Below, one piece after another: positions 1 through 64,000 of a stretch of DNA of 64,000 nucleotides. How positions within the stretch are numbered: the stretch's first letter is position 1; every line of letters starts with the position of its first letter. The position numbers were made by a program, and so were the translations under genes. The stretch lies in contig OX597820.1 of assembly GCA_951406725.2 (NCBI GenBank), positions 39,928,001 to 39,992,000 on the forward strand, written 5' to 3'. Under the pieces are notes generated by a model. That model saw only the letters and a program-made list of their open reading frames with translations, did no database searches and was not told the origin of the DNA. Source of the DNA: Octopus vulgaris. Its lineage: Eukaryota.

Positions 1-352
1 GAGACCTAGAACCATGCGGGTTGCCAGCTTCTGGACGGTGTTCCCATCTATTCTTGTCAGAGTGTTGCACTCTTACCACAACAGCTACTGATACACTTCT
101 ATGCTTTTTAGCACTACATGTGTATTTGAGACTCTTATTCATGGCGAATGCTGCAGTTTGTGGCTTTCGGTATGTGTATACACGTTACGCAAGACATACG
201 GAACAATATTCTGTACCAGTACTGCTTCCATCCAAACAACGGTTATATATCTGACTGAAACAAGTGAAAGAACAAAATAATAAAAGAATAAAAGAACACA
301 CGCACACACACACAAAAATATATATATATGTATGTATGTATATATGCATGTA

Positions 353-383
<31 letters not shown>

Positions 384-599
384 GCTTGTAAGTGTATTTC
401 TTTAGCTTATATATAAATGAACACTTTTAAGCGCATATCTATAGCACTGCGAGTTACGATGTTTCGTAAATGAATACATGTTAGCAGCGTACTGCTAATA
501 CAAGATAAGACACAAACATTAATTTATAAACCTTTAATATACTTGGTAGTATAGTATCGTTGCAAAATGAATGAGTGTTTCCTTGCCAGCATTGACATA

Positions 600-1936
600 C
601 AGGGTTTGACAAATGGTTTTAGACACATGAGAAATTTTATTTCAAGAAAGTTTATTTAATGGAATTACTTAGATGTATGTATTTGTGAATTTTAAATTGT
701 CTGAAAGTAAGGTGTTTGTTTTAATATTTTCTGTACTGCGAGCACTTTTTACATATTTTGATATAAATTACGTGACATCAGTTTTTCGGATATAACAGAA
801 ATCTTTATGCTAACTTTCTAGTGCAAAGGCAGCACGCAGATGTCCAATAAGTATTATCTTTCAGAATAGCTTTCTTGAGAAAAAAGTTTGTTTGTAAGAA
901 GGGAGAAAACGGCCTGAACCTGAGAAAAATAGGTGTTTCTTTGAAGATTTTGAAGCCTGCAGTGGAATACATGTTAACGAATGATTATAACCGGAAGAAG
1001 AAAAAAGAGGAAGGAAAAAGGCGAACGAGCAGTGAACGAGAAACGTGAAATAGGTGTAAATATTCGAACAGTTCAAAGAACTGAAAGAAATTGGATACAA
1101 GTACGGAAAGACGAAAAGGAACATTCTTTTAAGCTAAAAACGTGAGGCAAATTTAGGCTGCACAAAAGTATGGTCAATTACTTCTGTTGATTGACTAAAG
1201 AAATTTTTTCCTGACACGAAGCAATTTAAGTTCGATGGACCCGACTGCTGGTGCTGTTGGTCAAAAAAAGTTTTACTGAACAATACGGTCGGGTGGGTGG
1301 AGTAATGGTATGGGGCATGTTTTTCCAACTGGGTATTTTTGTTAGAAAAGAAGGCAGAACTGTTATATCTTAATATATTAAAGAAAAAGAAGAAATTGTA
1401 GATACATTTATCTTCCAGCAGGAAAACGGCCACATTTATGTGGCGAAAACAGTTAAGCAATGGATGCGGGACGTGAAAATAAGTCTACTGGAATGGCAGG
1501 TGAGAAGTCCAGAGTTGAACTCAACTGAAAATACGAGTAATGTGGGCACAGCTGGTGTATGACGGATCAGAAGTGACAAGTAAGGCAGACTTATGGAAAC
1601 GGGTTTTAGGAACTAAAAGAAAACGGACAGAAGCGAAAAGTGATGTTATAATGAACGTGTTTCTCCAGTACAAAGAACGAATAGTGCAATTAATCGGAAA
1701 GAAAGGCGTCTATATGGACTATTTAAGCCGAGCGGTACTGTCTGAAAAATATTGTCACATAATATTAATAGAATTTTCTTTAGATATTACTTACATTTTC
1801 ATATACACGACCAAGGAGTGTAATTACAACAGGAATATTATGCACATTTCTAGATTGTTTTAGTTTAAATGTTTGTTTATTACTGTGTTTATAAGCACTA
1901 CATCTTTGTTGTTCGAAAAAACTTGTCGACACTCTG
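600..1936 (+). mobile_element. Decayed Tc1/Tc3-like (Tc1/mariner) DNA transposon
   Basis: TA on both sides (598-599, 1937-1938). Degenerate TIRs CAGGGTTTGACAAA vs (rc) CAGAGTGTCGACAAG. Internal transposase remnant. Confidence 0.8.
860..1735 (+). pseudogene. Tc1-family DDE transposase pseudogene
   Basis: Motifs across frameshifts: FPDTKQFKFDGPD (~1207-1245; cf. FSDEKKFNLDGPD), GVMVW (~1299-1313), FQQENGHI (cf. FQQDNAPIH), LEWQVRSPELNSTEN (cf. WPARSPDLNPIEN). Start is approximate. Confidence 0.8.
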
Positions 1937-2394
1937 TATATAAATTTATATGTATATATACATATAGCATTTAATTTGCAGAATATAAAGTCTAGAGCTA
2001 CTAATAGTTTCTGACTAGGCAGTTTTTTATAACAAGCCTTGTGCCTTCAAACAATATAATGGCTCTGAGCACATAGTCTGTTCTATTTGAAAACGGGACA
2101 CTAGTACATGAGAAATCACGTGAAGAAACAAACGAGAGGGGATGAGAAGGTTGATGCAATAAAAGGAAGTGTGAATAAAAATGGAAAAAGAAAATTGTTG
2201 CTCTTGTACCAATTGCAGAAAGAAAAATAAATGTAACAATAGTGATTGATCGTATTGAACTAAGTTTGACGTGCGACGAAATAAGTAGAGTTCTGCATTC
2301 AATTACTTTACAATAGGCTAGCAATTTATTTCGTTTTATCTACTTGGTTTGCATGGTTCTTGGTGTGAATCCACATGCTGAAGCAAATATTTTG

Positions 2395-2720
2395 TGTTTT
2401 GGGGGGATCATTACGCCGATGATAATAAGCACACTTACTGGTTGAATATCACTTCTTTATCATAAGTCAATCAGTTGACTTATAACCAAGTAACTAATCG
2501 ATCAAAGAGAAAGGGCGAGTTATTAATGAGATCGGGAATAATGACGAAATGACTTTGACAACATGACAAACAATTGACTGTTTAGCCACTATATTAAGCG
2601 AACGATCGATTAGTTAGTTGGTTACATGTTTAGCCGATTGATTAACAATAAGGAAGTGACATTGAGTCCGCGAGTGTGATTATTTTTATTATTGGCGTTA
2701 TGACCTTCCCACAACTAAGC
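2395..2720. mobile_element. Foldback/MITE-like element with ~110-bp degenerate inverted arms
   Basis: 2395-2503 is the diverged reverse complement of 2604-2720. TAACCAAGTAACTAATCGATC vs rc TAACCAACTAACTAATCGATC, and GATCATTACGCCGAT vs rc GGTCATAACGCCAAT. Confidence 0.7.
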
Positions 2721-3509
2721 AATATATTACAAATAACTGATGTATCCTACATTGATGCTACACTTCAAATACGTTCCGGAATGGTATATTGCTAGTAATT
2801 ATTTTATTCTTCTGATAGATATATATATTTTTTTAGTCATTCTGTTGATGGACGAAACTAAATATAGGTAGATATTTAGGCCGGTGCGTCACTAACTCTC
2901 TTATTCCTGTCACGTATAATAGATAAAAATACAAAAAGATGGATATAAAAAAAAAAGAAGCGTCAACGTTCAAATTTCAGTTTCCCATAATATCTTGAGA
3001 AAATAATGTGCTTAGATATTGTAATAGAGTTTGTAACAAGAGAGGAGACAGAGAGATAGGCAGAACGAGAGAGGAGAGAGAAGGTGTAAGAGTTAAGGGA
3101 AATGTAAAGAAAGAATAAATAAGTATAAGCAAAGAAAAATAGATCAAATGTGTTTGGTTATGAAAGATTGATGATATTTTCTCTCTTCATACCTCATTTT
3201 CACCAAATGTTTTATTCCACTTATGTATGAGATGGTTCAGTGTTTGTTTATGTCGTGTGTGTATATGTATGCATGTGTGTGTGTGTGACTGTGTTTATGC
3301 GTGTCTATCTGTCTATGAGTGTGTGTCTGCTGTACTTCGGTGTTTGCTATTTTATTTGAGCTTTTTTACGTCTGTGCGTAACAGAAATACAGAGAGACAT
3401 TGATTAGTGTATAAAATGATACGGAAATATATATCAACTGAGAGAACGGAAGATACATAGTGAAGTGTGTTAGACATAAATACTTCAATAAAAAATACAT
3501 ACGAGTGTA

Positions 3510-3573
3510 TATAGATGTATGTGTACACACACATATATATATATATATATATACATATGTATTTATATATCTA

Positions 3574-3627
<54 letters not shown>

Positions 3628-3762
3628 AAGATATATATATATATATATATATATACGTATATATGTATATCTATATACATATACTTATATATACATATAT
3701 ATACATATACATATATACATATATATATACATATATACATATATAGACATATATACATACTA

Positions 3763-3816
<54 letters not shown>

Positions 3817-3845
3817 TCATACGTACACACACACACGTATGTACG
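3510..3845. repeat. Compound (TA)n/(GA)n/(CATATA)n microsatellite
   Basis: Directly visible simple repeats. Confidence 0.95.
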
Positions 3846-3953
3846 TATGTATTAGTTCGAAAGTCCTGTCGCATTATAGACATAATCAATTTGAGGGTAA
3901 GATTTCAATAATAACGGCCAAAATGGGCATTAATTTTTTGCATTAATTTTTAC

Positions 3954-3984
<31 letters not shown>

Positions 3985-6876
3985 CTAGTTTCAGCTTATG
4001 AGCTGTGGCCATGCTGGGGCACCGCCATTTGGTGTTGCTACTTGGTTTCACTTCATGGAGGCTTTCTAGCAACTGCTATTTGGTGCATGAGAGAGTTCGA
4101 TGCAGCTGCCCTCATCTGCCCCTCCTGCCGTGAAGTTGGTTCATCTGGGATACCTGACAGGAAGAGATCCAGCTCCATTTTAAAGACATCTGTATCCACC
4201 CCATGCAGGTCTCTCAGGTTCTTCGGGAGGATATTGAAGAGCTGTGGGCCTCGGAAGCCCAGGCTATCACAGAATCTTGTCCTACATCTTGATGGCAGGT
4301 TTGGAGTCCTAGGCACCACGCAGTGGCGCTCAGTTCTGGCATTTGCGTAACTCTCGATGCCAAAGTTCAGGACACTTCCCTCCAGGATCTTCCAGATGTA
4401 TATTATGGCATATCTTTCCCGCCTACGCTCCAGGGAATATAATTTTAATCTCTTGAGTCTTTCCCAGTAGCTTACATTCTGCATAGAGGCTATCTTCTTT
4501 GTGTAGCTTCGTTGGATCGCCTCAAGTTCTGTGATCAACTTGACACTGGATGGTGACCATAGCTGAGAGCAATAGTCAAAGTGGCTTAGGACAAGTGTCT
4601 TCCAGAGGACCATCATGGTTTCTTGTTCTCTTGTTCTAAAGGTTCTAAGAATCCAGCCAGCCAGCCGTCTACATTTCATTGTCAGTTTAGCAACATGTAC
4701 ATGAAAGGTCGCGTCATCACTCATGTGAATACCCAGGTCACGCACTGATTGTGCCTCTGGGATTGCAATCCCTCCGGGTCCAGTGTATTCATTGGGTATT
4801 GCATTCAGTTTTGCATGCTGATAGTATAAAGCTTGAAACTTTCCAGCATTGAACTGCATGCTATTCTTTTCAGCCCACTTGTATATTTCGTCCAGCTCAC
4901 ATTGCAGGTGTTTAGTGTCCTCAGGGTTCTGTATTGCCTGTGAAACTTTTGTATCATCTGCATAACTTGTGATCGTGGCTCTCTGCGTGGCTGAGGGCAT
5001 GTCTGAGAGGGCCATTATGAACAGTAGTGGTCCCAGAACAGTGCCCTGCGGAACACTGCTCACTATTTGTGTGTTAATGGAAGTGGTCCCATTGGCTACT
5101 ACCACCTGACTTCTATCCTTCAGAAAGTCATGAAGCCATTCTCCCAGTTTTCCAACTATGTTGAGATCACGCAGTTTGTGACATATCATTCCATGATCGA
5201 CTTTATCAAAGGCCTTTGCAAAGTCGAGATATATGACTTCCACATTTGAGTGGTTGAGCAGCCGTTTCAGCACCCAGTCATAGTGTTGTAGGAGCTGAGT
5301 TAAACAGCTTCTCCCTGGTCGGAAACCATGTTGGGTGTCGGGCAGCAAGTCATTCTCTTCAAGGAAGCTGATCAGCTTCCTTCTGACTATTCGTTCCATG
5401 ACCTTGCTGATGTGTGAGGTCAGAGAGATAGGTCTATTGTTCTTGGCTTCCGCTCTGCTACCTCCTTTATGAATGGGGCATATTTTACCTTCCTTCAGTT
5501 TTCCTGGAAGTTTGCCAGCTGCAAGGAAGCTCTGAAAGAGGAACTGCAGTGGTCTTGCTAGGACTCTCTTACATGCTTTTAGGAGGATTGCCGGGAATCC
5601 ATCGGGGCCAGTAGTGAGTCTGTTTTCATTTCATCTATAGCCTTGGTTACATCGTCTTCCTTTATATCGATGTAATCTATCGTCGCCGCCTCTGATTTTA
5701 TATCTGCAGTGGTAAAAAAGTCAGTTGGATTGGTGATTTGGAGATGCCCAAGGGGTGGAGTGAAAACACTCTTGAATTGCTCATTCAGTATTTCACTTAC
5801 CCTCATTGGTTTTCTTGTAAGTGTGCCATCCTTTTCGAGGAGTGGCCCTATTCTACAGTGCACTGTAGCTGTTTCTTTGGCATACCTGTAGAAAGCTCTG
5901 GGGTTAGATTTTATGTTTTCTATAGCCCAGGCTTCTTTGTCTGCTCTTTCTTTTTCATGGGAGAGTTGCAGACATTTTTCGATTTCCAACAGTTTTATTT
6001 TTAGGCGGGACTTTTCACTGCTTTCAATCTGTTTGTTTAGGCGATTTGAAAATTTCGTACGCCGTCTCATTAAGATTTTCCTCTCTCTGAGGATTTTGTT
6101 CTTGTGTACAGTGGCCTTTCTCTCTGGGACACATTTGTAGCATATGGCTTGCATTAAAGACATGAATTGTTGAAGTTTCACGTCGATGTCTGGCGAGGAG
6201 AGACATTTAGGCCAGTTTTGTTTGAGGATCTCTTTCTCAATTTGTTTCCAGTTTGCCTTATGGTAGTTCAAGCTGGAAAGATTTTGAGGGTTTCTTGTAG
6301 GCTGCATGTCCGTGCTCTCTTTTGGCCCGTACATGGTCAGCTCTATCATGTTGTGATCCGAGAGTAGTGTCGGTGTCACTTTCACATTATGGATGAGATC
6401 CATGTCATTTGTGAAGCAGAGATCCAGTGTGTTACCTGCCCTGGTTGGTTGGAGTATTACCTGCTCCATGTACAGGGTGTTGATGAGGTTCAGGAGGGAC
6501 CTCGCCTGTCCTCGTTCACATCTTGTCATTCCTGGGAGAGAAAGGCCCTCGGGCCATCTGACATTGGGCAGATTGAAGTCTCCCATAAGAAGCACACCTA
6601 TGTGTTGTTCTAATGTGGTTAGAATTTCTTCTATTTTTATAAGGCAGTCTTCAAACTTGCCCACATGGCTTGGGGCATCTGGAGGGCGATATGTAGCACA
6701 CACAACTACATCAAGTTGCCTAATATGTACAATTAGTGTGTCACACACCGAGTTTGAGTATGACAAGGGGACCTGGGGTGTGAGGTCCTCACGGATGTAC
6801 ATAGCAACACCTCCATGACTCCTTTCTTTCCTGTCGGTCCGTAGTACAGCATACTGTGGTATGTGTAACTCCGCAT
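3954..6876 (-). mobile_element. CR1-type LINE, 5'-truncated, with (AATC)n 3' tail
   Basis: APE endonuclease plus RT coding region, short 3' UTR with hairpin, and (GATT)n at 3954-3984. Confidence 0.92.
4053..6876 (-). pseudogene. LINE ORF2 (APE endonuclease + reverse transcriptase), one frameshift near 5614
   Basis: APE motifs GGVAMYIR, YRPP, LMGDFN, TLDLCFT, SDH. RT motifs NRPISLTS, QHGFR, YLDFAKAFDKVDH, VPQGTVLGPLLF, YADD, RDLG. CR1-like C-terminus YWERLKRLKLYSLERRRER. Confidence 0.92.
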
Positions 6877-7145
6877 ATTACAATGTTTTTTTTTTGTTTT
6901 TTTTCTTTGCAGGGTAATTTATACAAAAGTAGGTTAATTCCTATCGGTTTATCCATATGAAGCCCTTCAAGCTGAAAGGGGACGCTTCAGGAATGGAAAC
7001 GACAAAAATATTCGTTTGTCTATGGAAAAGAAGTTACAAGTGTTTGGACATGTCAACAATGTTTTGGTCAGTTTCGTTCGAGAAATATTTCCCAAGCAGC
7101 TCCTCCTCGCTCTGGACAATCAAGTTCTATCAACACTATCACCGT

Positions 7146-7196
<51 letters not shown>

Positions 7197-7199
7197 ACA

Positions 7200-7622
7200 T
7201 ACCGGAGTATGCACATAAATGTGAAACAAAGTGGAAAAAAGAGTACTCAAATACCAGAAGTAGAGTAATATGCTTTATTTGAAAGCAGCAGAAGTATAAC
7301 AAAAGCTGTTACTCAGAGTTTCACGTTCCAGTTCATCGGACTGTTTTGTTAAAATAGAACAGAAATAACGATATGATCAAAACTAGTTAAAGGATACACC
7401 TTTAAAAATGGATTTGTTTCATTGGTCCTTTCAAATAACGGTCTTAAGCATGCAATGAACAAAATGAACAAAATAAACGTATTCAATATAAATTTATCCT
7501 ATTATAAAAATCGAGGAAAAACCTTAAATCGAAGGGGGCGGATTCAAACTTCTGTCTTGCCGAACGGGAACGTGAAACTCTGAGTTACAACTTTTGTTAT
7601 ATTTCTGCTGCTTTTAAATAAA

Positions 7623-7626
<4 letters not shown>
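7200..7626. mobile_element. Penelope-like terminal repeat in inverted configuration
   Basis: 7269-7335 is the reverse complement of ~7560-7626. Contains a degenerate HHR and is flanked by (TA)n. Confidence 0.55.
7297..7351 (-). ncRNA. Degenerate minimal type I hammerhead ribozyme motif
   Basis: TAACAAAACAGT-CCGATGA-ACTGGAACGT-GAAA-CTCTGAG-TA-ACAGCTTTTGTTA (U4C core variant). Confidence 0.45.
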
Positions 7627-7682
<56 letters not shown>

Positions 7683-7782
7683 TTATACATATATATATAT
7701 ATACATACATATATATATATACATATACATATATATATACATATATATACATATATACATATATATACATATATACATATAT

Positions 7783-7842
<60 letters not shown>

Positions 7843-8092
7843 GTATATATATGTATATATATATATATGTATATATATATGTATATATATATACATGTAT
7901 ATATATATACATATATGTATATATGTATATATATATATGTATATATATATACATATATATATATATACATATATATATGTATATATGTATATATATGTAT
8001 ATATGTATATATATGTATATATGTATATATATGTATATATATATGTATATGTATATATATATATGTATGTATATATATATATATATGTATAA

Positions 8093-8148
<56 letters not shown>

Positions 8149-8170
8149 GTATATATATATTCATATATAG
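7625..8170. repeat. Long (TA)n/(TATG)/(CATA) microsatellite block
   Basis: Directly visible. Confidence 0.95.
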
Positions 8171-8604
8171 ATGTCCCGATGCTCCCTCAACTGACCACCT
8201 ATTCATTTTTAGTAATGTATAAATAAGCTGACTCAACTAAATTTGAAGTAAGGATAGATGTGGCTGAATGTATCAAACACAGTGTACCTTTATCATATTT
8301 CTGAAACATAGTAGAGGTGACATTTAGTTAGAATACTGGGACATTGAATTTCATGTGCAGTTAATTTGGCGGTCTTCCAGATTGCTTCTGCCAATTCAAT
8401 CTCTCTCGGGTGGCTTGGCTCGACGCGAAGCTATAGCAAATGACACCCAAGACAGCATGCATTGAAATGTCACCCAAGTCCTCATAAAAATAAAGTGATA
8501 TTTTTAACTATTCTGACATGGAGATATACATCTAATGTAAACGCAAGGAACAGAAAATAAACCAAGGCAACAACAAAATAAAAAGTTTTAAAAAATAAGG
8601 GGAA

Positions 8605-8870
8605 AGCATATCTCTGACTCATGAGATAGATGTATTTTTGCGAGATAGACATTCAAAATAACATATATGCATACGTTTCGTAAGTTTGAAATCTACAATG
8701 GCGAATTCGATGGAATTAAATCCAGGCAATCACAAAATAAAAAGAAATATTTCTTTCTAATACTTGACATAGATATATTTTTGTGAGATAGACATGCAAA
8801 ATAACATGTATCTATTTACATCAATTGCAGGATATCTGCAATGACGAATTCACTATAATGGGATCCATCT
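8605..8870. repeat. Diverged tandem duplication (~145-bp unit)
   Basis: ATAGAT.TATTTTTG.GAGATAGACAT.CAAAATAACAT...ATCT.CAATG.CGAATTC occurs twice. Confidence 0.6.
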
Positions 8871-9069
8871 GTGCAACTTGTCAGAAATCGGAACGCAAAT
8901 ACATTTTGGGTTGGATTTGCACTGAATTTATTAGTGATGTATCTGGCTAATATTTACTGATGCAGCTCGTATTCAGCGAGACAATTTTTTTATATCAGAA
9001 ACATCTACAAATGATATTTCGAAATTGAGCAAATGTATATGTGTGTGTGCGCGTGCACGTTCTTGTATA

Positions 9070-9235
9070 TATATAATCCAAATAAGTAACAGGATATCAA
9101 GAAGTGATGCAGTACGACCGTTTCAAGCGCCTCCATTTAATTGAACAATACAATCATTACATCAATTTAAATGCAGGGCTATCATCTGCTGCACAAATAA
9201 AGGGAATTTTAATCAGTTGGACACATTATATAATT
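9070..9235 (-). mobile_element. Penelope-like terminal repeat fragment containing an HHR motif (9108-9193)
   Basis: Reverse complement of 38040-38205. TGCAG-CAGATGA-long stem II-GAAAC-GGTC-GTA-CTGCA. Confidence 0.7.
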
Positions 9236-9344
9236 TTTCTCAAATACTTTAATAGAACAAAAAGATGGAAGGAATCCATGTTGTCGCTATTGTAGCTTGA
9301 AACGTAGCTAGTATTGTAGCTTGTATATATATATACAAGGAATA

Positions 9345-9420
9345 AGTCTTGTGGTCGATTTGCTCGACTAAAGTCGGTGCTCCAGCATGATCGCAGTCAA
9401 ACGACTGAAACAAATAGAAG
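9345..9420 (+). mobile_element. SINE family A, 3' tail fragment
   Basis: GTCGATTTGCTCGACTAAAG..GGTGCTCCAGCATG..CAGTCAAACGACTGAAAC. Confidence 0.8.
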
Positions 9421-9699
9421 AAAAGGAGCAAATGAATATCAAAATATTCACTGTCATGTAGCGAGACGAATTTGAGGCAATGACCTAGGCTACATCGGTC
9501 CCGCGCGAATTTTAATGCTCTCTCATATTCTCCTATGCGTAGCTAACATAATGGTATTCATAAATACATAGGCTCACTCACCTATACATGCATAGAAAGC
9601 TCTGTATTTTGAATGTAAATGTTGGGCACTAATGTACACAATTAGTTCTCGTGCAAATTTCTCGGTTGTGTAAAAAAGAAAAAAAGAATAAAGTATGAT

Positions 9700-10092
9700 G
9701 CGTAGGTAAGTAGCTTGTTTACCAACCACATAGTTCAGTGTTCAGTCCCACTACGTGACACCTTGGGCAAGTGTCTTCTACTATAGCCTCGGACCGACCA
9801 TAGCCTTGTGAGTGGATTTGGTAGACTGAAACTGAAAGAAGCCCGTCGTATATATGTATATATGTGTGTGTATGTATTTGTGTGTCTGTGTTTATCCTCC
9901 CAACATCGCTTGACAACCGATGCTGGTATGTTTGCGTCCCCGTAACTTAGAAGTTCGGCAAAAGAGACCGATAGAATAAGCACTAGGCTTACAAAGAATA
10001 AGTCCTGGGGCCGATTTGCTCGACTAACGGTGGTGCTCCAGCATGGCCACAGTCAAATGACTGAAACAAGTAAAAGAGTAAAAAAGTAAAGA
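9700..10092 (+). mobile_element. SINE family A (tRNA-derived head, CORE-like CCTTGGGCAAG, internal microsatellite, LINE-like tail)
   Basis: Matches the many other copies in the window. B-box-like GTTCAGTCC. Confidence 0.88.
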
Positions 10093-10371
10093 GTATGATG
10101 TTACGTAAAGTTTACAATGATTGTACTGAAGACAGTTTTCGGAGAAAGCCTCTTATAAAGTATACTCTTTGTTAACTCCTTAACATCTCTTTTACTTCAG
10201 ATGGGATGACTATTGTTAGTGGCTCGTCCTCAAGAAGTAAACATTAAATATGAAACAAAATCGGAGACATAATCCATCTATAATATCATACTGCGACTAT
10301 ATTTCTAAGTTGATAATAATCAGTATGCTGCACATCCTTATTGGTATATATATATATATATATATATATAT

Positions 10372-10530
10372 ACGACGGGCTTCTTCAGTTTCTGTCTGCC
10401 AAATCCACTCACGAGGCTTTGGTCGGCCCGAGGATATAGTAAAAGACACTTGCCCTAAGCAGCCACGCAGGGGGACTGAACCTAGAACAATGTGGTTGGT
10501 AAGCAAGCTACTTACCACACAGCCACACCA
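10372..10530 (-). mobile_element. SINE family A, 5' half
   Basis: Reverse complement of 9700-9850. Confidence 0.85.
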
Positions 10531-10639
10531 AGCGTACTTTCTCTCGCCCTCTTTGTTTCTCTCTCTCCCTCTGTTGCCGTCTCTCTCTCGCTCTTTCTCT
10601 TCACGCATATAAGAAAAGATACATATAGTTTAAGTGTAT

Positions 10640-11060
10640 ATTATTTCTTTACTGCCCACAAGGGGCTACACACAGAGCGGGCAAACCAGGACACACAAAC
10701 GGATTAAGTCGATTATATCGACCCCAGTGCATAACGGGTACTTATTCAATCGACCCCGAAAGGATGAAAGGCAAAGTCGACCTCGGCGGAATTTGAACTC
10801 AGAACGTAGCGGCAGACGAAATACCTATTGTTTTTACTACGCACAAGGGGCTAAACACAGAGGGGACAAACAAGAACATACAAATGGATTAAGTCGTCTA
10901 TATCGACCCCAGTGCGTAACTGGTACTTATTTAATCGACCCCGAAAGAACGAAAGGCAAAGTCGACCTCGGCGGAATTTGAACTCAGAACGTAGCGGCAG
11001 ACGAAATACCGCTAAGCATTTCGCCCAGCAGTGCTAGTGTTTCTACCATCTCACCGCCTT
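10640..11060 (-). mobile_element. SINE family B, tandem dimer
   Basis: tRNA-like head with B box GAGTTCAAATTCC. Body repeated twice. Confidence 0.88.
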
Positions 11061-11564
11061 CATATAGTTTAAGTGTATATGATATACTAGTAGTTTCACT
11101 GTGTCTCCAGAGAAAAGTTGATTTTCAACATCATTATTCTATTTCCAACCGAAAGCGGGGCTTTTGCAATTCGAGAAATGTAATCTTGTTTCTCGTCGTG
11201 GTAAATTATCTGCACATTACTTCATCTAAATCTTTCTAGTATTTTGTGTAACAAGAGAGAGTCTAGCGAAAAACGCACATTTATCGCATACGTACTGATA
11301 TATAAAAATGCGAGCACGCCATACATCTTATATATTTATATGCATGCATGAAACAAGACATACATAAGCGTGTGTTTACCTACATGCAGGTAAACACACA
11401 CAGGCATACACGCGCAGGCATTTATAAATAGACATACACACACCTGTACGCGGAGCATGTGACAGTCAATCCACATACACAAACGCAAATGATTTATATA
11501 CAAGCAAATATATATCTGCAGATACATGCATATATACATAAATATCTATCTATCTATCCTTATC

Positions 11565-11700
<136 letters not shown>

Positions 11701-11704
11701 AAAA

Positions 11705-12170
11705 TAAAAAATGGGACAAGAACGCAAAATAACCGGACAACTAGGTGATACAAAACTGCACAACAAAACATCCAGATAGACGATACAAACAAACGGGTCA
11801 TTCGAAGCCTTTTATCTGCAGTCAAGGACCGGATCATCCTCGCAATTTCGGCTGATTAATCTTGAGATTGCTCCAATCTGGCCAGCCCCAAGGAAAAACT
11901 AAGCTAAGAACATTAGAGTCCTTGGAAAAAAACATCGAATGTATACGAAACAAGGACGGAAAAACAGACAATGTTACACGGATATAAATACAAAATACAA
12001 TAAAAACAATAATAATAATAACACGACATAACAATAGGTGTCTTTCGACTGGGACCGAATTGAATTCAGCGTGTATGGAAATGAAGTCTTACGGCAGAGG
12101 GAAGACTATCGATGTGGCAATGACCACGATCAAACGCAAAAGGGCTAGCAGTCGGCCAACGGTCTCGTGA
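11705..12170 (-). repeat. Interspersed repeat family E (unclassified)
   Basis: Core CCGGATCATCCTCGCAATTTCGGCTGATTAATCTTGAGAT shared with copies at 12470, 44400, 46900 and 50025. Confidence 0.8.
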
Positions 12171-12469
12171 GAAGAGAAGAGAGAGAAAAAGAGGAACAAA
12201 GGAATTAAGGAGGGGAGAAGAGAGAGAGAAAGCGAGAGAGAGTGTGTAACAGTAAATAGACGGAAGAATCAAGGAATGGCGAGAAAAAAAAGAGACACAG
12301 GGACATAGTGAAGTGCGAAGTGAGTAAGAAAGGCAAAGAAATGTGAGAGGGAGTGGGGAGAAAGATTTGAAAAAGTCGTACAAAATTTAGTGAAATGTGT
12401 ACTTACTTATAAGAGAACAAAGTGTACGTACGCCGCTCTCTCTCTCTCTCTATATATATAATAAACTAC

Positions 12470-12725
12470 AAAATGGGACAAGAACACAAAACATCCGGAC
12501 AATTAGTTGATACAAAAGGGGACAACAAACCATCCAGATAGGCGATACAAAAAAAAACACACGGACGGGTCATTCGAAGCCTTTTATCTGCAGTCAAGAA
12601 CCGGATCATCCTCGCAATTTTGGCTGATTAATCTTGAGATTACACCAATCTGGCCAGCCCCAAGGAAAAACTAAGCTACGAGCATTAGATTCCTTCGAAA
12701 AAAAGCATCGAATGTATACGAAACA
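12470..12725 (-). repeat. Interspersed repeat family E
   Basis: Direct copy of 11710-11950. Confidence 0.85.
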
Positions 12726-12819
12726 TCATTCGTAGCTATAATCACACATGGTTGTACGATGTGCACATATCTTACACTTCTCTATGTTGACCCGTGTCTC
12801 CGAATACTTTGACAGCGGT

Positions 12820-13212
12820 GCTAACTAACTATCCGCTCAGTCGAAATCGACTCTCCGTTACTCGATGAATCAGTGTTCTCCAGCCAGTTCGATCCTGGAT
12901 CGCTTCTTTCAGACTGGCCATGGCCATTCCCGTGTCACTCCTGATGGTGTCAAGCCACCGGGTTCTTGGTCGGCGTCTTCCTCTCTTGCCACTGACCATT
13001 CCGAGCATGACGTTCTTCCCCAGGGATTTTCTCCGCATCGACCAAAATATGTGAATCTATGCTTGGTGATCTTAGCTTCTAGCGACATTTTCGGCTTGAT
13101 CTGGGTAAGAACTTCTCCATTGGTGAGTCTCGCTGTACATGGAATCCGTAAAAGTCATCTCCAACACAAAAGCTCGAATGCATTAATTCTCTTCTGGTCA
13201 GCTTTCTGGTCA
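12820..13212 (-). mobile_element. RTE-clade LINE 3' fragment
   Basis: KRINAFELLCWRR, LGMVSGKRGRRRPRTRWLD, DRTGWR motifs. Short TAGT tail. Confidence 0.85.
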
Positions 13213-13544
13213 GCGGGGCACCTCTGTAAAATGTATTTATGAATAAGTAGAGTTTGTATACGTATGCAAACTTTATAAACGATGTAGAGATGTCCACACC
13301 TGCAGATAGCCTCACATTTGGAAACAGTCTTCGTTTTGTGGGATAAAAAGATTGAGAAAGAGATACAGATACTGATGGGGTGAAAAAACGACAAATTAAG
13401 ACAGTTTTTGCGAGAGAAAAATTAAAAAGGTTAAATATGGTGATAGAAGAAATACAATTAAAATGTAAAGAAGGAAATGAAAGAAGGGTAAGCAAATGTT
13501 CTGATTATTTAGAATATTCTTTTATTCTTATATTATTTTTTTTA

Positions 13545-13759
13545 CTTGTTTCAATCATTTTGACTGCGGCCATGCTAGAGCACCACTTTTAGTCGAACAA
13601 ATCGAACTCAGGACTTATTCTTTGTAAGTCTAGTACTTATTCTATCGGGCTCTTTGGTCGAACCGCTAAGTTTCGGGGTCGTAAACATACCAACTTCTGT
13701 TGTCAAGCGACGTTAGTGGGGGCGGACAAACACAAATGCATACATACATATATGTATAC

Positions 13760-13819
<60 letters not shown>

Positions 13820-13965
13820 GACAGGCTTCTTTCAGTTTCCGTCTACCATATCCACTCAAAAGGCCTTGGTCGTGCCGAAGCTATAACAGAAGACACTTGC
13901 CCAAGTTGCCACGTGGTTGGAAACCATTTGGTTGGGCAGCAGGCATTTTACCACACAGCCACTTC
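13545..13965 (-). mobile_element. SINE family A
   Basis: Full-length match to the family consensus. Confidence 0.88.
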
Positions 13966-15483
13966 TGCAGTATATTTTAAAAAATTGTATCTATTGGTTT
14001 ATGAAATTGTGTACGCGATGCATTATTATCTCTAATCTGGAGGTCAGAGTATATGAAGGTGATGGTTGTGGGTTGCAGCTATCAACATGTTGGCGATATA
14101 TATCGCCAGACTTGCATCAAAGTTTGTCCTCTCTTATTGGTTAATCACTTCATTAGTTTTTTTTTTCCTAACAAGGTTAAGTAAACATCTTGAACAATTT
14201 ATAAGACTACTCAATGTTTTTACTGGCTGGATATTGTTGTCGCTTTAGTTGTCTATCCTGTAATTCAGATGTAATCGGGCAGAACGTTGATCAGACTTAT
14301 TCGAACCATAATTATATTATGTTATTGATATAAAAAAATTATACTATTTGTGTGCATACATCGTTACAGCTAAATACACACTGATATGAGGGAGATTTGT
14401 TTGTTATCCCTAGCAAAGTATGCAACCACATATAGAATCGCCCACTGCATGTATAGATAAAAACTGATGGTTAGGAAACTACTTATCGTCTATAAATCTA
14501 ATAAAACCCCTAATGAAGACAGCGATTTCGTGAGCGATCTAGTATTTGCGAGAGTCCTTCGTCACTTGGAAGAAATTTTGGCGCAATATCTTTCCAGGGT
14601 CTTTGAATATATTTTGAAGATGTACTCATCTAGAAAACAGCTTGTTTTTAAAAAAGGATGGGAGAAAACCAAATCACGCGACAAACATATTCACATGCGT
14701 GCTCGCATACATGCATAAAAATGAAAGTGTGCAACCACACCTACATATAGATACAGATACACAAGCGCAAACGAACACACACACACACACAAATGCAAAC
14801 ACGTACAAGTAAAAGCATGCACTCACACTTTCAAAGGATGTTTTCGAATACGTTGCGACAACTCAGATGCGGAATATCTATCTCATTACAAATCTCGCTC
14901 TTTTCATCACTATGAACAATCGGGCATACAATAGCAATTTTGAACACACACACACATAAACGCATATATATATATATATATGTGTGTGTGTATGTATGTA
15001 TATATGCATGTACGTATGTATGTATGTATGTATGTATGAATGTATGTATGTGTGTGTGTGTGCGTGTTTAAATATACATAGCTTGTGGACATGCATGTGT
15101 GCGTACTGTTGCATAAAATGTATGGTCATCTATGTGCATTGATTGAATGGATTAAGAACATACCATCAGTTGGAATCCCTGTTTGCGCAGCCTTTACCGA
15201 TCTATTATTATTCTCAATGGAGAAACTGAGGTTAGCGAGAAGGGAAAGACGAACAGTTCCTCAAACAATATAGTATTATTTAATTTGAAACAATAGGAAG
15301 AGAAAAGACCCAGGAGGCAGAGTCATTGGATTTCTAGAGAAGCAAGGCCATTTATTCAGCCAGTCCGGAATATCTGTCAAAATAACAAGATATTGTAAAC
15401 GTACTAGTATCTCATGTTGGTATTATTGAGAAACTAATGAGATTTTAGTCAGTTAACAAATGCATTACACATGGATAATGTAA

Positions 15484-15524
<41 letters not shown>

Positions 15525-15739
15525 ATATAGTAGTGGTAATTTTAAAAGGAATATTCTTAGGAGCATGATGATATCGTTTCCAGTGCCGTATAGTGTGTCT
15601 AGTTATTTCACTTTGGGTCATAAAGGGGAATATCGATTCTACCTATATAGAGTGGAAAACTGACGTGCAACCAAATACCAGTATCGTATTCATACTACGA
15701 AAGAAAGTGAGAGCATCGACTAGAAACATTATTATTATT

Positions 15740-16310
15740 AAGGCGGCGAGCTGGCAGAATCGCTAGCATGCCGGGCGAAATTCTTAGCGGTATTTCGTCT
15801 GCCGCTACGTTCTGAGTTCAAATTCCGCCGAGATCGACTTTGCCTTTCATACATTCGGGGTCGATTAAATAAGTACCAGTTACGCACTGGGGTTGATATA
15901 ATCGACTTAATCCGTTTGTCTGTTCTTGTTTGTCCCTTCTGTGTTTAGCCTCTTGTGGGTAGTAAAGAAATAGGTATTTCGTTCGTGCTTACATTCCGAG
16001 TTCAAATTCAACCGAGGTCGGTTTTGCCTTTCGGAGTCAATTAAATAAGTACCAGTTACGCACTGGAGTTAATGTAATCGACTAGCTCCCTCCCACCAAA
16101 TTTTAGGCTTTGTGCCTATAGTATAAAGGAATATTAAGTCGGCTAGCTATAAGAAGCATTAGCACACCGGACAAAATGCTTAGCGACATTTCCTCCGTAT
16201 TTATGTTCTGGAGTTCAAATTCCGCTGAGGTCGATTTTGCCTTTCATCCATTCGGGTCGATAAAAAGAGTAGTACTTGAGCATTGGGGCCGATGTAATCG
16301 ACTTACCAAA
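15740..16310 (+). mobile_element. SINE family B, three tandem/degenerate units
   Basis: Head AAGGCGGCGAGCTGGCAGAA. Repeated GAGTTCAAATTC..GAGGTCG..TTTGCCTTTC. Confidence 0.85.
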
Positions 16311-16314
16311 ATTT

Positions 16315-16925
16315 GGACTGCTATGATAAACCCTTCTGCTTCTGATTTTAAGCCATAAGACTCTGACCAGTGATGGGTAAGGGCTTTGTCAATTTCGGCA
16401 CAATTAGCTCTCTTTGGATATTTATTATTGAGAGGTTTATCTTGCCATTTGTCAGTAAGAATATCTAAGGCAACAATCTTAGCTCGAATTTTCATGCGCT
16501 TAGGTTTTCTGTGATTGTTTCTAGTACGTCTAAGTCTGGAATTTGCTGTATTTGGAATATGCCTATTGTCTCTTTGTCACAGGTTTCTGGAATTTGGCTT
16601 TGAAGCCAATATTTTTCTCACTCACCGCAGGTACTCTCTTTTTGTTTTTTCCTTCATGTCGTGGTGTTTAATTCCGTCTGCCTCAAGCATTCCTAGGTAT
16701 TTATAGCTGGACTGAGGTTGAATTCACTTCATCGTTTCACCACTTGGCGACCATATGCCTTCTGTCTTGGCAAGATTTCCACGTCTCATCACCATCGTAG
16801 TACAATTTGAGATTCCAATCTCCATCTTAATATCATTGGAGAAAATCCCCAGACTGAATTAGGCTGATCAATTCTGCCTCAGATTTTGTGAACAGCTTCA
16901 AGTCGTCTATGAATAGCAGCGGTTC
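16315..16925 (-). mobile_element. R4/Dong-like (restriction-like endonuclease) LINE fragment
   Basis: LLFIDDLKL, SYKYLG, WQDKPL...GLKSEAEGFIIA motifs. Near (TAT)n at 17013-17080. Confidence 0.75.
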
Positions 16926-17010
16926 AGTTTTCCCTTGCCTCTACCCAGATCATACCCCAACTTTGTTTTCTATAGTATTTCACTCGAGGGGACCATTCCC
17001 AGCACGATAC

Positions 17011-17082
<72 letters not shown>

Positions 17083-17769
17083 GTTATATTCTAATATGAT
17101 TAAATTACTGGCGAGTAAAATGATGATTGTTGTAGGAATTTATTATGTTTAACAGCGAGGATTGTCAGAAAACTAACTAAAAATAATTTTGCGATGAAGG
17201 AAAAGAAAGAAACAATATTAAAGATTGACTGATGGTATTTTAATTATTTCGGCAATTACAAGAGAACATCTCAAGATAACTTGTCTTCCGTAATTTCCGA
17301 AATAATTAAAACAATATTACTCATTAGATTTTTCTTTACAGCAAAATTATTTCTTGTTTGCCTTCTGATACCCCTATATAATGTTTTAACACTAACGTAA
17401 TTGTTTATTATAATTTTATATGGAAGCTGAACAAATACGAGTGTTATATTAGCTAAAAACAAAAAGGAACTCATTCCAGCAACAGAATCCATAAATGAGA
17501 CAGTTTTTAAGTTTTCATTTGAATGTTTTTTATTTTATTTTCAGTCTTATATTTTACTGGTTTCAGCCAGCGGATGAGCCCATACTGCTGCACCGCCTTT
17601 TAGCGTGAGTGTTTTTCGCTTTCTTATACTGCTTCTGGCAAAGTAGAAAATCGCAGGGAGCTGCTCTTCTTTGTAGTACATGCCACAGAGTGGGTTTATC
17701 CGGTAGTTCAGATGAAAACTTGTCCAGACTTGTTTTTGAAGACTTCCACAGCTACACTTCTCAAATCCG

Positions 17770-17905
17770 CATCGTTCATCTTATAATCTTCAGCAGAGTT
17801 ATGGGCCTAAACTTGTCTATCTGGTTTCCCTATGTTCGGGAAATTTCTCAGCAACACCACCACGCCACGGCATACAGCACTGGGGATTCTCCCGTTCAGC
17901 TGCTA
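17770..17905 (-). mobile_element. L1/Tx1-type LINE RT fragment
   Basis: NGRIPSAVCRGVVVLLR...DKFRPITLL across a frameshift. Confidence 0.55.
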
Positions 17906-18094
17906 AATTTTGTCAACAATAACTTTAAACCTCATGCTCTCCAATGCTGTCGACAATTACATTAATCTGTTCCTAAAAAGGGAGGCATAAAATTTGCCAG
18001 ATTTTACCCCCAAACCCTGTGCGTATATCTATATCTATAACTATATCTATCTACACACACACGCGCGAACACAGACACACACACACACGCATTA

Positions 18095-18472
18095 TTTTAC
18101 TTGCTTCAGTCATTTAGCTGCGGCCATGCTGAAGCATAGTTTTAATCGAACAAATCGACCTCGGGACTCATTATTTGTAAGCCTAGTACTTATTCAATCG
18201 GTATCTTTTTCGAACCCGCTAAGTAAGGAGTAAGTAAACACAAACATCGGCTGAGTGCGATGGTGGGGGTCAAGCACACACTCACATACATGCACACACA
18301 CACGGATAGATACATACGACGGGCTTCTTTGAGCTTCTGTCTACCAAATTCACTCATAGGGCTTTGGTGGGCCCGAAGCTACAGTTGAAGACACTGGCCC
18401 AAGGTGCTACGGTTTGGGAGTGAACCCGGAACCATGTGGTTGGGAAGCAAGTTTCTTACCACACAGCCACGC
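18095..18472 (-). mobile_element. SINE family A
   Basis: Match to consensus. Head interrupted at ~18472. Confidence 0.85.
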
Positions 18473-18477
18473 TACGA

Positions 18478-18989
18478 TATATAGCCGCCCCTCGGGCGGC
18501 ATTCACGCTAGCTCATGCTGAGGGCACCTTTGAGGCATTCAAGCCTACCATCAGGCCACTTCGCGGCCCTCTACCCTTGTGTAATGAGACTTATTTCTGC
18601 AAATGTGTTAAGCACAAGTGCTGATCATAGTTTTCTCAATAAGCGTAGGAGCGAGGTAAATGCAGTAAAAATAGGGGGTGGGTTCAGTTGGGCCTCATTT
18701 AAGAGGCCCTTCAGAAATTGAACCTCCCTCTGGCACTCCCTGAGAATTCATGGCGTCAAATTCTTTGTCATTGCTCCGATTTGGTCGCCACGCATGTATT
18801 TAGTTTAAAATGCAGTGAAAATCGGGAAATCAGTGTGGCACCAATTAGGCGGCCTTTAAAAAAATAACCCCCCTTAGGACATTCCCTGGGATTAGGGGAG
18901 TTGCTGGTTTGAGTTTTGTCGTCCTAGTACCATCGGTCTAGGAGGTGTTAACGAACATAAAAACGTAACGGACAGAGAAACACCACTCA

Positions 18990-18995
<6 letters not shown>
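18478..18995 (-). mobile_element. Helitron/Helentron-like non-autonomous element
   Basis: Terminal perfect hairpin GCCGCCC-CTC-GGGCGGC (18484-18500). Internal diverged subrepeats (AAATGCAGT.AAAAT.GGG). Opposite end GACAGA..TTTATATA resembles the 45.3-kb and 59.2-kb elements. Confidence 0.5.
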
Positions 18996-19044
<49 letters not shown>

Positions 19045-19162
19045 CTTGTTTAAATTATCTCTGAGATATTTATAGAAATATTATAGTAATCACTGATTTC
19101 TGTTATGGCGTTTCGTATCCAAGATGCCAGATGCAAAGAAACAGTGAGATCAAAGATGAAAA

Positions 19163-19221
19163 ATGAGTAATGAGCCTAGGCGCCTTATTTCAGGACTTTT
19201 TGCTCCTTCATCAGCACCCAT
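19163..19221 (-). ncRNA. Degenerate type I hammerhead motif
   Basis: ATGGGTG-CTGATGA-AGGA(GCAAAAAG)TCCT-GAAA-T..AGGCGCCT..ATT-ACTCAT. Cleavage register is off by one. Confidence 0.4.
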
Positions 19222-19919
19222 CTAACCTATTAATCATCTACAGAATATCGAAAGAGACAGTTTTTACAATTGATGTAAAGAGGACTACTAACACAGTTGA
19301 ACAAAATATTGACTTAATATCGTATATTATGGTAGCAAAACGTTTACTATACTTTACCATATATTATGGTTGTATAACGAAATACCTTGTGCCTACCAAT
19401 CATTAACATACATAGATATATACATGCATACCTACACTCTTACATATGAAGACTAGTGTAAAATATGGTACCAAATTTATAGAAGGAAAATAAATATATA
19501 TGAATACACACACACATGTATGTATTCATTGAATATTATAATACTCATTTCTTTTTTCTCACGGTTTTGATGGTAGGTTCATTTCTAATATAATGACAGT
19601 TTCAATAGGTGTGAATTTTTTTGTCGTCATAGGTTGTGTTACTCAAAGATGGCTACATGATAGAATAGTAAATTCAAACTAACTGTCATTTATTTCCCAA
19701 ATAAAAATAATAGAGTTTGCTAATTATCACTTATTACTGCTTGGCAGATGAAACCGTCTGAAACACAAGTGGATATATTTTGCAAATATATCTCCAAAAT
19801 ATGATTTTAGTGGCTTAAAAGCTAATATGCCCATTTTCTCTTTATATTTACTCGGATACTTAAGAAACCTTTGTTATTTTCGCACAAAGTCAGCAAATAT
19901 GATAGTGGGGAAGTCGGTA

Positions 19920-20270
19920 CATAACTGGTACTTATTTAGTACATATCTGGTACTTATTTACTAGATTCTGAAAGAATTAAAAGCAAATTCGACCTCGGTG
20001 GAAGTTGAACTCAGAACGTAGCGGCAGACGAAATACCTATTTCTTCATTACACACACGGGGCTAAACACAGAGGGGACAAACAACGACAGACATAGGTGT
20101 TAAGTCGATTAAATCGACCCCAGTGCGTAACTGGTACTTAATTTATCGACCCCGGAAGGATGAAAGGCAAAGTCGACCTCGGCGGAATTTGAACTCAGAA
20201 CGTAACGGGAGACCAAATACGGCTACGCATTTCGCCCGGCGTGCTAACGTTTCTGCCAGCTCACCGCCTT
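19920..20270 (-). mobile_element. SINE family B dimer
   Basis: Match to 10640-11060. Confidence 0.88.
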
Positions 20271-20869
20271 AAGATATTTAATTACGAAAACATTTCATTA
20301 AATATTCATAAAATTATTTTAAAGGCGAGCGAAATAGGGAATGTAACACAAAATAGACCTCCAAGTGTATTTAGTTATACAATAAACAGCAATGACTAAT
20401 TCAAACAAAAAAGCACACCATTGACTCAGGATGGCACAAGCTTGGAATAAAATATATCTACATCGTTCCCTATTTTAAACTAAGTTGATGTATACAGTAC
20501 TATATTTAAGAGATGAGGAATTATGTGCATTATTTACATTATTTACATTCAACGAATATGTGTCCTCATCTTGTTTGTTGTTAACACAAAGTCTCGGCTG
20601 ATATCCCCTCCAGCCTTCTTCAGGTATCTTGGGGAAATTTCGAACCAAAGTTTTTTTTTATATTATTATTATTATCATTGTTTTTGTTGTTGTTCAGGTC
20701 ACTGCTTGGAATTGAACTCGGAATCTTGGGGTTAGTAGCCTGCGCTGAACCACTACGCTATATGCCCGTGGGCAATTATGTAGTGAATTTTAGAAGAGAA
20801 TATGACTAAAGACTGCGTGTACTCCATTCCATGCAGCTGTGGTAGGTTATACAAAGGCGAAACATGCCC

Positions 20870-21130
20870 CCCCTCTCAAAATAAGGATAGACGAACATCG
20901 CAAAGCTGTGACACGAGGAGATATTGATAAATCGAGTATAGCTGATCATGTATGGAAAAATGGAGACCACATCCCCACGTGGAATGAAGTTAGAACAATA
21001 GGCAGAGAACACCACTGGAAAATACGAAAACTAAAAGAAGCAGCGCATATGCTAGGACATAACAACCTTCTAAGCAGACAGAGTGCAGATATGAGCAGCA
21101 TATGGGAACCGGTATTGAGGAAGGATAGAA
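20870..21130 (+). pseudogene. Penelope GIY-YIG endonuclease C-terminal fragment
   Basis: PLKIRIDEHRKAV...KSSIADHVW...RKLKEAAHM. Confidence 0.8.
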
Positions 21131-21175
21131 AAAATATTAGATTTATATGCCCTAATACACTCCATAACAGCCCAC

Positions 21176-21248
21176 GAGCATATGGCGTAGTGATTAAGAG
21201 CGCAGGCTACTAACCCCAAAATTCCGATTTCGATTCCAAGCAGTGACC
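21176..21248 (+). promoter_or_regulatory. tRNA-derived segment (Pol III A/B boxes) inside the pseudo-LTR
   Basis: A box TGGCGTAGTG, anticodon-like arm GGCTACTAACC, B box GATTTCGATTCC (GAGTTCAATTCC in the inverted copy). Confidence 0.65.
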
Positions 21249-21313
21249 TGAACAATAATAATAATATAAAAACATACCTTAGGAATGAGAACCCAGGTTT
21301 GAAATTTCCCCAA

Positions 21314-21359
21314 GACACCTGAAGAAGGCTGGCGGGTGTATCAGCCGAAACATTGTGTT
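21314..21359 (+). ncRNA. Minimal type I hammerhead motif (Penelope pLTR), mutated stem III
   Basis: GACAC-CTGAAGA-A-GGCTG..CAGCC-GAAAC-ATT-GTGTT. Second mutated copy on the - strand at ~20583-20628. Confidence 0.65.
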
Positions 21360-22286
21360 AACAACAAACAAGACGAGGAAAAATATCCGTTGAATGTAAA
21401 TAATGTATGTTGGTCTTTTCTAATTTGGCCGAACGAAATTAAGCGAACACGAAACACTGAATTTAGTTTTAAATGTGGAATCATTTAAAAATATTACACT
21501 CAACGAAACGGACAGTTTATATACTACCAGTACACACATGTGACTTTGCAATCAGAAACCTGTGTCTTATCAGATCTATTTTTGAATAAGATAAATATAT
21601 TCTTCGTACTCATAAGTAAATTCCGTAACAATATATCAAAGTATTTCTTGAAATCTTCTTCTCGTTTACACCATTTTACAGTGATACATCGTTTCTTATC
21701 TATATAAGGAGCCGATGCTGTGAAGTCCACTTTGAATTATATCTATATCTATATTTCAGCGCATCACAAGGAGTTGCAAGCTGTTTGCTGAATATTTTCA
21801 AGATTGTTTATTTTCGATTACATATATGCATTCACTTATTGGGATTTTTCCCGTTGTGAATATTTGTTCATGAATCATATACATCTACGGAAAACTGTTT
21901 TATATTGTCACACAGGAATTTTGAATCTGATAAATGATGTAAAGCAAAAATACAATCTTCCTTTTAGGTAAGGAAATAAAACAGTTGTTTTTATCTTTTC
22001 TTTCGCTTGTTTCAGTCATTGGAGCGATTTAGTCGAACTAATCGAACACTGGCACTTTTATTCAATCGGTGTCTTTTGCCGAACCAATAATTTTTGTGGG
22101 GACGTATGCAAACCATGAGTGGTTGTCAAGCGGTAATAGAGAAGAGAAACCTCAAAGACACACGAAGATGCACTCACAAATGCATACATACATATACACA
22201 TACATACATACATACATACATACATACATACATACATACATGCATGCATGCATACATACATACATACACACATACATACATATATA

Positions 22287-22320
<34 letters not shown>

Positions 22321-22334
22321 TTTTTTCTTTTAAT

Positions 22335-22680
22335 CTTTTACTTGTTTCAGTCGTTTGTCTGCAGTCGTCCTGGAGCACCGACTTTAATCGAACAAATCAA
22401 ACCTAGAACTAATTCTTTGTAAGACTAGTACTTATTTTATCGTGCTTTTTTGCTGAACCACTAAGTTACGGGGGAGTAAACAAACCAACATCGGTTGTCA
22501 AGTGATGGTGAGGGGAGCAAACACTGATACACACACGCATATATATATATATATATATATACGAAGTGCTTCTTTCAGTTTCCATGTACCAAGTCCACTC
22601 ACTAGACTGTACTAGAATACACTTCCGCAAGGTGCCACGCAGTGGGACTGAACCCTGAGATATGTGGCTGGGAAGCTTCT
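22335..22680 (-). mobile_element. SINE family A
   Basis: Match to consensus. A degenerate tail copy also lies at ~22005-22135. Confidence 0.8.
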
Positions 22681-22695
22681 TTATAACACACACAC

Positions 22696-22758
<63 letters not shown>

Positions 22759-22782
22759 CACATACATTTATATATGTATATA

Positions 22783-22878
<96 letters not shown>

Positions 22879-23113
22879 TACATTCATAGATGCATATATA
22901 TATATGCACATATATCTATACATACATTATATATATATATATATATATATATATAACATAAGGGACGTTAGCCATCTGAATGTGGCTAGGGACAGGGCAG
23001 GGCGGTGGGGGTATTACTGATGCATTTAGCCCCAGGCGATCATCAACGTCGCCAGGAGGGCTGACGCCATCACGGCGTCCTCTAGCCTGCAAAGGGAGAT
23101 CATTCCCCGAAGA

Positions 23114-23181
23114 AGCGGATGCCACATACGGACCTAGGTTTCAAGGTGCTTGCCTATTATCAACGTATGGCAGGCACCGCT
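23114..23181 (-). ncRNA. Type I hammerhead ribozyme, U3-A8 core (copy 1)
   Basis: CATACG-TTGATAA-T-AGG(CAAGCA)CCT-T-GAAA-CCTAGG-TC-CGTATG. Predicted cleavage between 23131 and 23130. Confidence 0.8.
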
Positions 23182-23469
23182 ACTCGACGAACGACTCTCT
23201 GTGCAGGCTATATATAAAGATTTTCACAGTAAATACATTTACTGATGTAGAAAATCTGTTCGACAGCAATAATAATTCTCTAAACGAGATATAGACAGTA
23301 ACTGCTCCATAACATAAGGGACGTTAGCCATCTGAATGTGGCTAGGGACAGGGCAGGGCGGTGGGGGTGTTACTGATGCATTTAGCCCCAGGCGATCATC
23401 GACGTCACTAGGAGGGCTGATGCCATCACGGCGTCCTCTAGCCTGCAAAGGGAGATCATTCCCCGAAGA

Positions 23470-23537
23470 AGCGGATGCCACATACGGACCTAGGTTTCAA
23501 GGTGTTTGCCTATTATCAACGTATGGCAGGCACCGCT
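23470..23537 (-). ncRNA. Type I hammerhead ribozyme, U3-A8 core (copy 2)
   Basis: Same as copy 1 with loop 2 CAAACA. Predicted cleavage between 23487 and 23486. Confidence 0.8.
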
Positions 23538-23577
23538 ACTCGACGAACGACTCTCTGTGCAGGCTATATATAAAGAT

Positions 23578-23717
23578 TGTTTGCAAATATATAAGAGTTT
23601 TTATAGTGACTTCTGACACTGATTTCGAAAAACCTCTGAGATTTAATAATGCTTGCAGTCAGTTTTTCGAAATCAGTGTCAGAAGTCACTAGAAAAACTC
23701 TTAAATATTTGCAAACA
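23578..23717. repeat. Near-perfect 56-bp inverted repeat with 28-nt loop
   Basis: 23578-23633 pairs with 23662-23717 with 2 mismatches. Confidence 0.95.
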
Positions 23718-23741
23718 GGCCTTGTCTTTCATCGTGATCCG

Positions 23742-23801
23742 GTGATTACCGCCCGTTGATAAGAGACAATAATCTCGAAACCGCGGTCCGGTGCGTATCA
23801 C
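23742..23801 (+). ncRNA. Type I hammerhead ribozyme, U3-A8 core (opposite strand, distinct sequence)
   Basis: GTGAT-TAC-CGCCCG-TTGATAA-GAGA(CAATAA)TCTC-GAAA-CCGCGG-TC-CGGTGCG-T-ATCAC. Predicted cleavage after 23788. Confidence 0.85.
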
Positions 23802-23899
23802 TTAGGCTTACAAGAAAGGGATGGCCTCCCTTTGCAAATACCTTAAGTGCACAGGAATTGTGTTTAAAGTCAGCTGTAGACGATGATCTCCTGGGGCTA

Positions 23900-23965
23900 A
23901 AAAGCTACAGTAACACCCCCCCCCTTTGTGGTTAGCCATATTGAGATGGCTATTATACTTTACAT
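23900..23965 (+). mobile_element. Internal fragment of the Helitron at 45303-45702
   Basis: Reverse complement of ~45367-45432. Confidence 0.7.
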
Positions 23966-24699
23966 ACATATATGTTGAATAATATATTTTGAATACCTGA
24001 GAGCAAACTGGTAATCGTTTTGCGCTACCTGGTGCTTTAATTTTGGTTACGGACTTAACATCCAGCAAGGATGCATAAGCAGTCAGTCGAAATTTCCTAC
24101 CATTGCCGTTGTTTTTGTACTAGCTATAAAAGTAATAACTTCAGCGTAACATTGCCCAAAGTGCTAATCAATGGAACTGAACGCAAAGCCATGTGGACTG
24201 GAAGCAAACTTCTCACCTCACAGCCACACAAAATGACACACGCGCACGCGCTCGCAAGGAAGTATATTGATGGCATACATTAACAGACAATTAAGTGCAA
24301 GAGCCAGAGACGTTAGAGGTTAAAAAAAGGATTAAAAAATAGCAAACAGAGGCAGAAGTGATAGGCGTGCAAGAAAAGAAATCTATAAAAGTCTGTTATC
24401 ATATCTAAACTACATCATCTATTATTAGAGTTATCTTTTCCCCCAAAGGACAATGGTGTCAAAAAGGTTAGCAATGCTGTTTCACTTCCAGTTTCATTTT
24501 GTAATTTTTTTTTTCAGCAATTCCAATTTTTTTTTGCCATGTCAGCTTTGTCAAGATCTCAAATATCAGAAGAAATTTTTGATGTTTTCATATTTTTCTT
24601 ATTCGTATATAAATATAGGCATATGGAAATGTAGGGTATATCTTTGCTTATTTGCATCTCTGCTTACGTGTCTACGTATCATTTGTGTATTGATGAATT

Positions 24700-24797
<98 letters not shown>

Positions 24798-24804
24798 TAT
24801 ATAT

Positions 24805-24849
<45 letters not shown>

Positions 24850-25193
24850 TATATGAATAAGTCTTTACGAATATATATATTTGTTTGAATATGGATATGC
24901 TCATATATTTTCTTATTATTTATTTGTAAGTCTGTATATGCGTACATAATATTTGTTTGTGTATATTTATATAATAATATATACACGTATTTAATTAATA
25001 TAATATATTCATGTATATTCATAAATGTAATAATCTTATGTTCGCAAGGATACCACTCATATAATTCTTTTGCATTTTTCCTTTCTCACAATCTAAATCT
25101 TATTTTATATGTTGAAATATGTACAAGAATGACCGAATTGTTATAGTTATTACCGGTAAGAGATACACTACACAATTTCACTGCTTGATAATA

Positions 25194-25237
<44 letters not shown>

Positions 25238-25337
25238 ATATTTCTTTCTATATATATACTGAGAGTGAGGAAGAGAGAAAAAGAGATATATAGACAGATA
25301 GACAGACAGGTAGACAGATAGATAGATAAATAGATAA

Positions 25338-25368
<31 letters not shown>

Positions 25369-25789
25369 GAAAGAATCAACAGATTACATCCAATTATGAC
25401 CAATATACAAAATACTTGGTAGAACACAAATGATTTGAACTTACAATACTCATAAATACACTCACACGCACAAGCCAATGTATATATTCCTTTAAATACA
25501 CATGCATACACCCACATATATACATACTCCGATCGACATATACACTTATATCTTTATATGCATACATCCTCTCGCATTTTTGGGTATATATATACATACT
25601 TAAATACATAGACATAGATAAGTAAATACAAAGGGACTTGCACATAAATATAGTGAAACGCGTGTATATATACACACTCTACACACACACACACACGTAT
25701 CTCTCTACTTACCACTAACCTTAGGTGCTGTCTCTCACAAGATCGCTCCCATACATGTAGATAAACATATATATATATATATATATCAC

Positions 25790-26022
25790 ATATGATCACA
25801 TGACCGACCAGGCTATCAGATGTTGTTACACATCGCTGATCACAATGAGCTTCGCATTGTTTTAGCCTTCAAATGACGCCACGCCGCTGGTTAAGCGAGC
25901 AGGCCAACAGAAGAAAGAGTGAGAGAAAGTTGTGGCGAAAGAGTACAGCAGGGATCACCACCATCCCCTGCCGGAGCCTCGTGGAGCTTTAGGTGTTTTC
26001 GCTCAATAAACACTCACAACGC
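25790..26022 (-). mobile_element. SINE family C (head missing)
   Basis: Matches 48725-48945. Confidence 0.85.
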
Positions 26023-26072
26023 ACACACATATACATATATATATATATATATATATACGTATACACACACAA

Positions 26073-26114
<42 letters not shown>

Positions 26115-26142
26115 GTATACATATGCATATATGCATATGCAG

Positions 26143-26830
26143 ACATGGGTACAGGATGTTGCCAACAGTAAAGAACATGAAATACGAAAACAAAGGTGTT
26201 CTATACGCAAACAACGTGAGAAACAAATGGAAAGGTAACATAAAGAACGACCCTTCATCAGTTATCGGCGGTGTATCTAATCCTCATTTGGATCACTGAA
26301 CGACAATATGAGATTTCAAAGACAGTTGCTCACATACGAACCAAAATAAAATTTTGGATACCGCACGAAACGGACGATGCTCTCTCTCTCTTTCTGTTTT
26401 TTATTTCTTTCTCTCGTTGCTCACACGTGACCATGGTTCCTCCGTTTTTTCCTCACGGGATCATCTTTCTTTTCCTTCACGACTGTCCTAAGGATTGGTT
26501 ATATTCTACATCCCTCTTCTATGTTTTTTCAAAGAAAATATTTCTCAAGCGTTTGCTATTTTACACTCGTTCTGGTCCAACAACACTCCATGTTTGTTTT
26601 CGTTCGGTTTCCTTGTGTGTCTCTACTGTCCTGTTTTGTTCCCAACTTTCACCCTCCATAAATCCCAGATTTTATTTTGAGACTTATGGGAACAACCCTC
26701 GTGGAGGAATCATATCGTCGTTCAGTGCTCGAAATGAAGAGTAGATAGGCAGCCGACATGAAATACGAAAACAAATGAGTTCAATACACAAACAACGAAA
26801 GAAACAAATGGAAAACAGGACAAGCAACAT
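26143..26830. repeat. Compound inverted/direct repeat element (possibly Penelope-related)
   Basis: 26265-26352 is inverted at 26669-26757. 26176-26233 is directly repeated at 26757-26815. Terminus ATGGGTACAGGA is shared with ~45243-45254. Confidence 0.55.
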
Positions 26831-27053
26831 ATATATATATATATATTATAAATGCATGAATCTAAATAGCTAAGGGTGATAAATAAACATAGAGAGACAG
26901 GGAAAGCAGTTGAAAGGAGTCCCGAAAATGTATGACACAGTAGGTTAATATATTGAAAGGGCAGACGACATATCACGTGAAAGTAGAGAGGTATTTTACT
27001 ATGCACAGATTTGGCAGTTAGTGACTTACAGATGGAATTTCATAGTTGTGAAA

Positions 27054-27313
27054 TACATATATGCGTACATACATAAATAAATACATACATACATACATAC
27101 ATACATACATACATACATACATACATACATACGTGTGTTTGTGTTTATGTGTGCATCCAATATATCCATCTGTCTACATATATGCGTACATACATAAATA
27201 AATACATACATACATACATACATACATACATACATACATACATACATACATACATACATACGTGTGTTTGTGTTTATGTGTGCATCCAATATATCCATCT
27301 GTCTACATATATG
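27054..27313. repeat. Near-perfect tandem duplication (~125 bp) containing (CATA)n
   Basis: GTGTGTTTGTGTTTATGTGTGCATCCAATATATCCATCTGTCTACATATATG occurs twice. Confidence 0.9.
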
Positions 27314-28381
27314 TACCTGAATGCAAACATATATGTGTGTATGTAGTTATACGTAACGGTACAATCACTCGGGCGCGCACACAGAGATAGAGACCGGATA
27401 TTTTATGTACAACTGAAAGAAAGAGCAGTTATTGTTAAACACTTCTTATATAGTATTTATATCGTCATATGCAAACACGGTGTATATGTATGGATTACAG
27501 GTATGATGCTTCACTACCGTGATACATTGGTATTAGAACTTGTTAACAAGTCTATCAATGACACATACACATGCATACATACACACACACACACACATAC
27601 ACACACCCTCAAGTGTGTTTGTGTGTATGTGTGTGTGTGTATGTTTGTATAAATGCGTTTATGTGTGTATTTGCGTCATCATCAACTTTTGAAATACATT
27701 CAATTCACTCTTATGTTGAATACTAAGAAAGGTAATGTATTCGTTTAACCTATTCCAAATATCAGATTCCCTAGCGTAAACATTACCAACTTTGGTGATT
27801 CTTCAAACAAGTTGGTCACTGTTCCTCACTTGGATCTCTTCCATCCAACGCATGTTTCCGAAAATGATTTATATTTAAGAATTAGATCAGCCTGATCAGT
27901 ATTTGGAAAATTGCTGAAACGTGTCATTAATCATCTGCCTGTCCAAATCATGTTCATAATTTTGTTATAACAGTCCATGCTTGTTATTAGACTTTTCATT
28001 GCCCTTGTTTCATACGTTCTGAGTAATATAAAGGTTTCCTTTCATAATACTCAAGTTACACTGATGGCTCAAAACCATTGAGAATTTGTATCAGATATGA
28101 TGCATGGACGCCAGGGACATATATTATGTATCAGTTGTGATACACATGGCAGGCAAAAGGGTTAAACACAAACACCTCAACCAAGAGAAACTGATGAATT
28201 TTTCAAACTGTCATTATCTCACCAGACTTATAACATGGACACTTTATCGATGGGAGATCGAAATGTAAAACAATCCTTGCATTGAATGAAACTTGATCAA
28301 ATACCAGCCATGATGGTTTCTAAATGTTTTGTACTGAAAGAAGAAAGAATTCATCGACAAATGATCTTTAATTATCTTTAT

Positions 28382-28533
28382 AGGTGCAGGAGTGGCTGTG
28401 TTGTAAGTAGCTTGCTTACTAACCACATGGTCCCACTGCATGGCACCTTAGGCAAGTGTCTTCTACTATAGCTTCGGGCCGACCAAAGCCTTGCGAGTGG
28501 ATTTGGTAGACGGAAACTGTTAGAAGCCCGTCG

Positions 28534-28614
<81 letters not shown>

Positions 28615-28863
28615 CTGTGTGTGTGTCTGTGTGTGTATGTGTGTATGTGTGTGTGTGTATATGTTTGAGTGTCTATTTCTCCCCCCAACATCGCTTGACA
28701 ACCAATACTGGTGTGATTACGTCCCCGTAACTTAGCGGTTCAGTAAAAGAGACCCATAGAATAAGTACTAGGCTTACAAAGAATAAGCTCTGGTGTCGAT
28801 TTGCCCGACTATAGACAGTGCTCCAGCATGGCCACAGTCAAATGACTGAAACAAGTAAAAGAG
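28382..28863 (+). mobile_element. SINE family A, full length
   Basis: Head GGTGCAGGAGTGGCTGTG through tail GACTGAAACAAGTAAAAGAG. Confidence 0.9.
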
Positions 28864-28967
28864 TAATTTTAAAATCCTTTACGATAGAAAAAGACTAACT
28901 TTTCGTATCCAAAATGGATTTTCAACCCAATAATTACGCAGTTTATATTACTTCGAGAACAAATTCC

Positions 28968-29001
<34 letters not shown>

Positions 29002-29227
29002 CTTCATCAATAATATTGTTGATAGTGACATCGAATTTTCGGTAAGCAAAACCAATATCGGGCGGACCGACGGTGGGTTAGCTTTCCATACGCACAAGCA
29101 CACAGACATACACGTGCACGTACACACGCACGCGCGCGCACAAACACACAAGCATACACACTGGCATACAATTCTCAAATATTCATACTTCTGATTATAT
29201 ATGCATCTGCATTACATATGAATATAT

Positions 29228-29450
29228 ATTTCTTTACTACCCACAAGGGGCTAAACACAGAGGGGACAAACAAGGACAGACAAACGGATTAAGTCGATTA
29301 CATCAACCCCAGTGCGTAACTGGTACTTAATTTATCGACCCCGAAGGATGAAAGGCAAAGTCGACCTCGACGGAATTTGAACCCAGAACGTAACGGCAGA
29401 CGAAATACGGCTACGCATTTCGCCCGGCGTGCTAACGTTTCTGCCAGCTT
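29228..29450 (-). mobile_element. SINE family B
   Basis: Match to consensus. Confidence 0.88.
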
Positions 29451-29483
29451 GCAATACGTCCGTGCATAGTTCGTATCATATAC

Positions 29484-29514
<31 letters not shown>

Positions 29515-29552
29515 TGTATGTATGCATGTATGTATGTATGTATGTATGTATG

Positions 29553-29616
<64 letters not shown>

Positions 29617-29775
29617 AATCTCTCTATCTCTCTATCTATCTTTCTATCCATCCGCCTGTGTGTCTACTTATCTACCTATCGATAGAAATATCATATGCGC
29701 ATTTGTGTGATGTATGTTTGTATGCATGTTCGAATATACGCGTGGTTGTATTTATATAATAAAGATTGGCTCGGG

Positions 29776-29842
<67 letters not shown>

Positions 29843-30801
29843 GTAAAGCTAGGAGCACGTCACTTGAAGATGAATGTCCATAAACGAGTGCGTTCCAATC
29901 CTTTGTAGTAGGAGTTTAAAGATCAATATGGCAGCGACTTTACTTCCGCCAACATACTGTCAGTTGGTATTGACCGTTCATTAATCATCCACTTTTCAAA
30001 TTTAGGCTTGCCTGCTAACACTACCATTGGTGTAACCAAGCAACAACACTTCGGTATTTATAGATGTTTTGTTCCTGGAAATTTCCCAATTGTCATCAGT
30101 GAACTCCAAGTTCTTGCATTTGGCGTCTTATGCCCTTATAACCTAACTTCTAAAATAATTTGAAACACACTTGCCTGTACGAAGTTACAGAAGTGTACGG
30201 TCGTATATACATGCACGCGACGAGAACACACGCATACATGCATAGATATGTATGTGCGTATATCTGTCTGTGTGTTTGTGAGAGAAGAGGTAGAGAGAGA
30301 GTGTGTGTGTATGTGAGAGTATGTATATACATACATATACGAACGTACATGTATGCATATACATATATATGTTTGTGTATATATATATATGAATGTATGT
30401 GCACATTTATATAAATATGTGTGTGTGTGTGTGTGTGTTTACACTGAAATAACAGGAGGCAGAGAATGTCAGAGAGAGGTACAGCGGCAGATGACTGAAT
30501 CAATAATGTTTCTTACAATTAACTGAAAAGTTGTCGGGCCAAATTCGGTCACTTCTGGTGCATTGGTTTGGACCATGCATCTAACCTACCATCAATCCAG
30601 TCATCCATCCATCCATCGTTTTTTTACTCCTTTCTTTTCTCTTTCCTTCTTTCTTTCTTTCTTTCTTTTTTCCATTGTCTCTATGTATAATACTACTACT
30701 ACTACTAAAAATAAGAAGAAGAATAAGAAGAACAAGAAGAAGAATGAACTATAATTTATTTTATGTATACATGTATATGCATATATATATATATGTATGT
30801 A

Positions 30802-30856
<55 letters not shown>

Positions 30857-30861
30857 TTTTA

Positions 30862-30900
<39 letters not shown>

Positions 30901-31010
30901 TTATATTTATTTATTTATATGCATAAACTTTCGTCCGCATTATGAATCACCTCTAGATTTTGTTACCTCTCTATAACCTCATAAAGTTATGCTCAACACA
31001 CACACTAGCA

Positions 31011-31062
<52 letters not shown>

Positions 31063-31137
31063 TATGTATTTATATATATGTATATATATATATGCATGTA
31101 TACATATGTGTATATATTCTTTTTTTAATTCTTTTAT

Positions 31138-31346
31138 AACTTTCAGTCATTTGACTGCAGTCATGCTGGAGTACCGCCTTTAGTCGAATAAATCGAATCA
31201 ATCTCACGGCTTATTCTTTGTAAGCCTACTAATTAGCCTATCGATCTCGTTCGCAGAGCTGCTAAGTTTGAGGGACATAAACACCACAACATCAGTTGTC
31301 AAGCGATGGTGGGGAGGCAAACACAAATACACGCACATGAATATAG

Positions 31347-31394
<48 letters not shown>

Positions 31395-31556
31395 AGGGCT
31401 TCTTACAGTTTCCGTCTCACAAATCCACTCACAAGGTTTTGGTCTGCCCGAAGCTATAGTTGAAGACACTTATCCAAGGTGCCTCGCAGAGAGAATGAAC
31501 CCGGAACCATGTGGTTTGTTGGGAAGCAAGTTTCCTACCACACAGCCACGCCTGCG

Positions 31557-31560
<4 letters not shown>
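31138..31560 (-). mobile_element. SINE family A
   Basis: Match to consensus. Confidence 0.85.
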
Positions 31561-31595
<35 letters not shown>

Positions 31596-31961
31596 ATATA
31601 CACATACGTGCATACTTACATAAATACATACACATATATTTATATACATATATACACACATACATACATGCATACATACGTGCTTACATACATGCATACA
31701 TACATACATGCATACATACATACATACATACATACATACATACATACATACATACATACATACATACATACATACATACATACTTGTATACATACATACA
31801 TACATACATACATACATACATAGATACCCATCATATATATACATACATACATATATATGTGTGTATATATATATATATAAATAAGTTATACGTGGTGTCT
31901 GATAAAACAAAGCAGGGGTGCATACAAATGTAGAAAAATAATAAAAATAAATATCAATTAC

Positions 31962-32003
<42 letters not shown>

Positions 32004-32004
<1 letters not shown>

Positions 32005-34620
32005 GGTGTCTTGACTCTAGATCATTAATTTTTGTAGCTGAGTACTCCTTTTAACCTTAGATATGATTTCAACAAACGTTCAAGTGCTCGAGACCTTTCT
32101 GCTCCTTCCTGTTCCTAAGAAGCAAACTTTCTGTAACAGTTCTACAGGCCATTCCATGCCACTTCCTTTCTCTTTTTATCTATTTCATCATACACATACA
32201 TTCCCTAATGCACCAATTATCAAAACTTCAATCTTCACAGATTTCGAGCTCCAAATCCTTCCTATCTCACATTTTAAAGGGTTCTATCCTTATCCTCTTT
32301 TCACTTTCTTTCTATAGGATCTTAGTATCAAAGACATGATGGTTTAATCAGTAATATCTGTAATATCTGCCTTGCTATGTTGCAACATATTCGTTGAATG
32401 GGAAAATGCCGCGCTGCCTTGCATGTTTTCGACTCAAGTTCTCTTTCTGCCCCATGATTGTACCATGTGTTTCCTCCTTCATACCCCATCTTTGACAAAA
32501 CTGTCATTGTGAAACTTTTGCAGCTTGAGCATACCGTAATTTCTTATAAATTTCCTGAGTCAACTAGCGACATTCTGCAACAATGTGCGCTAGTGTTTCA
32601 TCTCAAATTCTACCATCCCTACATTTTGGCGACGTATTCTCCACCTATACATATCTTTTCAAGTTGTTTGCTTGCATTGCTTGTTATATATAACAATGCT
32701 CTATAATGCTATTATAATAATGGTCTATGTTTCTATTTTCAATTGTTCCTTTTTCAACGAAGTCTAGGATTTTTTTTCTACGCGTATCCTCAAAATCGTC
32801 CATGCAAAGTTTTCTCTTCAGTCTATTCAACTTGTTCTCTTTGAATTTCAATATTGTCCTTTTAATCTTTTCCAGTCTTGATAATTTGTTTCTTACTCAC
32901 TGTCGTTAGTAACTTTCGTATGTTGTTCTGCAACTATTCAACCAAGCTGTTTCGCTCCATCTGCGCACTCTCTTCCATATCAATTAAGCCTTTTACTCTG
33001 GTCTCCCTTCAAGTACAACCTGTTGATATCAGCTTTCGGTTGGTGAGCCCCATACATATTAAACAACTTTCTACTTTTTCTGTCAAGTTTCTGCTTTTCG
33101 CCTTTTGTCCAATCCACTATTCCATCTTCGTATCTGATATACTGCTTCAATAACATTTCACGAATTCATCCTTGACTGTAATATTTTCCCTCACTTTATT
33201 TGTATACTCCCTACTACCTTCACCTCTTCATGATACATTTCATCTGCCTTCAGTGTCTTTTCTTCACTGATATCACCGTTTGCACATTCAACATTTCACT
33301 CCCTGAATTCCTTCAAATCTTTCTCTTTTCCTTATCAAATTAGCTCATTTTGAAGCCCGAATTACACTCCTGCATCATTTAAGAAAATGTGTACATAATT
33401 TATAAGACATTCCGGCTGCTTCTCATTATCGCATAAAACATTAAATGATCCATGAATAATTGTTTCTGACTATATTCTTTTCTCAAACCATTAGCCTTTT
33501 TCACTTTTCCTAATATTAAACTAAACAGTATCACGGCCATTACAATTAGAAATAGTGATAAGCTATTACTGTGGAATATATATGTCCTTTCTCAAGTTCT
33601 TTTCCTCCAATCAAGTCAGTGGTCAAATGTTTCTAACTTTCATTGACCAGTTTCTCCATATTTTCTGACACTTCAAACATACTCATTGTTTAACAGATCC
33701 ATCCGTGCAGTTTCATGTCATATGCTTTTTATAATCCAACCATGCTACATTCAACTACGACGATCTGGGTCTGAAATTTCTGATTACTATTCCTTCAGCT
33801 AACAACTGGTTTTTAATTGCTCTATTTTGCTTCCTTCTCCCTTTCTGTTCCACAGTAAAAAGTTTATTGCTTTACAGATGATCATATAACTTCTTCCGCC
33901 AAAGCACCAGTCGTAAGCGTTCACATAAGTGACAAACTGGTTCTAAATCAAAAACTTGACACCAATTTATCTTTCATGGAGTCTTTTAGGCAAAACAATG
34001 TTCGCAACTTTTCATCCAAGTAGGAACATGTTATATCTGCAGAAAATGGTCAAGGTGTGCTGAAGACCTTTCATGCAAGTGTGTAAAATTCTTAGGCCGA
34101 TAAATTCGCACTCCATCCGGGCATAGCTTTTTCCTATTTGGTATTTCTATTCAACTTCAGCGTCACCGAGTAAAAATCAATTCAGATGTTCCTTTATTTC
34201 GGCACATTAGAAACAATCTAATATGTTGAAAATCTTTACGTCTAACATAATTTCTTTTCAATTTCGTCTTTAACGCTACCCACCTTTGTATCAGTTCTTC
34301 AAACACAAGTTTGCTTTCCCCTCCCTTCTAGCCTGTGCTATCCATTCAATTTTCTGCGTAATGCCTCGTCATTGAATTCCTCTTTCATTATCATAATTAA
34401 ATGCTGTGATTCTTTTCGTGTCTTTTCCAACTTCATTTGTATTCCCTTCCTCTAATTTGGTTCTTTCTTTTTTTCTTTTTTCCTTTACCTTACTCCATTC
34501 AACTGTCTTTCGCTTGCATCCTATTATGTCAGCTACAACATTAGCGACGGATATGATTAGCTGGTTTCTTTCAATGATGTTACTAGGCTCCAAATGCCAT
34601 TTATTTTACGTGTGGCACTC
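32004..34620 (-). mobile_element. Old, heavily mutated R4/Dong-like LINE ending in (TAA)n
   Basis: LKCEIGRIW..VLIIGALG and LLQKVCFLGT C-terminal motifs. N-terminal IERNQLIISVANVV. (TAT)n at 31960-32003 lies at its 3' end. Confidence 0.65.
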
Positions 34621-34993
34621 CTTATATTTCCTCTGTCCATAGCCTCTTTTATCAAAAAATATAAACTGGAATTAAGTATAAACTCATATTGAAAATTAAA
34701 GATGTACCCCGACTGTTGTAAGAATCAAATGTAGACCAATACAAAAATTACAGATTTATCTCCCATCTACTGTAAAATACCTTGGTTACCAATTATTCTC
34801 CGTAGCAAACAAAATGTCTAATTCAGAAACTCATCCAAAACTCATAATTTGAAAAGCGATAACGAAACCGGTTATTATGTTGGAAGAAAAAATTCTTATT
34901 TTGTACATTATTGTATAATACTTTTACTATTGTGATTCTAATATATTCTTTAGTCTTGTGAAACAAATCTGTGTTTTTTCATCTTATTTCTTT

Positions 34994-35030
<37 letters not shown>

Positions 35031-36149
35031 AAGAGAAAGTGAGTGGAAGAGAGAGAGAGAGTGAGGGAGAGAGAGATGAGTGTTTTATTATAATGCGTAA
35101 GTATGCATGTAGTGATACTCTGGAGGAAATAAAGATGATGTTATTTTATTTTGAATCCCACCTCTCCGATATAATCCGTACTGATGCGTCTAAATTCTTC
35201 GAGGTCATGTTAACTCAATGAATATTTCGTCTCAGCATTCAGTATAACTACTTAGTTATTATCACTCCATCCACATGTGCTATTTGAACTATATTATATT
35301 TGTAATCTTTATGTCTATATCAAGTTAGCTAAATATTTATTTCTGCGGCAATGCAGCAGATAGTAAAATTCTTCCTTCTGGAGATTTATTTAATAATCCG
35401 AGATTAGGCAAGATATGTGATAGTGAAAGACCAAGATTTGCCTATTAAGCTAAAAAGTAATGTTCAGGTTTCTAGTAGTTCATTGCCTTTTTACTGATAT
35501 ATTTATTTACAACACCATGCAACACAAAATGTCAAATTTGGAATAAATCCATAATGTAACACAATCTCTTTTACAGATAATAAAGGTAAACGTAAGGGAA
35601 CCTTTTTATATCCAAAGAAGGGGGCATATTTTTTAATGTGGGTCTAATAGAAGGAGACTCAACGGAGGTAGGCTAGCTAACTTATCTGTAGGGATTTTCT
35701 CCAAAGGTGGCTATTGATTTCAATAATAGAAATGAAACCAAATTTCTTTTTAACTGCTAACTACATTTTACAAATTGTCACTTTAGGTATCGTAGTGTTA
35801 TAGAACTATATCTAAAACAAAATGAATGAGACGCTTTTTCTTATGGGTCATCTGAATCCGGGCTAACTTCGAACTGATCAGCAACATGGAGACACTTGAA
35901 ACGGCCGTAATGCACTGATAACTGGACATCCTTGTTACATATTTGCTTATTATTCACTTAACTTCGAGTTGTGTACGTATATGTATACATACACCTCGAA
36001 GTTGAAGGGTGATAGATAATAGCAGACATGAACATAACAGACTTGATAGTAGTAGTAGGATTACTATTAATACTAATAATATTAATAATAACAATAATAA
36101 CAATATGACTATCAATACTACTAATATTATTAGTAGCAATTCTCCTAGT

Positions 36150-36545
36150 AGCAATTGTAGAGATAGGTCCCACTGTCCGTTATTGGGCCGATGTCTTACC
36201 CAGAACGTAATTTATAAATGTACAATCATAACTATAATTGGTAACTATATATATTGGATGCTCGATTAATATTTTTAAAAAACGACCTTATAATCATTTT
36301 CCTCTTTTAGACTAAAGCATAAGGCTTATTGTACATCATTATCTAGTAAGATTTGGGAACTGAAGGAAAACGGTATTGAGTTTAGCCTTAAATGGGAAAT
36401 AATAAGGGAAGCGCAGCCTTATAGAAATTGTAGATACGGGTGTGAGCTGCGCTCTATGGAAACATGAGATATTTAGGCATAAAGACAAGAGCAACCTGAT
36501 TAACAATAGATTAGACCTTAAGGTATCATGCGTACAGTGTCACCC
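36150..36545 (+). pseudogene. Penelope zinc-finger linker + GIY-YIG endonuclease relic
   Basis: NCRDRSHCPLLGRCLTQNVIYKC, YIG, FKKR..NH..SF, TSLSSKIWELKE, KWEII, CEL across frameshifts. Confidence 0.8.
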
Positions 36546-36667
36546 GTACTTTTAAATACTTTTAAATATTTTCGAAATTAGCGTTTTATAGGTGTTGTGC
36601 TTGAACTGAATTGATGGAAACTAATCAAAAAATATTTTAGTGTTGAATCTAATTATTCGTACCCTTA

Positions 36668-36704
<37 letters not shown>

Positions 36705-36884
36705 CGTCAGGTGATATTCAGTTACCTGAAGAATTAAAGTACATTGCATATAATATAAGTTATATAGTATAGTAAGTTAGTGTGCTACATGGAGTTAGTA
36801 TACTATCCTATGAATATTCCTGCCTAGTTAGTCTAACTTCTACATGGTTTTAGTAATTAATATATTTATCCCTAACTAAAGTGT

Positions 36885-37545
36885 TCCAACCCCCTGATCA
36901 TATTATTATTTTTATAAAGGCCTTTATGTAAGGAGTCCTCCTAATTAAGTACCCCTAACAAATAATATTATCATGTATGTATTAACACTGGAAACATTTA
37001 AAACTTATATTATACACCTCAGTTTATAATTAATATATCGTTAGCATGTTCTATCGCCTCAATATTCTTTTAGGAGATATCAGTGATCAGTCTTTATAGA
37101 TACCACCAAATAAATAATTTAGTAAAATGATTGAATCATTAAACAAATTCTATATAATCTTCTCTTTTCTGTTGATGATAACAAGGTATATATACTTCAT
37201 CATGATTTAGTGATTAAACTATTTATTCCTTTCTGTGATGTTCTACCCTACTGATCACAATTATTTTTATAATAGCCTTTATGTAAGTAAACCTAATGTT
37301 TGTATCCCTATAAATTTATATTAGCTTACATATACCAGCACCGGTAACTTCACAGTCTATAATATACCGCTTAGATTATAATTAATATATAGTTAGCATG
37401 TTCTATTGTCCCCTTTAGTAAATGCCAGTGATCAGGCTTCATAGATACCACCTAATAAATAAATAATTAAGTATGAATGAGTATTAAACTAATTCTATGT
37501 AATTTTTTCTCTCTCTCTATTGTTGAAAACCTTGGTATATATTCA
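36885..37545. repeat. Diverged ~355-bp tandem duplication
   Basis: CTGATCA..TTATTTTTATAA..GCCTTTATGTAAG, TTATAATTAATATAT.GTTAGCATGTTCTAT and CAGTGATCAG..ATAGATACCACC each occur twice. Confidence 0.8.
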
Positions 37546-38083
37546 AAATTATTCAAAGTTTATCTTTATGGTTATAATATTATTCGATAACCCTAAATTT
37601 TGTCTTTATACAATATAACAATATTGTTTAAACCATACACCCCATGATAACATTCCCCCTGTGTTATCATCATTGATTTTATTAGCGTCTTGCCCCTTTA
37701 ACTGGTAATGAACATCTTGATTTAAGGTCTTCCTTTACCAGTTACATTATACTACTTCAAAATAATCTTGATAAGTTTTACGACTTGTCACTATGATTCT
37801 GTCAACTTGCCACTATGATTCTGTCAACTCCCTCGTGCCCTTTTCTAATAGACATTCCTCTCTAGTCTTAGATTTTAATATACAACGATTTCATAAACAC
37901 GACTATAAATATAAACCGATCCAAAAATCGGTGACAAGCTAGGATCCTAACGCGTTTTTTTCCTGATGTCTTAGAAACTTCTAAGCATGGATTTTGCCTG
38001 TCTTCTTACCTTCTTAGAGGATTTAAGTAAAATTATACAAATGTGTCCCACTGATTAAATTAAATTTATTCTATTTATTTATT

Positions 38084-38173
38084 GATGAAGCTGGCGATAG
38101 CCCTGCTTTTAAACTGATGTAATTATTGCATTGTTCAATTAAATGGAGCCGCTTGAAACGGTCGTACTGCATC
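38084..38173 (+). ncRNA. Type I hammerhead motif with long stem II (core mutated)
   Basis: GATGAAG-CTGGCGA-T-AGC...GCT-T-GAAAC-GGTC-GTA-CTGCATC. Confidence 0.55.
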
Positions 38174-38251
38174 ACCTCTGGATATCCTGTTGCTTATTTT
38201 GATATACATACATATACACACACACGCATCCATACATATATACATACATAC

Positions 38252-38288
<37 letters not shown>

Positions 38289-38328
38289 CAAACACACACA
38301 CACGCATATATATATACATATATATATA

Positions 38329-38539
<211 letters not shown>

Positions 38540-40378
38540 TGTGTGGAAACAATCAAGTTAGTTTATGTTTTTATAGCATATAATCAAAGCACAATACAAC
38601 AAAATATTCTTTCAAAAGACAGCTGAGATAATGACTTTGCAGAAAAAAAAAAAACTAGTGGAATAGAACATAATTTTTATGATGGATAACGGAAGTCATA
38701 GGAATTATGAACTTTGAGAGAGAAAGTTGTGACATGGAAGAAAGAAAAAGCAAAGAAAAATGGGAAAACTTATGAAATAGATTGATAATAGCTCGTTTAA
38801 AAGAGGTTCGTTTACCGTCTGTAGTTTTACTGTAGTTCCTGAAGAGATGTCTTTTGTCTTTTATTTTTACCAATTTTACATTGATGAACTGTAGGTGTAC
38901 GCTGGGAATGAATCACTTCTTGTGTTTTCTTTATATCACATTGTGCAATTTGTATCAGGTGCAGCGTTTTTTGCTATATATCAACGAATAGACAAATAGC
39001 CAGCCAAGTGCCGCCAGAGTGTTGCAATTCACTTTAGGTTTTCGCCTGGACATATTTCTTGCTGGAATGTAATGCACATTTGTCTAACTTGCATAATTCA
39101 GGCAGCAATTACGTATAAACTCCATTAAATTATTTCACCTAAAAACAATCTTTTTTATTGTGTTGCATCATTGGGTTAAGCATTAACGAATGTATACAAT
39201 CTGCTGAGTTTCATGTTAAATTCTCCAATCCTCTTCATTTGTCTGCAGTTTGTTCTGGTTCTTTGGTTTCAATCAGCATATTTGTGAGTCATAGCTAATG
39301 TTTACGAGGCACCCTGTTTAAATCAATCAAACTTATTATTTTATTATATTTTGTTAATGTTTTCAGTCATTAGACTGTATTCACTCTGAGATACAGCATT
39401 TAAGTATTTATTTCACTATTCTTGTAAAATGAAAAAAAAAGTATCTTCTCTAAGAGGAGAGGAATATCGAACAATATTTCTGCTCGAATGTATTAATTTC
39501 ATACATATCTGATATAAACAATAATATAAGACAAACTTGGAATAGTTTCCATTTATGATATATAACTCAAACAATTATTTGTCGACCCGAGGCTATAGTA
39601 GAATAGATTTACATACGTTGGTGGCCAGTGGGGTCAAACTTGTAATCCCGTGTTTGCAAAGGAAACATTAGGATCACACTTCAACGTTTGAGCACGTAGG
39701 CACAGTAGTTGAGATTACACTACGGAAAATTCACTGATGACGATTAGATTAAATAGTCAGTCTTGTATCCAGCGAGTTTCCGGATGTGGAGACACAGAGA
39801 ATGCATCAATAATTGATATGAAAACATAACAAAGAAACAGATAGAGAGATCGACTTTCTCTATAGAGAAAAGAGATAGTTAGAAATACTTTTTTCCTCAA
39901 ATGGGAAGTTGAATTTTAATACCGAAAGGCTGTTGTGAAATCTAAAATGTGAACATTTCGGTTTTTCTTTATAAGTACAACATAGGACATTCATGTGTGC
40001 ATAAGATCTTTGACATAATCCATGAATCCGCTGGTTGTGTATTTGATCTTTTACATACACTTTATGGAGTATTCATTGAGTTTCTGTGCAATTGAATATC
40101 TGTATATCCCCTAACACAGTCGGTTGTGTATGTGGTCAGGGGAAAATATTTCCCCACCCAATCACTGCATAGATGTGTTGTTCAGTGTCTACCAACTTTC
40201 TGTTAGAATGATACGGTGGTTTATTTTCCATTTCGAATAATGCCCCCGTGTTCATTCGAAGGATTAGAAAACATTGAAAGAACATACAGTAATATATATA
40301 ACGGCAAACACAGCAAAGATCAAGAACCAAATCAGAATATGGAACAATACATACATAGATATAGAAATATCCATATTT

Positions 40379-40419
<41 letters not shown>

Positions 40420-41737
40420 CACACACACACATTTAACTTTATGGCTGTACGTCTGTTGGTGTTTGTTCGATCACTTGAAAATCAATTACATGCTTGGCAT
40501 TTAATAACCTTTGATTATTCAGTCAATGCTAGAGAAAGGTGAGAGGTCATAATAAGACAGCCACGATATACGATCAAAACATTTACCTCATTATATTGCT
40601 GTCAATACTTCAGTGTTAGGACTGCGACTGAACTTTTCTCAACATTACGGTTCGATGCATTTGTCTCTGTAGTTCTTAACAGTTTAGAAAACAAGACACA
40701 GAGAAAGATAAAGATTACAACGAACAATGATTGTTGAAAAGACAATATCATCTCGAAGAAGAATAACAGACAAATGAAATAGCATTGCTTGTTGTCTCTA
40801 AACTAGAATCGTTAATATCGTTTGCAAAAACCAGCAAGCATAATCAATGAGAAATCTTATACCAGATTGTATGAGATCATATTAACATAGTGAAAAACAG
40901 TATATAAATAATTGTTGGAGCTTTTATTTACATTGCCCCAGAGGCCAACTCTATCTGTTTTTCTGTCTCGCTTACTACGATACCGCTACCTTTTCTCTGT
41001 AATACACACTCACATGCACACACATGTATGTGTATGTGCATGCGTGCGTACGTATGTATGTATGTATGTATGTATGTATGTATGTATGTATGTATGTATG
41101 TATGTATTAATGCAGGTTTGTAGGCATGTAAGTATGTATGCATGAATGTTCGTATCTATAAGAGGTCGTTCTTGAGCGCTACTGGCAATATGTAACCCAG
41201 TACAATCTGTTGCATGGTCGGGTCGTCGGCGACTAAACTGGTTACACCAGTAAGCCTGCTGGGTGGGTACGGTGGTTTCTCGACACTTTGCGGGATGAAA
41301 AGACAGATCTATCAAAGCATAGATGAACTCGTAGGAGTCAACAGTTGGCCGGTTAAACCACCGCGACTGAGGGACCCCAAGCTGCTGTCATAGCACCCTT
41401 CAAGGCGAGGGGCTCTTTGACCCTACTATATCGTTACGGCCTGTCACTAGCTGCTAATCAAAGTGGCTCAGAGAGTGGTAATCGTGTCGTATATGCGTTT
41501 ATCACTATAATCCTGTGACGTACATCTGCCTTTTCATTTATAGTGACGTCCTATGGCAATAAAATTGTGGTGACATGCGTTGACTTAACCAGCTGGAATC
41601 GCACAGTTATGGAGATCTGCAGGGAAACTGAATTATTTGCTGAGAGGTCATGGGCGGAAGGTCAGTTATACCATTGACAACCAGTAAACAAAAAGAGACG
41701 GCATTCATCTTTGAAGATAGAGCGACCTTCATGCATG

Positions 41738-41771
<34 letters not shown>

Positions 41772-42602
41772 TGTATGTATGTATGTATGTATGTATGTAT
41801 CTATAGAGAGATATGCGTTGCGCGTGGGTTTATGTTTGTTTATTATATACAGCCTGAATGATCATACGCAGTAAGACACCATGAATGATCAGCAGCTTGC
41901 GAATAAAGAAACTCTAGTGTCTGTATTGAGTGCGTTGTCTCTCGTTTGTACTCGCATATATAGGTGTATACATACAAAATTATTTACATACAGGTATGTA
42001 TGTGTGTGTATATGTATGTATGTATGTATGTATGCATGTATGTATGTATGTATGTATGTATGTATGTATGTATGTGCATATGTATGTACGTATGTATGTA
42101 TGTATGTATGTATGTGCATATGTATGTACGTATGTATGTATGTGCATATGTATGTACGTATATATGTACGTATGTATGTATGTAACCATTTACTTAGCTA
42201 GCTAACTAGCAAACACCTTCTACCATCTAGCTATCAGTTTCTATCGTCTGCTTTCGCTTTTTTTTTTCTTTCTACATTGTTATTTAATGCCTCTTCACTC
42301 TTCCTTTGAGTTCGACTTTCTGTCAGTGTGTTTTTCGCCCTGTTTTTATATGTTCCTCCATTTTTTTTCGCATTTTCTTTTTCATCTTGTTTAAAACAAC
42401 AAAAGAAATCATCTCAACGAAATCACTATTTTACTCTCCGTTCACGCTCCATTGTTAATTCTCTCTATCTGAAATATTATGCGTTGTTTGTTTCTCTCTT
42501 ATTATTTTTTCTTTTCGTCAGTTTTTTCCTCTCTCTCCTATATTCTTTCCTTTTAACACGATGAAAATAAAAAAAAAACTTAGACAGTAAGAGAGAACCA
42601 AA

Positions 42603-42604
<2 letters not shown>

Positions 42605-42668
<64 letters not shown>
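42605..42668. repeat. (AAT)n microsatellite
   Basis: Directly visible. Confidence 0.95.
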
Positions 42669-42669
<1 letters not shown>

Positions 42670-43062
42670 TAAACAATTAAAAACAGTACATCTCAAAAGA
42701 AAGCTAGAGGGGAAAGTAGAAAACTTCCAGTAAATATTTGTCCTCTCACTGACTGTTTGCAGCAGACGATGAAAACGATATGTAGCGTGGTTTCCGATCT
42801 TAACACATTTTTCACGTCACTTCCGTAATTTCAAAACAATCTTATTTTGTACTTCGGCAATGAAAATTAGTTCAGACTCATCACTTGTCTTTCTTTGATT
42901 CGTTCGATTTTTTTCTCTTTTTTTGGTTCTTCTTTGCATTTATTTTTCGTTTTTTTTTTGTTTCTTTTTGTTTTGTTTTATTACTCATTCTTTTGACATT
43001 TACCATCTCTTCTCCATACTGTTTGTGTTGTGTTCTCTGACACACACTCTCTCTCTCTCCCG

Positions 43063-43113
<51 letters not shown>

Positions 43114-43286
43114 GCACAGCAACACTGACTTTTCATTCCTTATATTTCTTAGTATTTTACATTTTATTCCTCTAGTATTATTTTGGTCTTCATGTATTAT
43201 CTCTCGCTCTTTATCTATAAATCTGTCTCACTTTCTCTGTCTGCTGTCTGTCTATCTGTCTGCCTGTCTGTCTCTCTCTCTTTCTT

Positions 43287-43350
<64 letters not shown>

Positions 43351-43495
43351 GGTAACTACCTCTGTCTATCATTTCCTCTTTCTGCTTCTTTATGCATTTT
43401 TTGTTCCTCTCTCTATTCCTTTCTTCTCTTTATCATTCTGTTTATTATTGATTTCAGTCGTGTAAAGATATATACATACATACATACATACATAC

Positions 43496-43544
<49 letters not shown>

Positions 43545-44387
43545 GTATACATACACACGAATATATACATATGTATAGCTGTATATATACATATATACAT
43601 ATTCAAGCATACATACAGACAATAGACTCGCTCTCTCCCTCATACACACATGCACACACACACACAAAACTTTCTTTGCATTAACTTCTTTGCCTATGAT
43701 GCTCTCAGAAAGTTCTCTCGCTCTTATTTGGTTTTCTTTTCTCTGTATCTACACACTACCACATTACACTCACTCCTCTATTTGAATTTTCGTTCTTTCC
43801 TTTGTTTCCCTGTCGGTTATTTACGACTGATACTGAAATGCAGTTTCTAACCAAGAAACTTTTTGTAAATGCTAACTTACATTGAATCCTGAATGAGTTA
43901 TATTACTAAGTAGCGGATCCTGTAAAAATGCACTTGTGTTTGTGCGTCAAAGTGCATGACTCTGATACATTTTTTATATACATGTGTGTAGTGGTATACT
44001 CGCAAACATATCTATAAATCACATACATGTTGCTGTAAGTGCATTTACGTGCGTGTGCATTTGTATCTAATTTATATGTGTTTATGTTTGCATGTGTGCA
44101 TAAGCATATCAGGGTGAATACCAGCACATACTATACACAATATGAACATTCCTCGACTGATATTTTGTCGTCCTCTTGTGATCTAAACCCTATAACTTTC
44201 GATTATACTCTCATGTTGTGTAAACGTTTACATATATTAATGTAATAATCTGATTTGATAACAGCTGTTTGCATGTTCATACCATTATATCTTTATCCTA
44301 TTCTCCCTCAACACATACACTCACACACGGACAAGCGCGTGCACACATCCACACACACACATGTAGATTATATACGTATATATATAT

Positions 44388-44812
44388 CACGTGACCGCTG
44401 GTCAAAATCAGCCTTTTGGCCTCCGACCACTGCCGTGAGAACATCTGTTGTCTGCCGATAAAGGCATTTTCTCCAAATACGCCAGCTAAACTTGTTTTAC
44501 TGTTTATTAGTCGTAAGACACCCGCTGTTTTTTGTCCTGTTTTTACCATTATTGTTTTTTTGTATTTTATATTCGTGTGGCATCGTCCGTTTTTCTGTCC
44601 CTGTTTCGTATACATTCGATCCTTCTTCCAAGAAATCTAATGCTCGTAGCTTAGTTTTTCCTTGGGGCTGGCCGGATCGGAGCGATCTCAAGATTAATCA
44701 GCCGAAATTGCTAGGATGATCCGGTTCTTGACTGAAGATTGAAGGCTTCGAATGTCCCGTCCGTGTTTTTTGCATCGTCTTCTAAATGTTTTACGTTCTT
44801 GTCCCAGTTTAT
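44388..44812 (+). repeat. Interspersed repeat family E
   Basis: Reverse complement of 11705-12170. Confidence 0.8.
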
Positions 44813-44832
44813 ATTTTTCTACATATAAAATA

Positions 44833-44875
<43 letters not shown>

Positions 44876-45302
44876 GTATATATATATATATATATATATA
44901 CATATCATATGTTTTCTCCTTGTCCTGTCTTTTACTTTTTTTATTTGAGTTGTTTTTACTGTCTTGTTTTGTTTTTACCCTCCTGTTCTTACCACTTTTA
45001 CCCCTCCGCAAAAAATCCCATTTTTCATTCAATTTGCTTTGCAGGAAGGATTGTTTCAATAAAGTCGCGTCTTGCCCTTAACTTCGAAAAGTGGAGTAGC
45101 CGAAACAGGGACAACTGAAGAAGGGGAATATTACTTGTGTTGTATATCTTGTACTCTGTTTTTTCGTTGTTTGAAAAAAAGGCCGATTCCATGTTTTGTT
45201 TTTATGTTTTCCTTTCTCATTGTGTTCAAGGTTTTTTTGGTGTCCTGTACCCATATATGCGTGTATATATACATATAGATGTAGGTATGTACATATATAT
45301 TA

Positions 45303-45702
45303 CTAGCAGTATCGCCCGGCGTTGCTCTGGTTTGTAAGGGAAATAAATATATAAGCATTTTTAGAGATGTAAAGTATAATAGCCATCTCAATATGGTTAA
45401 CCACAAAGGGGGGGGGATGTTACTGTAGCTTTTTACGTTCTGAGATTTAATAATACATTTTTAGAGAGTTACTTCCCTTATATAAACCGAGCGAAAATGC
45501 ATTAAAAATGCGGAAAAATTATGTTAATTTTTTTTTTAAATCGTAGACTCATTGTAGACGCGCGCTAATACCCAGAAGGGCTCGATATGAATCACGACTA
45601 TAAGATACCCGCTTTTGGTTACACCGCACCGCAAAATGTGGGAGTAGTTAGGAATCTAAATCGTAGGAGACAGACACACAACTTCACTTTTATATATAAA
45701 GA
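45303..45702 (-). mobile_element. Non-autonomous Helitron
   Basis: Minus strand A|TC...CTAG|T with an imperfect subterminal GC hairpin (45315-45330). Confidence 0.8.
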
Positions 45703-45804
45703 TTTTGTTAGTTTAAGTATATATATATTTATATATATACATGTAAATATATGTATACAGGTATACGTACATATATATAGTTTTATATTCTTTTATTTTT
45801 TTAT

Positions 45805-45972
45805 TCTTTTACTTGTCTCAGTCATTTAACTGCGACCATGCTGGAGCACAGCCTTTAGTCGAGCACATCGACCCAAGGACTTATTCTTTGTAAGCCTAAT
45901 ACTTATTCTATCGGTCTCTTGTGCCGAACCGCTAAGTTACGGGGACGTAAACACACCAGCATCGGTTGTCAA
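45805..45972 (-). mobile_element. SINE family A, 3' half
   Basis: Match to consensus. Confidence 0.85.
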
Positions 45973-46914
45973 AAACGTTAAGAATAAACCCTGTTCTATG
46001 TGGCGCATTCTACCAGTATGCGAAGTTTCAAAGTGTTTAGTTAAAAAAAAAATAATAAAAAAATCTGGCCGTCAAATTGAATAGATCTCAACATTTTTTT
46101 GTCTTCCCATTCGGGAGTCAGTATAATTCTTTTTTGTCTAACTTCCTTCATTCTCTCTCTCTCTCTTTCTCTCTCCCTCTCTCTTTCTCTCCTTTTCTGC
46201 TGATTGTTTTCAACCATCATTATCACCAGTACCACCACCATCGCCACCACAGCTGCCATACATACACCATTCAGACTCACGCCACCACCATAAATACCTT
46301 TGACTTCACCACCGTCCCCTCCATCACCATCACCAATGTCTTTCACATCCCTTTTCATCACAGTAATGCTTGACCGCCTCAGCTACTACCAACGCCAACA
46401 CCAACATTACCGCCGCTTCCACCTCTATCACAACTACATCTCATACTGTAGAAGATACACTGAATAGTGACACACTGACACACAGAAATTCTTTTTGGCA
46501 TTTGTTATTATAGATATATTTACACACACACATACACAGAGAAAATGGACATTGACAGCAGTATGCAAGTTTTTACCAAAATGGAAAACTTTAATTATCA
46601 CTAAATATGACTAGCGTTTTAGAAGCACCTACATTGCTTACATACACACACACACACACACACACACAGACGCTCCTGCGACCTGCTGCTTCTTAAACCA
46701 TTCTGTTGGCCTTCGTATCTCGACCAACATGTGTCCCCACTACCGAAACGGTAATTATTTCTACGCCAGCTATGTTGTTGTTGTGTTTTTGTCTCATTTG
46801 GTCTAAAGTCGTATGACAACCACCGTTATATATATTTTGTTTATTCATTACTGTTTTCAATTTCGTTTTCGTCTCTTGTATTCACATCCGTCTTGTGCGT
46901 TCACATTCCTGTCT

Positions 46915-47085
46915 TCTACCAAGAAATCTAATGCTTACAGCTTAGTTTTTTTCTTGGGGCTGGCCGAGTTGGAGCAAATATCAGAATTGAACAGCCGAAA
47001 TTTGCTATGATGATTCGGTGTCTGACTGAAGATTGAAGGCTTCGAATGATTTGTCTGTGTTCCGTGTTCGTCCCTTCCTGTATTT
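46915..47085 (+). repeat. Interspersed repeat family E (diverged)
   Basis: Similar to 44625-44800. Confidence 0.75.
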
Positions 47086-47114
47086 CACGTTCATTATATA
47101 TAAAAACATTCATT

Positions 47115-47179
<65 letters not shown>

Positions 47180-47181
<2 letters not shown>

Positions 47182-47393
47182 AAATGTGACCGCGTGTGTA
47201 CCGATGACGATTTTTTCCCTCCGTCTTCCCTTCTCTGGATCTTTCCTTTTCCTACGTTTCTGACGAAGAGCTCCCCTCGAAACGTAAACCTCCTCTTCTT
47301 CTCTTCCTTCCTGAGCGTCCAATAATGCTATATTTGTTCCACGTCCTCGCGTTGTTGCGTTTTCTCTTTGTGTTTTCATGTTTGGATTAACTT

Positions 47394-47395
<2 letters not shown>
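47180..47395 (+). mobile_element. Penelope-like terminal repeat between (TA)n tracts
   Basis: Contains a minimal HHR. Confidence 0.6.
47256..47289 (+). ncRNA. Minimal type I hammerhead motif
   Basis: GTTT-CTGACGA-A-GAG(CTCCC)CTC-GAAAC-GT(A)-AAAC. Confidence 0.65.
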
Positions 47396-47431
<36 letters not shown>

Positions 47432-48131
47432 TCAAACACACACATATACGCAGATAGAAAGGAAAGCTGAAGAAAAGGAGACAGAGAAATGAGAGAGAGG
47501 GGGAGAGAGATACAAAGTGAGAGAAAGGCTTACTCAGATTAGGAGACCCGCATGCAGAATATTTCAGGGATCTCTAAGACTCCTTGGAATGTAAGAAAAG
47601 TTATCTCTAGACCGGAGAGCTAGCTTAAATACTTCCAACTGTGTGCAGTACACTAAAGGAAGCCAGGGGTAGTTAAATCAATCTCTCTTGATCAATCAGA
47701 GCCTATGCTTGAATATACTTGTCCAAGGTGATATGCATCAAATTGCTTAGTTCTAAAATCAACACCCTAATGATATGCAATTCCAGTTTATATATAGATA
47801 AGTAGAGTTTTTCTACGCTCTTTAGCCCTATATAAATCTTTTGTAGTTGTAATAGTACAGATCAGTCTCCATCGAGTAACTTTCTAATCGAAAGCACTCT
47901 AGCTAGAGTTGTCTCGTTCTTTGTGAGTCTTAGTTGACTACATTATATATGATGCCCGTTTACTGTCGTCGAGACTATAAACCATCAGAGGACGCATAGA
48001 ACCCAGCGTAGCCTCATCAAAGCTCTTTCCTCTAACTCACTGTTTACGAGAGGGTTCTTTTTCTCTTTCACGTAGGATAATTTAATAGATTTGGTGTGAG
48101 TGAGCAAAATTATTCACACAGGGACTATACT

Positions 48132-48410
48132 ATTTTACTTGTTTCAGTCATTTGACTGCGGACATTCTGGAGCACCGCCTTTAAGGGTTTTAGCCGAAGA
48201 GATCGATCCCAGGGCTCATTCTTTGTAAGCCTAGTACTTATTCTATCGGTCTCTTTTTATACATAAATTTATGCATAAATATAATCGACGGGATTTTTTC
48301 AGTTTACGTTTACCAAATCCATTCACAAAGCCTTGGTGAACTCAAGGCTATAGTAGAAGTGACTTGTCGAAGTGCCACACAGTGGCATCGAAACCGGAAC
48401 CAAATGGTAA
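48132..48410 (-). mobile_element. SINE family A (internally deleted)
   Basis: Tail and head halves match consensus. Confidence 0.8.
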
Positions 48411-48724
48411 TTTAGGTGAGCATCTGGCAAAAAATAGTTTAGGAATCCCTGTTTAAATTTCTCCGTCCACTTATCCGTTTCATCTGTTAAAGTCAATAAA
48501 AATTAACAGACAGTCACTGACTCGACTTTAGCGCATTGCTCTATTCCTTAAATTCTTATACGCTTCTGAGCGAACAAGACTTTATTTGCTAAATTAGAAA
48601 TTTTAATATATGCTCGCGCGCATGTGTGTTCTATCAAGAGCGATGGATTGTCAAAAAGAGGGGAGTGGTTGAAATTACAACGGGGTCAACATGCAATTTC
48701 ATTCTTCCGATGAATATATAATAT

Positions 48725-49018
48725 CACGTGATCACGTGACTGACCAGACCATCAGATATTGTTACACATCGCTGGTCACAATGCGTTCGCATTGTTTTAG
48801 CCTTCAAATGACGCCACCCCGCTGGCTAAGCGAGCAGGCCAACAGAAGAAAGAGTGGTGAAAGAGTACAGCAGGGATCACCACCCCCTGCCGGAGCCTCG
48901 TGGAGCTTTTTAGGTGTCTTCGCTCAGTAAACACACACAACGCCCGGTCTGGGAATCGAAACCGCGATCCTGCGACCGCGAGTCCGCTGCCCTAACCACT
49001 AGGCCATTGCGCCTCCAC
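48725..49018 (-). mobile_element. SINE family C, full length, tRNA-derived head
   Basis: Head GGCGCAATGGCCTAGTGGTTAGGG...GGTTTCGATTCCC with A and B boxes. Confidence 0.88.
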
Positions 49019-49763
49019 GAATATATAATATGTACCTGTCAAATATTGGGATCGATTAAATAGATTACACCCTGGTAAAAAATCAATATATGTACTGCTG
49101 TAGCAGACATCCAATCCTGTCATTTCTCAATGTTGTAGGTATTTATTGTTTCTTGAATTAGTGATCGATTCTGTAATTTAGAACTAATAGAGGAAAAAAA
49201 TGTAATTTTCAAATGATAATCAAGCCAGATATGTGAGCAACGGAAATAATTTTCTATAATAGATTTTAGAAAACTTTGAATTATTTATTAGAATTTCATG
49301 TCAACATAACTTTGTTTCAATAAAAGGAATTAAATTCAATACAAAGTATTGTTATATTGATTAGTTAGTTAGGCCTGATTGTATGGTTAAAATTGTCGCT
49401 TAACGACTACAAGCTTCCAGTTTGATCACACTGTTGGCACCCTAGGAAAACTTTCTCAAAAGAGCATCGCGATTGGAGTCTAGTAGACAGAGACTGTGTA
49501 GACAGAGACCGAAGTTAACTTAGGATACCGGATTTTTTATATTCCGAAGGCCAAACAAGTGCGGCGGCAAAAAGAGAGAGCGGGAGAGAGAGAGAGGGAG
49601 AGAAAGAGAGAGAGAGAGAGAGATTCTTCAGAGAGATATTTTTTATTCTTCAAAATTTCTATAACAAGTATACAATACATAAAAGAATCCACCAGGGATA
49701 ATTCGTCGAACAACCGCCTCACAAGAAAAGGGAGTAATAAAAATTTGTTCAACAAAAATACAT

Positions 49764-49926
49764 AGGCTCAGGAGTGGCTGTGCGGTAAGTAGCTTGATTA
49801 CCAATCACGTGGTTCCAGGTTTAGTCCCACTGTGTGGCACCTTGAGCAAGTCTCTTCTACTATAGCCCCGGGCCGACCAAAGCCTTGTGAGTGGATTTGG
49901 TAGACGGAAACTTAAAGATTCCTGTC

Positions 49927-49993
<67 letters not shown>

Positions 49994-50435
49994 TATGTAT
50001 GTATAAAAAATATATATAAAAATGCAAAATGGGACAAGAACGCAAAACATTCAAATAGACGACACAAAAAACGGACGGTTCATTCGAAGCCTCTAATCTT
50101 CAGTCAAGAACCGGATCATCCTCGCAATTTCGGCTGATTAATCTTGAGATCGCTCCGATCCGGCCAGCCCCAAGGAAAAACTAAGCTACGAGCATTAGAT
50201 TTCTTGGGATATGTGTGTTTGTGTGTGTGTCTGTGTGTCTGTGTGTGTGTGCTTGTCCCCCCACCATCGCTTGACAACCAATGTTGGTGTGTTCACGTCC
50301 CCGTAACTTAGCGGTTCGGCTTAAGAGACCGATAGGATAAGTACTAAACTTACATAGAATAAGTCCTGGGGTCGATTTGTTCGACTAAAGGCGGTGCTCC
50401 AGCATGGCTGCAGACAAATGACTGAAGCAAATAAA
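49764..50435 (+). mobile_element. SINE family A with nested family E insertion
   Basis: Head 49764-49928, tail ~50250-50435, and family E (-) at 50025-50207 inside the internal microsatellite. Confidence 0.88.
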
Positions 50436-51777
50436 CAAAAGAACAAAATAACGCAAAAATACACACATAGTGACATACCTTTTCTAGTGACACTACCGAA
50501 ATTGAACTATCATTATACTGTTGTATATGATAGACAAAATTAAGGTTTAATTTCTGCGAATTTACTTCTCTCCTAAAATGATGAGCAGTAAGGGAGTTCT
50601 TGGATTTGCATACCTTATGTAGGTAGTTTGAATAAACTAATTACTGGACGCGAATATGATATAATGAACAGCAAAAGTGCTTGTATTAATTAGTAGTTAT
50701 TTTTACAGTGACGTGAGTGAAAATGGTTCACTGCCTAACATTAATCAGATTCTGGAAACTCAAAGAGAAGACAACTCGGATACTTCAACTAAAGCAAGGT
50801 TTCTTAACAAAATATGGAACTTAAAACAAAGTAATAGTCCCCCATTACAAGATATGCTTTTCACGGAAGGCAAGAACAGAACAAAATCGCTTGGAAGCCT
50901 ATGCGAAGGTATTTTGGACACTGGTATTCAGTAGAAAACGAACCGTATATTTTCTCCGTTCGCGGAGCATAAAATTCTTAGCTAGTTGATCCAATATAGT
51001 ACCTATCCCACAGGAAGTCGATTCCATTTGTTCCACAAACACAACGCCTGTTTCTAAATTTAAATCTATACTACATGAAGCAATTAAATACGCCTAAAAC
51101 AATACCTATATGAAAAACTCAGATAGTACTGTAACATAACAGTGTTAGTTGATAATGAAGAAGAATGATGAGTCATTCGACGTAAGTATGTAGTCTAACG
51201 ATTCCGCGTAAACCACTGTTTTTATCTCTTAACACTACCTTCATGACAATCTCCCGGAAATGGCATATGGTGTATTAAAAAATGTTGGGCTTTTTCCTTT
51301 GGTTCGGAAGGTTAACTTTCAGCTTCGAATTTTTAAAAATGAAGGGTTTTCAATCAATGTTGACACTACAAGTCTTCCTACCTCGCAGTTGTGAACAGCT
51401 CAGTGTCGAGTGAGCTTATTAGCTTCTATGTTATAAGTATATGTAAGCACTCTAACCAGCATATCGAGTTCCATATTAAATCATTTTTAAACAACTTAAA
51501 GCATATTGTATATATACACACGCAACACACAATCACATACACACAGACACAATCACACACATACGCACATAAACATACACACACACAGTCACACACAAAA
51601 TAGAAATTTGGAATTTTCTTGGCATTGTTCCTTCACCACTACACGTGTTTCATTTACTTGAAAGAACTCAGACCACATATTGGGTTGTAATAATGGAATA
51701 ATGGAATAAGCAGATGCGCTTCAAGAGGAAACAGCTGGGATTTACCTGAGAAACCTACACTATATGTGTGTGTGTGT

Positions 51778-52004
51778 GGCGAGCTGGCAGAAACGTTAGC
51801 ACGGCAGGCGAAATGCTTAGCAGTATTTCGTCTGCCGCTACGTTCTGAGTTCAAATTCCGCCGAGGTCGACTTTACCTTTCATCCTTTCGGGGTCGATAA
51901 ATAAAGTACCAGTTTCGCACTGGGGTGGATGTAATCGACTTAATCCTTTTGTCTGTCCTTGTTTGTCCCCTCTATGTTTAGCCACTTGTGGGTAGTAAAG
52001 AAAT
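51778..52004 (+). mobile_element. SINE family B
   Basis: Match to consensus. Confidence 0.88.
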
Positions 52005-52060
52005 ATATATGTTTGTGTGTGTGTGTGTGCGTGTGTGTGTGCGTGCGAGTGTGTGTGTGC

Positions 52061-52100
<40 letters not shown>

Positions 52101-52884
52101 TGCAATTCCTATACTAATACGACGGGCATCTTCGCAGATTCTGTCTAAGAATGTTCGCTCCCGCAAGCAATGGTCAGTCAACTCGAGGTCACAGTAGAGA
52201 CTACTTGCCAATATGCCAACTTGTCAATTTCCCAACTTGCTACACTGTGAACTGCCTCTATTTGATCATAATAATCTCGTTAAAATTTTCTGACACAAAT
52301 AGGACACACATTAAAGCGAATCGTAAGCGAATATAAAATGGATATTAATCTTTGACCGACTGTATTGGTGCTAATAAAATGGCAATTATTATCAATTTAA
52401 TTTATTCAAATAAATGAAGTAATAATATTGCCTTTTAATCCTATAGCCTAGGTTCAGTTAGAAAACATTTTTTTTAGCATTAAATTTATATTAAATTTGA
52501 AAAATTAATCTGGTCTCCCACAATATCTATTTCAGATATAATAATTCTGTGGTTGTACATTTAACGACTACGCAGAATTTTGCTAACTAAAAGGAAAACT
52601 GCTAAAAGGATTTATTCTTTTCTTTAATTAATGCTTTATGTGCGTACGCTTATGTGTGTTTCCACATTAGTGTGTGTGTGTATGTGTCTTGGATTCTCGT
52701 ATTGTATATGGTTGTATCTGACTTGGAGATATCTCCTAGTAAAATCTTAGGTTCTGACGTAGAGAAACTTAGGAAATGCGTGTAACTGAATCAACTGGCG
52801 AAACAACTGAGCGTCGTAGTGAATTTATTTCTCGCAAGCGGCGAGTCCATAGTAAAGCTCCTGTTGCAATTTTAGTACACACAC

Positions 52885-52940
<56 letters not shown>

Positions 52941-53026
52941 TCAAAAGCATATACACAAACGTATATTGTTTATGAAGTCAAATACATGAATATGTGTATA
53001 TGTGCATGTATACCAAAATGTTTATG

Positions 53027-53077
<51 letters not shown>

Positions 53078-53087
53078 CTTGTCACCT

Positions 53088-53138
53088 AGCTTCCTGATGA
53101 TTTCTTTTGAATGAAACAGTTCTAGTCCTGTAGAAGCT
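53088..53138 (+). ncRNA. Type I hammerhead ribozyme with canonical core
   Basis: AGCTTC-CTGATGA-T-TTC(TTTT)GAA-T-GAAA-CAG(TTCTAGTC)CTG-TA-GAAGCT. Predicted cleavage after 53132. Confidence 0.75.
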
Positions 53139-53183
53139 CCTTCTATAAAAAAAAAAATATATATATATGTATATATATATTAT

Positions 53184-53281
<98 letters not shown>

Positions 53282-54383
53282 ACCAACCAAGGAAAAGAAC
53301 TCCTTCAAAGAGGTGTGTAAATCATCCAAATCACTGCTGAGTCGGTTGAATACAACATAAATATGGGTATAATGTGAATTACAAACGATAAATTAAATAG
53401 AGAGATACACCTGACAATCCAATAGTTTATTTATATTATGATATACCATAATATACTATGAATATAATATAATATGATATAGCATAAACAATTAATTAAA
53501 CGACCTAAAAAGCCAGCATTTTCTTTCGACTTATGTAGATTTTTTTCATATATAAACTATTCAATTCCCTAATATATAAGTCACATCAGGGCGGGGTGTG
53601 TATATAAACGAAATTCCTTGTGAAATAATTGCTTATGTATTATGAGCGTGGGCATTAGTCATTCAACTACATATCAATTACATTATAAATTTAAAAGACA
53701 ACAAAATTATAACGGACACAATAATTAAGTAAGTAGAATCTTCAACTATCGAAATGTATATCTATATATCTCAAACAGTATCAGTCCAAACACGTTTATG
53801 TCTAAGACAATCTTTCGCTATTGTAATAACATACAACGATAATATATATGTATATAATTAAGTATCAGGGTCTTACTTAACCTATAAACTGTAACAAAAC
53901 ATGCAAAAAGTTATAATGATAATTATATTTTTAATATATAATAACACTTCTATTCATTTAAATTATTGATATAGAAATGTTGTTTAAAATAACTAATAAA
54001 AGAGTTCTATATTCATTATTTATCGAAGGGAGAATTCCGTAATAACTATAAATAGAAACTAAACAAAAAAATGTCTTTGTTTGCTTAATTTATTGTAGGG
54101 ATAATTCCGTAATAAATATGAAGAGAAATTTAGAGCTACAAACACTATTACAAAAATACCCCATACCTCTAAAAAACTACTAATATGGGTGGCTTCGAAT
54201 TCCACGCGTACGGGAAAGGCTACTTTTTTTTTCTCTCGAGGGCTTATATGCCCCATTATTAGACTATTTTCATCAGTCATTTCCACGGTGATCGCTCTAA
54301 GCTTTAAGCTTATATAAACATACCATTATTATTTGTTACAGAATTGTAAAACTCGATACTGCTTAACAAAACCATTCACACTG

Positions 54384-54461
<78 letters not shown>

Positions 54462-54467
54462 CATATA

Positions 54468-55617
54468 TAAACAAACACATATACGAAGGCAGTATTTTAT
54501 ATACAGGTCGTAATCAGTGTTTTAAATTCCCATCTAGACCTGATGACAATAGTAAATATAATTATCATTTAACATGCGCGTGCGTGGTTGTATCTGAATG
54601 CGCCTGAAAGTGGGCGAGTCAACACAAATATATCCCGAATACAAATGCACACACATACACAAATTCGCTCAATAGGACATTGGCAGATTTTGTATGGCGA
54701 CTGAAGGAGGATAAAACGAAGTACAGCATTAATTGGCCATAGTAAGGTATGCGAAACCATACAATATGATTTCCAGGAGATGCCGTCTCTGTTCCGAAGA
54801 ATCCCTGTCTATTCTGTGGACTAACGAGAAGATAATTAATAGAATTTATGAACGACTATCTACACGCATATAAATATACTTTCGCACAATGCAGTGAGAA
54901 TGAATTTTGAGTAACCGTTAACTTAACTTAATTTACTTTAAGGTATGGATGACTTCAGTTTACTTTTAACCTCTCCATTCTTATAAACACCGAGTTGATA
55001 AATAACTTGCTTCGTGATCATGAGTGCACCAAACCTCACGTGTGCGGATGCTCACATTTTTGCGGATGCTTGAACGAGCGAGTGTACTCGCGCCAAGCAG
55101 CTTGCTCGAGAGCGTTTACACATCCATACCTGTTAACGGTTATTTCTAATACTTTTTTCGCTGGATTGCGTGTTCGTTTCTCCTTTTGTCGTCTGTTATT
55201 ATTATTTTTCATCTTCTATATAAATGAAGATATTTCACCCGTCTGGCCGCTTTTCTCTCTACAAAACAGATGATTACATTGCGGAACAGTCATTTTAACG
55301 AGTTGTATTTATTTATCACCCGAAGAGGTACATCTGCACCACTGGATGCTCCTGAACCAGTTGTTGAGTGTCTCATCCAAAAGGAATCGATGCTAGATGT
55401 GTCGAAACAACTGTCGTGATTAATAATAAATTCTCGTATATTCCATCTTCTGTCTTACGACGTGTTTCTTTCAGTTTCAGTCTAACAAAATCACTCACAA
55501 GGCTTTGGTCGACCCGAGGCTATAGTAGAAGACATTTGCGCAAGGTGCCACGCAGTGGGACTGAACCCGAAACCATGTGGTTGGAAACTATATATTTGTG
55601 TGTGTGTATGTGTGTGT

Positions 55618-55663
<46 letters not shown>

Positions 55664-55851
55664 ATGCGCGCATTTGTATTCGGGATATATTCGTATGTTG
55701 ATGCACCTATTTTCCGATGCACTCAGATACACCCACGCACGCGCATGTTAAATGGTAAATATATTTACTATTGTCATCATGTCTAGATGGGAATTCAAAA
55801 TACTACTTACGGCCTATATATAAGATATTGCCTTCGAATACGTGTTTGTTT
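54468..55851. repeat. ~190-bp inverted repeats (54468-54660 / 55660-55851), possible TIR element
   Basis: CCCATCTAGAC.TGATGACAATAGTAAATATA and CATTTAACATGCGCGTGCGTGG are present in both orientations. Confidence 0.75.
55457..55585 (-). mobile_element. SINE family A, 5' half
   Basis: Match to consensus. Confidence 0.8.
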
Positions 55852-56582
55852 TATGATAGATAAAATATATTAGATATACAGAGATTATTAGACATACAGA
55901 GTTTATTGTATGTTGTCATACATAAGTGAAAATAAATATAGGCGATTAGTCCAATCTAATAATACATGTAACATTATGAATATATGGATATGATCACGTA
56001 TAGGAATGCGTGGGTGCCTATATGTGAGTGTGTGTGCGTATGTGTGTGCGCGTGTGCGTGTTTGTGTGGGTGTGTATGTATATTCATGTATGTATGTGTG
56101 TATGTATGTATGTATATATGTATGTATGTTTGTATGCATGTATGTAAGCATGTATGTTTGTTTGTTTGCTTTTTTTGTATGTATGTATGTATTGATTTGT
56201 TTCTACATATGTATGAATCCATGCATATGTATATCGAGTTTCGGGAATTCTACACTCTTTACTGTAGGAAAGTACTCAGATGCAGAAGTAAAGTGCAAAA
56301 TGAGAATATCAAACTGTAAATTCCATTCCTGTATATACCATTCCGCGAGACAAGTAGAAGTATCCATCAGCTATATGTGTGAAACAGCGACTGCTATTTT
56401 GACATAGTCAACATTTTTTCTTGCATTTTCTGTTTTCTAAGACTTCAGTTTTAATTTTGACTTCAGTTCCTTAGCCTCTGTCTTCTACAAAATATTGGCA
56501 TCCTTTCTGTCTCGGGAGACAATGGAGTTGCACATGTTTACTTTTTTTTTTTTTTTTTGTAGTCTAGTCCGGCTTTTATATT

Positions 56583-56780
56583 TCATGTCCTGATACATTT
56601 CCTGCTGTGGCTGTGTAGTCCTATCCTGGACAAACACTCCCTCTGGCAGGTACCGCAAATGTAGCGAAGACTGTTCCTGGCTGGTTGTAGTGCCATAGTC
56701 TCTTGTTTACGTCTCTTCCTTTCTTTCCATTTCTCCTCTCTCCCTCTGTCACTCTTTTGTATTCCCTCTTTTACTGTACG
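56583..56780 (-). mobile_element. RTE/BovB-like LINE C-terminal zinc-finger fragment
   Basis: YICGTCQRECLSRIGLHSHSRKC. Confidence 0.75.
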
Positions 56781-57084
56781 TCTATAAAATAACATACTGT
56801 ATAATTTAACATTAATTTATTACGTAACATCATCGATTCTAACGCACAGGATCTCTAACATTCATATGTACATATACCCAATATCCTCAATCTGAACCAG
56901 CTTAACAGGATCCTATTATGCCATTGGATTTATACTCTGATTATTCGGCATTCTAAACTTCATCTAAGCAACGAATTAACCTTATTTCTGAAGTGGAAGT
57001 AATCTTGTCAGCAAATAATACATAATGAGCAAATAAGACATAATACAATGATATATGTATGTATGTATGTATGTATGTATAATA

Positions 57085-57376
57085 AGTTCTTAAGCAGATC
57101 AGGCCGAAAATGTCGCTAGAAGCTAGGATCACCAAGCATAGATTGGCATATTTTGGTCATATTATGCGGAGAAAATCTCTGGAGAAGGAATCATGCTCGG
57201 AATGGTCAGTGGCAAGAGAGAAAGAGGCCGATTAAGAACCCGCTGGCTTGACAGAAATGGACATACCGGAATGGACATAGTCAATCTGAAAGAAGCGGCC
57301 CGGGATAGAACTGACTGGAGGACATTGATCCATCGAGTAAACGAGAGTCGACTTCGACTGAGCGGATAGATAGATA
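57085..57376 (+). mobile_element. RTE-clade LINE 3' fragment with (GATA)n tail
   Basis: Reverse complement of 12830-13115. Confidence 0.85.
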
Positions 57377-57714
57377 CACAATGATTAAATGACATTTTAT
57401 AACAATATTGCAACATCTATAGCGTACGATGTAAAATTTATAAGAAAATGCAAAATTAAGTAGCATCACTTTACCTTGTATTTTCAGAGTGTCCAGTTAT
57501 TTCATCTGCATTGCCATTAGTCAACAAAATTATACATTACGTATCATTTATTATTAATATTAAATCTTTTTTTCTCACGAATCTATAGTTTATACATTCA
57601 TAGTATTGATATTTATTATATATTCATATATATGCTTATTGCGCATGTATGCTTGTATATAAACATACGTTAGTAGGTGAATGTATATGTACGTGTATGA
57701 ATATTTGTTCGTTT

Positions 57715-57787
<73 letters not shown>

Positions 57788-57887
57788 TTGAAAATATGTG
57801 GAAAACGTATATAAAAGTGGAAGAGAAACGCCTTCGTTCTACATAGTTCAATAACTTTTTTATAAAGAAATATATATATATATATAT

Positions 57888-58014
57888 TGCCTTTCATCCT
57901 TTCGGGGTCGATAAATTAAGTACCAGTTACACACTGGGGTCGATATAATCGACTTAATCCGTTCGTCTGTCCTTGTTTGTCCCGTCTGTGTTTAGCCCCT
58001 TGTGGGTAGTAAAG

Positions 58015-58018
<4 letters not shown>
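57888..58018 (+). mobile_element. SINE family B, 3' part
   Basis: Match to consensus. Confidence 0.85.
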
Positions 58019-58096
<78 letters not shown>

Positions 58097-58329
58097 ATAT
58101 ATATATATATACAAAATAAGAAAATGGAGAAATACATTTCTCCATTTTCTTATTCTGTATTATGAAATTGTGGTAAAACATTTTACCTTTGCCCATATAA
58201 TACAGTAAATGAATTAATTGCATCGCAATTCTTAACATTTATGTATTAACTTTGTTGGATACTTCACTAGCAGTATATTGAATATATGTTATCCCAAGGA
58301 GGGCTGCATTTACAACCCCTATCTCAATT

Positions 58330-58383
<54 letters not shown>

Positions 58384-58558
58384 CACATATTTTATGGATG
58401 TCGTGAAATCCAACCGGTTTTGGCTATTTATATTAGCTTCTAAAGTGACGTTATGAAGTAATCAATTCTTGTGACAAAGGGGTCTCGCCATTTTGGACGC
58501 AAGAATGAGTCTAGAGTGTGGACAAAGGGAGGAAACAGGTGACTAGGGGGCCAATATG

Positions 58559-58589
<31 letters not shown>

Positions 58590-59207
58590 TAAAGTTAAAT
58601 AGGCATCATTACCATTATTAATAATAATAATAATGATAATACTAAAGTGGTCAGCAAGTTTACACTTTTATGAGTAAAATATTATTGAAGTTCAATAGTT
58701 AGTAATCCGTGGTTTTAGGGTGATGGCTCTGTTTATAACAAGTAGTACTTTAATAACCTATTGAATTTTGTATATGTATATATATATATATATATATACA
58801 CGCACAGGCACACTCACAAACACATATGTAAATTATCTAGGCATTCGGTAAGTACCAAACAGTTAGTCGATCTAGCACGCTCACTGCTTGTGTCTAATTG
58901 ACGTCATCCACGGTATTTACACAATTGTTGCTAGATCGGAATTCCTCAGTTATCGTCGAGTATATAATAAATGATAGAGACAGAAAATGGAATATTTCTC
59001 GTATATTCCATTTTCCGCCACTATTATTTGTATTATGTTTAAGTACACTTTCAGTCATATTATATAAACTCTACGGACACGAAGGAATTTCTGAAGTAAA
59101 CCCAGTTACATCGACGCTGATTTGACATCAGGTATCCGAATACAGTGAAAGGGCTTTAAACTATGAGTTTGTAGATATGTCTATAACAATACATAAATAT
59201 ATACATA

Positions 59208-59730
59208 CTAGCAGCATAGCCCGGCATTGCCCGGGTATGTAAGAGCCCCTGGAGCAGACATGATGCTCGCTGTGAATTTTTAAAAAATTCCTGCCAATTT
59301 GTGAAAGATATTGTCGAAAATATGTCATCTTGAATTTGAACGCGATTTCCCAAAATGGCATGATTTTATCAATTTTTTCTGATAGTAAGGTATTGCATGG
59401 AAAACTAACGACAGAATTAAGTTTCTTAGGGTAACATTAAGCTTCACCATGACTTTGGTAAAAATCGATTGCAAGTTGCGAAAACTACAACAGAAAATGT
59501 GTTGCAAATAAAAAGCTTAGATTCTCGACCCCATGTCGAATTTACAGATTTTTTCAGAACTGGGGGAACTTTTCAAAATTTTCGCTGCGTTAGTTTTGAA
59601 TTATGACACTGGGCTATGTGTGTGTCAAGTTTCATCAGAATCGGTTGAAAGCTGTGGTCAGGGTGAAAGTACAACCTGACAGACAACACAGACACACAGA
59701 CAGACAAACTGCCGTTTATATATAGAGAGA
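59208..59730 (-). mobile_element. Non-autonomous Helitron
   Basis: Minus strand A|TC...CTAG|T with subterminal hairpin CCCGG-CATTGC-CCGGG. Confidence 0.8.
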
Positions 59731-59944
59731 TGTATTTTCCTCATTGACACTCAACCGTTTATATATTGCATCCATTTGCCATTACCACGACGTGTGTTTA
59801 GCCAATAGAAATCGTGAGTTCTGCAGATATTTATTATTTTCATCTGTATGTGTTATTGTTTACATATCACCGCTACGCTTGTCGATGTGTGTATGCTGAA
59901 ACTTAAGCGGGATATCATTCAGCAATATGGTTTTATGCATATAT

Positions 59945-60151
59945 ACTCTTTACTCTTTTACTTGTTTCAGTCATTTGACTGCGGCCACGCTGGAGCACCG
60001 CCTTTAATCGAGCAACTCGACCCCGGGACTTATTCTTTTGTAAGCCCAGTACTTATTCTATCGGTCTCTTTTGCCGAACCGCTAAGTGACGGGGACGTAA
60101 ACACACCAGCATCGGTTGTAAAGCAATGCTAGGGGGACAAACACAGACACA

Positions 60152-60245
<94 letters not shown>

Positions 60246-60410
60246 TACAACAGGCTTCTTTCAGTTTCCGTCTACCAAATCCACTCACAAGGCATTGGTC
60301 GGCCCGGGGCTATAGCAGAAGACACTTGCCCAAGATGCCACGCAGTGGGAATGAACTCGGAACCATGTGGTTGGTTAGCAAGCTACTTACCACACAGCCA
60401 CTCCTGCGCC
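59945..60410 (-). mobile_element. SINE family A, full length
   Basis: Match to consensus. Confidence 0.9.
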
Positions 60411-60653
60411 TCTATATAAATATATTCTGAAGAATTGGAAAATTCTGCTTATTCCTGACTGACTTGATATCTTTCAAGCTTTATTATTTAAGGCCTAACG
60501 AGGATAACCCTTTTTACCTATTAACACTTTAGTTTCACTTCCTTTTTTTTTTTCCTTTACCCTCGTTTACTGTCTGGGTTTTATATATGCTGCCTTCTCA
60601 GCTTTATTGCGTTTCTTCTATTTCTTCAACTTTTTTAGTTTGTTATATTGGTT

Positions 60654-60708
60654 TGCGCCTGAAGAATATGTTTGAGGTCTCTCAACGTATGAAACTATTG
60701 GTCACACA
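60654..60708 (+). ncRNA. Type I hammerhead motif, stem I decayed
   Basis: TGCGC-CTGAAGA-ATATG-T-TTGAG(GTCT)CTCAA-CGTAT-GAAAC-TATTG-GTC-ACACA. Confidence 0.6.
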
Positions 60709-60722
60709 TACTGTGACCTTTA

Positions 60723-61415
<693 letters not shown>

Positions 61416-61459
61416 TATATATATATATATATGTCTGTGTGTTTGTGTGTCTGCGTTTT

Positions 61460-61493
<34 letters not shown>

Positions 61494-61770
61494 TGTATAT
61501 ATATATATTTTAAATTAATAATAGAAGGGTAAAATTTATTAATTAAATTAATTAATTAATTAGCAATTTTACGAAGTAGATCGGTACGTTAAAATAACCT
61601 TTATAGGTAAAAGTATCCACGTAATTATAATTAGGATTCAGCTAACTGCTTCACCACATACCGAAATTAGAAATAGGAGTTAAAAATTCCTATTTTGCTA
61701 CTATAAGCATCTCCATGACGGTAAACATACTTTTTTACGAAGGCAAAGAGAAAAACAATGAATCAACACG

Positions 61771-61827
<57 letters not shown>

Positions 61828-62500
61828 ACCATATATATATATATCAAAACAAAAGACTAAAAAAATTTGTTATATTTTTAATTCCATGTTATTCATGTTC
61901 TGTTACAGGATACGAGTTACATGTTGAACAGGACATGTAAAGAATAATCCAACCAGTATTTTGGATGGTAGAGACACTATACCACTGGTCAATCATAGAA
62001 AGAATCATCTATCAATTCAGACAATGAGCCCCAACATCTGATGGCTGTAGTGGGTGTACTGGCAGACCTGTTTACTTTAGAATTCATTGAAGATAGTCAT
62101 GAGATCGAACAGAGAAATGTACGATCCATCATTGACAACTCCATACTGAATAGCAAAATAAGTCCAACATCACTACACACACTTTCTACCCCATATGACT
62201 TCCATTTCTTCCTCTCATTCCATCACATTCCCCTCCTCCCTACCAAATATACATAGAAACACCCACATAACTCAATTAATCTTCGCACTGGTCAAAAAGG
62301 ATAAACATCTCTCTGGTAAACATCTATTAATGTTATATCGACTGAAGAAATGAATCCATGAAGATGATCTACCCGTTACCTACAGATACTACGGACTACC
62401 CTGATATCAACCCCAGGAATACGGATTGTGATCTTAAGAGACATATGACTTGAGGAAACGCACGTAGCGATGCATTAAATGTTTATAAATTCCATCCAAA

Positions 62501-62566
<66 letters not shown>

Positions 62567-62710
62567 ATTTACCCAATTTTCATATCAGTACAACTCGATG
62601 CAACACCAAAAGCTGGTTCACCAGTCAACAACGTTAGACTATGGCTGCCATAATAAAATAGGAGCTTTGTTGCATATCCAAAACGTTTCCCCTAATCAAA
62701 TTTAAAAGAT

Positions 62711-62758
<48 letters not shown>

Positions 62759-63613
62759 TGTGTACACACAAATAGATCCTGTAGAGACATGGGATTACAA
62801 TCATGGGTTTCTGACTTTGATTCTTGAACGGGGATGGATGTTGTGTTCTTTATTTCATGTTGCTCCAGTCCACTCAGCATTAAAAATGAGTTGCAATATT
62901 ACTAGCCTTGGAACCAAACTGTATCGGCATCAGTGTTTCCCTTGGGCAACATCGGTACCATGGAAAGTGGAAAGTGGAAACTGGTATGCATGGGCGATTG
63001 TTGGTCTTCCACAAACAAACTTGCTCGGACTTTTGCCTCGGCAGGGAATTCTCTTGCTGCAATTCCGGGCTCATTCATGACCGAACGAGTTCCTTACATT
63101 TTTTTAATAAATATTCATAATCATCTACACGGTTTTCTATACATATTAGGCTTCGATAGAGGTATCAATGTATTCATTTCAAAATACTACAAATTTGTGA
63201 CATTCCTGCAAATATGATCACCTAAAATATATAACTTCAAAGTTAGCTACACTCCTTTACATTTTTAGCTGACCAACCACATTATCTACAACGAAAAATT
63301 GTATGAATTAAAAAATTTCATTCTCTTTCCCTTCAACTTCCTTCATCTTCTCCTGTTCTATTATTCATTTTTTAGGTAGCTAATACATAGCGTTTAAAAT
63401 GATATTTCTAAAGAACTGTGTGCATCGAAACATATTCAAACACATGCAAACTATTAAAATTAATAAATCTAATTCTAACTCTGTAAACATTGATTATTTT
63501 ATTCGGTTTGTAAATGCCCGCTTTCTAAGGAACATATACAAACTAGAATTACATAAACACACACAAAACATAAAAAACGAACGTATATCTATATAAACAT
63601 ATATATCAATGCA

Positions 63614-64000
<387 letters not shown>

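Follow-up and report, generated by a model that had tools for sequence, protein, structure and literature searches.

The locus studied here occupies positions 22708 to 23965 of a 64,000-nt stretch of Octopus vulgaris DNA (hereafter the window) and is made of two arms of a repeat family, belonging to subfamilies A and B, both outer ends of the locus being the homologous 3′ end of the repeat unit, facing outward. Hammerheads of opposite polarity thus lie within 270 nt of each other. Throughout the family, arms finish at two fixed 3′ positions about 44 nt apart, referred to below as the tail and no-tail ends. The features of the locus are:

22708–22955: (TA)n microsatellite of about 250 nt bordering the A arm on its 3′ side, the likely insertion target
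22953–23578, minus strand: subfamily A arm holding 1.76 copies of a 356-nt unit in tandem, 5′-truncated, 3′ end at the no-tail position
23131–23163, minus strand: A hammerhead core 1, with U3-A8, U·U at 10.1/11.1 and stem III CCUAGG; cleavage predicted after 23131
23487–23519, minus strand: A hammerhead core 2, predicted cut after 23487
23578: A/B junction, with a 1-nt overlap, about 22 nt off the homologous register
23578–23633, minus strand: short inverted B segment (unit positions 56–109), copying 23662–23717 with 2 differences in 56 nt
23635–23965, plus strand: subfamily B arm, a single 5′-truncated unit (positions 29–352 of about 352–356) with a no-tail 3′ end
23706–23840, plus strand: rod-like fold around the hammerhead (z −5.0 and −5.8)
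23742–23801, plus strand: B type I hammerhead, from motif reading, folding and a sub-threshold Rfam match
23742–23746/23797–23801, plus strand: outer helix
23747–23749 versus 23796, plus strand: internal loop, UAC against U
23750–23755 with 23789–23795, plus strand: stem I
23756–23762, plus strand: core UUGAUAA
23763–23776, plus strand: stem II GAGA/UCUC (4 bp) with loop CAAUAA
23777–23780, plus strand: GAAA
23781–23786, plus strand: palindromic stem III CCGCGG
23787–23788, plus strand: UC of GUC, predicted cut after 23788

Both arms are intact, at 99% (A) and 92–93% (B) identity to their subfamily references, and the right flank of the B arm, 3′ of 23965, is AT-rich. The B fold-back at 23578–23717 forms an inverted repeat of 56 bp, almost perfect, around a 28-nt loop, a possible hairpin if transcribed; sub-threshold matches to miRNA families at 23575–23720 simply reflect this inverted repeat, and a miRNA identity was rejected. 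Elsewhere in the window, a descriptor scan picked up a C3-G8 hammerhead-like motif at 53094 on the plus strand (6-bp stem I, weak stem II), which may be due to chance, and a weaker candidate at 606. A 185-nt two-copy tandem repeat at 10648–11010, which we take to be SINE-like, has the short word GGGGCTAAA in common with the retrozyme unit.

A U3-A8 hammerhead on the plus strand had been proposed by the first-pass annotation, and the motif withstood closer analysis: judged from its sequence, it is a genuine hammerhead motif inside an ordinary kind of element, of type I, with predicted cleavage 3′ of 23788 and with the core elements of that type (a Watson–Crick 3-8 pair, here U3-A8, the GAAA and the cut site GUC). 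The placement given there likewise holds for the UAC/U internal loop, for CTCCCTTTGCA further downstream (23826–23836) and for the enclosing stem (23706–23715/23831–23840). Stem I, announced as 6 bp, does hold six pairs in the plus copy but is interrupted (3 bp, a bulged U at 23792, 3 bp), while the minus-strand copies, said to be of the same design, are homologous in architecture, but their stem II begins with U·U, against G-C in the plus copy. Folding of the 23706–23840 region yields z = −5.8, a value equalled by 0 of 200 shuffles, and the Rfam model Hammerhead_HH9 matches 23738–23811 with 34.9 bits (E 8e-7). This is short of its gathering score of 52, nothing in the 64-kb window attains the gathering score of any Rfam model, and no Rfam hammerhead match is listed for the minus-strand hammerheads at E values up to 10. 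The pattern of conserved loop 2 and stem I bulge residues looks retained in the octopus family, whose CAANNA loop and URC bulge match the residues that Martick and Scott reportedly described in 2006 for the Sm-alpha hammerhead.

In the plus-strand monomer, the catalytic hammerhead fold lies 5.6 kcal/mol above the predicted minimum, which is hence a non-catalytic fold, and the 8-mer palindrome of stem III has a predicted self-duplex energy of −14.1 kcal/mol. Such misfolding of the monomer, together with self-pairing of stem III, fits the dimer-dependent design of metazoan type I hammerheads set out in the accessible part of PMC4209133. A lone plus-strand copy is predicted to cleave poorly unless dimerised, and a lone B copy, having one ribozyme and no cis partner, would be a dead end; since the monomer is predicted to misfold, its inactivity in a low-Mg2+ assay would not count against the ribozyme. 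In the A arm, cores 1 and 2 could, on prediction, pair as a cis double hammerhead and free a 356-nt monomer.

The genome searched for related copies comprises 2.8 Gb in 227 contigs. A first look produced 1302 candidates for A and 2765 for B, and among the best 40 scored for each the nearest copy was 99% (A) and 95% (B) identical. Exact U3-A8 motifs number 132 of A type and 99 of B type genome-wide, and a generic hammerhead pattern has 1123 exact matches, as against a single one for the reversed control. The repeat units measure 352–356 nt, inside the 170–400-nt range of non-LTR retrozymes, occur as monomers and tandems, and bear one type I hammerhead each. A and B can be aligned across the whole unit at about 65% identity, which bears out the homology supposed between the plus- and minus-strand variants and explains their shared ribozyme design by common descent.

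On this sequence evidence, the repeat of about 355 nt is very probably a dispersed non-coding non-LTR retrozyme. Metazoan retrozymes of this class, as portrayed in the available parts of PMC7229834 and bioRxiv 10.64898/2026.07.22.740005, also have a non-coding unit of about 350–390 nt with one type I hammerhead, and resemble the octopus family in their dispersed monomers and short tandems, their rod-like fold and the presence of Penelope-like elements (PLEs) in the same genome. In mussels, repeats of 350–390 bp with type I hammerheads yield circular RNAs (PMC7229834), and Li et al. 2026 derive animal retrozymes from the pLTRs of PLEs (bioRxiv 10.64898/2026.07.22.740005). Circular RNA is thus documented for metazoan retrozymes, whereas the octopus family is known from its sequence and its ribozyme is predicted. 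The octopus core further differs from theirs in being U3-A8 or U3·G8 in most copies, and mussel motifs, so far as the accessible text describes them, lack most of the loop 2 and stem I bulge residues that the octopus family seems to keep. Among predicted Xenopus retrozyme dimers, 1 of 9 cleaved in vitro according to the same preprint, which counts against the retrozyme account. Li et al. call a retrozyme active when at least two consecutive units bear ribozymes; in the window, the A arm has two motifs and the B arm one, and tandem B loci are present elsewhere in the genome (e.g., L005). We rejected an identity of the two arms as autonomous PLEs: each is shorter than 650 nt and consists of the repeat unit, with no RT + GIY-YIG ORF between pLTRs. 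One contig in public runs (presumed to be RNA) wraps from 23965 to 23635, a wrap that a tandem copy explains equally well; among the public runs listed as containing the repeat, none is recorded as RNA. A literature search, covering mostly papers outside subscription, found no report of an octopus or cephalopod retrozyme.

To place the two polarities in context, the 99 B-type and 132 A-type exact motifs were grouped into 184 loci. These counts rest on exact motif positions, arm-end mapping and motif-pair comparison, and not on the automated subfamily painting of loci, which is noisy for B and its relatives (some references contain inverted pieces) and clean for the A and C rows only. Motifs lie on one strand at 152 loci and on both strands at 26 A/A loci, 5 B/B loci and one A/B locus, that of the window. 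The 31 same-subfamily two-strand loci are all head-to-head (0 tail-to-tail), and the other opposite-strand pairs that were fetched (less than 800 nt apart) are single-subfamily in 25 cases out of 25, three of them scoring low only through downstream rearrangement. Recurrence of the plus/minus arrangement, a point raised in the first-pass annotation, is therefore observed in the sense that opposite-strand pairs are frequent, but the A/B mixture is found at only 1 of 184 loci. The next-closest A/B distance in the genome is 60.6 kb, and no other instance of the A/B junction at 23578 was seen among the best 40 of 843 candidates.

Two origins had been suggested for this arrangement. Head-to-head insertion of sister elements agrees with what we see, the homologous A and B arms standing back-to-back. 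The other, a single ambisense unit, is refuted, because among the 184 loci the two variants co-occur at the window locus only, and each unit has its ribozyme on one strand. Viroid-like and ambisense circular RNAs carry ribozymes in both polarities, and their monomer size and rod-like fold are similar to those of the octopus unit; a single viroid-like unit that bears a ribozyme on each strand and replicates by a symmetric rolling circle would accommodate both hammerhead polarities within 270 nt. Such a unit is nonetheless highly improbable here: the A/B junction is unique among the candidates scored, the descriptor scan and the Rfam search found no second ribozyme on the antisense strand of the A or B unit, and the two halves, homologous along one and the same repeat unit, have diverged from each other and are each dispersed alone. 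Unlike these RNAs, the octopus unit is of single polarity, the opposite motif being a second genomic copy. The both-polarity arrangement is insertion geometry of the PLE kind, and the mixture of subfamilies is a one-off chimera.

This geometry can be read from the ends of the arms. In a survey of 29 A loci (5 of them taken from the motif listing), the 44-nt tail is on exactly one arm in 23 of the 23 head-to-head loci. B pairs, present in 10 of 29 loci, have a one-arm tail in 9 cases out of 11, the remaining two being a partial tail and a tailless short internal inversion (L018). At the window locus, the tail is absent from both arms. The flanks of the arms are mostly TA runs or AT-rich, and most other A arms also finish in TA runs. 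Four of the 23 head-to-head A loci (L046, L051, L053, L054) show yet another recurrent 3′ end, the third, at unit position 334–336.

An inverted 5′-truncated copy, a tail of 30–40 bp at one end and TA targets make up the Penelope signature, as outlined in the accessible parts of PMC8557442 and PMC3846280. Paired fixed 3′ ends, a one-sided tail and head-to-head arms are presented as common and unique to PLEs (PMC11167929, PMC8557442), the tail being explained by two RT start sites that bound it (PMC11167929). According to the same source, PLEs nick both strands of AT-rich DNA, their own pLTR included, and a PLE protein cuts and extends both strands in vitro. The octopus family carries this footprint, namely head-to-head inverted 5′-truncated copies, a one-sided tail and AT or TA targets, in likeness to PLE pLTRs (PMC8557442, PMC3846280, PMC11167929), with a tail of about 44 nt versus 30–40. 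Schistosoma PLE hammerheads also occur as opposite-strand pairs, 100–700 bp apart (PMC4209133, in part). The octopus unit differs from PLE elements by apparently having no ORF and by carrying a full-length rather than minimal hammerhead, and from PLE pLTRs by showing no homology to that of the resident PLE family compared. A Penelope-like reverse transcriptase/endonuclease is the likely copying enzyme of the retrozyme, and back-to-back arms likely arise because Penelope-type elements paste their copies head-to-head.

Intact PLE frames of 781 aa are present in the genome; they match RT and GIY-YIG domains and have direct or inverted pLTRs on their flanks; in the GIY-YIG survey, the best 150 of 6136 candidates were scored. 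Neither A nor B has a BLAST match in 28 PLE loci, and their scores against the 3′ region of one PLE family fall inside the shuffle range. Since no sequence link ties A or B to the resident PLEs, it is the footprint that points to the carrier, for which the young 781-aa family is a candidate. Movement by non-PLE machinery (e.g., an RTE-type LINE), or spread as DNA, would agree with the missing pLTR homology in these comparisons, as well as with one subfamily C copy that shares a 1.38-kb tandem repeat with part of an RT from a different type of LINE; yet it is very unlikely in view of the fixed paired 3′ ends, one-sided tail and head-to-head arms, which are PLE-specific according to the available parts of PMC11167929 and PMC8557442.

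Two of these loci deserve a description of their own. The young autonomous PLE family (L129–L135, L144; e.g., G000:C16:20834800-20841500) has pLTRs and, upstream of its 781-aa RT + GIY-YIG frame, a further ORF, and several of its copies end in TA runs. Its pLTR bears a U3-A8 hammerhead-like motif of its own (U3-A8 in all 51 exact matches), and no similarity was detected between this pLTR and the retrozyme unit. The tandem locus (L062, G000:C1:94320500-94328500) consists of four 1.38-kb repeats, each containing a U3·G8 retrozyme copy and an RT-frame fragment of another LINE type.

For the chimera itself, we favour an account in which A inserted directly beside the 5′ end of a B copy already in place, and which, taken as a whole and with this order of events, is on balance probable. 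Briefly, multimeric retrozyme RNA would use the palindromic stem III to fold as a double hammerhead, would be cleaved after GUC and may circularise. The PLE protein would nick both strands of AT-rich DNA and prime at the tail and no-tail start sites, which would give back-to-back arms. The earlier insertion would have been that of B, which folded back over a short distance at its 5′ end; priming of A in the adjoining TA run would have followed, with end-joining at 23578. The lack of a tail on either arm fits two insertion events, and the A-onto-B order is favoured by the tailless outer ends, by the resemblance of the B part to the stand-alone L018 and by the older appearance of subfamily B (nearest copies at 95%, versus 99% for A; median singleton divergence of 1.1%, versus 0.3–0.4% for A).

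Several of these observations can also be turned towards a single event, in which A and B RNAs were primed on opposite strands of one break, either by a pair of PLE complexes or by a single complex that changed template, the B cDNA then folding back and joining the A cDNA. The zero-gap head-to-head join at the window is identical in geometry to that of single-event, same-subfamily loci, which counts against the two-event order, and a PLE protein does cut and extend both strands in vitro (PMC11167929, in part). Moreover, private substitutions in the window copies (6/626 for A, 7/387 for B, P = 0.26) do not separate the ages of the two arms, and chance placement of A and B within 2 kb of each other, with about 90 loci of each, is estimated to be expected some 0.01 times. 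Against one event stand the absence of the tail from the outer ends (compared with 23/23 A loci and 9–10 of 11 B pairs), the single-subfamily make-up of 31 of the 32 two-strand loci and the older subfamily status of B, so that we see it as a serious possibility that falls short of probable. That two nearby insertions were brought together only afterwards, by deletion or recombination (or by an assembly join), is improbable: the adjoining 250-nt TA run is prone to rearrangement and, among the matches listed from four public runs, none of the contig pieces bridges 23578, but the 1-nt overlap is clean, the arms are intact, and the offset of about 22 nt from the homologous register is unlike homologous recombination.

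Besides its geometry, the family stands out by its 3-8 pair. The 1123 motifs comprise 503 U3-A8 (by subtraction), 511 U3·G8 and 109 C3, with 7 C3·A8 among 100 listed of these 109. Of 33 B-type alignment rows, 32 have U3-A8, single rows being truncated before it or altered at it; most rows of A type have it too. The view that U3-A8 is a family trait rather than a mutation thus holds within subfamilies, where it is inherited and not private, but not family-wide, given the similar number of U3·G8 motifs and the existence of C3-G8 subfamilies. Genome-wide, amplified U3·G8 subfamilies (e.g., L112, L113, L116) often have G·U at 10.1-11.1, and a few copies are C3. U3-A8 is known as a natural variant active in vitro (PMC3088659, in part) and from about 1300 Schistosoma PLE-type motifs (PMC4209133, in part), whereas the literature search, again mostly outside subscription papers, turned up no description of U3·G8 in a natural hammerhead.

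To follow the pair through the family, 144 motifs were thinned to 108, and 12 chimeric, truncated or long-branch rows were removed, leaving 96 units for a tree computed with 7 core columns masked. The C3-G8 subfamilies are diverse and lie outside, B belongs to a grade of U3-A8 units, and A falls inside a clade of U3·G8 units, with several strongly supported branches leading to it; grouping all U3-A8 units in one clade is rejected (p-AU 2.3e-9, core columns masked). With the C3-G8 subfamilies as outgroup, the simplest order that these sequences suggest is C-G, then U-A, then U·G, then U-A again in A, a reading for which the root is assumed, the A branch is long (0.36) and template switching could distort the topology. 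The CpG at positions 7-8 of the wobble subfamily offers a plausible mutational route back to A8.

Covariation was examined in the 116 of 144 motifs with fixed geometry, a pattern-selected sample of related sequences, the counts of which are not independent. Stem II pairs 2–4 are standard in 115, 111 and 109 of the 116 motifs, with several pair types, and stem I pairs 1–3 in 105, 96 and 105, while the stem I bulge URC is UAC in 59 and UGC in 30. The octopus hammerheads share with the type I hammerhead of Schistosoma Sm-alpha a 6-bp helix I, a 4-bp helix II and a short palindromic helix III (PMC4209133, in part), but differ from it by U3-A8 in place of C3-G8, by the bulged U in stem I of B and by pair 10.1-11.1, which is standard in just 72 of the 116 motifs. 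This last count indicates that the family tolerates core-adjacent deviations, a tolerance that fits the report that hammerhead mutants leave PLE insertion unimpaired in vitro, the PLE hammerhead being protein-assisted (PMC11167929, in part). Tentatively, the 3-8 pair may have walked from C-G to U-A, to U·G and back to U-A while the family was amplifying, with U3·G8 either active here (dimer- or protein-assisted) or cleavage dispensable for PLE-driven spread; the window itself may also record one PLE event with two RNA templates.

U3-A8 hammerheads, opposite-strand hammerhead pairs and mollusc retrozymes are already published, and the remaining interest lies in the 3-8 pair series of this family, chiefly its amplified subfamily with the U3·G8 wobble. 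About nine tenths of the motifs in the genome (1014 of 1123 are U3) are overlooked by standard C3-G8 descriptors and by the cut-offs of Rfam. The two mapped 3′ ends predict RT start sites, which makes the use of non-autonomous retrozymes as templates of PLE proteins testable. Finally, C3-G8, U3-A8 and U3·G8 cores and varied 10.1-11.1 pairs on one scaffold form a natural allelic series, with which the need for hammerhead cleavage in retrozyme and PLE mobility becomes testable.
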